In this document: piece by piece, positions 1 to 64,000 of the stretch
Layout of the letters: each line of letters opens with the position of its first letter
Numbering within the stretch: position 1 is the first letter of the stretch
NCBI GenBank assembly: GCA_963748625.1
Contig: CAVVJT010000007.1
Span: 224,001-288,000, forward strand
Source of the DNA: an uncultured Chloroflexia bacterium
GTDB lineage: Bacteria > Chloroflexota > Limnocylindria > Limnocylindrales > CSP1-4
DNA length: 64,000 nucleotides
Direction of reading: 5' to 3'
The notes under the pieces: model-generated
What the model was told of the DNA's origin: nothing
The model's database searches: none
Seen by the model: only the letters and a program-made list of their open reading frames with translations
Program-made: the position numbers and the translations under genes

Positions 1-2
1 CG

Positions 3-191
3 TTCGACCCAGAGCTCGAGCGGCTGCTGCTCGACACCTTCCCCGATGTCTGGAAGGCCTGGGAGCTCGGCAGGCTCGCGCCCGAGGAGTTCGAGGCGTT
101 CGGGCCGGTCCAGCACTTCCGGGACAACTTCCTCGCCGGCTGGAACGGCGTGCTCGCGATGATTGCCGAGCGCCGGGTGGCGGCCGGCTAG
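3..191 (+). CDS. 3' end of a probable transaldolase-family protein (partial, runs off window start)
   Basis: Manual translation FDPELERLLLDTFPDVWKAWELGRLAPEEFEAFGPVQHFRDNFLAGW...AG*. Resembles the C-terminus of transaldolase-like proteins; not in the ORF track. Confidence 0.5.
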   Translation, partial: FDPELERLLLDTFPDVWKAWELGRLAPEEFEAFGPVQHFRDNFLAGWNGVLAMIAERRVAAG

Positions 192-200
192 ACAGGATCG

Positions 201-231
201 CGTAACCCCCGGGTCATGCCCGGGGGTTACG
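201..231. terminator. Bidirectional hairpin between convergent genes
   Basis: Perfect 13-bp stem CGTAACCCCCGGG-TCATG-CCCGGGGGTTACG. Confidence 0.75.
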
Positions 232-1081
232 GAGCCGCGACGAGCCGCTGGCGCTGGCGCCCCAGGCCGGTGACCCCGAGCTCGACCACATCGCCCGGCC
301 GCAGGAACGGCTTGTCCGGGTGGCCCATCGCCACGCCGGGGGGCGTGCCCGTGTCGATGATGTCGCCTGGCTCGAGCACGATGTACTGGCTCAGATGGCG
401 GATGATCTGGGCGACCCCGAAGACCAGCGTCCCGGTGTTGCCGGTCTGACGCCGCACCCCGTTGACGTCGGTCCACAGGTCGAGGTTGGCGGGGTCGGAC
501 ACCTCGTCCGGCGTCACGAGCCACGGACCGGCCGGGTTGAAGGTCTCGCACGACTTGCCCTTGGTCCACTGGGTGCCACGCTCGAGCTGGAACTCCCGCT
601 CGGAGACGTCGTTGCAGACCATGTACCCGGCAACGGCCGCCTGCGCCTCCTCGTCCGTGTCGAGATAGCGGCAGGTCTGGCCGATCACGACGCCAAGCTC
701 CACCTCCCAGTCGGTCTTCAGCGATCCGCGCGGAATCCGGACATCGTCATACGGTCCCGAGATCGCGTTGGACGACTTGATGAAGAAGATCGGCTCGGGC
801 GGGAGGGCCAGGCCAGCCTCCGCCGCATGGTCGGCGTAGTTGAGGCCGATGCAGAAGATGTTGCCCGGGCGCGCGACGGGAGCTCCGAGTCGGATCCCCT
901 CGAGGTCGACCACCGGACCGGCGCCCGCGGCGACGATCGGCCGCAGCGCATCGATCCCACCGCCGGCGAAGAAGGCCCGGTCGAAGTCCCTGACGTGATC
1001 GCCCACGTCGAGTGCGTGCTGGTCGTCGACGAGCACCCCGGGGCGTTCCGCACCTGCGGGCCCGAAGCGGACGAGCCTCAT
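227..1081 (-). CDS. Fumarylacetoacetate hydrolase family protein
   Basis: CIGLNYADH, DWEVELGVVIG, NDVSER, KGKSCETF and TGTPPGV motifs. Confidence 0.92.
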   Translation of the reverse strand: MRLVRFGPAGAERPGVLVDDQHALDVGDHVRDFDRAFFAGGGIDALRPIVAAGAGPVVDLEGIRLGAPVARPGNIFCIGLNYADHAAEAGLALPPEPIFFIKSSNAISGPYDDVRIPRGSLKTDWEVELGVVIGQTCRYLDTDEEAQAAVAGYMVCNDVSEREFQLERGTQWTKGKSCETFNPAGPWLVTPDEVSDPANLDLWTDVNGVRRQTGNTGTLVFGVAQIIRHLSQYIVLEPGDIIDTGTPPGVAMGHPDKPFLRPGDVVELGVTGLGRQRQRLVAAP

Positions 1082-1123
1082 GAGTGGCCTCCTCGTGTCA
1101 CGGCTGACATGGTCGAGCCACGG

Positions 1124-1645
1124 TCACCCGTGGTCGGGGCGCGTCGCGGCGTCCCCCTGGATGGGCCCGGTCGCCGGCTTGGCGCCGCGCCGGTAGACAA
1201 GAACGCTGCGCTCGTACTCGATGACGGTCTCGTTGCGCTGGTTGTAGCCTCGGGTGCGCACCCGGACGAGACCCTGTGTCGGCCGGCTCTTCGACGGCCG
1301 GGTCTCGAGGACTTCCGATTCGGCGTAGATCGTGTCGCCTGCGAAGACCGGGTTGGGCAGCCGGACGGCATCCCAGCCCAGGTTGGCAACGGCGTTCTGG
1401 CTCACGTCGGCCACGGAGAGCCCGGTCACGATCGCCAGGGTCAGCGTGCTCACCACGAGCGGGCGTCCGAACTCGGTCCGTGCCGCATAGTCCGCGTTGT
1501 AGTGGACCGGGTGGGGGTTGTTGGTCAGCAGCGTGAACCAGGTGTTGTCCGTCTCCGTGATGGTCCTGCCGTACGGGTGACGGTAGAGATCCCCCACCAC
1601 GAAGTCCTCGAAGTAGCGGCCATCCCAGCCGGGCACCACGGGCAT
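1124..1645 (-). CDS. MaoC/hotdog-fold acyl-CoA (de)hydratase
   Basis: GRYFEDFVVGD, RTITETDN, NPHPVH and PVFAGDTI motifs; GGAGG RBS before ATG at 1645. Confidence 0.88.
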   Translation of the reverse strand: MPVVPGWDGRYFEDFVVGDLYRHPYGRTITETDNTWFTLLTNNPHPVHYNADYAARTEFGRPLVVSTLTLAIVTGLSVADVSQNAVANLGWDAVRLPNPVFAGDTIYAESEVLETRPSKSRPTQGLVRVRTRGYNQRNETVIEYERSVLVYRRGAKPATGPIQGDAATRPDHG

Positions 1646-1661
1646 TGCGTGCCTCCTCTCC

Positions 1662-2930
1662 TCAGCCGGCGGCCGACCGCGCGTCATCGAGCTCGTCCGC
1701 GCTGATCACACCGAGCGCCGCCGCACGTGACGGGTCGAACCGGCCGGCCGCGACGGCCCTCCGCAGCAGCGCCCGGGCGTGGCGGTCCGTCGCGCGGTCC
1801 GCCATCGTGCCGCCGATCATGGTGGCGCCCTTCCCTTCCTCCTCGACGGCGGCCCGGTACACCCCGAGCGCCGCGACGGCCTCCTCCAGGGCAGGAGCGC
1901 CGGTCGGGCCATCGAACGCCAGCAGGGTGGCGAACAGCTGCGCCGGATGCCCGACCCACTTGCCGGTCATGCCCAGGTCGCGCGCGCGGAGGGCGTCACG
2001 GTGGCAGAGCGCCATGCGCTCGAGGAACCGCTCCCGGTTGGCCTCCGCATCCAGGGACGGGTCCGCGACGGGATAGGCAAGCGTCATGCCATCCAGCGAT
2101 GGGACGCCCACCGCGCCCGCGACGTTGACGATCTCCGCACGCACCCAGTCGGCGATCGGGTGATCGATGGCAATCTCGGGCAGCCCGAGGTCCGCCGAGT
2201 AGTCCGCCAGCCCATAGACCAGTGAGGCGAGCCGCGGGGCGGCTCGGCGGGCGATCTCCGGGAGCTGCGCCGCACACCAGCCCGACTCCACGAGGAACCC
2301 GACCCGGATCCGACGTACCGGCAGCGACAGCGCATCCTCGACCTCGTCGAGGATGGCGTAGAGGACGTCGACCTCCTCCGGGTGGTCCACCTTGGGGAAG
2401 ATGATCCCGTCGACGGGATAGGTCGCCGGGTCGCCGGTCGAGGCGGCGAGAAGGACGGCGACCAGGTCGGCGCCCGCGCCGGCGAGACCGAAGCCTGGTG
2501 GTCGGTAGAAGCGGAGCGTGGTTCCCCACGCGGCGGTCCTGAGCGTGAGGCCGGCCACCCGCCGGGCTTCAGCCCGCGTGTCCTCGCGCTGGGCGGTCGC
2601 GTCCTCCCCGTCGAGCATCACCAGGGGTGCCCGGCGCGGCGCCGCGAGCAGCGCGGCGACCCGGTCCGTCGGCACGTCCAGGCGGTCAGCCAGCTCCGCG
2701 GGCTCGATCCGCCAGCGCTCCATGAGCCGCGCGGTGGCAGCCGTTCCACCCTCGACGGCCTTCCGGGCCATGGACTCGTTGTCGGCCGGTGTCGTGAAGT
2801 GCGCCTGCTGGCGCCAGTAGCGCAGCGGCAGGTCCGTGACCCGGTCCGCGACGGATGCCCTGAGAGCGGCGATCCGCGCCTCGGCGGATGTCGCGAGCGC
2901 CGTCTCCATGTCCCGGTCCGCAGGGCTCAC
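1662..2930 (-). CDS. CitE/HpcH-HpaI family acyl-CoA lyase-like protein
   Basis: MLDGED, FPKV, LVES, GLADYSADLG and GMTGKWVGHPAQ motifs; C-terminal GTMAD. Confidence 0.82.
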   Translation of the reverse strand: MSPADRDMETALATSAEARIAALRASVADRVTDLPLRYWRQQAHFTTPADNESMARKAVEGGTAATARLMERWRIEPAELADRLDVPTDRVAALLAAPRRAPLVMLDGEDATAQREDTRAEARRVAGLTLRTAAWGTTLRFYRPPGFGLAGAGADLVAVLLAASTGDPATYPVDGIIFPKVDHPEEVDVLYAILDEVEDALSLPVRRIRVGFLVESGWCAAQLPEIARRAAPRLASLVYGLADYSADLGLPEIAIDHPIADWVRAEIVNVAGAVGVPSLDGMTLAYPVADPSLDAEANRERFLERMALCHRDALRARDLGMTGKWVGHPAQLFATLLAFDGPTGAPALEEAVAALGVYRAAVEEEGKGATMIGGTMADRATDRHARALLRRAVAAGRFDPSRAAALGVISADELDDARSAAG

Positions 2931-4399
2931 TCTGCAGCGTCCTCGAACAGGCCGCGCACGAGCTCGATCGCGGTGTCCCGGATGATCCCGGCGACCGCCG
3001 GATCGAACGGCGCCGGATGGCCGTACCCGCGATGGGAGACTGCGGGCTCATACCCCCCGAACGGGTATTCCTCGGGCGTCGCCACGTACCCGAGAACGCC
3101 CTGGCAGTAGCCGGCAAAGATGGTGGTCGCGGCGGGCGACGCGGCCCGGACGGCAGCCCCGATCTCGCTGAAGATCTCGCCGGGTGCGCCGACAATGGCG
3201 CAGTCACCCACGCGCGCCGCCCAGATCTCGCCGTCGAGCGCCTCGTCCAGCGTACCCGCCCGTGCCCCGGCGAGCGTCTGCTGGAGCCAGGCGATGTGAT
3301 ACGCGATCGGGTTGGTGACCTCCCGACCGGCGCCTTCCGCCCTCCTGCCGGCCAGGCCTGCCTGCCGTTCTGCCAGCTCGGCCGCGAGCGCCTCGGCCGA
3401 GGGAGTCGCCAGGAGCGGAAGCCGGACGATGCGCCTTACGCTGGCCAGCGGCTGGGACATCTGGTCCTCGGCCACCCGGCGCCGGTACAGGCTGATGGGC
3501 GTGACCGACCCGTAGGCGATGTGGTCGATCGTGGAACGCCAGGGCTCGACGTCGGCGACGGCATGGGCGGCTTCAAGGGCCAGCCGATGGCCCATCGGCT
3601 CGTCGTCCGCCGCGTCCTCGCCGAACGCCTCGAGCGGCAGCACGTTCCCCGCCGCACCCTGTAGGAACAGGGTCGTTCCTCCGCCCAGGGGCCCATCCAG
3701 CCGCTCCCGCAGGGGACCGACGAAGTCGGATCCCACCAGGGGAACCTCTGGTCCGACGGTGACCGGGTGGCACCCGAAGCCAACCAGCGTGGCGATCGGC
3801 CGAGACCGTCGGCGCTCAGGCCTCGCGTCGATGCGCACGGTGGGCACCTCGTCGTCGAGGAATCCGTCCGGGTTCCAGCCCAGGATCGTGCGCCCATCCG
3901 GCGTCCGCTCGCGGCGGTTGACGGCGATGCCGGGGGCCCGTCCGGTGGCACCCGCGACGCGCGCCTCGACCAGTCGGTCGGCCGCCTGGACGGCTGCGGA
4001 GGCATACAGGGCGGGTACCTGGTCCCACCACCCACGCTCGACGTCGGTCCACCCGTCGAACTCCCCGCCCATCTTGATCGTGGCACCGGGCCAGGGCGCG
4101 GCGTGGGAGTGACTCGAGTTGAGGAGCACCTGCTCGGGCGTGCAGCCCACGGCCCGGGCCACCACGCCCCGGATCCGGTCCGCCATGGGCGTCGTGAGGC
4201 CCGTCACGTCGCCCGTGATGATGACCAGCGTCGTCGGGCCGGACTGCAGGACCACGGCCCGCGCCTGCAGTGGGGAGTGGACCCGGCGAGGCGCCGTCGC
4301 CCGCCGGACATAGCCGAGCACGTCGACCGGCAGGGGCGGGGTGATGTCGACGACCGCCGCGCCCGCGAGCATCGTGCCCCCGGGGGTGCCAGGGCTCAT
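2927..4399 (-). CDS. Neutral/alkaline ceramidase-like metal-dependent amidase
   Basis: VDITPP, SHSHAAP, NRR, CHP, FLQGAAGNV, PGEIF and GGYE motifs; overlaps neighbouring genes by 4 bp. Confidence 0.7.
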   Translation of the reverse strand: MSPGTPGGTMLAGAAVVDITPPLPVDVLGYVRRATAPRRVHSPLQARAVVLQSGPTTLVIITGDVTGLTTPMADRIRGVVARAVGCTPEQVLLNSSHSHAAPWPGATIKMGGEFDGWTDVERGWWDQVPALYASAAVQAADRLVEARVAGATGRAPGIAVNRRERTPDGRTILGWNPDGFLDDEVPTVRIDARPERRRSRPIATLVGFGCHPVTVGPEVPLVGSDFVGPLRERLDGPLGGGTTLFLQGAAGNVLPLEAFGEDAADDEPMGHRLALEAAHAVADVEPWRSTIDHIAYGSVTPISLYRRRVAEDQMSQPLASVRRIVRLPLLATPSAEALAAELAERQAGLAGRRAEGAGREVTNPIAYHIAWLQQTLAGARAGTLDEALDGEIWAARVGDCAIVGAPGEIFSEIGAAVRAASPAATTIFAGYCQGVLGYVATPEEYPFGGYEPAVSHRGYGHPAPFDPAVAGIIRDTAIELVRGLFEDAAE

Positions 4400-5127
4400 G
4401 CCAGCGGCGACCCTTCCGGCGGACCTGCCTCGAACAGTGAGGCCGGCTGCTCCAGGGAGGCCTTGAGGTCCGCGAGAAACCGGGCCGCTGCTGCGCCATC
4501 CACCGCCCGGTGATCCGCCGACAGCGTCGCGGTCATCACCCGTCGCACCGTGACGACGCCGTCGCGGACAACGGCTCGCTCGGCGGCGCGTGCCGTGGCC
4601 AGGATCGCCACCTGGGGCGGAACGACGATCGCGGTGAAGCTGTCGATCGGGAACATGCCGAGGTTGGACAGGGTGAACGTCGCGTCGGTCAGCTCGACCG
4701 CGCGCAGGCGCTTCGCGCGCGAGCGCGTCACAAGATCCCGCAGCGCGACAGCAGCCGCGTCGAGGTCGAGTCCGCCGCAGTCGAGCAGGGCGGGCGCGAT
4801 CAGGCCGTCAGGCAGGTCCACCGCGATCCCCACGTTGACCGCGTCGACGAGCTCGAGCACCTCGCCGTTCCAGACCGCATTGAAGGCCGGGTGGGCGCGG
4901 AGCGCGGCGGCGAGTGCGACCACGAGCGCTGCTGTGACGCTCACCCGGTCCTCGCGCTCGCGACCCTCGTTGTGCGCCGCGAGGGACGCGAGGAGCGCAT
5001 CCATCTCGATGTCGGCGGACTCGTAGAAGTGGGGCGCCTGCTGCTTGGACGCGGTCATGCGCTGCGCGATCGCCTTGCGCATGGAGGTGAAGACCACCGG
5101 GTGGCGGCCCGGTCCGGGTTCGCTCAT
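4396..5127 (-). CDS. 2-oxoacid dehydrogenase E2 acyltransferase, catalytic domain only
   Basis: MRKAIAQRM, FTLSNLG and LSADHRAVDG motifs; no lipoyl or E3-binding domain. Confidence 0.9.
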   Translation of the reverse strand: MSEPGPGRHPVVFTSMRKAIAQRMTASKQQAPHFYESADIEMDALLASLAAHNEGREREDRVSVTAALVVALAAALRAHPAFNAVWNGEVLELVDAVNVGIAVDLPDGLIAPALLDCGGLDLDAAAVALRDLVTRSRAKRLRAVELTDATFTLSNLGMFPIDSFTAIVVPPQVAILATARAAERAVVRDGVVTVRRVMTATLSADHRAVDGAAAARFLADLKASLEQPASLFEAGPPEGSPLA

Positions 5128-5133
5128 CGTGCG

Positions 5134-5379
5134 CTACGCCCCGTCATCGAGGTACCCGATGATCTCGCCGACCGGCACGTCGGAGCCCGCATCGTGGACG
5201 ATCTCCACGAGGGTCCCGGCGTCGATGGCTTCCATGTCCACGGTCGCCTTGTCGGTCTCGACCTCGGCCAGGACATCGCCGCGGCGGACCGCGTCGCCAA
5301 CCTGCTTGGACCAGGAGGCGATGCGGCCGGACTCCATGTCGTAGCCGAGGTTCGCCATTGCAATCGGGATCCGTGCCAT
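5134..5379 (-). CDS. Stand-alone lipoyl domain protein (81 aa)
   Basis: MARIPIAMANLGYDMESG...EVETDKATVD; GGAGG RBS. It is the C-terminal part of the spurious 713-aa ORF. Confidence 0.9.
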   Translation of the reverse strand: MARIPIAMANLGYDMESGRIASWSKQVGDAVRRGDVLAEVETDKATVDMEAIDAGTLVEIVHDAGSDVPVGEIIGYLDDGA

Positions 5380-5441
5380 CGGGCCTCCCACTCGGTGTGC
5401 CGCTGAACCCGGTTCCCGGAGCCGCCGTGGGACCGGGCGGG

Positions 5442-5457
5442 CTGCAAAGGTTTCCAG
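5442..5457. promoter_or_regulatory. LacI-type operator
   Basis: CTGCAAAGGTTTCCAG, just downstream of a minus-strand -10 TATCAT (5460-5465). Confidence 0.7.
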
Positions 5458-5515
5458 CCATGATAGCGGACAGGGCGCCGCTGGGCGACGCTCGTCGCGC
5501 ACCGAATTGCCGGAT

Positions 5516-5532
5516 TGCCCGATTGCCCTACA
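5516..5532. promoter_or_regulatory. 7-3-7 inverted-repeat operator (motif B)
   Basis: TGCCCGA-TTG-CCCTACA in a divergent intergenic region. Confidence 0.6.
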
Positions 5533-5610
5533 ACATGCTAGGTTCTGCCCAGCGAGGGCGCGGCCAGGCGAGAGCACCCCACCGTCCTGCGGCGACGCCA
5601 GGGAGGACAG

Positions 5611-6633
5611 ATGCCGACATCCGCGGAGCGGGTGGCCACCGCGCTCCGGGGCGAGCAGCCCGATCGTGTGCCCTACTGCGAGGTGTACCTCAGCCGCGCG
5701 TTCGCCGCGCCGCTGATGGGCTGGTCGCCGACCGCCGCCCACACCAACTTCGAGGAGAACGAGTTCTCGCTCGATGAGGCGAAGGCCGTCGCGGAACGGC
5801 TCGGCATGGACAACATCACGTATGTCCTGCGGGCTCCCGTCTACGCGGACAAGGAGTACGGGCAGGAAGGCACGCTGTTCTACGGCAGGGGCCAGATCGC
5901 CACGCAGGCGGACCTGGCGATGGTCCGCCTGCCGGACCCCACCGACCCTGCCCTGTACACCGAGGCTGCGGCGTTCGCAGCCGGCAAAGGCCCCTTCTCC
6001 GCCTGGTTCATCACGCGGATGGGGATCTCGCCCGCCATGCTGAGCATGGGGATCGAGTCGTTCTGCCTCGCCCTGTACGACGATCTGCCGCTGATCGAGC
6101 GGCTCCTGGACCTGTACGTGGACTGGGCGGAGGCGGTCGCCGAGCGCATCTGCGGGCTTGGCTTCGACGTGTTCGTCACCACCGACGACATCGCCCACGG
6201 GACCGGCCCGTTCTTCTCGCCGCGCGTCTTCCGCGAGCTTGTCCGCCCGCGCCTGGAGCGCCTCGCCCGCAAGATCACGATCCCCTGGCTGTTCCACAGC
6301 GACGGCGACGTGACCTCGTTCCTCGACGACCTGGTCGAGGTCGGCATCACGGCGATCCAGCCGGTCGAGCCACGGGCGATGGACATCCGCGCCGTGAAGC
6401 GAAGGTACGGAGACCGGCTGTGCCTGTGCGGCAACGTGGACATGGACCTCCTCGCCCGGGGAACCACAGGTGACGTCGACCGGACGGTGCGCGAGCTGAT
6501 CCGGGACATCGCTCCCGGTGGCGGGTACATCGTGACGAGCGGCAACAGCCTGGCCCACTACTGCCGCCCCGAGAACGCACAGGCCATGGCGGCGGCCGTC
6601 AGGCGCTATGGGACCTACCCGATCGCCGGCTGA
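5611..6633 (+). CDS. Uroporphyrinogen decarboxylase (URO-D) family protein
   Basis: GEQPDRVP, TDDIA, FHSDG, LCGNVD and GGGYIVTSGNS motifs. Confidence 0.82.
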   Translation: MPTSAERVATALRGEQPDRVPYCEVYLSRAFAAPLMGWSPTAAHTNFEENEFSLDEAKAVAERLGMDNITYVLRAPVYADKEYGQEGTLFYGRGQIATQADLAMVRLPDPTDPALYTEAAAFAAGKGPFSAWFITRMGISPAMLSMGIESFCLALYDDLPLIERLLDLYVDWAEAVAERICGLGFDVFVTTDDIAHGTGPFFSPRVFRELVRPRLERLARKITIPWLFHSDGDVTSFLDDLVEVGITAIQPVEPRAMDIRAVKRRYGDRLCLCGNVDMDLLARGTTGDVDRTVRELIRDIAPGGGYIVTSGNSLAHYCRPENAQAMAAAVRRYGTYPIAG

Positions 6634-6687
6634 CCGAGGGTCCGTGGATCGAGCGACACGCGCCACCCAGCATGCGAGGTGAACGAC

Positions 6688-7155
6688 ATGGCATCCATCA
6701 CCGGATTCTTCCACGGCGGCGTCACGGTCCACGACATGGACATCGCGCTCCGGTTCTACGTCGAGGGCCTCGGCCTCGAGGTCCACCTGGACCGCGTCAT
6801 CGAGGGTCCGTACCTCAAGGGGCCGGGCGGAGTGCTGGGCCTCGACTTCGACACGATCCGGATCGCATATCTGCGAATCCCCGACTCGGATGGGTTCCTG
6901 GAGCTGCTGGAATACCGCGGAATCGAACGGCTGTCCGCCGCAGCACGCCCATGCGACTACGGCAGCGGCCACGTCTGCTTCTATGTCGACGATGTCGATG
7001 GGATCCACGATCGACTCGTGGCGATGGGCTACCACGCCCGATCGGCCACGCCGCGCTCGATCACCTCCGGACCCAACGAGGGCGCACGATCGGTCTACAT
7101 GCAGGATCCGGACGGATACCCGGTCGAGCTGTTCCAGAAGAAGCCGGCTCCCTGA
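6688..7155 (+). CDS. VOC/glyoxalase family protein
   Basis: HGGVTV, LELLEY, HVCFYV and DPDGYPVEL motifs (H/E/H/E ligands); GTG at 6679 is an alternative start. Confidence 0.88.
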   Translation: MASITGFFHGGVTVHDMDIALRFYVEGLGLEVHLDRVIEGPYLKGPGGVLGLDFDTIRIAYLRIPDSDGFLELLEYRGIERLSAAARPCDYGSGHVCFYVDDVDGIHDRLVAMGYHARSATPRSITSGPNEGARSVYMQDPDGYPVELFQKKPAP

Positions 7156-7181
7156 CGGCCGGGCGGCAGAGGAGGCACGTG

Positions 7182-7928
7182 ATGGGCGAGGCGAGCGGCC
7201 GGCTGGCCGTGGTGACGGGAGCAGGCAGCGGCATCGGGGCGGCGGTTGCGCGGCGACTCCTGGCCGAAGGTGCACGGGTCGTCGCGGTCGACATCAAGGA
7301 GGCCGGACTCGTTGCGCTCGCGCAGGCGGGCGCGACCCCATTGGTCGCCGACCTGGCGGACCCCGACGACCGGGCCCGGGTCATCTCCGCAGGCCAGGGC
7401 GCCCACTACCTCGTGAACTCGGCCGGGCTCCTGTTCGTGCGCTCGATCTGGGAGGTGGACACCCAGGAGTGGGCGCGGATCTGGGCGGTCAACATCGACT
7501 CCATGTTCTTCCTCTGCCAGGGGATCGGGCCGACCATGCCGGAGGGCGGTGCGATCGTGAACCTGTCCTCAAGCTCCGCCAAGCTCGCGAGCACCACCGA
7601 GGTGGCGCCCTACACGATGACCAAGGCGGCCGCCCTCGGGGTGACGCGATCGTTCGCCTACGCCCTGGCGCCGCGACGCGTCCGGGTCAACGCGATCTGC
7701 CCGGGGATCGTGGACACGCCGATGCAGGACGTCGTGCTCGAGCAGGTCGCCGCCCTCCGCGAGATCAGCGTCGGGCAGCTGTCGGAGGCGCGGATGCGCA
7801 CCGTCCCGCTTGGCCGGGCGTCATCGGCCGACGAGTGCGCAGGCGTCATCTGGTTCCTCCTGTCCGATGCGGCGGCCTACATGACCGGCCAGGCCGTGAA
7901 CTTCACCGGGGGCCTCGTGATGTGGTGA
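7182..7928 (+). CDS. SDR family oxidoreductase
   Basis: TGAGSGIG, NSAG, YTMTK and PG motifs; GGAGG RBS. Confidence 0.92.
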   Translation: MGEASGRLAVVTGAGSGIGAAVARRLLAEGARVVAVDIKEAGLVALAQAGATPLVADLADPDDRARVISAGQGAHYLVNSAGLLFVRSIWEVDTQEWARIWAVNIDSMFFLCQGIGPTMPEGGAIVNLSSSSAKLASTTEVAPYTMTKAAALGVTRSFAYALAPRRVRVNAICPGIVDTPMQDVVLEQVAALREISVGQLSEARMRTVPLGRASSADECAGVIWFLLSDAAAYMTGQAVNFTGGLVMW

Positions 7929-7977
7929 ATCGCCTTGACACCGGAGCCCGGCCCATGAGAGTGTTTCGCCCGCGTGA

Positions 7978-7993
7978 CTGCTAACGTTTCCAG
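7978..7993. promoter_or_regulatory. LacI-type operator
   Basis: CTGCTAACGTTTCCAG upstream of the ABC operon. Confidence 0.72.
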
Positions 7994-8054
7994 CCGAGGT
8001 AGCGGGCGCGCTGCGATCACATTCAAACGACACCTGGGGCCGTCAGGATCGCTC

Positions 8055-8082
8055 TTGACGAATTGCTGGATTGTCCTACAGT
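8055..8082 (+). promoter_or_regulatory. Sigma70-type promoter overlapped by a motif B operator
   Basis: TTGACG-16bp-TACAGT; TGCTGGA-TTG-TCCTACA at 8064-8080. Confidence 0.72.
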
Positions 8083-8143
8083 GTGTCAGGTCACAGTGGC
8101 CCATGGCGATTGTGAGCGCGAGTTGCGCAGAGGAGGAGACGGC

Positions 8144-9319
8144 GTGATCACTGGTGTTCTTCGTATGCGAGGAGTCCGAGCGCTCGGAGTCCTGAGCATC
8201 GTTGCCGTAGTGGCGGCTGCCTGCGGAAGCAGCAGCGCGACCCCGGCCCCCGCGACCCCGGCCCCCGCCACCGCGGCTCCGGCGACCGCGGCTCCCGCGA
8301 CCGAGGCTCCGGCGACCGAGGCTCCGGCGACCGAGGCTCCTGCGACCGAGGCTCCTGCGGCCGGCGACTGGCCCGTCAATCCGTACGTCGACACCGGCGC
8401 GGTCGCGGGCAGCGGAGCCGGCACGAAGATCGGCTACATCTCGCTGGGCGAGCAGGTGCCCTTCGCGGTGCTCGTCTCGAACGGCATCAAGGAGCAGGCG
8501 GAGATCGCCGGCGCGGAGCTCGTCTTCTGCGATTCCAAGCTCGACACCCCGACGGCGCTCGCATGCGCACAGCAGTTCGCGGTCCAGGGCGTCCAGGGCG
8601 TCCTGAACTTCAACGTGGACCAGAAGGCTTCGCCCCAGATCTGCGACGCCTACAACAACGTCCCGACCATCGCGATCGACATCACCCAGCCGCCCTGCGA
8701 GGTCGCCTTCATGGGCGCGAACAACCATGAGGCCGGGCGCATCGCCGGCGCAGCCGTCGGGAAGTACGCCAAGGAGCAGTGGGACTGCGACTACACGGCC
8801 TACATCTCGCTGGAGTCCACCGGCGCCAAGGCCGCGAGCGACGCCCGGATGGGCGGCTACCGCGACGGTTTCAAGGAATACTGCCCGATCATCAACGAGA
8901 AGATCCAGCCCGACGTCGACCGCACGGACAAGGCGATCGGCACCATGGCTGACGTGTTCACGGCAACACCCGGCAACCGCCTGATCGTGGTCGGCATCAA
9001 CGAGGACGGCGTCATTGGCGCCCTCGCTGCGGCCAAGACCCTCGGCCGGGAGAAGGACGTCTTCGTCGGCGGCCAGGGCGCTGATGAGTTCGCGTGGAAG
9101 GACATCGCCTGCAATCCGCAGTACATCGCCTCGACGCTGTACTTCCCGGAGAACTACGGCAAGACGCTCATCCCCGCGATGCTCGACATCCTTGGCGGCA
9201 AGGCAGTCACGCCTGATGGCGCTGGCGGCACCGTTCCCCAGAACCTGTTCACCACGCACTCCGTCGTGAACAGTGAGAACATCCGAGACTTCTATCCCCA
9301 GATCGAGGCCTGCAGCTGA
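8144..9319 (+). CDS. Sugar ABC transporter substrate-binding lipoprotein (Peripla_BP_4-like)
   Basis: Lipobox VAAAC, Ala/Pro/Thr linker, FMGANN...AG and GINED motifs; AGGAGG RBS before GTG. Confidence 0.88.
   Translation: MITGVLRMRGVRALGVLSIVAVVAAACGSSSATPAPATPAPATAAPATAAPATEAPATEAPATEAPATEAPAAGDWPVNPYVDTGAVAGSGAGTKIGYISLGEQVPFAVLVSNGIKEQAEIAGAELVFCDSKLDTPTALACAQQFAVQGVQGVLNFNVDQKASPQICDAYNNVPTIAIDITQPPCEVAFMGANNHEAGRIAGAAVGKYAKEQWDCDYTAYISLESTGAKAASDARMGGYRDGFKEYCPIINEKIQPDVDRTDKAIGTMADVFTATPGNRLIVVGINEDGVIGALAAAKTLGREKDVFVGGQGADEFAWKDIACNPQYIASTLYFPENYGKTLIPAMLDILGGKAVTPDGAGGTVPQNLFTTHSVVNSENIRDFYPQIEACS
8236..8360 (+). repeat. 15-bp coding tandem repeat (APAT[PAE] linker, about 8 copies)
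   Basis: Repeated GCGACCGAGGCTCCG-like units. Confidence 0.85.
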
Positions 9320-9366
9320 CGCATCCAGGCCAGAGTTCGAGCGGATAGGCAACGCAAGGCGACGCT

Positions 9367-10857
9367 ATGACGTTCGAACTGCGCGCCCGTCAGATCCGGA
9401 AGTCCTTCGGTGGCGTCGAGGTTCTCCACGGTGTGGACCTCGACGCAACCGGCGGCTCCGTTCTCGCCCTGCTGGGTGAGAACGGAGCCGGCAAGTCGAC
9501 GCTCGTCAAGATCATCGCCGGCGACTACCAAGCCGATTCCGGCGAGATCCAGATCGAGGGCGCGAGCTACGGCGTGCTCACCCCACGCGAAGCCCGCGCC
9601 CTCGGCGTTGCCATCATCTTCCAGGAGTTCCAGGATGCGTCGACGCTGACGATCGCTGAGAACATCTCCCTGGGTCGAATCCCCAACAGCCGCGGTGTCG
9701 TGTCGTGGCGAGCAATGCGCGATCGCGCCCGGACCATCCTCGACCAGCTCGGCGTGGAGCTCGACGTGGATCGCCTGGTGGGCACCCTGCGCGTCGGCGA
9801 GCGCCAGATGGTCGAGATCGCCAGGTCCCTGTCGGGGTCGGCGCGACTGCTCATCCTCGACGAGCCGACTGCTGCGCTCTCCCACCACGAGGCTCAGACG
9901 CTGTTCGGCTTCATCCGGCGCTTGCGCGACCAGGGTGTCGCCATCATCTACATCACCCACCGCCTGGATGAGGTGACCGAGATCGCCGACCGGGTGCAGG
10001 TCCTGCGCGATGGCGCGACCTCACTGCTCGCGGACGTGAAGGACACCGACCGGTCGCGGATGATCGAAGCCATGATCGGACGACGCATGGCAGAGGTGGG
10101 GCGTCCGGAGGCGCCCACCCATACCATCGGCGAGGAAGCGGTGCTGCGCTGGACCGGCGCCGGTCTGGGCGACACGTTCGACGGTGTCGACGTCTCGGTC
10201 AAGCCAGGCGAGGTCGTGGCCCTCTTCGGAAAGCTGGGCTCGGGAGCCGCGGAGGTCGGTGAGTCGGCCTTCGGAATGCGGCACCTGGATCGGGGCACAC
10301 TCGAGGTCCAGGGCACGATAGCGACGTTCGATCGGCCATATGGCGCCATCGGAGCGGGCATCGGCTTCCTGCCGGCCGACCGCAAGGAGGGTGGCGCATT
10401 CGCCGTCCGGCCCGTGGCGGAGAACGTGGCGGTCGCAAGCTGGCCCGTTCTTTCCCGGTTCGGGATCATCCGTGACAGCACCGAAGCCGCTGCGTTCCGA
10501 CGGTGGCGCGATCGCCTGTCGATCCGCTCCCGCAATGACCCCAAGCAGGCCATGGGAACGCTGTCGGGCGGCAACCAGCAGAAGGTGCTGCTGGCGCGGT
10601 GGCTGGAGCGCAACTCGCGGGCGCTGGTGCTCATCGAACCCACCCGCGGCGTCGACGTCGGGGCCCGGGAAGACATCTATCGCGCGCTCCGCGATCTCGC
10701 CGCCCATGGGATGGCGATCCTCGCCGTGACATCCGACTATGAGGAAGCCGTGCAGCTGGCCGATCGTGCCTACGTCATGAGCAAGGGACGCGTGGCAATC
10801 GAGCTGACCGGACCCGAGATCAGCACGACTCGGCTGCTCGCGGCCGCAGGAGGGTAG
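9367..10857 (+). CDS. Sugar ABC transporter ATP-binding protein (two-domain, CUT2 type)
   Basis: [14 protein letters not shown] and LSGGNQQK motifs. Confidence 0.95.
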   Translation: MTFELRARQIRKSFGGVEVLHGVDLDATGGSVLALLGENGAGKSTLVKIIAGDYQADSGEIQIEGASYGVLTPREARALGVAIIFQEFQDASTLTIAENISLGRIPNSRGVVSWRAMRDRARTILDQLGVELDVDRLVGTLRVGERQMVEIARSLSGSARLLILDEPTAALSHHEAQTLFGFIRRLRDQGVAIIYITHRLDEVTEIADRVQVLRDGATSLLADVKDTDRSRMIEAMIGRRMAEVGRPEAPTHTIGEEAVLRWTGAGLGDTFDGVDVSVKPGEVVALFGKLGSGAAEVGESAFGMRHLDRGTLEVQGTIATFDRPYGAIGAGIGFLPADRKEGGAFAVRPVAENVAVASWPVLSRFGIIRDSTEAAAFRRWRDRLSIRSRNDPKQAMGTLSGGNQQKVLLARWLERNSRALVLIEPTRGVDVGAREDIYRALRDLAAHGMAILAVTSDYEEAVQLADRAYVMSKGRVAIELTGPEISTTRLLAAAGG

Positions 10858-10859
10858 GC

Positions 10860-11933
10860 ATGGCAGACGACAAGCCGTCCGGCGGGACGACACGAGCGGC
10901 CGCGGATCCGCTGGAGACTGGATCGGGCACCAACGAGGCCCTGGTCGCGGCGACCAAGAAGACGGCCGGCGCGCGTTCACGCGTGTCCTTGCCCGAGACC
11001 GCCGTGCTGTTCGCCGTGCTTGCCGTGCTCGTGATCTTCTTCTCGATCACGTCACAGTACTTCCTGAACACAGCGAACCTGATCAACATCCTCCAGAACG
11101 TGGCGCGCATCGGCATCGTGGCCTGCCCGGCGACCTTGCTGATGATCGGCGGCCAGTTCGACCTCTCGGTCGGCTCCGCTTCGGCCTTCGTGGCCATGGT
11201 GGCCGCCATCGCTGCCGCGACGTCAGGATCACCGATCACGCCGGGTCTGCCGCTGTGGGCGGCGCTTCTCGCAGGACTGATTGCCGCGTTCCTCGTCGGC
11301 ATCCTGAACGCGGTGGCCGTCACCTTCTTCCGCATCAACGCCCTTATCACCACGCTGGCCACCCTGGCCATTCTGCGCGGGCTGACCAAGGTTGCGAGTG
11401 ACGGACAGACGGTCCGCCTCGACGAGTTCACCTGGCTCGGCACAAGCCGCGTCCTGGGGCTGCCGATCCCGGTCTACATCTTCGCCGCCGTTGTCGTGGT
11501 GTTCTTCTTCCTCCTTCGGTACACGACGTACGGACGCTCGATGTATGCCATCGGCGCCAGTCCCACTGCGGCTCGACTGGCCGGCATCCGGACGGACCGG
11601 GCCATCTTCATCGCGTTCATCCTGTCGGCGGCCATGGCCGGACTCTCCGGGTTGATCCTCGTGTCCCAGGTCGGGAGCGCCTCGCCCAACGCCGGCCTCG
11701 GCCTCGAGCTCTCCGTTGTCACGGCGGTCGTCCTGGGTGGCGCCAGCCTGGCCGGTGGCCGTGGATCGATCGTGGGCACGACGCTGGCCGTGCTCATCAT
11801 CGGCGTGCTTGGCAACGGCCTCATCCAGTTGGCAGTCCCTTCCTACTGGATCGATGTCGCGGGCGGTGTCCTGCTCCTCGTGGCAGTGGGCTTCGACCAG
11901 GTGCGGGTGCGGTTCTCGCGAGCGACCAACTAG
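10860..11933 (+). CDS. Sugar ABC transporter permease (RbsC-like)
   Basis: FDLSVGS, YAIGAS..AARLAGI and AVVLGGASLAGGRG motifs. Confidence 0.95.
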   Translation: MADDKPSGGTTRAAADPLETGSGTNEALVAATKKTAGARSRVSLPETAVLFAVLAVLVIFFSITSQYFLNTANLINILQNVARIGIVACPATLLMIGGQFDLSVGSASAFVAMVAAIAAATSGSPITPGLPLWAALLAGLIAAFLVGILNAVAVTFFRINALITTLATLAILRGLTKVASDGQTVRLDEFTWLGTSRVLGLPIPVYIFAAVVVVFFFLLRYTTYGRSMYAIGASPTAARLAGIRTDRAIFIAFILSAAMAGLSGLILVSQVGSASPNAGLGLELSVVTAVVLGGASLAGGRGSIVGTTLAVLIIGVLGNGLIQLAVPSYWIDVAGGVLLLVAVGFDQVRVRFSRATN

Positions 11934-11976
11934 GATCGGTCCCGGGCATCGCACGCCCGGGGTGCTGGGTGATGCA

Positions 11977-13083
11977 GTGACCGACGACGGCATCAGGCCG
12001 GCCCTGCCGGGCCGCGGCACAGACGGTCGGCTCCGGCTCGGCGTGATCGGCGCCGGCGCCTGGGCCGTCGCGGCGCACATCCCGGGGTTCCTCCACCGGC
12101 CCGAGGTGGAACCGTGGATCGTCAACCGTCGCGACCCGGCGATCCTGGAGGTCATCCGCGACCGCTTCGGTTTCGCGCACGCGGTGACGGACTGGCGGGA
12201 GGTCATCGCCGCCCGCCCGGACATCGTCGCATTGACCGGGCCGCTCGCGTTACGCGCCCAGCAGGCCCGGGCCGCGATCGAGGCGGGCATCCACGTGCTT
12301 GCGGAGAAGCCGTTCACCCTCGACCCCGACGACGCCTGGGCGATCGACGGGCTGGCGCGCGAGCGGGGCGTTCACGTCGTCTTGTGCTACGCGTGGAACG
12401 AGATGGGGATCAGCGAACATGCGCGACGCCTCGTGCACGGGCCGGACGGGATCGGCAAGGTCGAGCACGTCTCGGTGGAGATGGCGACGATCGTCCGCGA
12501 CCTCCTCACCGCTGGAACCACCTACATCGGGGATCCCGACGTCCCGCTCCCGCGGGCTGAGACGTGGTCTGAGCCGGCCGTCTCCGGTGGCGGCTACGGC
12601 CAGGGCCAGCTGACGCATGCGCTCGGGCTGGTCATGCGGCTCCTGCCCGACGCGCGAGCGCGACGGATCGCGGCACTGACCGCGGGGGCCGGCGCAAAGG
12701 TCGACCTGCACGATGCGATCGTGATCGAGTTCGAGGACGGCTCGATTGGATCCGTCGGGGGCGCGTCACTCCCGCTCGGGACGTTCGGCAACCAGCACCA
12801 GCTGACGATTCGCGTCACGGGTGAGCGCGGACAGGTCGTGCTCGACATGGCCGCGCCCCGGGTCGCCCGCTCGATGGGCAACGACGACACCTCCGTGGAG
12901 CTTGCCGAGGATGACGTCCTCTGGTCCTTCGACCGCGTCACCGACCGGATCGTCGACCTTGTCCTCGGGCGCACGGACATCAACCCGTCGCCCGCGTCGC
13001 TTGGCGCCCGCGTCGTGGAGATCCTCGACGGGATGTACCGGAGTGCGGCGTCGGGTCGCTTCGAGCTGATCGACCGCGCCTGA
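11977..13083 (+). CDS. Gfo/Idh/MocA oxidoreductase (paralog of 20256-21323)
   Basis: GVIGAGAW, HVLAEKP and SGGGYGQGQLTH motifs; start codon approximate. Confidence 0.88.
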   Translation: MTDDGIRPALPGRGTDGRLRLGVIGAGAWAVAAHIPGFLHRPEVEPWIVNRRDPAILEVIRDRFGFAHAVTDWREVIAARPDIVALTGPLALRAQQARAAIEAGIHVLAEKPFTLDPDDAWAIDGLARERGVHVVLCYAWNEMGISEHARRLVHGPDGIGKVEHVSVEMATIVRDLLTAGTTYIGDPDVPLPRAETWSEPAVSGGGYGQGQLTHALGLVMRLLPDARARRIAALTAGAGAKVDLHDAIVIEFEDGSIGSVGGASLPLGTFGNQHQLTIRVTGERGQVVLDMAAPRVARSMGNDDTSVELAEDDVLWSFDRVTDRIVDLVLGRTDINPSPASLGARVVEILDGMYRSAASGRFELIDRA

Positions 13084-13135
13084 TCCCCTGCCGGGCCGGC
13101 CCCACCCGGCTGTCCCTACCGGGCCGTCCCCGGTA

Positions 13136-14314
13136 TCAGCCCGGCGTGATGCCGCGCGGTGGCTCCGTCGCAAGCGGCTCGATCGGCACGCGCTCGCCGG
13201 CCCGGAGTACGGCGACCGGGACCAGGCACCGGTCGGCCTCCCGCGCGATCCCGTGCGAGTCGACCAGGCGCGTCCGACCCTCCTGCAGCAGGAGGACCGT
13301 CACGTCCGCCTCCGCGCCCACCGCGAGGCGCCCCAGCCCGGCGCCGGCGGTTCCGAGCGCCGCCGCCGGCGCGACGGTGGCCATCTCGATCACCTCGGCC
13401 AGCGGGATCCCGAGGAGCAGGAGCTTCGAGAGCGTCGTCGCGAGATCATGGACGGGGCCCGCCACGTTGAAGCGGTGGAGGTCCGAGCTGATCGTGTCAG
13501 GCTGGAAACCGTCGGCGAGGGCCGCCTCGGCGACCTTCCAGGTGAAGCTTCCGGCACCGTGTCCCACGTCGAACATGACGCCACGTGCTCTTGCCTCGAG
13601 CGCGCCGGGCACGGCCCGACCGTCGTCCGTCACGAGGGCTCCCGGCTGCCAGCCGGTGTACGCGTGCGTGATGATGTCGCCCGGTCGAAGCCGCGCGAGC
13701 ACCTCCTCGATGTCGAATGCCGTCCCGCCGATGTGCGCCATCACCGGCAGACCGGTGGCCCGTCCCGCCTCGAGGGCACGCTCGAGGCCCGCGAGCCCGT
13801 TGGGGCCGGCGAGCATCTGGGAGAGCCGGACCTTGAATCCGACGATGACGTCAGGGTTCGCCAGGGCGACCGCTGCCGCGCGCTCCGGATCCGCGAACCG
13901 CAGGTCGTGCAACTCGCCGAAGAACGGGTCGATCTGGCCGGTGAGGGAGATATTGAGATACGCGAGCACCCGGCCCCGGGACGGCTCGACCACCCACCGG
14001 CGAAACCCCGGAAACGTGTTCGCCCCGGAGGATCCCGCATCCACAACCGTCGTCACGCCGCGCCCGAGGCAGGTGGGGTCGGCCTCGACGGAAAGGTCGG
14101 CGACGCCCGGGTACACGTGGGCGTGGAGATCCACGAGCCCGGGCACGACGAGCGTGCCCGTGACGTCGAGGACGTCGGCGGCATCCAGGCCCGAGAGGTG
14201 CGGCTCAATCGCTGCGATGCGACCGCTCGCGATCCCGACATCACACCGGTCGTGCAGCCCGCTCGCCGGATCGATGACGGTGCCGCCGGAGAGGACCAGA
14301 TCGTAGGTTGTCAT
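13136..14314 (-). CDS. Amidohydrolase/deacetylase family metallohydrolase (dihydroorotase-like subgroup)
   Basis: PGLVDLHAH, DAGS, K in GFKVR, MAHIG, TH, DVGHG and ISSDLH motifs. Confidence 0.88.
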   Translation of the reverse strand: MTTYDLVLSGGTVIDPASGLHDRCDVGIASGRIAAIEPHLSGLDAADVLDVTGTLVVPGLVDLHAHVYPGVADLSVEADPTCLGRGVTTVVDAGSSGANTFPGFRRWVVEPSRGRVLAYLNISLTGQIDPFFGELHDLRFADPERAAAVALANPDVIVGFKVRLSQMLAGPNGLAGLERALEAGRATGLPVMAHIGGTAFDIEEVLARLRPGDIITHAYTGWQPGALVTDDGRAVPGALEARARGVMFDVGHGAGSFTWKVAEAALADGFQPDTISSDLHRFNVAGPVHDLATTLSKLLLLGIPLAEVIEMATVAPAAALGTAGAGLGRLAVGAEADVTVLLLQEGRTRLVDSHGIAREADRCLVPVAVLRAGERVPIEPLATEPPRGITPG

Positions 14315-16203
14315 GCGGGCTGCACCTCGAGGAGGCACTCGGCCAGCTCGCCCCGTGGCTGGCCGTCGAGTGTGATGTCGACGGTGATCACGGTACGGCC
14401 GGTGGCAGCATCGCCGGGCACGCGGATGTCGAACTCGATCCGGACCTCGGCACCGGGCGGCACGGTCGCCGTGGCCACGGCCGGCGTCGCCGACCAGCCC
14501 GGTGGCAGGCGAAGGCGGGCGCTCGCTGGCCGCCCGACCGCGGCGTGGTTGCGGATGATCACGCGCGTCCGCACCACGTCCCCGGGCGAGACGGTCGCCC
14601 GGTAGGGGTCGAAGCGCGCCACGTATGGATCGAGCGCCTCGTTCTCGAGCCCGGGAACGGACGTGAGCCGGGAGAAGACGAGCTCGAGCTCCCGCGCCCA
14701 GGCGACGAAGTCATCGAGATCAGCACGGGTCACCTCCATGGCTCCGGTGTGCCCCGAGAGGAGGACCTGGGGTTCGTGCTCGATGAGCCGCTCGACACCA
14801 ACCCTGATCGAGTCGAGGCGAAGGACGTTCCGGTAGATCGGCGCGGCAGCCCGAAGGGGGCTCAGTGAGCCGGCCAGGAGGTTGTCACCCGTGTAGGCGA
14901 CGCGCACGCCGTCGATCGTCCCGGCCAGGCCAAGGGCGAACTCGGTGTGGCCCGGCATGTGGAAGACCTCGAGCTGCGCGTGCGCATGGTCCACGGTGTC
15001 CCCGTCCGCGAGGACCCGGTCGACGCGGATCGGCTCCGCCAGCAGACAGGGCAGGTCGTACCGCCAGGGCTCGGCGACGATGCCGGCGAACGTGGAGTGG
15101 ACCCACGCCTCGGTGCCGTGCGCCCGCTGGAGCCACGGGACACCGGCGAGATGATCATCGTGGTAGTGGCTCGGCACCGTCGCGATGGCGCGCTTCAGCC
15201 CCGCCCCGGCACGGAGGTCATCGAGCGTGTGGGCAACGAACCGCTGGTCTGCATAGAAGTGGTCCCAAGACGGGAAGCCATAGTCGAGGATGATCGCATC
15301 GCCCGCGTCGTCGATGAGGGCATAGGTGTTCGCCACGCTGTGGCTGTTCACCCAGACATGGGGAAGGACCCGGGTGAGCGGCTGGTCGACGCTGGACGGC
15401 CACGTCAGCCACACGCGGTTGCGGCGGACCTCGGCAAGCAGCGCCGCGAGCTGGCGGAGGTTCGCTGCGAGCGCCTCGAGTGCCGCCAGCCCGTCGGTGA
15501 TCGGGCGACCGTGCGACGGCAGCAGCGTGCGTGGTCCGCGGCGCCCGAGCGCCAGGGTCGAGTGGAGCGCCGCACCGACCGCGTCCGGCATCCCGTACTG
15601 CCACTGGAGGTCATGGATCGTGTGAACGGTGCCCACGCCGGCGATGAGGTCGCCGGTGAACGCGACCGCGGCTCCGTCGATGGTCGCAACGAGGCTGATC
15701 GAGCCCTTGGTGTGGCCGGGTGTCGGGAGCACCTCGAATGTGCCGCCGGCCCACGAGACCAGCTCGTGATCACGGAGGCCCCGGGCGACCGGGACGGGGG
15801 TGGCACGCGTGAAGCCGGTGCTCGACGCGTCATAGCTGTCGTAGGTCCGCCGCAGCTGCCAGAAGGCATCCGTCGCGTCGAACAGGCCCCGCTCCCGCTC
15901 CGGCACCCAGATGGGGATGCCGAGCGCTGCCGCCCGGCCGTCGCCGCCGCACTGGTCGCGGTGATGATGCGTGTGCGCGATCGCGACGATCTCGCGGACC
16001 CCGGTCTCCTCGAGGACGTCGAGGATCCCGCCGGACCCGAAGTCGACGAGGAGTCCCCGCTCCCCGGCGGCCCACAGGTACACATCACAGGTGTCGCGAT
16101 ACCACCACAGGCTCGGCGAGAGTCGGACGAGCCTGCCGACCGGCTCCCCACCCGACGGCGGACTCCCCGGTCCGCTGCCGTCGCGGGAGGGCGAGTGGCT
16201 CAC
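14311..16203 (-). CDS. Tandem metallo-beta-lactamase-fold hydrolase with a C-terminal Ig-like domain
   Basis: THHHRDQ, PGHT, FTGD and PSHG, then SHYHDDH, PGHT, YTGD and SGH; C-terminal LPPGW beta domain. Confidence 0.85.
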   Translation of the reverse strand: MSHSPSRDGSGPGSPPSGGEPVGRLVRLSPSLWWYRDTCDVYLWAAGERGLLVDFGSGGILDVLEETGVREIVAIAHTHHHRDQCGGDGRAAALGIPIWVPERERGLFDATDAFWQLRRTYDSYDASSTGFTRATPVPVARGLRDHELVSWAGGTFEVLPTPGHTKGSISLVATIDGAAVAFTGDLIAGVGTVHTIHDLQWQYGMPDAVGAALHSTLALGRRGPRTLLPSHGRPITDGLAALEALAANLRQLAALLAEVRRNRVWLTWPSSVDQPLTRVLPHVWVNSHSVANTYALIDDAGDAIILDYGFPSWDHFYADQRFVAHTLDDLRAGAGLKRAIATVPSHYHDDHLAGVPWLQRAHGTEAWVHSTFAGIVAEPWRYDLPCLLAEPIRVDRVLADGDTVDHAHAQLEVFHMPGHTEFALGLAGTIDGVRVAYTGDNLLAGSLSPLRAAAPIYRNVLRLDSIRVGVERLIEHEPQVLLSGHTGAMEVTRADLDDFVAWARELELVFSRLTSVPGLENEALDPYVARFDPYRATVSPGDVVRTRVIIRNHAAVGRPASARLRLPPGWSATPAVATATVPPGAEVRIEFDIRVPGDAATGRTVITVDITLDGQPRGELAECLLEVQPA

Positions 16204-16304
16204 GGTGCGCGCGTCCTCACGCCGGGCTGTGGAGGAGCCCGGTGCGGCCGCCGGGTGACCCGGTCCAGCCGGTCCCGATGTCCGCCGTCATCACGAGGAC
16301 TACC

Positions 16305-17015
16305 TCAGTCGATCAGGAAGCCGCCATTGATGTCGGTGACCTCGCCGGTGATATACCCGGCGTGCTCCGAGCACAGGAACGCGACGAGCGCGGCGACCTC
16401 GTCGGTGGTCCCGAAGCGGCCGACGGGGATCCGCGTCACGAGATCGCGGGTCGCGGCGATCATCTCGGTGTCGATGAGTGCGGGCGCGAGGGCATTCGAG
16501 GTGATCCCGAACTTCGCGTACTCGTTGGCGATGGACTTCATCATCGTCATGAGGGCGCCCTTCGACGCCGCGTAGGCGGCGATCGATCGCGCGCCACCGG
16601 CCTTGCCGGCAGACGACCCGATCCCCAGCAGCCGTCCGTACCCCTGCTCGCGCATGCCCGGGAGTGCCCGCCGCGCGGCCAGGAACGCCCCCGTGAGGTT
16701 GATCGCCAGCGTCCTGTTCCAGAGCTCGAGCGTGGTCTCCTCGAACGGGACGATCGGGTAGATGCCCGCGTTGAGTACCAGCACCGAGACGGTGCCCAGC
16801 GTCTCCTCCACCTGCGTGAAGGCGGCGTCAATGGCGGTTTCGCTGCTCACGTCGCACGCGATCCCGAGGATCCCCGGGTGGTCGGGAGCCGCGAGGTCCA
16901 GGGCCGCCACGCGGGCACCGTTGGCGGCAAGCGTCTCCACGATCGCCTTGCCGATCCCACGCTGCGCGCCCGTCACCACCGCCACCCGACCGTCCAGGCC
17001 GTCGACCCTGATCAT
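16305..17015 (-). CDS. SDR family oxidoreductase (FabG-like)
   Basis: TGAQRGIG, NAG and YAASK motifs. Confidence 0.92.
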   Translation of the reverse strand: MIRVDGLDGRVAVVTGAQRGIGKAIVETLAANGARVAALDLAAPDHPGILGIACDVSSETAIDAAFTQVEETLGTVSVLVLNAGIYPIVPFEETTLELWNRTLAINLTGAFLAARRALPGMREQGYGRLLGIGSSAGKAGGARSIAAYAASKGALMTMMKSIANEYAKFGITSNALAPALIDTEMIAATRDLVTRIPVGRFGTTDEVAALVAFLCSEHAGYITGEVTDINGGFLID

Positions 17016-17047
17016 CGCCGTCTCCCTGGCAAGCCCGGAGCACCGGG

Positions 17048-17063
17048 CTGGTTACGTTTCCAG
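17048..17063. promoter_or_regulatory. LacI-type operator
   Basis: CTGGTTACGTTTCCAG, downstream of a minus-strand extended -10 TGGTAGCGT. Confidence 0.75.
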
Positions 17064-17143
17064 TGCCACGCTACCACACGGCCTCGCCGGGGGCCACTCG
17101 GACTCGTGGGAACCCATGGAGGTCGGAGCCGCCAGCCTGGGGG

Positions 17144-17171
17144 TTGACGCACTGCCAGATTGTCCTACAGT
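17144..17171 (+). promoter_or_regulatory. Sigma70-type promoter overlapped by a motif B operator
   Basis: TTGACG-16bp-TACAGT; TGCCAGA-TTG-TCCTACA at 17153-17169. Confidence 0.72.
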
Positions 17172-17257
17172 CAGCGGAGTAGCGTTGGCGCGGCCCGCCA
17201 CAGGCCATCGGCGCCTTCGCGGAGTCATCCGCCCTCGGGACAATCTGCGAGTCCACC

Positions 17258-18088
17258 ATGCTCATCATTGACGCTCACGTCCACGTCTACTCGCCTGACG
17301 AGGCGCGCTACCCACCCAAGCCGGATGCCCGGCGGCCGCCCATGGGAGCTGGTTCGGTCGAGCAGCTCGATCGCCTGTGCCTCGAGAACGGCGTCTCCCG
17401 CGTCGCGCACATCAATGCCCTGAGCTTCTACGGCTACGACAACCGGTTCCTTCTCGACCTCACGGCGCTGCGCGACGGGCGCATGGCGGCCATCTGCACG
17501 CTGGATGGTGAGGATCCCGACAGCCCGGCTCAACTTGCGTTGCTTGCCCGCGCCGGCGGCGTCCGGGGCATCCGGATGGTGCCCCCCGCCCCCGGGGGAC
17601 TCCAGCGGCCTGGCGTCCGTGCCCTGTGGCGGGCGGCTGCGGACCTCGGGCTCGTGGTGAACGTCGTCGTGGGCCGGGAGCAGGCCGGGGCCCTCGCTGC
17701 CCTGCTCGTCGAATTCCCCGACACGCCCACCGTCATCGAGCACGCGCTCATGATCCAGGCCACCACGGATCGAGCGGCTACCCTGCGGGATCTGCAGCAG
17801 CTGTCCCGCTTCCCGAACGCGGTTGCGGAGCTGGTGGACCTGCCGCTGCTGAGCACTGGCCCGTTCCCGTTCGATGACGCGTTCCCGACCTGCCTCGCGA
17901 TCATCGAGTCGTTCGGACCCGAGCGCTGCGTGTGGGGAAGCAGCTACCCCGCAGAGCTCTGGATGCCGAACACGACGTACCGGGAGAGCCTGGACGCGAT
18001 ACGCGTGGAGCTCCCGATCGACGACGGAGCGCGCGCCGCGATCCTCGGGATGACAGCCGATCGCCTCTGGTTCAGCCCGTCCCACTGA
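17258..18088 (+). CDS. Amidohydrolase_2 family protein (sugar lactonase-like)
   Basis: IIDAHVH, GYDN, VIEH and FGPERCVWGSSYP motifs. Confidence 0.85.
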   Translation: MLIIDAHVHVYSPDEARYPPKPDARRPPMGAGSVEQLDRLCLENGVSRVAHINALSFYGYDNRFLLDLTALRDGRMAAICTLDGEDPDSPAQLALLARAGGVRGIRMVPPAPGGLQRPGVRALWRAAADLGLVVNVVVGREQAGALAALLVEFPDTPTVIEHALMIQATTDRAATLRDLQQLSRFPNAVAELVDLPLLSTGPFPFDDAFPTCLAIIESFGPERCVWGSSYPAELWMPNTTYRESLDAIRVELPIDDGARAAILGMTADRLWFSPSH

Positions 18089-18211
18089 CGGGCGCTGTCC
18101 CGGGCGCTGTCCCGAGCGCCGTCACCGGCCCGGTTGGACGCGTCGCGCCGGCCCACCTTCGGGTCGCGTGGATCGCCGTCGCCGCGACGATCTCGGCGCC
18201 CAGGCGTTCGA

Positions 18212-18312
18212 GGCCGCACCTCGGGCGCGGGGCCGCACCTCGGGCGCGGGGCCGCACCTCGGGCGCGGGGCCGCACCTCACCCACGGGGCCGCACCTCAC
18301 CCACGGGGCCGC
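18212..18312. repeat. Intergenic 19-bp VNTR (5 units plus a partial unit)
   Basis: GGCCGCACCTCGGGCGCGG x3, then GGCCGCACCTCACCCACGG x2. Confidence 0.9.
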
Positions 18313-18321
18313 CCGTGTCGA

Positions 18322-19083
18322 TCACCACATCACCATGCCGCCGTCAGCGTTGATCACCTGCCCCGTGACGTAGGCGGCCTCGTCGGAGAGCAGCCAGGCG
18401 ACGATCGCCGCCATCTCGGCCGGCAGGCTGGACCGGCCCATCGGCACCGTCCGGAGCCGGGCCTCCGCAAGCTCGTCACGACTGATCCCGCGCGACGCCG
18501 CCACCTCGTTGAGCACGCGCTCCTGCATGGGGGTGTCGGTGATGCCGGGGCTCAGCGCGTTGACCCGGATCCCCCGCGGCGCGTAGGCCATCGCGAAGGA
18601 GCGGGTCACCTGCGATACCGCCGCCTTGCTGATCGCGTAGGCCGCCGCCTCCGTCGTCGCCACGAGCTTGGCAGAGGGTGACGAGAAGTTCACGATCGAC
18701 CCGCCATCGCGCATCCGCTCGCCCAGCTCCTGGCACAGGAAGAAGGCGGACTCCACGTTGACGGCGAACACGCGCCGGAGGTCGTCGGTGTCCACCTCGC
18801 TGATCGGGCGCAGGACGATCGTCCCTGCGGCGTTGACCAGCCAGTCGAGGGGGGCGTCGACCGCCACCAGCATCTCGTCCGTCGCCGCCACGACCGACGC
18901 GCGGCCCGCCGGGGTGGACAGGTCGGCAGCGACCGTCCGCGCACCTTGTTCCGCCAGCCCGGCGAGGCCCTCAGGCCGCACATCGGTCGCCAGGACGGAA
19001 TGCCCTCGTGCGAGGAGCAGCGCCGCCGTCGCCTGCCCGATCCCGCTGGCGGCTCCGGTGACAACGGCGTGCCTGATGTCCAT
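18322..19083 (-). CDS. SDR family oxidoreductase (paralog of 7182-7928)
   Basis: TGAASGIG, SAKLVATTE and YAISK motifs; ends GGMVMW. Confidence 0.92.
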   Translation of the reverse strand: MDIRHAVVTGAASGIGQATAALLLARGHSVLATDVRPEGLAGLAEQGARTVAADLSTPAGRASVVAATDEMLVAVDAPLDWLVNAAGTIVLRPISEVDTDDLRRVFAVNVESAFFLCQELGERMRDGGSIVNFSSPSAKLVATTEAAAYAISKAAVSQVTRSFAMAYAPRGIRVNALSPGITDTPMQERVLNEVAASRGISRDELAEARLRTVPMGRSSLPAEMAAIVAWLLSDEAAYVTGQVINADGGMVMW

Positions 19084-19134
19084 GCGGCCACTCCCCTTCC
19101 GGGCGACCCCGACCTCGTCGCCCGGCGTACCGGG

Positions 19135-19150
19135 CTGGTTACGTTTCCAG
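19135..19150. promoter_or_regulatory. LacI-type operator
   Basis: CTGGTTACGTTTCCAG, identical to 17048-17063. Confidence 0.75.
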
Positions 19151-19175
19151 AGCCACGCTACCATACGGCTACGCT

Positions 19176-19217
19176 GCGCACGCCGCGCACGGCGCGCACG
19201 GCGCGCACGGCGCGCAC
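19176..19217. repeat. 9-bp tandem repeat in a divergent promoter region
   Basis: GCGCACG[G/C]C, 5 copies with the last one partial. Confidence 0.85.
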
Positions 19218-19239
19218 TCGCGGCACCAGGGGAGGGCGG

Positions 19240-20163
19240 ATGAGAGTCGGCATCGACAGCTACTCCTACCATCGGCGGTACGGAGAGACACGCGTGGGCG
19301 AACTGCCGCACCCCGATCGCTGGCCGCTCGAGCCATCCGCCGCCATCGCGCACGCACGAGCCCTGGGCGTGGACGACCTCTTCCTTGAGACGTGCTACCT
19401 GCCGGGTCCGGGTGAAGCTGCCGCCAGCCTCGGTGCGACGGCACCGCTGCGCGTCGGCTTCTCCTGGGGCCATCCCTGGCCGGACGGGCAGTTCCATGGC
19501 CTGGAGGGTGGGCGCCAGCCCGGCGCCGAGGTGGACCTCGCACGGTGGATCGACGCAGCATCGAGCCTTGGCCATCCGATCCTGCGTATCACGGCGGGCA
19601 GCCCGGCCAGCCGTGGTGACGAGCCTGCCGACGTTCTCGTGCGCCGCCTCGTCGACCCCGTTCGTCGGGCGGTGGACCTGGCCACCTCGGCCGGGGTCCG
19701 CCTCGCGCTCGAGAACCACGGCGACCTGCGGGCTGCGGACATCCTCGACCTGATCGAGCGCGTTGGAAGCCCGGGGCTCGGCGTCTGCCTCGACAACGTG
19801 AACCTCATCCGCGTCGGGGACGACATGCTCGCCGGCACGAGGGCCCTGGCTCCCCACACGCTCCTGGTGCAGCTCAAGGACCACCTGCCGGGCGACCCGA
19901 CTGTCGTCGGAGGCCCGGTCTGCACCGCCCTCGGCGAGGGCGTGGCACCACTCGATGCGATCCTCGAGGTGCTCGACGACGCAGGATTCGGGGGAGCCGT
20001 GTGCGTGGAGCTTGCCTCGCTGGGAGGCGGGGACGTGGATGAGATGGCGTTGATCGAGCAGAGCGTCACCTGGCTGCGGGAGCACGTGCCGCAGGCGGTC
20101 GGAAGCACGCGTCGAACAGCCCGCATGGGGGTTGACGAGTTGCCAGATTGTCCTACAGTCTGA
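19240..20163 (+). CDS. Sugar phosphate isomerase/epimerase (xylose-isomerase-like TIM barrel)
   Basis: LALENH, CLDNVN, QLKDH, LGEG and CVE motifs. Confidence 0.85.
   Translation: MRVGIDSYSYHRRYGETRVGELPHPDRWPLEPSAAIAHARALGVDDLFLETCYLPGPGEAAASLGATAPLRVGFSWGHPWPDGQFHGLEGGRQPGAEVDLARWIDAASSLGHPILRITAGSPASRGDEPADVLVRRLVDPVRRAVDLATSAGVRLALENHGDLRAADILDLIERVGSPGLGVCLDNVNLIRVGDDMLAGTRALAPHTLLVQLKDHLPGDPTVVGGPVCTALGEGVAPLDAILEVLDDAGFGGAVCVELASLGGGDVDEMALIEQSVTWLREHVPQAVGSTRRTARMGVDELPDCPTV
20132..20159 (+). promoter_or_regulatory. Sigma70-type promoter overlapped by a motif B operator, inside the 3' end of the upstream CDS
   Basis: TTGACG-16bp-TACAGT; TGCCAGA-TTG-TCCTACA at 20141-20157. Confidence 0.72.
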
Positions 20164-20255
20164 GGGACGGAATGGGTGTGTCGGCATCGCCCGATGGGCC
20201 CCGTCATCGGTAGTGGTCCGCCCGACAGGGCGGTCGTGAAAGGGGTCGAGCGCAC

Positions 20256-21323
20256 ATGGCAAAACTCAGGCTGGGTGTGATCGGGGCCGGCTCGTGGACC
20301 GTCAGCTCCCACCTCCCCTTCCTCGCCGCGCATCGCGACGAGGTCGAGTTCACGATCATCAACCGGCGCAACCCGGAGCTCCTCAAGAAGATCCAGGGCA
20401 AGTTCGACTTCAAGGAGGCGACGACCGACTGGCACGAGGTGATCGAGTCCAAGCCGGACATCGTCGTGGTCGGCAGCCCGCCCGGATACCACCACGACCA
20501 GGCCAAGGCGGCGCTCGAGGCCGGCGCGCACGTCATGTGCGAGAAGCCGTTCACCATCGCCCCAGGGGATGCCTGGGATCTCGCCCAGACGGCGGAGCGG
20601 ACCGGGAAGGCCCTGATCCTCGCCTATGGGTGGAACTACCGGCCCATGGTCATCCAGGCCCACCGGATGATGCACGAGGACGGGGGCGTCGGCGAGATCG
20701 AGCACGTCGCCCTTCACATGGACTCCGTGACCCGCGAGCTCCTGTCCGAGACGGGTGCCTACCCGGCGGCCGACCCGGAGCTGGTCCCGCAAGCCGACAC
20801 GTGGTCCCGGCCGGAGACGTCGGGGGGCGGATACGGTCAGGCGCAGCTCACCCACCTGCTGGGCGTCTCGCTGTGGATCACCGACCTCCGCGGGCAGGAC
20901 GTGTTCGCTCTCATGTCGGCTCCGCTGGGCGCCGCCGTGGAACTCCATGATGCCGTCGCGATGCGCTACACGAACGGCGCGATCGGCACCATGAGCGGCG
21001 CGTCCAGCCACCTCGGCGGCGCGAACAACCGGCATGCGGTCGAGGTTCGGGTCGTAGGGTCGAAGGGCATGTTCCACCTCGATCTCCGCGAGAACCTGCT
21101 GTGGCGCTACCGGAACCCGCAGGACGACGTCCGTGTGCCGCTCGAGGCGGACGCCGGGCTGTACAACTGCCAGGGCCCGATCGATGCGCTTATCGAGGCC
21201 GGCATGGGCCGGCCGTTCGCGAACAACTCGCCCGCCGAGCTGGGAGCGAGGACGGTCGAGATCCTCGACGCGGCCTACCGGAGCGCCGCGTCGGGCGTCC
21301 TGGAGCACGTGAAGCAGGGCTGA
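20256..21323 (+). CDS. Gfo/Idh/MocA oxidoreductase
   Basis: GVIGAGSW, HVMCEKP and SGGGYGQAQLTH motifs. Confidence 0.92.
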   Translation: MAKLRLGVIGAGSWTVSSHLPFLAAHRDEVEFTIINRRNPELLKKIQGKFDFKEATTDWHEVIESKPDIVVVGSPPGYHHDQAKAALEAGAHVMCEKPFTIAPGDAWDLAQTAERTGKALILAYGWNYRPMVIQAHRMMHEDGGVGEIEHVALHMDSVTRELLSETGAYPAADPELVPQADTWSRPETSGGGYGQAQLTHLLGVSLWITDLRGQDVFALMSAPLGAAVELHDAVAMRYTNGAIGTMSGASSHLGGANNRHAVEVRVVGSKGMFHLDLRENLLWRYRNPQDDVRVPLEADAGLYNCQGPIDALIEAGMGRPFANNSPAELGARTVEILDAAYRSAASGVLEHVKQG

Positions 21324-21451
21324 GCAACGGCCGGTCCCGCTCGCATCGCCGAGCGGGACCGGCGCTCCCCGGCCGATCGGAGGTAACCGGGGTGCATCCC
21401 CGCGATGTGGTTCGCGCTGCCCAGGGCCGCGACCACGGGAGGCTCTTGCAG

Positions 21452-23428
21452 GTGACCGAGAACCCCGCATCCGCGAACCCACGGATCCTGACCGGTCGCC
21501 CGGCGCCCGCTCGCGAGCCGCTGGTCCTCCGGGCCGGGCCCGTGACGGCGCTCCTGGATGGCGCCGACCTGCGCCACGTCCGTGTCGGCGACACCGAGAT
21601 TGTCCAGCGCGTGTACATGGCGCTTCGCGACGCCCAGTGGAACACGATCCCCGCGGCGTGCTCGAACTGGCAGCTCGACGTGGGTCCAGACCGGTTCCAC
21701 GTTGCGTTCGATGCCCGCCATACGCACGAGTCCATCGACTTCACCTGGCGCGGCGTGATCGACGGGGCACCCGACGGAACGATCAACTATGTGCTCGACG
21801 GGACGTGTCACGGCCTCTTCCGCTACTGCAAGATCGGCTTCAACGTCCACCACCCCCTCGACGGAGCGATCGGGCGGCGCTACCGGGCCACGACCGTGCA
21901 CGGTGATGTCCGCGGCGTCCTGCCGGAAGCGATCGACCCCCAGCGCATCGTCGATGGGAAGCTGTCAGGCATGTTCGAGCCCTACCAGGCGATTGCGATC
22001 GAGGTCGCCGACGGGCTGGAGGCGGTCGTGGCGCTGGAGGGCGACCTTCTCGAGCTGCAGGACCACCGCAACTGGGCCGATGGCAACTTCAAGTCGTATG
22101 CGACGCCGCTGGCCCTGGGGTTTCCCTTCGAGTCCGCGGACGGCCAGCGGATCCGGCAGGTGCTGACCATCGGGTTCCATGGCTCCATCCCATCCCCGAT
22201 GCCGCACGAGCCCACGACCATCCAGATCGGCGACGCGTGCGGCCCGATGCCGGCCGTGGGTTTCGGGCAGCCGAGCCATCGCGAGCCACTCAGCCCCCGC
22301 GAGGCGAGTCGGCTGGCGGCGCTACGCCCCGCGCACCTGCGCGTGGACCTCGTCGCCAACGACCCCGAGGGGTCCACCGTCCTCGAGCGCGCCGCCTCGG
22401 ATGCGCGTGCCGTCGGGGCGACGCTGGAGGTCGCCGTGCACGCGAACGACGCCAGCGGCCCCGCGCTCGCCACCCTCGCCGAGCGCCTCCGTGCGGTCGA
22501 TGTCCGCGTCTCACGGGTCCTCGTGTACTTCCTTGCCGAGGGCTACAGTGCAACCGCCGGCCTGACGCCGGCGGCGGTCGTCCGGCTGGTCCGGGAGCAC
22601 CTCGAGCCGGTCACGGGCCAGGTGCCGTTCGCCGGGGGGAGCAACCAGACCTTCAGCGACATCAACCGCGAGCGGCCGTCCGACCCCGCGCTCACCGGCC
22701 TGTGCTTCCCGGTCTGTCCCACGGTCCACGCAGACGACGACGCGTCGATCGTGGAGAACCTGGTCGGGATGTCCGAGGTCGTGCGGATGGCCAGGTCGTT
22801 CGCGGACGGCCGACCGATCTCGGTGAGCCCGGTGACGATCGCCACGCGATTCGGGCCGTATCCCGGTGGTCCGTCCACGCCGGATGCCCTTCCGGCCGCG
22901 GTCGATGTCCGCCAGGCCTCCCTGCTCGGTGCCGCATGGACAGCCGCGTGCATCCGGCACCTGGCCATCTCCGGCACCGCGAGCGTGACGTTCTTCGAGA
23001 CGAGCGGCTGGCGCGGCGTCCTCGAGCGCGACAACGGATCGCCCGATGCGCGGTTCCCGTCGCGGCCGGGCGACGTGTTCCCCATGTACCACGTCTTCCG
23101 GGACATCGCCGAGCTGCGCGACGGCGCCGTGCTCGCAACAAGGTCGAACAGGCCGCTGGTTGCGGAGGGCCTGGCGATTGGCGATGGATCCGGCGTCCAT
23201 GTCCTGATCGCCAACCTGACGCCCGCGCCGCAGCGGATCGTCGTCACCGGCTTGGGGAACGGACCAGTGTGGTGCCGCATCCTGGATGCTGCGACGGCGG
23301 ACGCGGCAATGGCGGACCCCGACGCGTTCCGGCTGAACCGGCAGGCGGCAGGCACGAGCACAGGCCTGCTGACGCTGGACTTGGAGGCCTATGCCGTTGC
23401 GAGGCTCGACGCCGCGACATCCACGTAG
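21452..23428 (+). CDS. apnL: D-apionate lactonase (ApnL)-like protein
   Basis: LRAGP..LR, RD..WNT, DHRNWADGNFKSY, INR, VHA.DD and DVRQASLLGAAW match the ApnL family motifs as I recall them; GGGAGG RBS before GTG. Confidence 0.68.
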   Translation: MTENPASANPRILTGRPAPAREPLVLRAGPVTALLDGADLRHVRVGDTEIVQRVYMALRDAQWNTIPAACSNWQLDVGPDRFHVAFDARHTHESIDFTWRGVIDGAPDGTINYVLDGTCHGLFRYCKIGFNVHHPLDGAIGRRYRATTVHGDVRGVLPEAIDPQRIVDGKLSGMFEPYQAIAIEVADGLEAVVALEGDLLELQDHRNWADGNFKSYATPLALGFPFESADGQRIRQVLTIGFHGSIPSPMPHEPTTIQIGDACGPMPAVGFGQPSHREPLSPREASRLAALRPAHLRVDLVANDPEGSTVLERAASDARAVGATLEVAVHANDASGPALATLAERLRAVDVRVSRVLVYFLAEGYSATAGLTPAAVVRLVREHLEPVTGQVPFAGGSNQTFSDINRERPSDPALTGLCFPVCPTVHADDDASIVENLVGMSEVVRMARSFADGRPISVSPVTIATRFGPYPGGPSTPDALPAAVDVRQASLLGAAWTAACIRHLAISGTASVTFFETSGWRGVLERDNGSPDARFPSRPGDVFPMYHVFRDIAELRDGAVLATRSNRPLVAEGLAIGDGSGVHVLIANLTPAPQRIVVTGLGNGPVWCRILDAATADAAMADPDAFRLNRQAAGTSTGLLTLDLEAYAVARLDAATST

Positions 23429-23444
23429 GTCCAGGGGCCGCCAG

Positions 23445-24560
23445 TCAGGCCTGGCCGCCCTCCGGCAGCGTTCCGGGCTGGATCACGGGCAGCGCCGGCT
23501 TGGTCCGCCCGATCCGCTCGTACTCGCGCTCGGGGATCGCCTCCAGGGTTTTCCAGACCGTCCACTTGCAGGAGGGAGGTGACGTGGGCTGGCCTGGTCC
23601 CTGCCAGAGCGGCGGGTCCACGGTGCGCACGGGGTGACCCCATCGCTCCGCGGGCAGGATCGACAGCGTGTAGCTGCAGTGGGCGCAGTAGTAGCAGACC
23701 CCCTTCTCGCCCCACGACCAGTCGTGGGCCTCCTGCGTGACCCCAAACTCGTAGGGGGCCAGCACGCGCGACCCCGTCCCCTCGATCGGGTCCCCACGCA
23801 TGCTCCGACCGCCTGACCCGCACGGGTCGAAGCTCAGCTCCCAGCGATCCTCGAACTCCGTGAGGTTGGTGTCCCCACGGCGCTCCGTACCCACGAGGTG
23901 CGCGCGCATCGACTCGAGCGAGATGTAGAGGTTCCGCGCGAGCGTGTCGGCGTACGGACGGGTGCGTACGTCGAACACCATGTAACGCTCCTGGATGAAC
24001 GGCTCCAGGACAGAGCGGTAGCACGGATCGAGGGCATCCTCACCAAAGCGCCGGGCGACCCAGGCCAGCACACCGGCCATGAGATCCGCGTTGCGGTCGT
24101 GGAGCCGGCGCCAGTCGCCGAGCAGGTTCTCGACCTCCTCGTCCGCGTCCGCAACGGTCATGTCATAGCTCCGGATCCCATTGCCCAGCCTGCCGGCGCG
24201 CTCGCCAAGGTCGGCCCACCTGGCGCGGGTGTCGAGCGGCGTGCCATCGGGGTATGCCAGCAGCCTGGCGAGAGACTCGAGCTCGTCCGTGATCTCGGCC
24301 TCCGTCACGCCCTGGGCCCGGAGCCAGTCCAGGAAGCCGTCGGTCCAGACCCGGTAGATCAGGTAGATGATCTTGGCCTCCTCCATGAAGGAGTCCACCA
24401 GTTGGGCTGCCACCTCACGCCGCCCGGCGTTAGGGCCGAACGTGTCGCCTGCCTCCGCCAGCACCTCGTGGATCTTGGTGACGGTCGAGATCGCCTGGTC
24501 TGACCAGTCGCCCGTCCGGATGCGCTTGCCGATCTCGTCGGACCAGGTGAGGTGGGACAC
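23445..24560 (-). CDS. Uncharacterised Cys/His-motif protein A (371 aa)
   Basis: Clean ORF; HD, RAH, FDPCGSGGR, GVCYYCAHC and CKW motifs. Confidence 0.85.
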   Translation of the reverse strand: MSHLTWSDEIGKRIRTGDWSDQAISTVTKIHEVLAEAGDTFGPNAGRREVAAQLVDSFMEEAKIIYLIYRVWTDGFLDWLRAQGVTEAEITDELESLARLLAYPDGTPLDTRARWADLGERAGRLGNGIRSYDMTVADADEEVENLLGDWRRLHDRNADLMAGVLAWVARRFGEDALDPCYRSVLEPFIQERYMVFDVRTRPYADTLARNLYISLESMRAHLVGTERRGDTNLTEFEDRWELSFDPCGSGGRSMRGDPIEGTGSRVLAPYEFGVTQEAHDWSWGEKGVCYYCAHCSYTLSILPAERWGHPVRTVDPPLWQGPGQPTSPPSCKWTVWKTLEAIPEREYERIGRTKPALPVIQPGTLPEGGQA

Positions 24561-24618
24561 CGTGCGAAGCCTCCGTCGTAGCTGGGTCCGCGACTCCGTC
24601 GCTGCGGCGGATCACGGG

Positions 24619-24634
24619 GTGGTAACGATTGCAG
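24619..24634. promoter_or_regulatory. LacI-type operator
   Basis: GTGGTAACGATTGCAG, downstream of a minus-strand extended -10 TGGTATGCT. Confidence 0.68.
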
Positions 24635-24746
24635 CGCCGCTGGCGAGCATACCACTCGCCGGCTCGGTCGCGGGCCCTGTGGACCCGTGAACGCGGCGCC
24701 GGGGAGGAGGTCCGGCGCCGCGTCCAACAGGCTTGGCAAACGGAGG

Positions 24747-25862
24747 TCAGCCCGCGCCAGGCAACCCGGCGTTCAGGACCGGCAGCTCGCGCGCACCCAT
24801 GGCCCGCGAGCCGAAGGCCGTCGGCTTGGTGCGCCCGACGCGCTCGTAGTACTCCTCGGGGACCGCGGTCGGGTCCTTGAACATCTGCCACTGGCACTTC
24901 TGCCGGACGGCGGGGTCGGGGTCCGTGTCCGGATACGTGGGCGGATCGATCACGCGCACGGGATACCCGAAGCGGTCGATCGGCATCTCCTCCATGAGGA
25001 CGATGCAGTGCGCGCAGTAGAGGCAGACCCCGGGCGTGTAGTGGTTCCAGGTGTGCCGCTCCTGGGTGACCGCCCAGTTGTAGGGCGCCTCCATGCGCGC
25101 AGGCGTCCGCTCGATCCAGTCGCCGCGAAGTGTCCGGCCGCCCGAACCGCAGGCGTCGAAGCGCAGGATGTAGCGGTCCTCGAGCTCGATCAGCTCGAAG
25201 TCGCCCGTCCGCTCAGGGCCGACGAGGTGCCCGCGCATCGCCTCACAGGCGACGAGCATCAGCGTCTCGAGCGCCTCATCCCAGGGATGCTTGTCGATGT
25301 CGAACTTCTCGTAGCGCCACACGAACAGCGGCATCAGCACGCGGTCGTACATGTCGCGCACGGCCGGCTCACCCAGCTCCTCGAGCACCAGCGACATGAG
25401 CGCGTAGGTGTGATCGACATCCCGATCGTGGCACTGGCGCCACGTCTCCTTGGAGACGTCCAGGAGCCGCTTGGCCTCATCGGGCTGCTCGCGGTAGGTG
25501 GCGGCCGTCGTCTGCTGCATCTCGCTTAGGAACCGGTCCCAGTGGCGCCGCGGCTGCCACGGCGAACCGTCCGGCAGCTGTGCGACGCGGACCGCCTGCG
25601 CGTGGCGGTCGGCGATCGTGGCGGCATCCACTCCCCTGTCGGCGAGGTAGCCGCTCAGGTCGCTGATCCACTGGCGGTACAGGGTGAAGCAGACGTTGGC
25701 CTCATCGATGAAGTACGCCTCGAGCTCGGCCGCGTTGTCCCAGCGGCTCTCCTCGAGCGCCTCGCAGATCTTCCGGTAGGTCGAGATCTTCTGGTCTTCC
25801 CAGGTACCCAGCCGTACCCGGCGTCCCAGGAGCTCGGTGAAGGCGATCTTCGTCTCGGCCAC
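24747..25862 (-). CDS. Uncharacterised Cys/His-motif protein B (371 aa, paralog of A)
   Basis: HD, RGH, FDACGSGGR, GVCLYCAHC and CQW motifs. Confidence 0.85.
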   Translation of the reverse strand: MAETKIAFTELLGRRVRLGTWEDQKISTYRKICEALEESRWDNAAELEAYFIDEANVCFTLYRQWISDLSGYLADRGVDAATIADRHAQAVRVAQLPDGSPWQPRRHWDRFLSEMQQTTAATYREQPDEAKRLLDVSKETWRQCHDRDVDHTYALMSLVLEELGEPAVRDMYDRVLMPLFVWRYEKFDIDKHPWDEALETLMLVACEAMRGHLVGPERTGDFELIELEDRYILRFDACGSGGRTLRGDWIERTPARMEAPYNWAVTQERHTWNHYTPGVCLYCAHCIVLMEEMPIDRFGYPVRVIDPPTYPDTDPDPAVRQKCQWQMFKDPTAVPEEYYERVGRTKPTAFGSRAMGARELPVLNAGLPGAG

Positions 25863-25898
25863 GGGTCAGCCCCCTGGAGGTAGACTTCGGCGACGTTT

Positions 25899-25914
25899 CT
25901 GGTAGCGATTGCAG
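25899..25914. promoter_or_regulatory. LacI-type operator
   Basis: CTGGTAGCGATTGCAG, downstream of a minus-strand extended -10 TGGTACGCT. Confidence 0.68.
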
Positions 25915-25971
25915 CGCCGTCGCGGAAGCGTACCATGCCGTTCGACAACCGTCACCAGGAGGATGTGCGAC

Positions 25972-26817
25972 GTGGCGCCGGCAGCCGTCCTCGCGATGCT
26001 CGCCGCGGTCGCCAACGCCCTGGTGGCCATCATCAGCAAGGGCCTGGCGACGCGCCTGCCGGCACGCCAGCTGATCGGCGCCCTCTACGCCTGCAATGCG
26101 CTTATCCTGCTGCCGCTCGCACCGTTCGTGGAGTGGCGCTGGAGCCCGACGATCGTGGCGCTGCACATCGTCTCCGTGGTGCTGATGGCCGTCACCGCCA
26201 TCTCGGTGTGGGACATGTTCGATGCCGGCACGGCCTCCGCCACCACGACGGCGACCGCGCTCAGCCCGATCCCCGCGGCGATCGGTGCGGCGGTGCTCGT
26301 ACCTGCGTCGATCCGGCCGATCCAGGTCCTGGCCGCGGTGCTTGTCACGCTGGCGGTGCTCATGGCCCTGCGGGACCAGTTCGGGCCGCTGGGCCGGCGA
26401 GGGACGCTGCTGCGTGTGCTGGGGGCTGCAACAGGGGCGGGGCTCCTGACGGTGGTGACGCGCCTGCTTGGCGACCAGGGCGTCGGCGTCGTGGAGACCT
26501 ACGTCGTGCGGACGACGCTCGCGGCCGCGGTGTTCATCATGCTGTTCCCGCCCAGGGACATCCCGGTCCGGGCCACACCGCGGTTGTTCGGCCGGGCCGT
26601 CGTGGTCACCACCTACTTCGTCCTGGCGATCCTGGCCGCCCAACAGGGCAGCCCGGTGGTGGTCCAGACCTGCCTCGCCGCGACGCCGTTGATGGTCCTC
26701 GCCTGGGAGTCATGGCGAGCCCGCCGGCGGCCGCCTGCCGGGATCCTGGCGGCGGCGGCGCTGGTTGCCGTGGGCGTGGCGGTCAGCCTCTGGCTCTCGA
26801 GGCCGCGGCGCTGGTGA
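25972..26817 (+). CDS. DMT/EamA-like membrane transporter
   Basis: About 10 hydrophobic segments arranged in two repeats; AGGAGG RBS. Confidence 0.72.
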   Translation: MAPAAVLAMLAAVANALVAIISKGLATRLPARQLIGALYACNALILLPLAPFVEWRWSPTIVALHIVSVVLMAVTAISVWDMFDAGTASATTTATALSPIPAAIGAAVLVPASIRPIQVLAAVLVTLAVLMALRDQFGPLGRRGTLLRVLGAATGAGLLTVVTRLLGDQGVGVVETYVVRTTLAAAVFIMLFPPRDIPVRATPRLFGRAVVVTTYFVLAILAAQQGSPVVVQTCLAATPLMVLAWESWRARRRPPAGILAAAALVAVGVAVSLWLSRPRRW

Positions 26818-26840
26818 GGCCCGGCGCCGGGGGTCGCGCC

Positions 26841-28220
26841 TCAGCTCGCGAGCTCTCCGAGGACCTGGACGATCGACCGGCGCAGCCGGGCGACCATCTC
26901 GTCGATCTCAGGCTCGGTGACCGTGTACGGCGGCGCCACCGCGATCCAGCTCGGTGCGTAACGGATGAGCATCTGCTGCCGATGGACGCAGTCCTTGCCC
27001 ACCCGCACCCCGAAACCGACCTCCGCCGGGAACGGCTCCATGGTGCTCGCGTCGCGCACGAACTCCACCCCGATCATCAGCCCCCGGCCGCGGATGTCGC
27101 CGATCACGCCCAGGTCGCGCAGGCTCTCGAGCCGCTGCACGAGGTAGCTCCCCCTCGCCGCGCACTGCGCCACGAGGTCCCGCTCCTGGATCTCCTGCAG
27201 CACGGCGATGGCCGCCGCGCACGCGACAGGATTGCCACCATACGTGTGGCCGTCGGCGAACGCCCGCCCGGGGTCCTCCGAGATGAACGCATCCGCCACC
27301 TCGTCGCGGAACGCGACGGCCGACATGGGGATGAACCCTGCCGACAGTCCCTTCCCGGCGCACAGGACGTCGGGGACGAAGCCAAAGGTCTCGCAGCCCC
27401 ACATGTTGCCCGTCCGGCCGAAGCCCGTGGCGACCTCGTCGAGGATGATCATGACGCCGTACCGATCGCAGATCTCGCGGATGATCGGCCAGTACTCCTG
27501 GGGCGGAACCACGTTGCCGGTGGAGAGCTGGATCGGCTCAGCCATGAACGCAGCAACGGTATCGGGACCCTCGTACTGGATGACGGACTCCAGGAACCTG
27601 GCGCAGGCGACACCGCAGTCCGGATAGGTGAGCCCGTACGGGCAGTGCAGGCAGTTCGGTGGCGCGACGTGGCGGAACCCGCCCACCAGGGGCTCGAAGG
27701 GCATCTTCCGGTTGGACATGCCCGTCGCGGCGAGCGCGCCCAGCGTGACCCCGTGGAAGTTGAGGTACCTGGAGATGACGGTCTTCTTGTGCGGGTGACC
27801 GGTCTGGTGGAAGTACTGGCGGACGAGCTTGATGGCCGTTTCCGTTGCCTCCGAGCCGCCGCTGAGGAGCTTGATCGTCGTCAGCCCCTCCGGCATCACC
27901 CTGCCGAGCATCTCGACGTACTCCACCGCCCGCGCGTTGGTGGACAGGATGGGCGAGCAGAACTCAAGCCGCTCGAGCTGGCGTGTGATCGCCTCCGCGA
28001 CCCGCCGGTTGCCGTGGCCCAGGGCGACCACCCAGACGCCGGAGATCCCGTCCAGGTAGCGCTCCCCGCGCACGTCCCAGACCCAGATGCCGTCGCCGCG
28101 CTCGAACACCAGCGGCTGCTGCATGAACTCGTGCATCTGGATGAAGTCCAGCACCATGTGCCGGAGACGCTCGCCCGACAGGTAGTCGTCGGGCGTCCAG
28201 TTGTCCTCGGGCGGGATCAT
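26841..28220 (-). CDS. Class III PLP-dependent aminotransferase
   Basis: YLDGISG, GSEATE, FHG, LDEVATGFGRTG, AGKGL and GHTY motifs. Confidence 0.93.
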   Translation of the reverse strand: MIPPEDNWTPDDYLSGERLRHMVLDFIQMHEFMQQPLVFERGDGIWVWDVRGERYLDGISGVWVVALGHGNRRVAEAITRQLERLEFCSPILSTNARAVEYVEMLGRVMPEGLTTIKLLSGGSEATETAIKLVRQYFHQTGHPHKKTVISRYLNFHGVTLGALAATGMSNRKMPFEPLVGGFRHVAPPNCLHCPYGLTYPDCGVACARFLESVIQYEGPDTVAAFMAEPIQLSTGNVVPPQEYWPIIREICDRYGVMIILDEVATGFGRTGNMWGCETFGFVPDVLCAGKGLSAGFIPMSAVAFRDEVADAFISEDPGRAFADGHTYGGNPVACAAAIAVLQEIQERDLVAQCAARGSYLVQRLESLRDLGVIGDIRGRGLMIGVEFVRDASTMEPFPAEVGFGVRVGKDCVHRQQMLIRYAPSWIAVAPPYTVTEPEIDEMVARLRRSIVQVLGELAS

Positions 28221-28324
28221 GGCTCCCTCCAAGAGTGCGGTGGCAGCGACCTGGCCTGCCCGCACCAGCGCCTGCGCCCCCGGCAGGACGTGCCCGCTCG
28301 ATCCTAACGCAGCGCGCGGCCGAT

Positions 28325-28341
28325 TGCTGGATTGTCCTACA
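28325..28341. promoter_or_regulatory. Motif B operator
   Basis: TGCTGGA-TTG-TCCTACA. Confidence 0.68.
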
Positions 28342-28389
28342 CACCGCCACGGCAACCAGCCCGCTGGCAGCCTCGTGTTGCCCGTCGCT

Positions 28390-28405
28390 CTGGCATCGAT
28401 TGCAG
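28390..28405. promoter_or_regulatory. LacI-type operator
   Basis: CTGGCATCGATTGCAG, just upstream of a plus-strand extended -10 TGCTAGGAT. Confidence 0.65.
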
Positions 28406-28465
28406 CGACGCTGCTAGGATGTCCCTGCCAAACCCCCGTCGTCTCGCGTCCCGCTGGAGGCCCCG

Positions 28466-29113
28466 ATGGAACGGATCCTGATGTACATCCGCATCTTCCC
28501 GGGCACGGAGGCGGAGTACGACAAGCGGCATGCGGAGATCTGGCCGGAGCTCGTCGCCGAGATCCAGGAGTCCGGTATCCGGAACTTCACCGGATTCCGG
28601 CGGGGCACCGACGTCTGGTACTACGGCGAGTGCCATCCCGACGTCGCCACCGCCTTCGGCGTCCACGGTCCGAAGCCGGCCAACACGCGCTGGAACCACT
28701 TCTTCCGCGACGTGATCGCTGAGATCGCCGACGGGGATGGCAACCTGCTCCGCTACGACCAGGTCTTCCATACGGACGGCCCGCCCCTCGACGGACCCAT
28801 GACCCGCGGCTGCTTCAGCCTGGTGATCGACCCCGAGCGTGCCGGTGACTACGACCGGCTCCACGCGGAGGCGTGGCCCGAGATGCTGGAGGCGATCGCC
28901 GACGCGGGGTTCCGCAACTATGGCGGGTTCCGGCGCGGCGCCCATGTCGTCTACTACGGCGAGTACTACCCGGACATGGCGACCGTGTTCGCCAGGATCG
29001 GGCAGACGGACGTCAACCGCCGCTGGGGCGAGGCGTTCGCCGGGATCATCACCACGATCACGGACAGCGCCGGTGCGCTGCTCACGGCGGACGAGGTCTA
29101 CCACAACGACTGA
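28466..29113 (+). CDS. Tandem double-domain L-rhamnose mutarotase (RhaM-like)
   Basis: YDKRHAEIWPE...GIRNF...NTRW and YDRLHAEAWPE...GFRNY...NRRW. Confidence 0.85.
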   Translation: MERILMYIRIFPGTEAEYDKRHAEIWPELVAEIQESGIRNFTGFRRGTDVWYYGECHPDVATAFGVHGPKPANTRWNHFFRDVIAEIADGDGNLLRYDQVFHTDGPPLDGPMTRGCFSLVIDPERAGDYDRLHAEAWPEMLEAIADAGFRNYGGFRRGAHVVYYGEYYPDMATVFARIGQTDVNRRWGEAFAGIITTITDSAGALLTADEVYHND

Positions 29114-29114
29114 C

Positions 29115-30537
29115 GTGCGCGACGACCGGCCGCGGCTCGCCGTCGTCCACCCGTACTGGACACTCTGGGAGCACACCGCCGGGCCCTCGTTCCGAGCGGA
29201 CCGGCTCGCCCTCGCGCGACGCGTGGCCGCCTCCCTCGACGATGCCTTCGAGATCGTCGGCGTGGGCGACTTCGCGTCGGCCGCCGAGGCCACCGCACTG
29301 GCCCCGGCCTTCGCCGCGGGCGGTGCCGACGTGGTCCTGGTCCTCCAGACGATGGCGGCGCCGCCCGCCTACGCGCTCGCCCTCCTCGACGCCCTGCCGG
29401 GCGTGCCCGTCGTGATCTGGGCCCTGCACGAGACGGGCCTCGTCGACGGGGGGTTCGACCACGGCGGGATCACCACGCAAGGGGCGACGGTCGGCGCGCC
29501 GATGCTGTCCAACATCCTCGGCCGCCGGGGGCGGCCGTTCGAGATGGTGCTCGGGCGCCTCGGCGAGGCCGCGACGGTGGGACGGGTCCGGGACGCGCTG
29601 CGCCTCGCGGCGGTGGCTCGCCGGATCTCGTGCGCCCGGCTGGGACGGGTCGGCGTGCCGGTCGACGGCTACCTGCACGTCGACGTCGACGACGAGGAGC
29701 TGCGAGCGGGCACCGGGATCGAGGTCGTTCGCATCGATCCCGCGGAGCTGGTGGAGCGGTACCTCGCCGTCGACGACGCGCGGGTCCGTGCGCTGGACGC
29801 CGAGGTCCGGGCTGGCTGGGTTCTCGAGGACGACGTCGATGCCGGGGAGAGCCTGGTCCGCTCGCTGCGGGCCGCCGTGATGCTCGAGGATCTCGTCGCG
29901 GACCACCGGCTCGACGCAGGTGCGTTCAACTGCCACGTGCCCCAGTTCCGGTTCGGCGAGCCCATCGGCATCGCGCCGTGCTGGGCCCTGGGCCGGTCCA
30001 CGTCGGCCGGCGTGCCCTGGACGTGCACCGGCGACATCCTCACCGCGGTCGCGATGCTCACGACCAAGCGCCTCGGCGGCGCCGCCGTGTACCACGAGAT
30101 CGAGGCCATCGACTACGCGACCGGGGAGGTGGTGATCGCCAACAGCGGCGAGCACGACCTCGCCTGGCTGGCGCCCGGGCGAGCGGCCGCGCATGCGGCG
30201 CAACGGGTGGTTCTGCGGCAAGGACCCGCACTGCGGCGTGTGCGCCGTGTTCGAGCCGCCGGCCGGTCCGGCGACCCTGGTCGGGTTCACGCCGCACCCT
30301 GATGCGCGCGGCGGTTTCCGGCTGGTGGCCGCCCGCGGCACGCTCACCGAGCGAGGCTTCCCCGAGACCGGGACCGTCAACGGGGCGTTCCGCTTCCTCG
30401 ACGGTCCGGTCGAGGAGGCGTGGGCCCGCTGGGCGAGCGCCGGCGTCAACCATCACAGCTCCGCCACGCCCGGGGACCTTGCCACGGACGTGACGGCCAT
30501 CGCACGGCACCTCGGGATCGAGGCGGTGGTCATCTGA
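29115..30537 (+). CDS. L-fucose/L-arabinose isomerase-like protein, +1 frameshift near 30178
   Basis: NCH, CTGD, YHE, GPATL and NHH motifs; removing one G in CCCGGGCGAG joins the 487-aa and 114-aa ORFs (APGERPRMRRNGWF). Confidence 0.75.
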
Positions 30538-30538
30538 C

Positions 30539-30570
30539 GGCACTGCTGGGGCGGCCCGCCCAGCAGTGCC
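30539..30570. terminator. Bidirectional hairpin between convergent genes
   Basis: 12-bp stem GGCACTGCTGGG / CCCAGCAGTGCC. Confidence 0.72.
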
Positions 30571-30582
30571 AGTGCGCTGAGG

Positions 30583-31029
30583 TCAGCCGCGGACGCGCCG
30601 CCACGAGAGGATCTGCGTCCCCACGCGCCCACGTACCGCGAACGGGTCTGCGCTCAGCGTCAGCTCGTTGCCGTCCTCGCTCAGTGTCACGTGCCGGCGT
30701 TGCGAGGTCCCGACCCAGTTCGGGTAGAGGCTCATCGTGACGTCGTGGACGACGTCGGTCCCCTCGATCCGGAACGTGCCCGAGTAGGCGATGAACGTGG
30801 CGTGGCCTCAAGGCGTTGCTCGACCAGGCCCGCCCTGCATGTCGGTGCTGTCGATCGGCGGACGAGCCGCCTGGCCGATCGTGGTGATCATCGTCCCGTC
30901 GGACGTGTAGACGACCACGCCTTCGGGGTGCTCGCCCATCGGCAGCTGCACGCCGTCCTCCCCGGGGGACGTCCACGTCACGAGCCGCCACGTGCCGGTG
31001 AGGTCGGACGCGGCCAGCGCCCGGCTCAC
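30583..31029 (-). CDS. Lipocalin-like domain protein, interrupted near 30803-30826
   Basis: LTGTWRLV, YTSDG.M, FIAYSGTF, SLYPNWVGTSQRR and LSWRRV motifs; in-frame TGA at 30808-30810 best explained by compensating +1/-1 indels. Confidence 0.78.
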
Positions 31030-32048
31030 GCCGGCACCGGGGCATCTTCGCGAAGCAGGCCCTCGTGCTTGAGCTCCGCCCAGAGGTCGGCCGGGATCGG
31101 GTGGGTGAACGTCGCGATGTTCCGCTCCAGCTGCGCCGGGCTTGACGCCCCCGGGATCACCGACGCGACGGCCGGATGACCGAGCGGGAACTGGAGCGCG
31201 GCAGCCGCGAGCGGAACGTCGTGGCGCCGGCACACGGCCTCGATCGCCCCCACCTTGGCCTGCACGTCGGCGGGCGCCGCCGCGTAGTTGTATTTGGCAC
31301 CGGGCCCGGGCCCCGTGGCGAGGATCCCGGACTGGAACGGCGACCCGATGATGAACGCGCAGCCGCGGGCGACGGCCGCCGGGAACTCGTCGTCAAGAAC
31401 CTCCTGATGCAGGAGGGTGTACGGCATGGCAACCAGGAAATAGTCGACATCGACAAGGTCCAGGAACCGCGGGATGTGGTCCCGAACGTTGATGCCGGCG
31501 CCAACGCCCCGGATCAGGCCGGACGCCTTCAGCTCCTCGATCGCGCGCCAGCCCGAGGCCGCCAGCTGGCCGAAGTACCAGTCGCGCTTCAGCCCCACCC
31601 CGTGGTACCAGTTGTCGAGATCGTGGATGGTCGCAAGGTCGTAGCGCCGGATCCCCAGCCGGTGCTGGCTCTGCTCGTAGGAGCGCATGATCCCGTCGTA
31701 CGAGTAGTCGAAGACGACATCCATCTCGAGGCCGCCGGCCCAGGGAGCGCGATCGAAGGTGCTGCCCCTGGGGGCGCGCAGGAAGCGCCCGATCTTCGTC
31801 GAAAGCACGAACTCGTCCCTCGGCCGGCCGCGCAGCCCGGACCCGGTCCGCAGCTCCGACAGTCCCCGGCCATACCAGGGTGCGGTGTCGAAGTAGCGGA
31901 TGCCGTGCTCCCACGCCGCGCAGACCGTCCCCACGGCCTCGGCCTCGCCGACGACGTGTGTCAGCTCGCCGATCGAGGCGCCCCCGAAGCCGAGCTGGGT
32001 AACCTGCACGCCGGTCCGACCGAGCGTTCTGAGACCTGCCGGGTCCAT
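31026..32048 (-). CDS. Aldo/keto reductase (L-fucose dehydrogenase/D-threo-aldose dehydrogenase-like)
   Basis: YFDTAPWYG, LSTKIG, FDYSYDG and IHD motifs. Confidence 0.9.
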   Translation of the reverse strand: MDPAGLRTLGRTGVQVTQLGFGGASIGELTHVVGEAEAVGTVCAAWEHGIRYFDTAPWYGRGLSELRTGSGLRGRPRDEFVLSTKIGRFLRAPRGSTFDRAPWAGGLEMDVVFDYSYDGIMRSYEQSQHRLGIRRYDLATIHDLDNWYHGVGLKRDWYFGQLAASGWRAIEELKASGLIRGVGAGINVRDHIPRFLDLVDVDYFLVAMPYTLLHQEVLDDEFPAAVARGCAFIIGSPFQSGILATGPGPGAKYNYAAAPADVQAKVGAIEAVCRRHDVPLAAAALQFPLGHPAVASVIPGASSPAQLERNIATFTHPIPADLWAELKHEGLLREDAPVPA

Positions 32049-32151
32049 GGACTCGTCTCCTGCCACTTGCCAATGGAGGGGATGACAGCAGCCGGCGGCC
32101 CGGCACGTGCCGAACCGCCGGCATGTCCGCGCTCGCGCGCGGGATCTTTGA

Positions 32152-33155
32152 CTACTTCGCGTAGTCCTTCGACGTTGTCGATGGTCACGAGCTTGACCGG
32201 CATGTAGACCTCGCGCTCCTTCTCGTTGTCGAACTTCGGCGTCTGCGCCGCCGAGGATCTGCTTGGCGAGGTCGACCGTGAGCGCGCCCATGCCGTACGG
32301 GTCCTGGGCGACGGTTGCGGAGAGTCCGCCGTTCTGGATGAGGGTGATGGCCTCAGGGTCTGCGTTGAACCCGACCGTCACGATGTCCTTCACCGGGTCC
32401 TTGCCAGCGTCCTTGATCGCGTTCGAAGCGCCACCCACCATCGGGTCGTTGCAGGAGAAGACGCCCGCGATGTCCGGGTCCTTGGCGAGGGCGTCCTTCA
32501 TGACGGTGTAGCCCTGCTCGGCGACCGAGTTGCCGGACAGATCGGTGACGATCGTGTAGCCGAGCTCGGTGATCCGCTTCTCGAAGAACTCGTTGCGGCG
32601 GGCCGCGTAGACGGCGTCCGGCGGGCAGCCGATCGACACCACCTTCTTGCTCGCGCCGTCGTGGGTCTTGATCTGGGCGTCCATGAACTCGGCCGCCAGC
32701 GCTCCGCCGCCGCCGTTGTCGGAGATCACGATCGCGTCGTAGGGAGTGCCGCCGCCGCCGATGTCGTCGACGATGACCGGGACGCCCTTCTCCTTGGCCT
32801 TCTGGACGATCGGGCCGAGAGCATCGGGCTTGAACGGGCTGATGATCAGGACATCGACCTCGTCAAGGAGTGCCGTAGCGCCCGTGACCATCTCGTTGAC
32901 GTCCGACTTCTCATCATGCAGCACGAACTTCCAGCCGAGCTTCTCGGCGGCCTCGCGGGTGCCCTTCTCCATCGCCTGGAAGAACTCGTACTGCATGTCC
33001 CAGACGGAGAAGCCGACGGTGATGTCTTCGACGGGGGCGGCCGAGGGGGCGGACGAGGGGGCGGACGAGGGGGCAGGCGATGCGCTGCCAGTGCACGCTG
33101 CAGCGATGAGCGCCACGCTCATCACCGCCAGCGAGAAGCGCCTGTTGAACGACAC
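32152..33155 (-). CDS. Sugar ABC transporter substrate-binding lipoprotein (RbsB-like), two +1 frameshifts near the 3' end
   Basis: Lipobox IAAAC, APSS linker, SCND and VAQDPY motifs; removing single Gs near 32246 and 32170 gives ...GGQTPKFDNEKEREVYMPVKLVTIDNVKDYAK*. Confidence 0.85.
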
Positions 33156-33247
33156 GATCTCCTCCAATAAGGCGAGCTCCGGACTGGCACGGGACGGCAG
33201 GTAGAGCCGGCGGCCGTGGGCCCGGGAGGCGGACGCATGCAGCAGCT

Positions 33248-34318
33248 CTATGCGACCCGGGTCACCTCCTCCTGCCTGCGGCGTCGGAACGCGCGCCAGC
33301 TGGATGGGCGTGCGTTGCCGGTGCGCAGGCCGTCGATGGCCAGCGCGGTGATGAGCACGACCCCGAGCACGATGCGCTGGTAGCTCGCCGGGACGTGCTG
33401 GCTCACGAGGAAGTCGTTGAGGCCTGACACGAGGAGGACGGCGGCGAACGTCCCGATGAGGGTGCCCCGACCTCCCTTGAGGCTCGTGCCGCCGAGCACG
33501 ACGGCCGCGATGACCTGGAGCTCGAAACCTTCCGCGATGCCGCCGTCGGCCGTCCACACGCGCGTGACGAACGTGAGCGCGGCCAGGCCGACGCACACGC
33601 CGACGAGCGCGAACAGGAACATGCGCAGGCGAGCCTCGGAGATGCCGCAGAAGCGGGCCGCCTCGGGCGACGATCCGAAGGCGATCGTCCGCCGGCCGAC
33701 CACCGTGCGCCGGAGGATGACCCAGGCTGCCCCGAACACCCCGAGCATGATGAGGAACGGCACGGGGATGCCGAGCACGTCGGCGCTTCCGATGGCCACG
33801 AAGAGCGAGTCGGCCTCGGAGTAGGGAAGGGTCTTCGGCCCGTCCTGCGTCAGCACGAACGTGATGCCCCGGTACAGGAAGAGCGTGCTGAGCGTCGCGA
33901 CGAACGGGTTGACGAAGAGACGCGTGATGATCAACCCGTTCACGAGCCCGCAGCCGAGGCCCGCGGCGATCGCCGCGATGATCGCGAGCGGCGTGCCGCC
34001 CGCCGCATACCCCATGAGCGAGATCGCGCTGACGAGGGCGAGCTGACCGCCGACCGAGAGATCGAATGTCCCGTTCATGATGACCATCGTCATGCCCGCA
34101 GCGACGATCCCGACGTAGGCGCTCTCCCGCATGAGCGACTGGATGTTCGAGATGCTGAGGAAGCCCGGATCGATCACGGCGGCCACGACGGCGAGCGCCA
34201 GCAGCACCAGGGCGATTCCCCACCGCTCCCAGAGCGTGCTCAAACGGCGTGAGCGCGACAGCGCGAGCCTTGCCTGCGTGGCCGGCGGCGGAGGCGTCAT
34301 CCCGTTGGTCTCGTTCAT
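33248..34318 (-). CDS. Sugar ABC transporter permease
   Basis: FDLSVG and [14 protein letters not shown] motifs. Confidence 0.93.
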
Positions 34319-35319
34319 GACGGCCCTCTTCGGGCGCGGTGGTCGCGAAGACCCGTGACCGCGAGTGCCGCGACAAGCACGATGCCGACGCTGATGCGCT
34401 GATAGGCCGTCGCGACGTTGAGCAGGTTGAGCCCGTTGCGGATCGTCTCGAGCATCAGCGCCCCAAGGATGGTCCCGGCCACTGTCCCCCGGCCGCCCTT
34501 CAGGCTGGTTCCACCGAGGATGACCACGGTGATCGCACTGAGCTCGAAGCCGATGCCGAGGAGACCCGAGCCCTTCTGCAGCTGCGCGCTGATGAACAGG
34601 CCCCAGAGAGCGGCCGCAGCGCCCACCAGGACATAGACGAGCACGCGGATGCGGTTCACCGGCAGGCCGGTGACACCGGCCGCGTCGCGGTTGCTCCCGA
34701 TGGCGCTCACCCAGCGCCCGAAGCGCACGCGGTTGAGGAGCCACCAGGCGAGGACTGCCGCGACGCCGGCGAGGATGATCGGCATCGGGATCCCGAACGG
34801 CCGCGCCCCAACCAGGAGCTTGAGCCCGGGGTCGGCGACGATGACATCGTGTCCGTTGGTGTACACGAGCGTGATGCCCCGGACGATCACGAGGGTGGCC
34901 ATCGTGGCGATGAACGGCGTCACCTTGAGGCGCGTGACGACCAGCCCGTTGAACAGGCCGACGCATGCGCCCGCGGCGAGGCCGGCGCCCATGGCGAGGA
35001 TCGTCGGGGTGCCACCGAGGATGAGCGTGCACGTGATGGCGCCCGCGAACGCGACCACCGAGCCGACCGACAGGTCGAACTCCCCCATCACGAGACACAT
35101 CATCATCGCGAGGCTGGGGATGGCGATGATGCTCGCCTGGACGAGGAGGTTCTCGAGGTTCGTCGGCGTGAGGAAGGCGCTCGACATCACGGACAGGACG
35201 ACAATCAGCACGGCGAGCGGCAGGAGGAGCGGGACGGCACCGAGGCCCTTGCGCACCCGGTCGACGACTGTCCGACCGGTCGCGGCCGGGGTTCCCGAGC
35301 CGGCGTTGAGGACGCTCAT
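34315..35319 (-). CDS. Sugar ABC transporter permease
   Basis: FDLSVGS and [13 protein letters not shown] motifs. Confidence 0.93.
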
Positions 35320-36851
35320 CCCGACACTCCGATCCGCGCGCCGGTCGTCGCGCAGGCGATCACGTTCTCCGCCGTGAGGGTGTCGCGGGACAGCCGGCCC
35401 ACGACGCGCCCGGCCGAGAGGACGACGACCCGGTCGCTCATGCCCACGAGCTCGGGCAGATCGCTGCTCACCATGAGCAGGGCGGCTCCGTCGGCGGTCA
35501 GCCGGTTGAGCAGCTGGTGGATCTCCGCCCGCGCGCCGACGTCGACACCGCGCGTCGGCTCGTTGAGCAGGATGAGCCGGCCGCCCGGCGCGAGGGCGCG
35601 CCCGAGCATGACCTTCTGCTGGTTGCCGCCGGACAGCTCCGCGATCGACTGGTCGGGCCCGCGTGCCTTCACCCGCAGCGAGGTCATGTGGGTCTCGGCG
35701 AGCTCGCGCTCGGCCCGCATCGACAGCAGCCGCAGGAGCCCCCGCCTGACCTTGCCGAGGACCGAGATGCTCAGGTTCTGCTGGACGGAGAGGTCGGGCA
35801 TGATGCCGGCACGCTTCCGGTCCTCGTGGAGGAAGCCGACCCCAGCATCGAGGGCGTCGCCCGGGGTCCCCGGCGCGAACGGCATGCCGCCCAGCTCCAT
35901 CGACCCGGCTCGAACGGGCAGCGCCCCGAGGATGACCTGCGTGAGGTCGGACTGCCCTGCTCCGGCCACACCGCCGATCCCCACGATCTCGCCCTGCCGG
36001 ACCTCCAGGTCCACCTCGCGCAGCATCGAGCCCGCGGAGAGGCCGGTCAGCCGGAGCACCACGTCGCCGCTGGGAACCTGGTCGCGCTCCACGATGGACG
36101 ACACGTCACGGCCGACCATGAGGCGCACGAGCTCCGCCTCGGTCGCCTCGGCGATGCCGAGCGTCGCCACGTTGCGCCCGTCCCGCAGAACGGTCGCACG
36201 GTCGGCCACCTCGAAGACCTCCTCGAGGTGGTGGCTCACGTAGATGACGGCGCGGCCCTCGTCGCGGAGGCGACGGATGACGCTCATGAGCCGCGTGACC
36301 TCGGAGCTGTTGAGCGCGGCCGTCGGCTCGTCCATGACGATGACCCGGCCGTCCTGCGAGAGCGCCCGGGCGATCTCGACGAGCTGCTGGGCAGCTACGC
36401 CGATGTCCGCCACACGCGCGTCGGGGTCGATCTCCACGCCGAGCATCGCGAACAGCTCTCGGCAGCGCGCGCGGATCTCGCCGTACCGGATTCCGCGCGA
36501 GAGCCGGGAGATCGGCTCCCGGCCGATGTACACGTTCTCCGCCACGGTGAGATCGGGGAAGAGGGTGAACTCCTGGTAGATGACCGCAATGCCGGCCGCG
36601 ATCGCGTCGCTGGGGCTGACCGGGCTGAAGGCTCGGCCGCCAAGCCAGAGGCGCCCGCCGGTGGGCGTGTAGACGCCGCCGAGGATCTTGAGCAGCGTGG
36701 ATTTGCCGGCGCCGTTCTCACCGACGAGCGCATGGACCTCACCGGCACGCACGTCGAAGTGGACATCGTCGAGGGCACGGACGCCCGGAAAGTCCATGGT
36801 CACGTGCTCGACGTCGAGGAAGGCTGTGCTGGCGCCCTGGGCGCTCACCAT
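35316..36851 (-). CDS. Sugar ABC transporter ATP-binding protein (RbsA-like)
   Basis: [14 protein letters not shown] and LSGGNQQK motifs. Confidence 0.95.
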
Positions 36852-36937
36852 CGGTCCACGGTGAAACCTGCCTGCGACCCACTGTGGCCGGTCATCCGGC
36901 TCCCGTTCGGAGTACGACTGCCAGCCTGGATGAGAAC

Positions 36938-36954
36938 TGTCGGACGATCCTACA
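36938..36954. promoter_or_regulatory. Motif B operator overlapping a minus-strand -10 (TAGGAT)
   Basis: TGTCGGA-CGA-TCCTACA, the most symmetric copy. Confidence 0.62.
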
Positions 36955-37079
36955 CCATGGTTGCGGCGCGGATTCGATCCGCCATCAGGTCGTCCGCGAC
37001 GCGCCGAGGCTCCCCATCCGATCGTCGACGGCGCCACCGCGCGGTGGCGCCGGTCCGTCCCGGGCTGCCGGCCCCGCGC

Positions 37080-38099
37080 TCAGGTCACGAGGACCGTTCG
37101 GAATCCCCGCCCCGCCTTCAGGTCCTCGAGCGCCTCGTTCGCCTGCTCGATCGGGCGGACCTGCTCGATGAGGTGATCTACCTCGAGGGTCCCCTCGAGA
37201 TAGAGGTCGATCGCATCCCGGATGTCGTCCGGGACGAAACCCCGGGACCCGAGCACGGCCAGCTCGCGCCAGAAGATGTCCACCGCACGAGCGCGGAAGT
37301 GGTCGAGGCTGCTCCCGATCAGCACCACGCGCCCTCCCGGCCCGCCCATCGCGATCGCCTGCTCGTCCACGGCCGCCGAGCCCACGCACTGGATCACCAC
37401 GTCCGGCCCATGGCCGCCCGTCAGGGCCTTGACCTCGGCGACGACGTCGTCGCCGGCCGCGATCGCCTCGTCGGCGCCCAGCCGGCGGGCAAGCTCGAGC
37501 TTCGCAGCCGACCGGGTGACCGCGATGACACGGGCGCCGAATGCCTTGCCGAGCTGGACCGCATTGGATCCAAGACCGCCGACGCCCAGGACGACGAGCG
37601 TCTCGCCGGCCTGGAGGTGCGCCACGCGCTTGAGGCCGTGGAGTGGTGTTGCCACGGCATCGGTGAGGACCGCGAGCACGGCCGGCGGCACGGGCGCCCG
37701 GGGCCTGATCAGGGCCTCGACCGGCCGCAGGACGTAGTCGGCGAATGCGCCATCCACGTCGACCCCCATGCGCTGGACATGCGGGCTGATGTTGGGCCGC
37801 CCACGCGCGGCCCACGGGTCACCGGGCGGCACGGTGATGTAGTACAGGGCGACCTGGTCGCCAGGGCTCACGGACGTGACGCCCTCGCCGACCGCGTCGA
37901 CGATCCCAGCTGCCTCGTGGCCGGGAACGATCGGCCACGGCACCTTGTCCCCGAAGCCGCCCTTCTGCAGGAACACGTCCGAGCCGCACACGCCGCACGC
38001 CTCCACGCGGATGCGCGCCTCACCGGCCCCCGGCTGAGGGATCGGCCGCTCCACGAGGCGGAGCGGAGCGCCCGGCTGGGCGAACTCGGCGGCACGCAT
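37080..38099 (-). CDS. Zn-dependent alcohol dehydrogenase (MDR family)
   Basis: CGVCGSD, GHE and GVGGLG motifs; structural-Zn cysteines absent. Confidence 0.9.
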   Translation of the reverse strand: MRAAEFAQPGAPLRLVERPIPQPGAGEARIRVEACGVCGSDVFLQKGGFGDKVPWPIVPGHEAAGIVDAVGEGVTSVSPGDQVALYYITVPPGDPWAARGRPNISPHVQRMGVDVDGAFADYVLRPVEALIRPRAPVPPAVLAVLTDAVATPLHGLKRVAHLQAGETLVVLGVGGLGSNAVQLGKAFGARVIAVTRSAAKLELARRLGADEAIAAGDDVVAEVKALTGGHGPDVVIQCVGSAAVDEQAIAMGGPGGRVVLIGSSLDHFRARAVDIFWRELAVLGSRGFVPDDIRDAIDLYLEGTLEVDHLIEQVRPIEQANEALEDLKAGRGFRTVLVT

Positions 38100-38142
38100 C
38101 AGCGAGCGCCCGCCGATGGCTGCGCTCGCCCGGCCGAGCCGC

Positions 38143-38892
38143 TCACCACGTCACGAACCCGCCGGCGATGTTGAGCATCTGGCCGGTCAGGTACGACGCG
38201 CGGGCAGAGAGCAGGAACAGGATGACCTCGGCGGCCTCGTCCGGCGTGCCTGCCCGGCGCATGGGGATCGCGTTGAGGCGTCGCTCGTTGAGCTCGTCGG
38301 GGGTGATGCCGTGGATGGGCGCGTTGAGCTCGAGGAACTGGCGCTGCATCGGGGTGTCGATGACCCCGGGCAGCACGCTGTTCACGCGCATGCCGCGCGC
38401 GGCGTGTGCCGTCGCGAAGGAGCGCGTGAGCGAGAGCACGCCCGCCTTGGCGGCGGCGTACACGGCCACCTCGGGAATCGTGCCCGTCTTCGCGGCGACC
38501 GATGAGACGGTGACGATCGCGCCGTCGTCGGGCAGCGCGGGCGCGAAGGCCTGCAGCAGGAAGAAGACCGACCGGAGGTTCACTGCGTGCAGGCGGTCCC
38601 AGTCGGCCTCGGTCACCTCGTCGATGCGCTGGCCCTGCGTCATGCCGTGGGAGAGCACGAGGGCGTGCACCCCCTCCGACGCGTCGAGGAGCCGCTGGCG
38701 GTCCTCGGTCAGCGTGAGGTCGGCCTGGATCGGCACAGCGCCGATCGCAGCGATCGACGCGCTCCCGGCCTCCGACCGGTGGACGCCGATCACCGTCCCG
38801 CCGCGCTCGACGAGGAGCGCAGCGGTGGCAAGGCCGATCCCGGAACCGGCGCCGGTCACGACGACCCGGCGCCCCGCGAACTCGCCCGTCAT
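38143..38892 (-). CDS. SDR family oxidoreductase
   Basis: TGAGSGIG and YAAAK motifs. Confidence 0.92.
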   Translation of the reverse strand: MTGEFAGRRVVVTGAGSGIGLATAALLVERGGTVIGVHRSEAGSASIAAIGAVPIQADLTLTEDRQRLLDASEGVHALVLSHGMTQGQRIDEVTEADWDRLHAVNLRSVFFLLQAFAPALPDDGAIVTVSSVAAKTGTIPEVAVYAAAKAGVLSLTRSFATAHAARGMRVNSVLPGVIDTPMQRQFLELNAPIHGITPDELNERRLNAIPMRRAGTPDEAAEVILFLLSARASYLTGQMLNIAGGFVTW

Positions 38893-39662
38893 CAATACAT
38901 CAGGAAGCCGCCCGACGCGTTGATGGTGGACCCGGTGATGTAGCTCGCGTGGTCGGATGCAAGGAACACGACCGGACCCGCAATCTCGACGGGCTCAGCG
39001 ACGTACCCGAGCGGGGTCTGCTTCTTCATGCTCTCGTAGATCTCCGGCGAGAGGCCGGTCATCAGCATCGGCGTGTTCGTCTGGCCGGGCGACACGCAGT
39101 TCACGGTGATGCGGTGCGCCCCGTAGGTGCGTGCGAGGCCACGGCAGGCGGACGTGATGCCGCCTTTCGTTGCCGCGTAGGCCACGGACCCGCCGAAGCC
39201 GCCGGTCCACCAGCCCTGCGAGCTGAAGAGAATGATGCGTCCGCCGTTCCCCTGTTCGATCATCGCCTTGCCCGCGGCGCGCGCGAGGAAGAAGGCGGCC
39301 TTGAGGTTCACGTCGTGCTGGAAGTCCCAGTCCTCCTCCGTGACCTCGTCGAGCGAGCCGCGCCGGCGCAAGACCGCGGCGACGTTCGCCAGGACGTAGA
39401 GGTTGCCGAGCTCCTCGCGTGCCCGAGCGACAAGCGCATCGTGCCCGGCGAGGTCGCGCAGGTCCGCCGTCACCCCCACGTGACCGCTGCCCTCGAAGCC
39501 GGCGACCACCTCGTCCACCTTCGCCTGGTCCACGACGTCGACGGCCATGACCTTCGCGCCCGTGGTCGCGAAGGCCTCCGCGACCGCACGGCCGATGCCG
39601 CCGGCCGCCCCCGTGACGATGACGCCCTTGCCCTCAAGCCCGGCGCCCACATTCCAGCTCAT
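38892..39662 (-). CDS. SDR family oxidoreductase
   Basis: TGAAGGIG and YAATK motifs. Confidence 0.92.
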   Translation of the reverse strand: MSWNVGAGLEGKGVIVTGAAGGIGRAVAEAFATTGAKVMAVDVVDQAKVDEVVAGFEGSGHVGVTADLRDLAGHDALVARAREELGNLYVLANVAAVLRRRGSLDEVTEEDWDFQHDVNLKAAFFLARAAGKAMIEQGNGGRIILFSSQGWWTGGFGGSVAYAATKGGITSACRGLARTYGAHRITVNCVSPGQTNTPMLMTGLSPEIYESMKKQTPLGYVAEPVEIAGPVVFLASDHASYITGSTINASGGFLMY

Positions 39663-39699
39663 GTGTCCTCCTGTCCAGCGATGCCCGTCCGGGCACCCT

Positions 39700-40842
39700 T
39701 CAGTGCTTGGCGAGGTAGCGTTCGGTCCGATAGCGATCGACGACCTCGTCGATGATCTCGATGCCGAGCCCTGGCTTTGTCGGCGGGTAGTACCAGCCGT
39801 CCCGGTGGCCGAGGGGTTCGGTGACCAGCTCGTGCTGCATGGGGTTCTCGAGCGGCTTGACCTCGACGAGCTGGAACGCGGCCGATGCGAAGCTCATGGC
39901 CAGGCTGGCCGCGGTCACGATGGCCGATGACCAGCAGTGCGCGTTCGCCTGCCGCCGGTGGAACTCCACGCGCTCCACGGCCTTCATGGACCCGGTGATG
40001 CCTTCGGCGCGTCCGGGGTCGAGCCCTACCACGTCGACCGTCCCGGTCCCCAGGATCCGCTCATACCCGTCGACATCCCACTCCTTCTCACCGTAGGCGA
40101 TGAGCGACGTCGTCTTGCTGCGCAGGTTCAGGTAGCCCTCGTGGTCCCAGGCGCCCAGCGGCTCCTCGATCCAGTGGAGGTCGTACTCCTCGAAGGCGAG
40201 CACACGGCGGACGGCGGTCTTGACATCCCATTTGATGGCCCAGCCGCAGTCGAGCATGATCCACTTCCCCGGCAGGCCCTCGCGCATCCGCCGGATGTAC
40301 TCGACGTCGCGATCGTGGTCGTACCCGAGGCGGGCGTCGCCACGCTTGCCCAGGCCCACCTTGAGGCCGCAGAGGCCGGGCTCCACCCACTCCTGGGCCT
40401 CCTCGACCATCCGCCCGATGTCGGAGTAGTGCGCGTGGCTCGAAGCCACCGCCGGCAGGCGGTCGTGCACCGCACCGCCGAGCAGCTGGACCACCGGGAC
40501 CCCCAGCACCTTGCCCTTGAGGTCCCACAGGGCGATGTCGATCGCCGCGACGGCGAACGATGCCAGCCCGCCGCGATAGCCGTACCACCACATCTGGTCG
40601 CGCAGCGAGGTCCAGATCGCGATGTTGTCGAGCGGGTCCCGACCGATGACGCGGGCGGCCATGCCCTCGATGATCGACTTGACCGCGTAGCTGGCCTCCA
40701 GGAACGAGGTGACGGCCTCACCCCACCCGACGACGCCGTCGTCGGTCGTGATCTTCACGAGGCAGAGGTGGCGGGTCGAGTTGAAGTCGTTGGGCTCCGG
40801 GTAGCTGACCGGGATCGCCTCAACAGTCGTGACCTGGGACAT
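39700..40842 (-). CDS. Mandelate racemase/enolase superfamily enzyme (acid-sugar dehydratase-like)
   Basis: GWGE, IDIALWDLKGK, MLD, WIEEP and YGE motifs. Confidence 0.92.
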   Translation of the reverse strand: MSQVTTVEAIPVSYPEPNDFNSTRHLCLVKITTDDGVVGWGEAVTSFLEASYAVKSIIEGMAARVIGRDPLDNIAIWTSLRDQMWWYGYRGGLASFAVAAIDIALWDLKGKVLGVPVVQLLGGAVHDRLPAVASSHAHYSDIGRMVEEAQEWVEPGLCGLKVGLGKRGDARLGYDHDRDVEYIRRMREGLPGKWIMLDCGWAIKWDVKTAVRRVLAFEEYDLHWIEEPLGAWDHEGYLNLRSKTTSLIAYGEKEWDVDGYERILGTGTVDVVGLDPGRAEGITGSMKAVERVEFHRRQANAHCWSSAIVTAASLAMSFASAAFQLVEVKPLENPMQHELVTEPLGHRDGWYYPPTKPGLGIEIIDEVVDRYRTERYLAKH

Positions 40843-40865
40843 GGCTTCCTCCCTTGGCGAACGCC

Positions 40866-42257
40866 TCAGACCCGGATGGAGCGCAGACCGAGCGCTGAGG
40901 CCAGCGCGGGGATCTCGATGTCCAGCCGACCTGGGGCCAGGGCGTTGTGGTGGGTGGCCCCCGAGGCGATCCAGCGATCGATGGCCTCGATGGCAGACCC
41001 CGAGTCGAAACGGAACATCCCGTTGGGACCACGCATGGCGTTGTAGCGGGACTCGACGACCTCGCCTGTCGCCCACGCGAGCGTCCAGCTCGAGCCCGTC
41101 GGCGACAGGCTGAGGAGCGTCGCCGGACCGCGTCGCAGGCCGAACGAGAGGCCGCTGCCCTTGCCGCGGATCCCGGGGTAGTGGTCATTCGCCTCGAGGG
41201 TGACGCTCCCGGGCGGATCGGCCCAGGCCGGGTCGCCCTCCCCGCCGGCGGCAACCAGCAGGAGCCCCGTGTCGGCCTCCGGCGTGTACCCCTCGCAATA
41301 CAGCGCCGATCCCGCGACCTGCCTGGCGAGATGGAGCGCGATCGCCGTGGGCTGATCCCCCGTGCAGGCGATGCTCCGGCCCTGCTCGGCCTGGCAGGCG
41401 ACCGCGAGGCAGGCGGTGATCCCGACCCGCTCCGAGTCCCTGAACCACGGGCCGTGGCAGTTCACCGTCCCGGCAACCGCCCCCGCGCCCTCCATCGCCG
41501 CGTCGAGCGCCACCGCGACGCGCGCGCTTCGCTCAGCCTCCGTCCCCGGTTCCCCGGCCCAGCGACGGCGGACGTCGGCGAGCAGGGCCGTCGTCGTCGC
41601 GGGATCCGCCGCCTCAACGGCCGCCTCCCAGGTGCCGCGGTCGATCGCGACCTCGCGCATCCCCAGGGCCGCGAGATCCGACGTCGTGGCCTCGACGTCG
41701 AGGTAGCCGGGGATGGGGTCGCCGATCCGCAGGACCGTCGCGCCCCGCAGCGATCCGGCGGCGGCGGCGGCGCGCACGGTGCGCAGCAGGCGCGCGACAC
41801 CGGCCGGGTCGTCGTGCCCGGAGGTCACGACCAGCGGCGGACGGCCCTCGCGCACGCGCAGGTTGCCGTACATGAGGGCGCCGACGGTCGTCGTGTGCTC
41901 GGTCGCCTGGGCCTGGGTCAGCCCGTCCGCGAGGCGCGTCACGGTCGGCGCGTTCCAGATGACGAGCGGGGCCGTCGTGCCCTGCAGCGCGATCGCCGCA
42001 TAGCTCGGCGGTGCAGCCATCGTCGGGGCGAACACGACCGCGTCGAACCGGACCTGCGAGAGCACCTCCGCGGCTCTGCGCGCGCCCTCCTCGTCCTCGA
42101 TCAGCTCCGGAGCGACCACGTCGAACGCTTCGCCGAGCACCTCGGCCGAGCGTTGCGCGTGCGCGCGCATGCGCGCCGGGAAGTCCGGCGGCATCTGCGC
42201 GTCGAACATCGCGAAGCGCACGGAGATGAGCGCGATCTGCGGCCGGGGTGTGGTCAT
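40866..42257 (-). CDS. L-fucose/L-arabinose isomerase-like protein (paralog of 29115-30537)
   Basis: TMAAPP, NCH, CTGD, YCE, GPATL and THH motifs. Confidence 0.75.
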   Translation of the reverse strand: MTTPRPQIALISVRFAMFDAQMPPDFPARMRAHAQRSAEVLGEAFDVVAPELIEDEEGARRAAEVLSQVRFDAVVFAPTMAAPPSYAAIALQGTTAPLVIWNAPTVTRLADGLTQAQATEHTTTVGALMYGNLRVREGRPPLVVTSGHDDPAGVARLLRTVRAAAAAGSLRGATVLRIGDPIPGYLDVEATTSDLAALGMREVAIDRGTWEAAVEAADPATTTALLADVRRRWAGEPGTEAERSARVAVALDAAMEGAGAVAGTVNCHGPWFRDSERVGITACLAVACQAEQGRSIACTGDQPTAIALHLARQVAGSALYCEGYTPEADTGLLLVAAGGEGDPAWADPPGSVTLEANDHYPGIRGKGSGLSFGLRRGPATLLSLSPTGSSWTLAWATGEVVESRYNAMRGPNGMFRFDSGSAIEAIDRWIASGATHHNALAPGRLDIEIPALASALGLRSIRV

Positions 42258-43321
42258 CGCGACGCCAGCGGCGGGCAGGACGCCCGGAGCTCGAACTGCA
42301 TCGGCAGGATCACCGTCCGGGGCTCGACCTCCCCGCGGAGGTGCCGGAGCAGCAGCTCCGCCGCCTCGCGGCCCAGGCCGACCGTGTCGCGGCTGACGAC
42401 GGAGATGGGGGGGTCGTAGAGCTCTGCGAGGGGCACGTCGTCGCAGGTGACCAGGGCGATGTCGCGACCCGGACGGACCCCATGCCGGGCGAACGCGCGC
42501 AGGCAGCCCACCAGCGGCTGGTTGCCGCCGGCGATGATGGCCGTGGGCGGTTCGGGCATCGCCAGCAGGGCCTCGGTCGCCGTTTCCCCGTGCTCGGCGG
42601 ACAGCGAGCCCGCCCGAATGATCGTCTCGTCCGGGAGGCCTCGGCCGGCGACCGCCTCCCGCAGGCCGGCGATGCGCTCACGGACCGGGAAGATGTCCTC
42701 CGGGCCCGTCACGAGGGCGATCCGCCGGTGGCCCAGGTCGAGCAGGGCCTCGACCGCGAGGCGGACACCGTTGCGATGGTCATGGCGGACGGCGCTGACC
42801 CGGAAGCGGGGCGGCAGCTCGCGGTCGACGAGGACCAGGGGCAGCTTGCAGTCCTCGAGCGCCTGCAGGGTCTCCGGTGTCCGCTCGTTCGCGAGCGACA
42901 GGATCAGCCCGTCGACGCGTCGGCCCTCGAAGAACCTCACGTGCGCCGCGTCCAGGCGTGGATCGTTCTCCGAGTTCATGACCAGCATCGAGTAGCCGGC
43001 CTCACGCAGCCTGAGCTCCGCGCCGCACGCGATGTCCGCGATCAGCGGGTTGGAGATGTCGCCGACCACGAACCCGACCGACAGCGTGGCCCCGCGCCGC
43101 AGCGATTGGGCGAGGAAGTCCGGCTCGTACCCGAGCTGCTCGACGGCTGCCAGCACGCGGTCCCGCATGGGGGCCGACACGTCAGCGTGGCCAGATAGCA
43201 CCCGGCTCACCGAGGACATCGCCACCCCGGCGAGGTCGGCGACGTCGCGCATGCTCGCCCGACGGGTCGTGCGACCCAATCCCTCAGGTTCCCTTGCCAT
43301 GCTCCGCCGGATCGTCGCCAT
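42254..43321 (-). CDS. LacI family transcriptional regulator
   Basis: HTH MRDVADLAGVAMSSVSRVL, hinge YEPDFLAQSL, sugar-binding domain. Confidence 0.95.
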   Translation of the reverse strand: MATIRRSMAREPEGLGRTTRRASMRDVADLAGVAMSSVSRVLSGHADVSAPMRDRVLAAVEQLGYEPDFLAQSLRRGATLSVGFVVGDISNPLIADIACGAELRLREAGYSMLVMNSENDPRLDAAHVRFFEGRRVDGLILSLANERTPETLQALEDCKLPLVLVDRELPPRFRVSAVRHDHRNGVRLAVEALLDLGHRRIALVTGPEDIFPVRERIAGLREAVAGRGLPDETIIRAGSLSAEHGETATEALLAMPEPPTAIIAGGNQPLVGCLRAFARHGVRPGRDIALVTCDDVPLAELYDPPISVVSRDTVGLGREAAELLLRHLRGEVEPRTVILPMQFELRASCPPLASR

Positions 43322-43342
43322 ACAAGCCTTCCGGCTTCCCTC

Positions 43343-43358
43343 CCGGTATCGGTTTCAG
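43343..43358. promoter_or_regulatory. LacI-type operator (probably autoregulatory)
   Basis: CCGGTATCGGTTTCAG, between a minus-strand -10 TGCTAGGGT and the lacI start. Confidence 0.55.
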
Positions 43359-43396
43359 CAACCCTAGCACAGCCCCTCGAAGCCTCGTGACGTCGA

Positions 43397-44533
43397 TTAC
43401 CGGTCGACGCGGTAGCGCTCGATGAACCCCTCGTCGAGGACCCAGCCGAGGCCGGGGCCGGCAGGGAGCGGGAGTTCCCCGTCGACGAGCGCCGGACGGT
43501 TGGCAAGCATCTGCCAGAAGATCGGGTCGCGTGCGGGCGAGAACGCCTCGACGTAGGTGCCGTGCGGGACGGACGCCAGCAGGTGGCTGGCCACCTGCGC
43601 CTCCTCGTGGTGACCCACCTGGATGTCGAAGGCGCTCGCAAGGGCGGCGACCCGCCGCCACTCGGAGGGGCCGCCGCCCCACGAGGAGTCGTAGTTGCAG
43701 ACGTCGATCCCGCCGTTGAGCATCATCTCGCGCATGCCCACCCGGCTGATCTCGCTCTGGCCGGCTGCGACGTCCACGTTCCCGCGGAGACGGACGTCGC
43801 GCAGGCCGCGGAAGTCGGCGTGCCAGCGGGTCGGCTCCTCGAACCAGCGTGGCTCGATGCCCTCAGCGCGGATGGCGGCGAGGAACGCGAGGGCCTGCGG
43901 GACCGTGAAGCCCTGGTTGGCGTCCACGACGAACAGGAAGTCCTCACCTGCATGGCGGCGCGCGCGCACGAGGCGCGCCGCATCCTCGGCGGGCGAGCGT
44001 GCCCCCACCTTGAACTTCATCCCGACCATGCCGTGTTCGCCCTGGAAGAAGTCGATCTCCCGCTCGATCTCCTGCCCCTTCGCCGCCTCCGAGTCCGGGA
44101 TGTAGTAGCCGCCGATGCCGATCATCGGGACGCGGTCGCGGTAGCCCCCCCAGAGACGCCAGAGGGGCTGCCCGTACGCCTTGCCGACGGCGTCCCAGAC
44201 GGCCGTGTCGATGCACGCGATCGCCTGCATCGCGTACCAGCGCGGCCGGAGCTGATCGAAGGTCGCGGGCAGCATCGCCTCCCAGACGCGCTCGGTCTGG
44301 AGCGCATCGAGACCTATCACGCGCGGAGCAAGCTCCTCGTGCAGGATCTGCAGGATCGCCGACTGGAGCGGCTCGTCCTCGTCGGCGGTGTACGCCTCGC
44401 CCACGATCCCGTCGGCGGTGTGGATGCGCGTGATGATGGTGCAGCGGTTCCGCATCCGATAGTGGCTGCCCGCGTAGGTGAACGGCAGCGGCACGCGGAT
44501 GGGAACCGTCTCAATCCGCTCGATCCGCAGCAT
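43397..44533 (-). CDS. Mandelate racemase/enolase superfamily enzyme
   Basis: KFKVG, DANQ, WFEEP, AGQSE and GHHEE motifs. Confidence 0.92.
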   Translation of the reverse strand: MLRIERIETVPIRVPLPFTYAGSHYRMRNRCTIITRIHTADGIVGEAYTADEDEPLQSAILQILHEELAPRVIGLDALQTERVWEAMLPATFDQLRPRWYAMQAIACIDTAVWDAVGKAYGQPLWRLWGGYRDRVPMIGIGGYYIPDSEAAKGQEIEREIDFFQGEHGMVGMKFKVGARSPAEDAARLVRARRHAGEDFLFVVDANQGFTVPQALAFLAAIRAEGIEPRWFEEPTRWHADFRGLRDVRLRGNVDVAAGQSEISRVGMREMMLNGGIDVCNYDSSWGGGPSEWRRVAALASAFDIQVGHHEEAQVASHLLASVPHGTYVEAFSPARDPIFWQMLANRPALVDGELPLPAGPGLGWVLDEGFIERYRVDR

Positions 44534-44565
44534 CAGCCCTCCTCCAGGCAGTCCTGAGAAGCATT

Positions 44566-44581
44566 CCAGAGTCGTTTCCAG
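44566..44581. promoter_or_regulatory. LacI-type operator
   Basis: Reverse complement CTGGAAACGACTCTGG, downstream of a minus-strand -10 TAGGAT. Confidence 0.55.
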
Positions 44582-44640
44582 ATGGCCGATCCTACGTGCG
44601 CCTGGACGGCGGGTCAACGGCGCTCACGGGCGGCTGCCGT

Positions 44641-44699
44641 TTGACCGCTCGGGCCTGTGCCGTGCACAATGCCGATGGGGCGGCTGGAAACGGTTGCAC
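44641..44699 (+). promoter_or_regulatory. Promoter plus LacI-type operator of the E1 operon
   Basis: TTGACC-18bp-CACAAT; operator CTGGAAACGGTTGCAC at 44684-44699. Confidence 0.68.
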
Positions 44700-44775
44700 C
44701 CTCGAACCCCGAGCCGACCGACGGTCCACGCGAGGGTCCCCGGCCCGATCCGGGAGCGGACAAGGAGAGCAACGC

Positions 44776-45754
44776 ATGACCAGCCCTCGAACGCCGGCAG
44801 ACCCGGCGACGCTCGCCCGCTGGTATCGCCAGATGGTCGAGATCCGCCTGTTCGAGGACAAGGTCCAGCAGTTGTTCCAGACAGGCCAGATCGAGGGGAC
44901 GACCCATCTGGCCCAGGGTCAGGAGGCCGTCTCCGTCGGCTCGATCTCGGCCATGGAGCCCGGCGACGTCCAGACGAACACCTACCGCGGCCATGGGGAG
45001 GCGCTCGCCTTGGGCATGGACCACGAGGTGGCCTTCGCCGAGCTCATGGGACGCAGCGCCGGTTGCTCCAAGGGCCTCGGCGGCTCCATGCACCTGATCG
45101 ACGTGTCGAAGGGGAACATCGGTGCCAACGCGATCGTTGGCGCCGGCCTGCCGATCGCCCTGGGTGCGGCGATGGCGTTCAGGGTCCGCAGCGAGGGACA
45201 CGTCGCGCTGACCTTCATCGGCGACGGCTCGACGAACATCGGCACCTTCCACGAGACGCTCAACATGGCGGCGGTGTGGAAGGCGCCGGTCGTGTTCATC
45301 GTCACCAACAACCTCTACGGCGAGTACTCGCCGATACGCACGACGACGCCGCTCGACGATCTCGCCCGGCGAGCCGATCCGTACGGCATGCCCGGGATCA
45401 TCGTGGACGGCCAGGATGTTGAGGCCGTGCACGCGGCCGTGACCTCCGCGATCGCGCGGGCGCGGGCCGGCGACGGGCCCAGCCTCCTCGAGATGAAGAC
45501 CTACCGCTATCGCGGCCACTCCCGGTCGGATCCGGCGAAGTACCGGCCCGCGGGCGAGCTCGACGCCTGGAAGGCCAGGGATCCGATCACGATCCTGGGT
45601 GGGCGCCTCGCCGCCGCCGGGATCCTCTCGGAGGCCGAGCAGGCCGCGATCCAGGATGACGACCCAGACCGCGATCGATGCGGCCGCCCAGCGTGCGGCC
45701 ACGTCCCCGTACCTCGAGCTCGAGGAGACCGCCGACTATGTCTACGCTCGCTGA
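44776..45754 (+). CDS. TPP-dependent dehydrogenase E1 alpha (AcoA/PdhA-like), +1 frameshift near 45655
   Basis: GQEA, GGSMH, GDG...NN and YRYRGHS motifs; corrected end AIDAAAQRAATSPYLELEETADYVYAR*. Confidence 0.9.
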
Positions 45755-46754
45755 CGCCCCGGCAGCCACGGCCGACAGCTCCGCCGTGGAGATGACCTAT
45801 CGCGACGCGATCAACGCCGCCCTGCACGACGAGATGGAGGCCGATCCGAGCGTCGTGCTCCTGGGCGAGGACGTGGACGCGAGCGGTGGTGTGTTCAAGA
45901 CCAACGAGGGCTTGCCGCAACGGTTCCCGGGCCGCGTCCTGACCACCCCGATCTGCGAGAACGGCTTCACCGGTGTCGCCCTCGGGATGTCGCTGCAGGG
46001 CCTGCGTCCGGTCGTCGAGTTCATGTTCGCCGACTTCCTGCCGACCGCCGGCGACCAGATCGTGAACCAGCTGCCCAAGTACCGGTTCATGTCCGGTGGA
46101 CAGTTCGCGGTGCCGGTCACGCTCCGGGTCATCTCCGGCGCGACCGGACGTTTCGGGACCCAGCACAGCGCCACGGGTGAATCGTGGTACATGTCGCTGC
46201 CGGGGCTGCGCGTCTGCGCCGCGTCCACGCCCGGCTCGGCCTACGCGCTCCTGCGGGCCGCGATCCGTGACCCCAATCCCGTCCTCTTCCATGAGCACAA
46301 GGGCCTCTACGGCCGCAAGGGACCCGTCGAGCGCGGCACGATCGCCGACCTGGGCAAGGCGCAGGTCGTCCGGTCAGGCGCTGACGTGACCATCCTGGCA
46401 ACACTGATGATGGTCGAGCGGGCCCTCGAGGCGGCCTCGATGCTGGCCGCGGAAGGGATCGACGCGGAGGTGGTCGACCTCCGCTGGGTCCGGCCGCTCG
46501 ACATGGCGACGGTCAGCGCCTCGGTCGGGAGAACCGGCCGGCTCGTGATCGCGGAGGAGCAGGTCCACGCCGGCGGCTGGGGAGCCACGGTCATCAGCGA
46601 GCTGGCCATGGCCGGCGTCAGCTGGCGATCGGCACCGCGCGCCGTCAGCCTGCCCGCGGACATCCCCATCGCGTACAGCCCGCCGCTCGAGGATGCCGCC
46701 CTGCCCACGGCGCTGTCCATCGCCGCCGCGGCCCGTGCCTCGGTGCGCGCGTGA
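45738..46754 (+). CDS. TPP-dependent dehydrogenase E1 beta
   Basis: LLGEDV, TPICE, QHS, FHEHK and DLRWVRPLD motifs. Confidence 0.92.
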   Translation: MSTLADAPAATADSSAVEMTYRDAINAALHDEMEADPSVVLLGEDVDASGGVFKTNEGLPQRFPGRVLTTPICENGFTGVALGMSLQGLRPVVEFMFADFLPTAGDQIVNQLPKYRFMSGGQFAVPVTLRVISGATGRFGTQHSATGESWYMSLPGLRVCAASTPGSAYALLRAAIRDPNPVLFHEHKGLYGRKGPVERGTIADLGKAQVVRSGADVTILATLMMVERALEAASMLAAEGIDAEVVDLRWVRPLDMATVSASVGRTGRLVIAEEQVHAGGWGATVISELAMAGVSWRSAPRAVSLPADIPIAYSPPLEDAALPTALSIAAAARASVRA

Positions 46755-47926
46755 GCGCCACCGGGGCCTCCTCGACCGGGGGCCGGCCGTTCGACCACAC
46801 CTCCCTCATCATCGACCGCATCGAGACGATCGCTGTCCGGATCCCGCTCAAGCGCCGCTTCTCGGGCAGCGCCTACTCGATGGTCAACCGGTGCACGATC
46901 GTGGTCCGGCTGCACACCGCGGACGGGATCGTCTCCGAGTCCTACAGCGGCGACACCGACGCGGAGCAGGACCTCATCGTGGGGATCATCCACGATGAGC
47001 TCGCGCCGGCGATCCTGGGGCGGAGCGCCACGGATCCCGAGGGCGCGTGGCATGCGATGGAACCAGCCACCAATGACATCCTCCGGGAGCGTGGATACGC
47101 GCTCCAGGCGATCGCGGCGCTCGACACGGCGATCTGGGACGTCTTCGCGCGTGCGCTCGGCGTGCCGCTCTACCGCGCGTGGGGCGCGACCACGGACTCC
47201 CTCCCGATCTCGATCATCGGTGGCTACTACCACCTCGAGGGAGATGCCCTGGGGGACACGATCCGGTCCTACGTGGACCGGGGCTTCGCCGGCTGCAAGT
47301 TCAAGGTCGGCGGGCGATCGCCTGCGGTCGACGCCGAGCGGGTGCGGATGGCCCGCGAGGCGGCCGGACCGGACTTCGCGCTGATGGTCGACGCCAACCA
47401 GGGCTACACGCGCGAGGAGGCGGTGGCCTTCGGGCAGCTGGTGCGCGACCTGAACATCCGCTGGTTCGAGGAGCCTGTGCGCTGGACGAACGACCGGCGC
47501 TGGATGCGCGACGTGCGGTACCAGACCGGCATCCCCGTCTGCGCGGGCCAGAGTGAGACCACGCTGCGGGGAATCCGAGACCTGGTCGTCGACGGGGCCA
47601 TCGACGTGTCCAACTTCGACGCTTCATGGGCGGGCGGTCCGACGATCTGGCGCAAGGCCGCCGGCATGAGTGCGACGTTCGGGGTCCAGCTGGGCCATCA
47701 CGAGGAGCCCCAGGTCTCCGCCCACCTGCTGGCCTCGGTGGCGGACCACACCTTCGTCGAGTGCTTCGACGAGGAGCGGGATCCACTGTTCTGGAACATC
47801 TCCGACTTCCCGACGCGGATCAGCGGCGGGCGGTACACGCTCCCGTCCGGCCCCGGCCTCGGGCTGGAGCTGGACTGGGACTACATCCGCGCGCACCAGA
47901 TTGGGACACGGGTCACCGCGCGATGA
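46751..47926 (+). CDS. Mandelate racemase/enolase superfamily enzyme (paralog of 43397-44533)
   Basis: KFKVG, DANQ, WFEEP, AGQSE and GHHEE motifs. Confidence 0.92.
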   Translation: MSATGASSTGGRPFDHTSLIIDRIETIAVRIPLKRRFSGSAYSMVNRCTIVVRLHTADGIVSESYSGDTDAEQDLIVGIIHDELAPAILGRSATDPEGAWHAMEPATNDILRERGYALQAIAALDTAIWDVFARALGVPLYRAWGATTDSLPISIIGGYYHLEGDALGDTIRSYVDRGFAGCKFKVGGRSPAVDAERVRMAREAAGPDFALMVDANQGYTREEAVAFGQLVRDLNIRWFEEPVRWTNDRRWMRDVRYQTGIPVCAGQSETTLRGIRDLVVDGAIDVSNFDASWAGGPTIWRKAAGMSATFGVQLGHHEEPQVSAHLLASVADHTFVECFDEERDPLFWNISDFPTRISGGRYTLPSGPGLGLELDWDYIRAHQIGTRVTAR

Positions 47927-49185
47927 GCGATCCGGCCGCGGTGGCCGGCCGGCCAGGACCGCTTGCCGGACTTCGCGTAGTCGCCGTGGAGCAGTACGGC
48001 GCCGGGCCGTTCGGCTCGCTGTACCTCGCCGACCTCGGCGCCGAGGTGATCAAGGTCGAGGACCCGGGCTCGGCGGGCGACGTGAGCCGCTACATCCCGC
48101 CGGGGCAGGAGGGCGAGGACAGCCTCTTCTTCGAGGCCTTCAACCGCGGCAAGCGGAGCATCGCGCTGGATCTCAAGAACGCGGCTGGTCGAGCCGTGTT
48201 CGAGCGGCTCGTCGCGGATGCGGATGCGGTGCTCAGCAACCTCCGGGGCGACCAGCCGGAGCGCCTCAGGATCACGTACGACCACCTCGCACGCGTCAAT
48301 CCGCGGATCGTGTGCGTGGCCCTGACCGGGTACGGCCGCAGCGGCCCGGGGGCCACCCTGCCGGGGTATGACGCCCTCATCCAGGCGGAGGCGGGCTGGG
48401 CGGCGCTCACCGGCGACCCGGATGGGCCCCCGACGAAGAGTGGCCTCTCGCTCGCCGACTACATCGCCGGCCTGACAGCGGCCCTGGGCCTCCTGGCGGG
48501 TGTGCTGGACGCGCGCGCAACCGGTCGGGGGCGGGATCTCGACACCAGCCTGTACGACAGCGCGCTCGCAATGCTCAGCTACCCGGCCACGTGGTACCTG
48601 TCGTCGGGCGTCCGGACGACCCGCCTGCCGCTGTCCGCCCATCCCTCGGTCATCCCGTTCCAGTTCTTCCGGACAGGCGACGGCTATCTCGCCCTCGCCT
48701 GCCCGAAGGAGAAGTTCTTCACCGCCCTGGTCCAGGCGATGGACCTGCCGGGTGTCGGGGAGGATCCGCGCTACGCGACGTTCGCCGCCCGGGGCGACCA
48801 CCGCTCGGAGCTCCTCGACACGCTCGAGGCGAGGTTCCTGGAGCGCACCACGGCCGAGTGGCTCGAGCGCCTCAGGGGCGTCGTGCCGGTCGCGCCGGTG
48901 CGCTCCATGGAGGCGGCGCTCGACACCAGTGAGCTTGAGAGCAGGGGCATGCTCGCCGCGTACGAGCACCCGGTGTTCGGGACGGTCCGCTCGGTCGGGC
49001 TGCCGATCACGGTCGGCGAGTACGAGCCGCGGTACCGCCGGGGACCGAGGCTGGGCGAGGACACGGCGGCCGTCCTCGCACGCCTGGGGTATTCCACTGA
49101 CCAGGCCGCCGAGCTCGCTCGCGACGGCGCGTTCGGCACTCCCGGCGGGAGCGGAGGGGTCCCCTCGGAGGGCGCCGCGGTCTGA
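47923..49185 (+). CDS. Family III CoA-transferase (CaiB/BaiF)
   Basis: PLAGLRV, LADLGAEVIKVE, NRGKRS, GYD and LAD motifs. Confidence 0.93.
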   Translation: MSDPAAVAGRPGPLAGLRVVAVEQYGAGPFGSLYLADLGAEVIKVEDPGSAGDVSRYIPPGQEGEDSLFFEAFNRGKRSIALDLKNAAGRAVFERLVADADAVLSNLRGDQPERLRITYDHLARVNPRIVCVALTGYGRSGPGATLPGYDALIQAEAGWAALTGDPDGPPTKSGLSLADYIAGLTAALGLLAGVLDARATGRGRDLDTSLYDSALAMLSYPATWYLSSGVRTTRLPLSAHPSVIPFQFFRTGDGYLALACPKEKFFTALVQAMDLPGVGEDPRYATFAARGDHRSELLDTLEARFLERTTAEWLERLRGVVPVAPVRSMEAALDTSELESRGMLAAYEHPVFGTVRSVGLPITVGEYEPRYRRGPRLGEDTAAVLARLGYSTDQAAELARDGAFGTPGGSGGVPSEGAAV

Positions 49186-49243
49186 CCGCTCCCGGGCGTG
49201 CCCGGCCGGTGTCGCCGCTCCTGCACGGCCTACCGGCCCGGGA

Positions 49244-50281
49244 TCACCGGGACCCGTCGACCGGCTGCGCTCCCGCGTCGCGGGCGGCGTCGACCATCGC
49301 GACCACATTCTCGATCGGGGTCCCGGCAGCGACCTCGCAGCCGGTGCCGAGCAGGAAGCGCCGGCCGCCGCTCGCGTCGATCGCCCGTCGCGCCATGGCC
49401 GCGACATCCGCCGGCCCGGCCCGGAAGATCGAGGTGGGGTTCAGGTTCCCGCGCAGGCCGACGGCGGGTCCCGCCAGTGCCCGAGCCTCATCGAGCGGCA
49501 CGGGCGTGTCGAGGTCCAGGACATCGAGCCCGGTGGCCACGAGGTCCGGAATGATGGGCCGGATGTCCCCGCACACGTGCATCAGGACGGCTCCCGCTCC
49601 GTCGGCATGGAGACGCCGGATCATCTCGGTGTGGACGGGCTGCGCGAACCGGCGGTACATCGCGGGCGAGATGGAGCTCGGAGATGACAGGGCGTCGCCC
49701 AGCATGATCGCCTGACCCCCCGCCCGAACGAGCTCCGCCGCGAACACGACCGCCACCTCGGCGCAGAATGCGAACAGGTCGGCGGCGAACGCTGGGGCGT
49801 CGATCAGGTCGATCAGCAGTTGCTCGCCGCCCCGAAGCTGGCTCGCCATCGACAACGGCCCTCGGATGTTGGGCACGATCAGCACCGAGTCTCCGACGCT
49901 GCGCGCGAGGGTGCGGGTGGCGTCGAGGAACACGGGAAGCCGGCCATCCGAGCGCGGGTCGGGAACTTTGAGGCGCCGCAGGTCGGCAGGCTCGGTCAGG
50001 ACCGGCGCAACGACGCGGGGGAGCTCGTCGAACGGCTGCTCGACGGGCGCGCCCACGGCCTCGGCCTCGACCGTCACGTTCAGCGAGACGTGGATGGCGT
50101 CGTACCCGGCGCGCTGCTGCGCCGAGAGCAGGCAGTCGGCCATGATGGCGGGATCCGCCGCGAACCGCGAGACGGGGACCCCGGCCCAGCGCGCGGCTGC
50201 CGACACGACCATCGGGAACACGGGGACGCGATCGACCTGGTCGCCGGCCAGCGAGGCCAGGATCCGCTGCCTGGGGTTCAC
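49244..50281 (-). CDS. URO-D family protein, MtaA/CmuA methyltransferase-like
   Basis: VDRVP, HVCG, GNLNP and GTGCE motifs (HxC...C Zn ligands). Confidence 0.82.
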   Translation of the reverse strand: MNPRQRILASLAGDQVDRVPVFPMVVSAAARWAGVPVSRFAADPAIMADCLLSAQQRAGYDAIHVSLNVTVEAEAVGAPVEQPFDELPRVVAPVLTEPADLRRLKVPDPRSDGRLPVFLDATRTLARSVGDSVLIVPNIRGPLSMASQLRGGEQLLIDLIDAPAFAADLFAFCAEVAVVFAAELVRAGGQAIMLGDALSSPSSISPAMYRRFAQPVHTEMIRRLHADGAGAVLMHVCGDIRPIIPDLVATGLDVLDLDTPVPLDEARALAGPAVGLRGNLNPTSIFRAGPADVAAMARRAIDASGGRRFLLGTGCEVAAGTPIENVVAMVDAARDAGAQPVDGSR

Positions 50282-50314
50282 CGTCGTGGCTCCTCGCGTG
50301 ACCGGGGGCGCCGG

Positions 50315-50926
50315 TCAGCCGTGCGGTCGGTGCCGGGATGCCTCTTCGATACGGGCGCACTCCACCCGGGCGCTGAACTCCACGTTCGAGTAGTGCGCCA
50401 TCGTCTCCTCGAGCGTCGGCCCGGCGACATGGACGGTCCCATCGGGCTCGATGAGCAGGACATGCTTCATGCCGTTTGCGGCCGCCGTCTCGCGGGCGGT
50501 GGCGAGGGTGGCGGCCAGCCGCGGTCCGGCGAGAGCGCCTTCCTCCACGATGTGGTCGTCCAGGCGCGTGACGCCGCGCTTGCGCATCATGCTCGTGGCG
50601 TCCGGCATGGCACAGCCCTCGGCCAGCAGGGAGCGGAGATGGCGCGACGGGCCGGACACCGCGGCCACAAACTCAGGCCAAGCTGCGTACAACGCCCGGT
50701 GCAGCGCGTGGACGTCCGGATCGGCCGGCTCCGGTGGCGCCTCGAGGTCCCCATCTGCCAGCAGGCACGCCAGCGCCGTGGTCTCGTCGAGGCAGCGCAT
50801 CCCGTCCGGGGTGCGGCAGCTGATGGCGAAGCGCTCCAGGGTCACGAACTCGCTCTCGAACAGCCGTTCGAAGATGGTAACCAGGCTCGCGGTAGCGGCA
50901 GCCGGCACCTTCGGCGCGGCGCTCAC
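50315..50926 (-). CDS. Degenerate class II aldolase-fold protein
   Basis: LHRALY...PE and GTVHVAGPTLEE..EFSAR resemble the class II aldolase fold; HxH motif missing. Confidence 0.55.
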   Translation of the reverse strand: MSAAPKVPAAATASLVTIFERLFESEFVTLERFAISCRTPDGMRCLDETTALACLLADGDLEAPPEPADPDVHALHRALYAAWPEFVAAVSGPSRHLRSLLAEGCAMPDATSMMRKRGVTRLDDHIVEEGALAGPRLAATLATARETAAANGMKHVLLIEPDGTVHVAGPTLEETMAHYSNVEFSARVECARIEEASRHRPHG

Positions 50927-51573
50927 GCCCGACTCCCGACCCGGGCGACCCGGAGGCGGTCGCGAAGACGCTGCTCCTCCAGGCGCTGCCGGAGCACGTC
51001 GACAGCCCGGACGTTGGCCGACACGTCGCGGGCCACGGAGACCACGCCGTGGCCCGGGGAGATCGAGACGGCCCCGGCGGCGCGGGGGACCCCACGCAGA
51101 AGCGCCTCGACGCGCGAATCATGGGCTTCCGTCTGCGCCGGCAGGCCGGGCTCCAGCAGGCAGAGCGCCACGCCGAGCTCGTCCGCGGAGCCATGTACGA
51201 CCCCGGGTTCCCAGCGGCCGGCGGCGGCCGCGCCGAGCGCCTCGGGCAGGTGCAGGTGGAACACCGAGCCGACGTCGTCGAAGGCGCGGTACAGCCGGAG
51301 GTGGAGCGACGTCTCCCGGGAGACTCGCGCAGGGTCCCCGGCCACGACACCGCCGGCGAGATCGTGGACGACCGTGTCCTCGGCCGCCAGGCGCCAGCCG
51401 TCGTTCTCCGACGCCTTCGTCGGGGTGACGATGACGACATCGCCGATGCGCAGGCTCATGTTGCCGCCCTGCAGCTCGGTCAACCGCCGATCGTAGAGGA
51501 GGTATGCCACCCGGGCCAGGATGGTGCGCGCCGCCGCGAGCTGCGCGTCCGTCACGCCGATCAGGGTCTCCAC
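50923..51573 (-). CDS. Class II aldolase/adducin family protein
   Basis: GGNMSLR, VTPT, SRETSLH, FHLH and GHGVV motifs. Confidence 0.82.
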   Translation of the reverse strand: METLIGVTDAQLAAARTILARVAYLLYDRRLTELQGGNMSLRIGDVVIVTPTKASENDGWRLAAEDTVVHDLAGGVVAGDPARVSRETSLHLRLYRAFDDVGSVFHLHLPEALGAAAAGRWEPGVVHGSADELGVALCLLEPGLPAQTEAHDSRVEALLRGVPRAAGAVSISPGHGVVSVARDVSANVRAVDVLRQRLEEQRLRDRLRVARVGSRA

Positions 51574-52940
51574 GGGCCTAGTGTATCGATGGGCCACCAC
51601 GTCCGGGAAACCGGATTGGCGAAGCGGCGGCAGGCCGCGGCCAGTGACGACCCGCGCAGGGCGATCGCGGCCAGCCGCAGCGCGCCGATGCCCGAGGCCT
51701 CGTCCGACGCGAGGGTCGACACCGGCCGGCCGAGCAGGGTCGCCTTCAGCTGAAGCCCCCGGGCATGGGCTGCGCCGCCGCCGGCCGCCACGATCCGATC
51801 GACGCTCCCACCTGCGGCCGTCCACGCGTCCGCGTACTGGCGGAGGACGCCGGCGCAACCCTCGAGCAAGCCCTGGAGCACCTCGCCGGGCGGGGTGCCC
51901 GCCTCGATCGCCGCCCGCACCGCGTCGCCATCAGGGCGAACCAGGCGGCCCGTCGGGACGTCGGTGACGTCGTCCATCAGCATCTGGAGCCCGTGCGGGA
52001 CGGCGGCCTCCACGTCCGACAGCAAGTGGCCGAGCGGGACGCGAGAGTAGCTCAGGTAGCGGTCGTCGAGCAGGTATCGATGCGTCAGGCCACCGACGGC
52101 CTCGGCAGCCGACCTCGTGGCAGCAAGGTCACCGACCCCGGCAAGGTGCTCGTACGTGCCGGCGATGTTCACCAGGCGGTGCTCCTCCGGGTCACTCGCG
52201 CCGAGGAACGCGCAGCAGTTGTCCATCCCGCCCAGGACCACCCGCGCGCCGGTGGCCAGGCCCAACGCCGCAGCGGGGGCGGGGAGGACGGACCACGATG
52301 CCGTGGACGGGCGGATCGCCGGGAGGACATCCGCTGGCAGGTCGGCGGCCGCGAGGATCTTCTGGCTCCACGAGGACGTCGCAAGGTCCATCAGCATCGT
52401 GCGCGACGCCCACGATGGATCCTCCGCGTCGGCTCCGCACAGCCGCTCCACGAGGAAGCCGCGGAGCGAGCGGAACCGGTGCACCCGAGCCATGAGCTCC
52501 GGGTGGGTCTCCCGCCACCACAGCCAGTGGAGGAGGAAGGACGGCGTCCGCGGGTCCTGGCCGGTGATGTCGAGGAGGTCGTCGGCCGACAGCGCGACCC
52601 GGTCCATGAGGCCGGGGTGCCTTGTCGGCCGGATGTCTCCCGGGGCCAGGGCCGGACCCAGCGGGCGTCCCTCGCGGTCGACGGGCACCATCGCCGTGCC
52701 GAGGCAGGAGACGACAACAGTGTCGACAGGATCGTCGGGGTGCGCCGCCGCCAGCCCAGCCAGGAGCGACGTGGCTGCGGCCAGCATCGCGTCCGCTGGA
52801 AACGCCAGCTGCCCGGCGGCCTCGGCGAGCACTGGCGTCGGCACGCCGTGCACCGCCGTGATCCCGCCGGCCCAACCCGCGAGCACAGCCTTCATGCGCG
52901 ACGTCCCGATGTCCAGCGCAGCAACGCTCACGGCGTCCAC
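51561..52940 (-). CDS. FGGY family carbohydrate kinase
   Basis: LDIGTSRMK, ASRT, GGMD, AGT and GGGA motifs. Confidence 0.88.
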   Translation of the reverse strand: MDAVSVAALDIGTSRMKAVLAGWAGGITAVHGVPTPVLAEAAGQLAFPADAMLAAATSLLAGLAAAHPDDPVDTVVVSCLGTAMVPVDREGRPLGPALAPGDIRPTRHPGLMDRVALSADDLLDITGQDPRTPSFLLHWLWWRETHPELMARVHRFRSLRGFLVERLCGADAEDPSWASRTMLMDLATSSWSQKILAAADLPADVLPAIRPSTASWSVLPAPAAALGLATGARVVLGGMDNCCAFLGASDPEEHRLVNIAGTYEHLAGVGDLAATRSAAEAVGGLTHRYLLDDRYLSYSRVPLGHLLSDVEAAVPHGLQMLMDDVTDVPTGRLVRPDGDAVRAAIEAGTPPGEVLQGLLEGCAGVLRQYADAWTAAGGSVDRIVAAGGGAAHARGLQLKATLLGRPVSTLASDEASGIGALRLAAIALRGSSLAAACRRFANPVSRTWWPIDTLGPWRP

Positions 52941-53126
52941 CCACCTGCCGGGGCGTCATGGTGGGCCGTTGCGCTCCCCGCCGCCGACCGGAGCCCGGGC
53001 CTCATCCTACTGGGCCTGCTTCCGCGACGCTGCCCGGCGGGCGCGGGCCGCGCTTGCGGTGCGGCGACCTTTCGCCGCGTTCCAGCGGGGTAGGCGCCAC
53101 GGGTCCCGGCCGGTAGACTTCAGACC

Positions 53127-53984
53127 ATGGCAGAGGCGTCCGCCCCCAAGCGTTCCAAGACCGCGATCCCGCGCAACCCGGGCCGCCATGACCTGGGCAT
53201 GAAGGCGACGCTCCTGTTCCCGGACAAGGACATCGTGGAGCGGTTCTACGTGCCGCTCGTCTACACGGCCTGCCGGACGTGCTACTCGGAGCTGGAGCCG
53301 CAGGAGATCTTCCGCCGGGCGGTGGCGGGTGAGGTCAACCCCGCGTCAATGCAGCGGCTGATCTCCAACGTGATCGAGTCCGGGCACGGCTCCACCATCG
53401 AGCACATCGTCTTCACGTTCGGCATCTCGGGCGTGTCGCGCACGCTCTCGCACCAGCTGGTGCGCCACCGCGCGGGCGTCGCCTTCGACCAGCAGAGCCA
53501 GCGGTACGTCAACTACAAGGCGGCCGCGACCATGCTCCCGGGCACGATCGCGGATGGGGCGCCGGAGCTGCGCTCGGCCTACGAGGACCAGATGGAGGGG
53601 TCGCTGGGCCTGTACGCCACGCTGGTGGAGGCCGGGATCCCGGGTGAGGACGCACGGTTCGTCTTCCCCAACGCCACCCGAACCAACCTCGTGATGACCA
53701 CGAACCTGCGGGCCCTGATCCACATGTCGGGCCTGCGCCTGTGCACGATGGCCCAGTGGGAGATCCGCCGTCTGTTCCAGCTGATCCGCCACGAAATCTT
53801 CACCGTGTCGCCGTTCCTGGGCTCGTTCCTTGCGCCCAAGTGCGTGCCTCTTGGATACTGCGACGAGTTCAACAACCGCGACGGGCACTGCCCTATCCGC
53901 CCCCACAAGGACGCCGTGCTCGAGGCCTGGGCGCAGAAGCGCGAGGCCGCGAAGACCGCCGGGCGGGACCTGCCAGTCACCTGA
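53127..53984 (+). CDS. thyX: FAD-dependent thymidylate synthase
   Basis: GHGSTIEH, HQLVRHR..FDQQSQRY, EDARF and AQWEIR motifs. Confidence 0.95.
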   Translation: MAEASAPKRSKTAIPRNPGRHDLGMKATLLFPDKDIVERFYVPLVYTACRTCYSELEPQEIFRRAVAGEVNPASMQRLISNVIESGHGSTIEHIVFTFGISGVSRTLSHQLVRHRAGVAFDQQSQRYVNYKAAATMLPGTIADGAPELRSAYEDQMEGSLGLYATLVEAGIPGEDARFVFPNATRTNLVMTTNLRALIHMSGLRLCTMAQWEIRRLFQLIRHEIFTVSPFLGSFLAPKCVPLGYCDEFNNRDGHCPIRPHKDAVLEAWAQKREAAKTAGRDLPVT

Positions 53985-54037
53985 TCGATCGTCAGCACAC
54001 CGCCGGCGACGCGCCGGCCCGAGGGAGGAACCAGCCA

Positions 54038-54271
54038 ATGCCCCAGGCCAAGGACATGTCGAAGTTCGTGGTCGCACTCTTCGTAGCCGCGGTGATCACC
54101 GGCCTCGCCGCCATCCCGGGAACCGCCTGGTCGGGCTTCGTCCACGTGGGCCTGCTGTTCTTCGGCTCGTTCGCGGGCATGCTGCTGCTGATGCACATGC
54201 TGGACAACGCGGCCCAGGACGCGCTCGGCGGGCCGGCCCCGAAGAAGGCGACCGCACACCGGAAGCGCTGA
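54038..54271 (+). CDS. Small two-TM membrane protein
   Basis: GGAGG RBS; MPQAKDMSKFVVALF...; two hydrophobic helices and a basic tail. Confidence 0.72.
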   Translation: MPQAKDMSKFVVALFVAAVITGLAAIPGTAWSGFVHVGLLFFGSFAGMLLLMHMLDNAAQDALGGPAPKKATAHRKR

Positions 54272-54286
54272 CCGTCCAGGCGCACG

Positions 54287-54320
54287 ACGGCCCGGCCTCC
54301 GAGGGATGCCGGGCCGTTTC
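54287..54320. terminator. Intrinsic terminator hairpin
   Basis: ACGGCCCGGCCTCC / GGATGCCGGGCCGT followed by TTC. Confidence 0.7.
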
Positions 54321-54358
54321 GATTCCCGTGGCCGGATGCGGGGCGCACCCGCGGGAGG

Positions 54359-54583
54359 CTACTTCTTCGGCGACTCCCGCTTGGGCTTCGCGGTCTTGCC
54401 TGAGGCGGAGGGAGGCGCCGATGGGCCACCCATCACCCGCAGCAGCAGCATCAGGCCGCCGGCGGCAGCCAGGCCGATCACTCCGAACTTGATCGTCTCC
54501 GCCAAGCCCATGGTCATGATGCCCAGGACCGTCATGACCCCTGCGAGGACCGCCATCACGATCAGGCGATTCAGGTACTTCAC
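54359..54583 (-). CDS. Small two-TM membrane protein
   Basis: GGAGG RBS; two hydrophobic helices and a Lys-rich tail. Confidence 0.7.
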   Translation of the reverse strand: MKYLNRLIVMAVLAGVMTVLGIMTMGLAETIKFGVIGLAAAGGLMLLLRVMGGPSAPPSASGKTAKPKRESPKK

Positions 54584-54631
54584 CGGAGGCCTCCCTCGAC
54601 CAGCCGTCCGGCCGGCGTCTTCGTCATCATG

Positions 54632-55501
54632 TCAGTCGGCCTCGAGGCCGGCGATGAACCGGCGGAGCACCTTCGCGAGCCGCGGCCCAGCAGCGGCACC
54701 CGCCTCGAGGACCTCGTCGTGGGCGAGCGGCACGCCCGAGTACCCGGCGCCGGCGTTCGTCACGAGGGACACGCCCGCCACCTCGAGTCCCACCCAGCGT
54801 GCGGCGATCGCCTCGAGCACGGTGGACATGCCCACGGCATCCGCGCCGAGGGTGCGCGCCATCCGGACCTCGGCCGGGGTCTCGTAGTTCGGCCCGAGGA
54901 AGCCCATGTACACGCCCTCGTCGAGCTCGACGCCCTCGGCATCGCCGGCCGCGCGCAGCGCCGCCCGGTGGGCGGGGGTCCACACGTCCGTGAGGTCAAT
55001 GAACCGCTCGCCGAGCTCGTCGGCGTTCGGGCCCATGAGCGGCGAGATCCCGGTGAAGTTGATGTGGTCGCTGATGACCATGAGCGTCCCCGGCCCATAC
55101 GCGGGGTTCGCGCCGCCAGCCGCGTTGGTCAGGATCACGAGGCTCGCGCCCAGCTGCTTGAACAGCAGGACCGGCTGCACCACCAGGCCCGGGGCGTTCC
55201 CCTCGTACACGTGGAAGCGGCCCTGGAGGACCACCACCGGCACGCCGGCCAGGTGGCCGAGCAGCAGACGGCCCGCGTGGCCCGGCGCCGTGGCCACCGG
55301 CCAGCCGGGCAGCGCCTCGAAGGGGATGGCGACCGGATCATCGATCTCGTCGGCGAGGCTGCCGAGGCCGGAGCCGAGCACGATGCCCACGCGCGGCACG
55401 AGGTCCGTGCGGGCTCGCACAGCGGCCACGAGCTCGGCCAGACGGGCGGGCTGCTCGGACGGGGGGATGGGACGGGAGCGATCGACGGCGGTATCGGTCA
55501 T
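54632..55501 (-). CDS. punA: Purine nucleoside phosphorylase (trimeric type)
   Basis: LGSGLG, GHAG, GRFHVYEG, TNAAGG, GPNYETPAE and VGMST motifs. Confidence 0.93.
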   Translation of the reverse strand: MTDTAVDRSRPIPPSEQPARLAELVAAVRARTDLVPRVGIVLGSGLGSLADEIDDPVAIPFEALPGWPVATAPGHAGRLLLGHLAGVPVVVLQGRFHVYEGNAPGLVVQPVLLFKQLGASLVILTNAAGGANPAYGPGTLMVISDHINFTGISPLMGPNADELGERFIDLTDVWTPAHRAALRAAGDAEGVELDEGVYMGFLGPNYETPAEVRMARTLGADAVGMSTVLEAIAARWVGLEVAGVSLVTNAGAGYSGVPLAHDEVLEAGAAAGPRLAKVLRRFIAGLEAD

Positions 55502-55590
55502 GGTGGCGAGGATAGGCGAGCCGGGACCGGTTGCGGAGGGGCTGCGCGCACGGGGCGCCGCACAGCGGGCAGGTGGCGCCGCACGGCGGG

Positions 55591-55878
55591 CACGGGGCCT
55601 TAAACTTCGACGCCCGCCAGGAGTACTGACACCGGGATGCCAGTCGCGTCCTGCCGGGCGCCCAGCCGGCGAGCCCTTTCGGGCCAGCCCGCGCTGGTGA
55701 ACGAAGCGCTCGAAGCTGCCGGGGCACCGGACATGAAGCAAGCTCCCTGTCCCCGGCCTTGATGTGATCGCAGCCGTGGTGCCTGGTGCCGGGCGGTTGA
55801 GGTGATCTCAGCCCGGCCGTCCCGGTTCGGTCTTGAGGCGATCGCCTCCGACCCTGGACTCCGTCGGCCCCTTCGGGC
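55591..55878 (-). ncRNA. Candidate structured non-coding RNA, about 290 nt, family unassigned
   Basis: TTGGAG-17bp-TATCGT promoter (55914-55886); 5'/3' end pairing; GAAA and CUUG tetraloop hairpins and G-U pairs that work on the minus strand; no credible ORF. Confidence 0.62.
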
Positions 55879-55919
55879 AGAACGAACGATAGGGCGGACG
55901 GCGGCCTGCTCCAACGAGG

Positions 55920-55994
55920 TTGTCCACGAACTGCACCCCTGGCAGTGGCGATCCATCCACGTGGTTGCCCGCCGTGTGGACAGCCTGTGGACAG
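55920..55994. promoter_or_regulatory. Cluster of DnaA-box-like 9-mers
   Basis: TTGTCCACG at 55920; TGTGGACAG at 55975 and 55986; weaker CCATCCACG at 55953. Confidence 0.4.
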
Positions 55995-56019
55995 ACGCGG
56001 GCGCCTGTCCGGCGCGCGC

Positions 56020-57096
56020 CTACCCGCCCAGGGCGAACATCTCCACCTTCGGCAGCCGGTCAGTCGCCGCGCTGCGCAACTCGGAGTAGCGGTCCGTGCG
56101 GGTGGCCCAGACAGCGGTCACAAGCGCCGCCAGCTCGTCGTCGGTGGCACCCGCCCGCAGCGGGGCCTTGAGATCGGTCCCGCCGGTCGCGAACAGGCAC
56201 GTGTAGAGGCTGCCCTCCGCTGACAGCCGGGCCCGGGTGCAGTCTCCGCAGAACGGCTGCGACACGGACGCGATGACGCCAACCTCGCCGCGCCCATCAC
56301 GGTAGGCGAACCGGTCGGCAACCTCGCCGCGATAGGACGCGGCGACTGGCTCCAAGGGCATCTCCGCGTCGATCGCGGCCAGGATCTCGTCCATGGGCAC
56401 CACGTCATCGAGGCGCCAGCCGTTGGAGTGGCCCACGTCCATGTACTCGATGAAGCGCAGGGTCACGCCCTCCTCGCGGGCCCAGCGGGCCAGGGGCAGA
56501 ATCGCGTCCTCGTTGAGGTGCCGCCGGATCACCGTGTTGACCTTGACCGGCGCAAGGCCGGCAGACTGAGCCGCGGCGATGCCGTCGAGCACCCGTGCCA
56601 CCGGGAAGTCCACGCCGTTCATCCGTCCGGCCACCTCGTCGTCGAGCGAGTCGAGGCTCACCGTGATGCGCTGCAGACCCGCCTCCGCCAGCGGACCCGC
56701 CAGCTGGCGAAGCGCGGAGCCGTTCGTGGTCAGGGTCAGGTCCACCGGCTCCCCGTCGGTGGTCCGCAGGCCGGCCAGGGACCCGATCAGCACGGGCAGG
56801 TCGCGCCGGACGAGTGGCTCCCCGCCCGTGATCCGCAGCTTGCGCACCCCGAGGCCCGTGAAGACCCCCGCAAGTCGCGTGATCTCCTCGAACGTCAGCA
56901 CCGCCTCGCGCGGCAGGAAGGCGAAGTCCCGTCCGAAGAGCTCGGCCGGCATGCAGTACGGGCACCGGAAGTTGCACCGGTCGGTGACTGAGATCCGCAG
57001 GTCGCGAAGTGCCCGGCCATACCTGTCGGGCAGGCCGGGACGCCCATCGAACGCGGCGTCGGTGGCCTGGGCATCGGGGCGCGGCTGCAGGTGCAC
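56020..57096 (-). CDS. moaA: GTP 3',8-cyclase (molybdenum cofactor biosynthesis)
   Basis: LRISVTDRCNFRCPYC, ITGGEP, FCGDC.R...C motifs; C-terminal GG. Confidence 0.96.
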   Translation of the reverse strand: MHLQPRPDAQATDAAFDGRPGLPDRYGRALRDLRISVTDRCNFRCPYCMPAELFGRDFAFLPREAVLTFEEITRLAGVFTGLGVRKLRITGGEPLVRRDLPVLIGSLAGLRTTDGEPVDLTLTTNGSALRQLAGPLAEAGLQRITVSLDSLDDEVAGRMNGVDFPVARVLDGIAAAQSAGLAPVKVNTVIRRHLNEDAILPLARWAREEGVTLRFIEYMDVGHSNGWRLDDVVPMDEILAAIDAEMPLEPVAASYRGEVADRFAYRDGRGEVGVIASVSQPFCGDCTRARLSAEGSLYTCLFATGGTDLKAPLRAGATDDELAALVTAVWATRTDRYSELRSAATDRLPKVEMFALGG

Positions 57097-57316
57097 ACGA
57101 CCATGGTAGCCGGACGCCGCCAGGGGCAATGCAGCAGGGTTGGCGCATTCCACGAAGACCCTGCCAGGAGCGCCTTACGGCCCGTGGCCGGTGCGCCGGT
57201 ACCACAGTCACCGCGAACCAGTACCTCTAGCGACTGCTCCGCAGCCCACTCGTCCGCCTATGGTGCGTCTACGCCACGGCCCACCGTGAATCCGCCGAAG
57301 GAAGAGTGCCCAGACC

Positions 57317-59110
57317 ATGTCCTCCACCGAGACTCGATCCGGCTTCCGACTCCCCTGGACCTCCGACCGCGCGCACGACGGCCAGCCTGGCGGTGACCCG
57401 ACGGAGCTCGCGGCGGGACCCGCGCCGGATATGGCCCCGGGTGAGGCTGTCTGGCCTGACATCGACGTCAACGCACGCCTTGACATGCAGACCACCCAGC
57501 CCCGCCCGCATGCGCCCCTGCCCGAGGAGCAGCCGCGGGCCGCTGCAGACCAGCCACCCGAGGATCCCGCGCTCCAGGAGCCCGCTATGCCTGCCATCGC
57601 CCCCGTCCCCCCGGCTCCGGTCGCGCCGAGGAGGCCGTCGAAGCTCATGGCAGACCTCTCCGCCGCCATCCGGGCGACGGCGGACGCAGCCCGCATCGAG
57701 GTGCTGGCCGACAACGATGCCGACGTTGCTGCCGTGGTCGCCGAGATCCGCGCCACGTCCAAGGAGGGCGAGATCGTCCTCAAGCACCGGGCAGACGAGG
57801 ATGTCGCGGAGATCCGCGACTGGTCCAAGGCGGAGATCGCGCGCATCAAGGAGGAGACCGAGGCCCGCATCGAGGCTCGCAAGGCGCAGCTCGGCGACGA
57901 GATCGCCGCCCATGCCGCCGCGATCGAGACCCGTGTGGGCGCCGTCGAGAGCCTGGCCGCCTCCTACCGCAACGAGATGGAGGCCTACGCGGAGCGCCTC
58001 GCGCAGGAGGACGACCCTTCCCGCCTGGCCACGATGGCCGAGTCCATGCCTGACGCACCCGAGCTCGCAGGGATCGTCGCCGCCGACCTGGCCGACCTGC
58101 CGCAGCTGCCGGTCAAGGCCGAAGCCGGCACCGTCGACGTGGAGGCCAGCGCCGGGGAAGCCGACGTCGAAGCCGACGTCGAAGCCGCGGGCGAGGCCGA
58201 CGTCGAAGCCGTCGTCGAAGCCGCGGGCGAGGCCGACGTCGAAGCCGACGTCGAAGCCGCGGGCGAGGCCGACGTCGAGGTCGAAGTGGGAGAGGCACCT
58301 GCCCTCGAGGCTGTCGAATCCGACGTCGAGGCTGACGACGAAGCCGACGTCGTCGCGGCAGTGGCCGCAGCGGCTGAGGCCGTCGACCTCGACACCCCCA
58401 CCCACACCGGGGCCCCGTTCGGCTCCCCCACGCCCTGGGCCGTCGGCGACGAGTACCAGCCGCGCGCGGATCACGGCGCGCGGGGCTCTGACGTCCCGCG
58501 CTGGGCCGCCGGCGAGACCGTGAACGACGTTCCGCAGCCTGTCGACGGCAGCGATCCCGTGGATCGTGGCGCGATCATGGCCGCCCTCGAGGCAGCCGCC
58601 GCCGCGGTCGTTGCTGCCGAGTCTGCAGCTGATTCCGCTGACCAGGCCGAGGCCGCAGCCGACGTCGCCGAGACCGCCGCCGAGCTGGTGGTTGGACGCA
58701 CAGGGAGCGGGGACGACCTCGACCCCGAGGCGCAGGCTGCCCTCTCCGCCCGTGTCGACGCAGGTGGCTTCGACACAGAGTCCTTCACCGACCGCCTCGC
58801 CTCGCTCATGCCCGGTCACGATCCGGCCGTGGACGACGGGTCCGTGCACACCACCCAGGTGATCGTGTCCGGCCTCGTCTCGGTCGCCAGCATCGCCAGC
58901 TTCAAGCGCCATCTCGGGCGCATCGCCGGCGTCGACGGTGTCGCGGTGGCGAGCGGACCCGGGGGCGAGTTCGTCTTCAACGTGACGCATCGGGCCGACG
59001 TCTCCTTCCGGGATGCCCTGCCCACGCTGCCGGGCTTCGCGGCCCGCGTGACCAGCACCGGCGATGGCATCGTCACCGTGATGGCGCGCGATCCGGAAGC
59101 GGAGGGCTGA
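57317..59110 (+). CDS. Acidic Ala/Glu-rich coiled-coil protein with a small folded C-terminal domain
   Basis: N-terminal GFRLPW, central heptad-like helix, acidic repeats, C-terminal beta-alpha domain. Confidence 0.8.
   Translation: MSSTETRSGFRLPWTSDRAHDGQPGGDPTELAAGPAPDMAPGEAVWPDIDVNARLDMQTTQPRPHAPLPEEQPRAAADQPPEDPALQEPAMPAIAPVPPAPVAPRRPSKLMADLSAAIRATADAARIEVLADNDADVAAVVAEIRATSKEGEIVLKHRADEDVAEIRDWSKAEIARIKEETEARIEARKAQLGDEIAAHAAAIETRVGAVESLAASYRNEMEAYAERLAQEDDPSRLATMAESMPDAPELAGIVAADLADLPQLPVKAEAGTVDVEASAGEADVEADVEAAGEADVEAVVEAAGEADVEADVEAAGEADVEVEVGEAPALEAVESDVEADDEADVVAAVAAAAEAVDLDTPTHTGAPFGSPTPWAVGDEYQPRADHGARGSDVPRWAAGETVNDVPQPVDGSDPVDRGAIMAALEAAAAAVVAAESAADSADQAEAAADVAETAAELVVGRTGSGDDLDPEAQAALSARVDAGGFDTESFTDRLASLMPGHDPAVDDGSVHTTQVIVSGLVSVASIASFKRHLGRIAGVDGVAVASGPGGEFVFNVTHRADVSFRDALPTLPGFAARVTSTGDGIVTVMARDPEAEG
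58145..58288 (+). repeat. 36-bp coding tandem repeat (EAAGEADVEADV, about 4 copies)
   Basis: GAAGCCGCGGGCGAGGCCGACGTCGAAGCCGACGTC units at 58181, 58217 and 58253. Confidence 0.85.
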
Positions 59111-59115
59111 GTTCC

Positions 59116-60345
59116 ATGGCCACGTCCAAGTCCGGGCCGTCCGTCGCGATCCTGCTGCCCGCCTACGAGGTGGGGCCGGTCGCGACCGAGCTTGCGCATG
59201 GTGGCTTCGATCCGGTGCCGTTCGAGGATGTCCGCGATCTTGCCGCGCTCATCGCTGCCCGCCAGAACGTGGTGGCCGCGGTCCTCGACGCCGACACCGA
59301 CCCCGAGGGCGCCTCGGCAGCCTGGGACCTGCTGCACCGAGACGGGCGCGCGATCCCCTCCCTCATGGTCATCGACCCGGCCACACTCGACCAGTTCGAC
59401 ATGTCGGCGAGCGGGCATGACACCGACGAGTACCTCACGCGGCCGTACTCGGCAGAGTCGATCCGGTGGCGCGTCGAGGCCATGTGCATCCGCTCGGTCG
59501 CCGTCGACGACGGGTCGGGGCCGGTCCTCCAGTCATCCATCGACTCGGGCGACTGGGGCCGCCGCGGTGAGCTCATCGCCGTGTTCAATCCGAAGGGCGG
59601 CGTCGGCAAGACGCTGGTCGCGACGAGCCTCGCTGCCGCGCTGACGGCAGCCGGGAAGCGGGTGCTGCTCATCGATGCCGACACGGTGACCGGCCACGTG
59701 CCCATCTCGCTGGGCATGGACGGTGCACCCACCGTCGTCGACGCCTGGCGCGACGAGCTTGACGGCGGGCCGTCCCTGACCTTCACCGAGATGGCCTCGG
59801 CGCACACGTCCGGACTGCGGATCCTGCCGCTCTCGGACAGCCCGATCCACACCGAGATCCTGGACCCGGACCGCATCTCCTCCGCCATCGCCAGCGCGCG
59901 GCGCAACTTCGACTACGTGATCGCGGACCTGCACCCCTCGTACAGCCCGCTGAACCGCTCGGTCTTCGACAAGGCCGACCGGATCCTGGTCCCGGTGACG
60001 CCGGACCTGCCGGCGATCCGGGCCGTCATGAAGCTGCGCGAGGTGGCGGACGAGCTGGGCATGCGCGACCGCCTCGCGCTCATCGTCAACCGCTTCAACC
60101 ATGGCGTTCCGGTAACCGACATCGAGCATGCCGTGGGGCTCCCCTGCTACGCACAGGTCCGCTCGGCGGGGCCGGTCATCGTCAAGGCCACCAACCAGGG
60201 CCACACCCTCGTTGAGATCGCCCCCAAGGATGCGATCACCGCGGACTTCGCCATCCTCGCCGACCGGATCATGGGACGCGAGGTCGCGAGCGCCGCGAAA
60301 CCCGCCTTCCGGCTCTTCGGCCGGACCGCGGGGGTCAGGGCCTGA
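59116..60345 (+). CDS. CpaE/TadZ-MinD-like ATPase with an N-terminal receiver-like domain
   Basis: Deviant Walker A NPKGGVGKT; LIDAD, DEYLTRP and IVNR motifs. Confidence 0.85.
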   Translation: MATSKSGPSVAILLPAYEVGPVATELAHGGFDPVPFEDVRDLAALIAARQNVVAAVLDADTDPEGASAAWDLLHRDGRAIPSLMVIDPATLDQFDMSASGHDTDEYLTRPYSAESIRWRVEAMCIRSVAVDDGSGPVLQSSIDSGDWGRRGELIAVFNPKGGVGKTLVATSLAAALTAAGKRVLLIDADTVTGHVPISLGMDGAPTVVDAWRDELDGGPSLTFTEMASAHTSGLRILPLSDSPIHTEILDPDRISSAIASARRNFDYVIADLHPSYSPLNRSVFDKADRILVPVTPDLPAIRAVMKLREVADELGMRDRLALIVNRFNHGVPVTDIEHAVGLPCYAQVRSAGPVIVKATNQGHTLVEIAPKDAITADFAILADRIMGREVASAAKPAFRLFGRTAGVRA

Positions 60346-60346
60346 C

Positions 60347-61042
60347 CTAGTCGGGTCGCTCCGCCCCGGGGAGCGCCGGGGCTACGACACCCGTGCGCTT
60401 GTCCACCTGCACCACGCCGCGCAGGTAGAACCGGTTCACGAGGATCACGTCCACCTCGGGCTCGCTCACCACGTCCTCGCCGAGGGTGGCCCGTGCGTCG
60501 GTGACGGGCAGGAACATCTCCGTGGACCGGGCGAGCAGGCCCTCCGGCTCCGAGCCTGGGTGCATGAAGACGGTGCCCACCACGCGGAAGGGCGGCACCT
60601 CGAGGGCCACGTCGTACGGCACCTTGTGCACCTTGAGCGCCGCACGCTCGGTCTCGGACAGCGGCGGCAGGCTGTCCTCGCCGGCGGTCACCAGGATCAG
60701 GTCGTACGGGTCCACGCTCTGGAGGCCGGGGGCGGGATCGAGCTTGTCCGCCGCGGGGGCACCCCAGGAGACATCGCCGATCGCGATCGCCTCACGGCGG
60801 TTGAGCGCATCGGACAGGCGCCCGGAGATCTCCATGCGGCCACGCAGGCGCCAGTCCTCGGTCAGTGCCGTGAACGGGACCCCACGTGCCGCACCGGCGT
60901 GGAGGTGGCTGGAATCCACGCGGCCGGCCCCGGAGCGCGCGCCACCACCGCGCGTGGTGCCCTGGCCGGGACCTGCGCCGGTTCCCTGCGGACCTGGCTG
61001 GTCCTGCGCAGGCTGCTTGCGCTTGAGGAAGCCGAACGGCAC
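60347..61042 (-). CDS. Hypothetical protein with two similar small beta domains
   Basis: GGAGGA RBS before GTG; GRLSDALN and FLPVTDA..ILVNR segments. Confidence 0.72.
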   Translation of the reverse strand: MPFGFLKRKQPAQDQPGPQGTGAGPGQGTTRGGGARSGAGRVDSSHLHAGAARGVPFTALTEDWRLRGRMEISGRLSDALNRREAIAIGDVSWGAPAADKLDPAPGLQSVDPYDLILVTAGEDSLPPLSETERAALKVHKVPYDVALEVPPFRVVGTVFMHPGSEPEGLLARSTEMFLPVTDARATLGEDVVSEPEVDVILVNRFYLRGVVQVDKRTGVVAPALPGAERPD

Positions 61043-61046
61043 GCGA

Positions 61047-63014
61047 TCAATCCTCCGCTCTGCCGGTGTTGCCCTTGATGGTATCCACAACGGTGGCGTC
61101 AGCCAGCGTCGTCACGTCACCGAGCGATCGGCCCTCGGCGATGTCGCGCAGCAGGCGGCGCATGATCTTGCCTGAGCGGGTCTTGGGCAGGTCGGGCACG
61201 AACAGGAGGAACTTGGGCCGCGCGATTGGCCCGATCACGTAGGCAACGTGCTCCCGGAGCTGGGTGGCCAGCTCGTCGGACGGCGCCTGGCCGGACTTGA
61301 GGATCACGAACGCGAAGATCGCCTGGCCGGTGATGGCGTCGCTCTTGCCCACCACCGCCGCCTCTGCGACGGACTGGTGGTCCACCAGGGCGGACTCCAC
61401 CTCCGTGGTGGAGATCCGGTGGCCGGCGATGTTCATCACGTCGTCCACGCGGCCCAGCAGCCAGAGGTAGCCCTCGTCGTCCTTCTTGGCGCCGTCGCCT
61501 GCGAAGTACATGCCCGGGAACCGGCTCCAGTAGGTCTGCATGTACCGTTCCGGATCACCGTAGATGCCGCGGAGCATGCCGGGCCACGGCCGCTTGAGGA
61601 CAAGAAAGCCGCCGGAGCCCAGCGGAACGGACTCGCCCTGCGCATCGACGACGTCGGCCTCGACGCCCGGCAGCGGGAAGGTCGCGGAGCCCGGCTTGGT
61701 GGTGGTGACGCCCGGCAGCGGGCTGATCATGATCTGGCCGGTCTCGGTCTGCCACCAGGTGTCCACCACCGGGGTGGTGCCGCCCCCGATGACGTCCTTG
61801 TACCAGCGCCAGGCCTCGGGGTTGATCGGCTCGCCCACAGAACCCAGCACCCGCAGGCTGGACAGGTCGTGTGCCGCCGGGATCTCCTCGCCCTGCTTCA
61901 TGAACGCGCGGATGGCCGTGGGGGCGCAGTAGAGGATCGAGACCTTGAGGTCCTCGATGATCTGCCACCAGCGATGCCAGTCCGGCGCGTCGGGGGCACC
62001 CTCGTACAGCACGCCGGTGGTCGCGTTGGCCAATGGCCCGTAGACGATGTAGCTGTGCCCGGTGACCCAGCCGATGTCGGCCGCACACCAGTAGACGTCG
62101 TCAGGCTTGATGTCGAACACGGCCCAGTGCGTGAACGCGGCGCCCAGCAGGTAGCCCGCGCTCGTGTGCAGGATCCCCTTGGGCTTCGCGGTGGTCCCCG
62201 ACGTGTAGAGCAGATACAGCATCTGCTCGCTGTCCACCGGCACGGGCGGGCAGACGTCCGACTGGCGGCCCACGATGTCGTGCCACCAGTGGTCGCGACC
62301 CTCGACCATGTGGGCGCCATCACCGAAGCGGTCCACCACGAGCATCGCGGTCACCGTGGGCGTGTTGACCACGGCCTCGTCGGCATGATGCTTGAGGCCC
62401 ACCTTCCTGCCGCGCCGCCAGCCACCGTCCGCGGTGATGACCACCTTGGCGCCGCAGTCGTTGATGCGGTCGCTCAACGCCTCGGCCGAGAATCCGCCGA
62501 AGACCACCGTGTGCGCGGCGCCGATCCGGGCGCAGGCAAGCATCGCGATCGGAAGCTCCGGGATCATCGGCATGTAGATCGCGACCCGGTCGCCCTTGCC
62601 AACACCCAGCTCCCGGAGGGCGTTGGCGGCCTTGGAGGTCTCGCGCTGCAGGTCCGCGTAGGTGAGCGTCCGGGTGTCGCCGGGCTCGCCGATCCAGTGA
62701 TACGCGACCTTGTCGCCGAGGCCCCGCTCCACGTGCCGGTCCACGCAGTTGTAGGTGACGTTCAGCTCGCCGCCCTTGAACCATTCTGCGTTGGGCAGGT
62801 TCCACTCGAGGGTCTGGTCGAACGGCGTGTACCAGGAGAGCCGTTCCCGGGCGAGCCGTCCCCAGAAGCCGACCGGGTCGGCGCCGGCCTCGTCATACAG
62901 CGCCGCCGTGGCGTTCGCCTGGGCGGTGAAGGCCGCGTCCGGCGCGAACTTCCGGGTCTCGGCGAGGAGGTTCTCGATCGCAGGCCCGCCCTGGGCCTCG
63001 GGGTCGACGGACAC
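61047..63014 (-). CDS. acs: Acetyl-CoA synthetase
   Basis: [36 protein letters not shown] and [11 protein letters not shown] motifs. Confidence 0.97.
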
Positions 63015-63062
63015 GGAATCCTCCAGTGGCGCTCGTGGGTCGCGCAATGATAGTCGGGCAGT

Positions 63063-63100
63063 GGGTGGCGGCGGGCGGGTGGCGGCGGGCGGGTGGCGGG
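63063..63100 (+). repeat. 14-bp G-rich tandem repeat upstream of acs
   Basis: GGGTGGCGGCGGGC x2 plus a partial copy. Confidence 0.75.
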
Positions 63101-63104
63101 CCCC

Positions 63105-63722
63105 CTACCTCGCAGCGGCCGAGGTGTCCACGATCCACATCGAGGACAGCGGCCAGTACCGGACCAGGGCCCGGCCCACGATCGATGCGACCGGAACTGG
63201 TCCGAAGTCCCGCCCGTCCGAGGATGCCACCCGGTGGTCGCCCATCACCAGGACATGCCCTTCGGGGACGACCCACGAGCCGACATCCATCGTGACCTCC
63301 GTGGGCTCGGCGGTCCCGGTCTCGGGGTCCACGTGGAGATACGGCTCATCGAGTGCGGATCCGTTCACCCAGACCTGCCCGTCGCGGATCTCCACGGTGT
63401 CGCCGGCCACCCCCACGATCCTCTTGATGAAGGGCTCGCCGCGCTCGTCGAAGTCGGCCGGCGGGTGCAGGACGACCACCTGGCCGCGCGCGTACGGGGC
63501 CCAGAGGTGCGAGATCCGGTCCACGAGGACGTACTGGCCCGGCTCGAAGGTGGACTCCATCGATCCGCCGACGACGCGGAAGGGCTGCGCGATGAACACC
63601 TGGATCACGAAGAAGATGACAGCCGTGAGCAGGAGGGTCTGGGCGATCTCGACCATGATCCGCAAGGTCGGGCGCCGCCCGCCTTCCCTGGCCTCGGGAT
63701 CGACGGCCTCGGGTGCCGTCAC
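63105..63722 (-). CDS. lepB: Signal peptidase I
   Basis: GGSMEST, FIKRIVG, MGDHR..SSDGR.FG motifs. Confidence 0.93.
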   Translation of the reverse strand: MTAPEAVDPEAREGGRRPTLRIMVEIAQTLLLTAVIFFVIQVFIAQPFRVVGGSMESTFEPGQYVLVDRISHLWAPYARGQVVVLHPPADFDERGEPFIKRIVGVAGDTVEIRDGQVWVNGSALDEPYLHVDPETGTAEPTEVTMDVGSWVVPEGHVLVMGDHRVASSDGRDFGPVPVASIVGRALVRYWPLSSMWIVDTSAAAR

Positions 63723-64000
63723 TCCGTGCCTGCCGACAGCTCGTCGTCGGACGGGCCGCCCGGCGTGAATGGATCGGGCGAGGGATCCCTGGCCAGCACC
63801 ACCCGCTGGGGTCGCGGGATCTCGATCCCGTGCGTGGTGAACGCCGCCAGCAGGCGCTTGCGCAGCTCGCCGCCCGCGGCCCACTGCTCGGTGGCACGGA
63901 CCAGCGCGAGCACCTTGAGCGTGATGCCGTACTCGCCCAGTGCCTCCACGCGCTCCACGTGCGGCGCCTCCATGATGCGCCGGCGCCAGGCCGGGTCGGC
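63719..64000 (-). CDS. mscS: Small-conductance mechanosensitive channel, C-terminal part (partial)
   Basis: EQWAAGGELRKRLLAAF..GIEIP; runs off the window end. Confidence 0.75.
   Translation of the reverse strand, partial: ADPAWRRRIMEAPHVERVEALGEYGITLKVLALVRATEQWAAGGELRKRLLAAFTTHGIEIPRPQRVVLARDPSPDPFTPGGPSDDELSAGTE

What the first reader, a model, noticed from the sequence alone, without database searches (positions are those of the whole stretch)
55591..55914. Unannotated structured RNA of about 290 nt with its own sigma70 promoter
Seen on the minus strand: TTGGAG-17-TATCGT, predicting a start near 55878. The 5' GGGGCC and CGACG pair with 3' GGCCCC and CGUCG around an AAGUUUAA bulge. Internal hairpins are GAGGCG-AU-CGCCUC, GCCGGGC..GCCCGGC, GCCGGGG-ACA-GGGAG-CUUG-CUUC-AUGUCC..CCCCGGC, GCCC-GAAA-GGGC and CUGGCAUC..GGUGUCAG. 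The G-U pairs and stable tetraloops favour this strand. It lacks the signatures of tmRNA, RNase P, SRP and the common riboswitches. Inference: a stand-alone ncRNA. Its size, closed ends and nearby acs and CpaE-like genes loosely recall actinobacterial Ms1, which binds RNA polymerase (recalled, not verified). It could be an Ms1/6S analogue or a new class.
Basis: partly seen in the sequence, partly recalled or inferred. Interest (0 to 1): 0.8.

Follow-up and report, generated by a model that had tools for sequence, protein, structure and literature searches.

The report
New structured RNA upstream of punA
This is a real, conserved, roughly 280-base non-coding RNA from an uncultured Chloroflexota lineage, and it belongs to an undescribed family of small hairpin RNAs whose promoters carry sites resembling those bound by the replication initiator DnaA; it is not the actinobacterial Ms1 RNA.

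Summary
The RNA is real. On the minus strand, from about 55879 to about 55598, lies a conserved non-coding element with a conserved promoter.

- **Conservation:** it was found in 24 of 24 same-genus genomes and 144 of 200 family genomes.
- **Structure:** in the consensus fold 97.7% of cells pair, 16 pairs show compensatory changes, and 0 of 500 shuffles reach this. Folding is strand-specific.
most of its hairpins hold, but its 5'/3' closing helix does not (74.9% paired). The 5' end instead pairs with an internal CUUCGRGC segment.
- **Not Ms1:** the closest records are Chloroflexota/Limnocylindrales genomes, the flanks are moaA and punA, and no Rfam family matches.
- **What it is:** the enlarged, punA-linked member of a new class-wide family. 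Members share a promoter with DnaA-box-like sites, a clamp between the two RNA ends followed by a U-rich tail, and hairpins with the loop GAGAUCAC(A/C)UCAA.
- **Link to punA:** in 57 of 110 loci the RNA leads into punA with the ribosome-binding site masked. In 41 loci, including this genus, punA has its own leaderless promoter, so here the RNA is probably free-standing.

Its partner and function are unknown.

The parts
55598..55879 (-). The whole conserved RNA, about 280 nt. The 5' end is UGCCCGAAGGGGCC and the 3' end is GAAGUUUAAGG.
   Evidence: The conserved block is bounded in the 23-sequence alignment and in A1. Folding z is -3.38. Metatranscriptome contigs of 155-377 nt lie only within 55600-55896.
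55909..55914 (-). -35 element TTGGAG
   Evidence: TTG stands at this position in 100 of 102 loci.
55886..55891 (-). -10 element TATCGT (TAnnnT type), 6-7 nt before the conserved RNA 5' end
   Evidence: It was a selection criterion.
55986..55993 (-). DnaA-box-like site 1 (TGTCCACA)
   Evidence: All four boxes are present at fixed positions in 101 of 102 loci.
55975..55982 (-). DnaA-box-like site 2 (TGTCCACA)
55952..55960 (-). DnaA-box-like site 3, inverted (GTGGATGGA)
55919..55927 (-). DnaA-box-like site 4, inverted, 4 nt upstream of the -35 (GTGGACAAC, the reverse complement of GTTGTCCAC)
   Evidence: The same arrangement stands at three other promoters of this genome.
55867..55878 (-). P1 clamp, 5' strand (GCCCGAAGGGGC)
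   Evidence: It pairs with 55708-55719. Helix 1 is 95.5% paired and 3 of its pairs have compensatory changes.
55708..55719 (-). P1 clamp, 3' strand (GCAGCUUCGAGC). The window has one C-A mismatch.
55824..55854 (-). Hairpin 1, with apical GGAGGCGAUCGCCUCAA at 55833-55849
   Evidence: The stem covaries (GC, AU and CG types; helix 3).
55784..55817 (-). Hairpin 2, with loop GAGAUCACCUCAA at 55797-55809
   Evidence: Helices 5-7. Nine nt of the loop are identical to the 16S rRNA 3' end.
55755..55775 (-). Hairpin 3, with loop GCGAUCACAUCAA at 55759-55771
   Evidence: Helix 8; 2 of its 4 pairs have compensatory changes.
55718..55757 (-). Extra hairpin specific to the window sequence; it contains a 23-nt insertion.
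   Evidence: It is present in 1 of 22 genus sequences.
55703..55707 (-). P2 5' strand (GCUUC). It is also the U-rich tail that follows P1.
   Evidence: Helix 10 (99.1% paired). U-rich tails are counted.
55671..55686 (-). P3 hairpin with a GNRA loop (GCCC-GAAA-GGGC)
   Evidence: Helix 11
55609..55662 (-). P4 long hairpin with the invariant apex GGCAUCCCGGUGUC
   Evidence: Helices 12-13 (99-100% paired, 4 pairs compensatory). Model R1 finds one copy per genome.
55604..55608 (-). P2 3' strand (GAAGU), followed by UUUAAGG
55509..55514 (-). -10 (TATCCT) of a separate, leaderless punA promoter, 7 nt before the ATG at 55501
   Evidence: It is the only conserved motif in an otherwise variable spacer. 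The leaderless type is found in 41 of 110 loci.
54632..55501 (-). punA (purine nucleoside phosphorylase), the gene always found downstream
   Evidence: Pfam PNP_UDP_1, E 1.2e-47. It lies downstream in 110 of 112 testable loci.
56020..57153 (-). moaA-like gene upstream
   Evidence: Pfam Radical_SAM plus Mob_synth_C

Best explanation
**What it is (shown).** The element is a non-coding RNA of about 280 nt. It is the enlarged, punA-linked member of a previously undescribed family of small hairpin RNAs in the class Limnocylindria (Chloroflexota). Family members share these features:
- a promoter whose -35 is preceded by a DnaA-box-like site, with two or three more boxes upstream;
- a 5' end reading UGCCCGAAGGGGCC;
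- a clamp (P1) in which that 5' end pairs with GGUYNCUUCGGGC, directly followed by a U-rich tail, which resembles an intrinsic terminator;
- one or more enclosed hairpins, whose apical loop reads GAGAUCAC(A/C)UCAA in the punA-linked and second-class copies (other siblings carry a related apex).

The window's copy has three such hairpins. It runs on through the U-rich tail into a second domain (P2, P3, P4) that exists only at the punA locus.

**How it works (inferred).**
- Transcription is set by the protein that binds the boxes, most likely DnaA.
- The clamp and tail act as a leaky stop.
- The repeated loops are binding sites for an unidentified partner.
- The RNA is coupled in cis to punA.

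In most genera the transcript continues into punA, whose ribosome-binding site is locked in a conserved helix. In the window's genus punA has its own leaderless promoter, so the RNA probably ends near 55598 as a free-standing transcript. Any effect on punA would then come through tandem transcription or act in trans.
For: - **Conservation:** 24 of 24 same-genus genomes. 144 of 200 family genomes and 43 of 49 genera (two of the 144, G177 and G231, are unpublished genomes).
- **Structure:** A1 is 97.7% paired, with 16 compensatory pairs and 0 of 500 shuffles; slid controls give 34-48%. A2 is 96.7% paired, with 14 compensatory pairs and 0 of 500 shuffles.
- **Strand:** z is -3.38 on the minus strand against -0.80 on the plus strand. 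Antisense model hits score 22-35 bits against 26-103 on the sense strand (66-103 for the punA-linked copies).
- **Promoter boxes:** all four are present in 101 of 102 loci. The same RTCCAC core occurs in a 7-box cluster next to dnaA.
- **Siblings:** they share the promoter type, P1 and the tail. There are four more in this genome. 36 of 39 family genomes have hits, mostly 2-5 each. In other families of the class, f3 has 12 of 13 genomes and f46 has 2 of 12.
- **U-rich tail:** a mean of 4.6 T in 9 nt across 41 of 41 sense hits, against 14.4% T genome-wide.
- **punA link:** punA lies within 450 nt downstream in 110 of 112 testable loci. Of these, 57 have a ribosome-binding site (mostly inside a conserved helix), 41 are leaderless and 12 are unclear.
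- **Copy number:** the 3' domain occurs once per genome.
- **Expression:** RNA-library contigs from 3 studies cover only 55600-55896, one of them identical over 158 nt.
Against: - No experiment shows a transcript end, a binding partner or any effect on punA.
- The contigs cannot show strand or ends. One extends upstream of the predicted start, so DNA carry-over is possible.
- That DnaA binds the boxes rests only on motif likeness.
- Where punA is leaderless (as here), masking of the ribosome-binding site cannot operate, so the cis link in this genus is conjecture.
- Several siblings are followed by convergent genes or stand in tandem arrays. That fits trans-acting small RNAs better than leaders.
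- P1, P2 and the P4 apex hardly vary in sequence, so much of their pairing is uninformative.
- Loci L061-L140 were retrieved by an exact match to the P4 apex, so its invariance there is by construction.
- The terminator role of P1 plus tail is inferred from shape alone.
Confidence: 0.5

Rival explanations
1. It is a purely trans-acting small RNA, one of a set of sibling RNAs. The repeated GAGAUCAC(A/C)UCAA loops either soak up a protein or pair with target RNAs. Adjacency to punA reflects only inherited gene order and a shared promoter.
For: - Family members have their own promoter and a terminator-like end.
- Some stand in tandem arrays or before convergent genes.
- The number of loops varies from 1 to 5 per RNA, as in multivalent sponge RNAs.
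- 41 of 110 loci have an independent leaderless punA promoter.
- The loop shares 9 nt with the 16S rRNA 3' end.
Against: - RNA-punA adjacency is tighter (110 of 112 loci) than moaA-RNA adjacency (59 of 80).
- In 57 loci punA has no room for a promoter of its own, and its ribosome-binding site lies in a conserved helix right after the RNA.
- No Hfq, CsrA or ProQ was found in the genome.
- No target or partner is known.
Confidence: 0.25
2. It is a metabolite-sensing riboswitch. The 3' domain (the P2-P3-P4 junction) binds a small molecule of purine nucleoside metabolism and opens or closes the helix that masks the punA ribosome-binding site.
For: - There is one copy per genome, always before punA.
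- The 3' domain is a three-way junction with an invariant core.
- The helix sequestering the ribosome-binding site shows compensatory variants between genera.
Against: - No known riboswitch class matches.
- The domain is kept intact in 41 loci where there is no ribosome-binding site to mask.
- It is missing before punA in genera g16 and g47.
- Invariant helix sequences suggest recognition by a macromolecule.
- It is restricted to one family: 2 of 3 f1 genomes, and 0 of 147 genomes of the other families in the phylum sample.
- No alternative pairing with covariation was found.
Confidence: 0.12
3. It is an Ms1- or 6S-like RNA that binds RNA polymerase.
For: - Its size is similar to Ms1 (about 300 nt according to PMC9130861, passages read).
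- No canonical 6S RNA was found in this genome.
- It appears abundant relative to its flanks in RNA libraries (weak).
Against: - The host is Chloroflexota.
- There is no Ms1-type synteny.
- There is no Rfam match at E up to 10.
- The fold is not a rod with a central bubble.
- The 6S model rings in only 5 of 14 control genomes, so its silence here says little.
Confidence: 0.04
4. It is mainly a DNA-level element, such as a DnaA-titrating box cluster or a repeated intergenic cassette, and the RNA fold is incidental.
For: - Four invariant DnaA-box-like sites are present.
- Similar cassettes occur at several loci per genome.
- The sequence-invariant P1 could equally be an inverted DNA repeat.
Against: - Compensatory changes occur in 16 pairs.
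- Conserved G-U pairs exist only on the minus strand: columns 252/263 and 255/260 in 22 of 22 sequences.
- Folding and model scores are strand-asymmetric.
- A conserved -10 stands at a fixed distance from the RNA's 5' end.
- RNA-library contigs cover the region.
Confidence: 0.05

Closest known systems
Ms1 RNA of Actinobacteria (MTS2823 / scr3559)
   Same: It is a non-coding RNA of roughly 250-300 nt in a GC-rich bacterium, with its own promoter. A CpaE-like gene and acs lie a few kb away in the window.
   Different: The phylum differs. The flanks are moaA and punA, not HAD-IB/CpaE and an oxidoreductase (PMC9130861 sections 7 and 22). There is no Rfam match. The fold is branched and two-domain rather than a rod with a bubble. 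RNA polymerase binding is untested.
6S RNA (RF00013)
   Same: It is a housekeeping-size structured RNA, and no canonical 6S was found in this genome.
   Different: There is no model match, no long rod with a central bubble, and it occurs as part of a multi-copy family.
CsrB / RsmX/Y/Z-type multi-hairpin sponge RNAs
   Same: It has a variable number (1-5) of hairpins with the same apical motif, a dedicated upstream activator-type site at the promoter, and a terminator at the end.
   Different: The loop motif is GAGAUCACAUCAA, not GGA. No CsrA gene was found. The partner is unknown, and the RNA is tightly linked in cis to one gene.
Riboswitch and leader RNAs of purine genes (for example the purine riboswitch class)
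   Same: In 57 of 110 loci it lies in the 5' untranslated region of a purine salvage gene, with the ribosome-binding site in a conserved helix.
   Different: No sequence or structure match to any Rfam riboswitch. It is retained where punA has its own promoter. It carries repeated hairpins and shares its 5' module with unrelated genes.
Sibling small-RNA families with a dedicated promoter motif, such as NsiR1 tandem arrays in cyanobacteria or Qrr RNAs (recalled, not checked here)
   Same: There are several paralogous copies per genome, some in tandem, each with the same special promoter element and its own terminator-like end.
   Different: The shared parts are the ends and an apical loop rather than a proven seed. 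The promoter element resembles DnaA boxes.

Membership tests
Ms1 RNA | The host is an actinobacterium. | tested here: not met
   77 of the 80 loci listed for an exact 19-nt motif of this RNA carry further features of it. Nearly all are titled Chloroflexota, Chloroflexia or Candidatus Limnocylindrales/Limnocylindria, and a few bear other labels. The lineage is given. Flank proteins are 62-83% identical to the window's.
Ms1 RNA | It lies between a HAD-IB hydrolase/CpaE-type gene and an oxidoreductase-type gene (PMC9130861, Tables 1-3, read). | tested here: not met
   The flanks are moaA-like and punA, and this is conserved. The CpaE-like gene at 59116-60345 is two genes away.
Ms1 RNA | It matches the Rfam Ms1 model or Ms1 sequences. 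| tested here: not met
   There are 0 Rfam matches at E up to 10. Caveat: the paper says Rfam finds Ms1 only in close relatives of mycobacteria. The Ms1 candidate lists are in supplements I could not see.
Ms1 RNA | It has a 6S-like rod with a central bubble plus short terminal hairpins. | tested here: not met
   The consensus is a P1-closed multi-hairpin domain plus a three-way-junction domain.
Ms1 RNA | It binds the RNA polymerase core and accumulates in stationary phase. | not testable with these tools
   None
6S RNA | It matches RF00013 and forms a rod with a central bubble. | tested here: not met
   (0 matches); fold
Metabolite riboswitch (generic) | It lies in the 5' untranslated region of the regulated gene, with an expression platform. 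| tested here: inconclusive
   This is met in 57 of 110 loci (masking helix). It is not met in 41 loci, including the window's genus (leaderless punA).
Metabolite riboswitch (generic) | It binds a small-molecule ligand specifically. | not testable with these tools
   None
CsrB/Rsm-type sponge RNA | It has repeated GGA-loop hairpins and a CsrA/RsmA partner. | tested here: not met
   The loops read GAGAUCAC(A/C)UCAA. No CsrA was found.
Intrinsic-terminator-ended small RNA | A GC-rich stem is directly followed by a U-rich tract. | tested here: inconclusive
   P1 is followed by 3-6 T in 9 nt in 41 of 41 sense hits. However, the stem is long-range, the generic scan finds no terminator, and RNA contigs cross this point in the window's species.
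DnaA-regulated promoter | Boxes matching TTATCCACA stand at the promoter and are bound by DnaA. | tested here: inconclusive
   Boxes with 7-8 of 9 matches to the recalled consensus are conserved in 101 of 102 loci. The same core clusters beside dnaA. Binding was not testable.

The most novel reading that the evidence does not exclude
Limnocylindria carry a class-wide network of sibling hairpin RNAs driven by DnaA-box promoters. The network ties the state of the replication initiator to nucleotide salvage (punA), a NUDIX hydrolase and other genes. The RNAs' invariant loop is nearly identical to the 16S rRNA 3' end. It could act as a decoy for a factor that recognises that end, or for Shine-Dalgarno sequences. 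This would be a link between replication and translation with no described counterpart.
Probability: 0.12. Interest if true: 0.85.

Novelty: new variant of a known kind. Interest (0 to 1): 0.65.

Why it matters
Limnocylindria are abundant, essentially uncultured soil and freshwater Chloroflexota. I found no paper on their non-coding RNAs.

This finding gives a well-supported new RNA family with clear anatomy:
- a shared promoter with conserved DnaA-box-like sites;
- an end-to-end clamp with a U-rich tail;
- an invariant loop present in 1-5 copies;
- at one locus, an added domain and a masked ribosome-binding site in front of a purine salvage gene.

If the boxes are true DnaA sites, this would be a set of RNAs under control of the replication initiator. 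That makes a link between replication status and nucleotide supply directly testable.

It also shows that the Ms1 lead, based on recalled synteny, was misleading because the organism is not an actinobacterium.

Tried and rejected
- **Rfam.** The whole window at gathering scores, the region at E up to 10 and four sibling loci gave only three chance-level hits (E 2-9.5).
- **Generic promoter/terminator scan.** Nothing was found; the promoter is supported by conservation instead.
- **Protein-coding reading.** The 118-aa frame at 55600-55956 has no Pfam hit. Indels of 1, 2, 4 and 23 nt between close relatives break any frame. Open frames are uninformative at 71% GC.
Rejected.
- **Kissing between the GAUCAC loop and GUGAUC in P4.** The variable positions do not covary, and they pair within P4 instead (alignments).
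- **Kissing between the loop (GAGAU) and the P3 loop (GUCUC).** The P3 loop is not conserved; it is a GNRA loop in this genus.
- **Likeness of P4 to the ZTP riboswitch.** This was recalled only; there is no Rfam support.
- **6S, Hfq, CsrA, ProQ.** No hits in the genome. The genome is 98.3% complete, and the controls ring in few reference genomes.
- **Model R2.** It does not recover the window's own three-hairpin copy, so copy counts from it are lower bounds.
- **Parts of the window without RNA-contig cover** (punA, moaA). This is not evidence that they are silent.
- **Literature.** Searches found nothing relevant. In one search all 10 papers listed, of 75 that hold a term, use the strings as eukaryotic primers.
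Full report
**1. The observation**

The minus strand of 55300-56200 contains TTGGAG (55914-55909), a 17-nt spacer and TATCGT (55891-55886). UGCCCGAAGGGGCC follows from 55879.

The region lies in a 520-nt gap between two genes:
- a moaA-like gene at 56020-57153 (Radical_SAM plus Mob_synth_C);
- punA at 54632-55501 (PNP_UDP_1, E 1.2e-47).

The 290-nt minus strand folds to -154.3 kcal/mol, z -3.38, with 0 of 200 shuffles as good. The plus strand gives z -0.80, with 41 of 200 as good. A generic consensus scan called no promoter or terminator.

No Rfam family matches. The whole window at gathering scores gave 0, and 55400-56100 at E up to 10 gave 0.

A 118-codon frame overlaps the element. It has no Pfam hit, and indels of 1, 2, 4 and 23 nt between close relatives break it.

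**2. Conservation and structure in the genus**

A DNA search of relatives found the element in 24 of 24 same-genus genomes. It found 0 of 16 in a sister family of about 1.1-Mb genomes.

In 23 aligned intergenic regions:
- conservation begins about 115 nt upstream of the predicted start;
- it covers the promoter and the RNA;
- it stops abruptly after GAAGUUUAAGG (about 55598);
- the spacer down to punA is unalignable, except for CTATCCTC 6-7 nt before the ATG.

RNAalifold on 22 RNAs (A1) gives 68 pairs. Counted independently, 97.7% of cells pair, 16 pairs have changes on both sides (67 cells), and 0 of 500 shuffles reach any of the five measures. Slid controls give 34-48%.

The fold has two domains:
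- **5' domain.** The 5' end (55878-55867) pairs with 55719-55708 (P1). P1 encloses three hairpins whose apical loops read GGAGGCGAUCGCCUCAA, GAGAUCACCUCAA and GCGAUCACAUCAA.
- **3' domain.** P2 (55707-55703 with 55608-55604) encloses a GNRA-capped P3 and a long P4 with an invariant apex.

GGGGCC/GGCCCC pairs in 62.6% of cells, and 26 of 500 shuffles do as well. It also competes with P4.

**3. Who carries it**

In the family the element matched in 144 of 200 genomes and 43 of 49 genera. Two of the 144, G177 and G231, are unpublished genomes; nothing else in this report rests on them.

Nearly all of the 80 loci listed are titled Chloroflexota, Chloroflexia or Candidatus Limnocylindrales/Limnocylindria, and a few bear other labels (lineage). 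Of these, 77 of 80 carry further features of the RNA and 3 look like chance hits. Their moaA and PNP proteins are 62-83% identical to the window's.

The organism is therefore a Chloroflexota of the class Limnocylindria, not an actinobacterium.

A covariance model of the 3' domain (R1) finds one copy in the window's genome at 89.2 bits. In a sample of 150 genomes of the phylum it finds the domain only in the window's family: 2 of 3 there, 0 of 10 in another family of the class, and 0 in the rest.

**4. Relation to punA**

PNP lies downstream on the same strand within 400 nt in 72 of 80 loci. moaA lies within 900 nt upstream in 59 of 80.

Among 122 non-redundant loci:

| Situation | Loci |
|---|---|
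| punA within 450 nt | 110 |
| punA further away | 2 |
| No PNP match in the held DNA (locus ends or chance hits) | 10 |

Of the 110:

| Type | Loci |
|---|---|
| Shine-Dalgarno sequence present | 57 |
| No Shine-Dalgarno; TAnnnT 5-8 nt before the ATG/GTG (leaderless mRNA with its own promoter) | 41 |
| Unclear | 12 |

Where a Shine-Dalgarno sequence is present, it is mostly GGAGGCCCGC. It stands 5-6 nt before the start codon and 64-73 nt after P4, inside a conserved helix (GGCCUCG with YGGAGGCC). That helix pairs in 95.5% of cells in A2. Other genera show different but still complementary arms.

The leaderless type includes every testable member of the window's genus. In two genera (g16, g47) punA is preceded by the 5' domain alone.

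So in most genera the RNA is the punA leader. In the window's genus it is probably a separate transcript.

**5. A family of RNAs**

The promoter and the first roughly 40 nt of the RNA also match a second place in most genomes.

In the window's genome, four promoters have the following layout:
- a DnaA-box-like site (GTGGAYAAS) three to four bases upstream of the TTG of the -35;
- then TAnnnT;
- then GYCCGAAGGGGC 6-7 nt later (4 of 6 matches to that pattern).

Each RNA ends with GGUUCCUUCGGRY, complementary to its own 5' end. These stand before:
- punA;
- a NUDIX gene (E 1.2e-12);
- an Rce1-like/CPBP gene (E 4.7e-17);
- a leaderless 255-codon frame with no Pfam family.

A fifth copy has an ordinary TTGACA promoter and no co-oriented gene.

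A model of the one-hairpin 5' domain (R2) finds hits in 36 of 39 family genomes that are at least 90% complete, mostly 2-5 per genome. It also finds hits in other families of the class: f3 12 of 13, f46 2 of 12, f2 0 of 1, f47 0 of 1. Inspected examples have the same boxes, clamp, loop and tail.

Further points on the family:
- Some copies stand in tandem arrays or before convergent genes.
- Directly after the clamp come 3-6 T in 9 nt in 41 of 41 sense hits (mean 4.6), in a genome with 14.4% T. The RNA's two ends thus form something shaped like an intrinsic terminator.
- In the punA copy this U-rich stretch is also the 5' strand of P2.
- Antisense hits of the model score 22-35 bits against 26-103 for the sense strand, and 66-103 for the punA-linked copies.

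**6. The boxes**

Upstream of the punA-linked RNA, four sites stand at fixed positions in 101 of 102 non-redundant loci. Two are direct TGTCCACA-type sites and two are inverted GTGGAY sites, the last reading TT(A/G)TCCAC on the other strand.

They match the DnaA-box consensus TTATCCACA/TTGTCCACA in 7-8 of 9 positions. That consensus is recalled, not taken from a call.

dnaA lies at G000:C7:1162392. Just downstream of it is a cluster of 7 sites with the same RTCCAC core, followed by an AT-rich stretch. This looks like an origin and supports the reading that this core is the organism's DnaA box. Binding itself is untested.

**7. Expression**

Four metatranscriptomic runs from 3 studies (freshwater, riverine, biofilm) hold short contigs of 155-377 nt.
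- All but one lie within 55600-55896; one low-depth piece (2.2) touches 56014-56048 at the very end of moaA. None lie on punA.
- One is identical over 158 nt (55643-55800), and another differs at 1 of 155 positions.
- Contigs cross the P1/U-rich point near 55700.

Contigs give no strand and no ends. One contig from a relative runs 23 nt upstream of the -10 and 67 nt past the 3' end, so DNA carry-over or read-through cannot be excluded. This is weak support for an abundant transcript.

**8. Mechanism**

Shown:
- a conserved, strand-specific, covarying RNA with a conserved promoter;
- a modular family;
- a tight link to punA, in two architectures.

Inferred:
- the boxes are DnaA sites;
- P1 with its tail is a leaky terminator;
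- the invariant loops bind an unknown partner;
- in leader-type loci, translation of punA is gated by the masking helix.

No Hfq, CsrA or ProQ gene and no 6S RNA were found.

The loop of hairpin 2 shares 9 nt (GAUCACCUC) with the 16S rRNA 3' end of this genome. In other genera the loop differs from it at one position. This may be chance.

I put 0.5 on the composite reading, in which the RNA is a cis-coupled regulatory RNA of a new family and is free-standing in this genus. The rivals are a purely trans-acting RNA (0.25), a metabolite riboswitch (0.12), a DNA-level element (0.05) and an Ms1/6S-like RNA (0.04).

**9. Comparison with known systems, and novelty**

Ms1 was tested on host, synteny, model match and fold, and fails all four. 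I read the outline, sections 7 and 22 and searched passages of PMC9130861. PMC4191392 and PMC11077062 were seen only in the search listing. The supplementary Ms1 lists could not be seen.

The element resembles Csr/Rsm-type sponges in its repeated loops and special promoter. It resembles purine-gene leaders in its position. It is a member of neither.

Three literature searches found no description of it:
- punA, riboswitch, motif and Chloroflexi. None of the 14 listed papers that mention Chloroflexi holds 'punA', and the single listed paper that does is a Bacillus thuringiensis study unrelated to this RNA.
- Limnocylindria plus noncoding RNA, 0 papers;
- the loop strings, primer contexts only among the 10 listed.

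**Limits**
- Loci L061-L140 were gathered by an exact match to the P4 apex.
- A2 was picked by motif filters.
- A5 is fitted to the model.
- Related genomes are not independent.

Noticed in passing
window 55919-55993 (minus strand): Four DnaA-box-like sites sit at fixed positions upstream of the RNA promoter. All four are conserved in 101 of 102 non-redundant loci.
   Followed up: partly
G000:C7:1163820-1164090 (outside the window): A cluster of 7 RTCCAC sites followed by an AT-rich stretch lies just downstream of dnaA. It is a likely replication origin and has the same box core as the RNA promoters.
   Followed up: partly
G000:C3:102438, C4:514310, C10:1155743, C10:1175143 (outside the window): Four sibling RNAs share the 5' UGCCCGAAGGGGC, the complementary 3' end and the U-rich tail. 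They stand before an Rce1-like/CPBP gene, a NUDIX gene and a leaderless 255-codon frame with no Pfam family; the fourth is stand-alone.
   Followed up: partly
L223 (G067:C1:2283516-2287701), L224, L229: Sibling RNA genes stand in tandem arrays of two or three, each with its own box-bearing promoter. Their apical motifs are related, such as GGUGCUUGCAUCGG.
   Followed up: no
window 55499-55514: punA appears to be a leaderless mRNA. A TATCCT -10 stands 7 nt before the ATG, and there is no Shine-Dalgarno sequence. The same is true across the genus.
   Followed up: partly
window 55797-55809; G000:C10:688502 (minus strand): The loop of hairpin 2 (GAUCACCUC) is identical over 9 nt to the 16S rRNA 3' end, GGAUCACCUCCUUUCU. 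Hairpin 1 pairs a GGAGG with a CCUC.
   Followed up: partly
window 55609-55662 compared with 55867-55878 and 55708-55719: The base of P4 (GCCCGRCGG / CCGYCGGGC) looks like a diverged copy of the P1 clamp (GCCCGAAGG / CCUUCGGGC). The 3' domain may therefore be a fused second family member (by eye).
   Followed up: no
L208, L210 (genus g16) and L212 (genus g47): In these genera punA is preceded by the 5' hairpin module only, without the 3' domain.
   Followed up: no
window 57269-58990 (minus strand) and 59116-60345 (plus strand): A 573-codon frame with no Pfam family above cut-off lies beside a CpaE/ParA-like ATPase gene. acs is at 61047-63047 and thyX at 53127-53984.
   Followed up: no
L007, L010, L012, L016, L020: In five genus members about 1 kb is inserted between moaA and the RNA, while RNA-punA adjacency is kept.
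   Followed up: no
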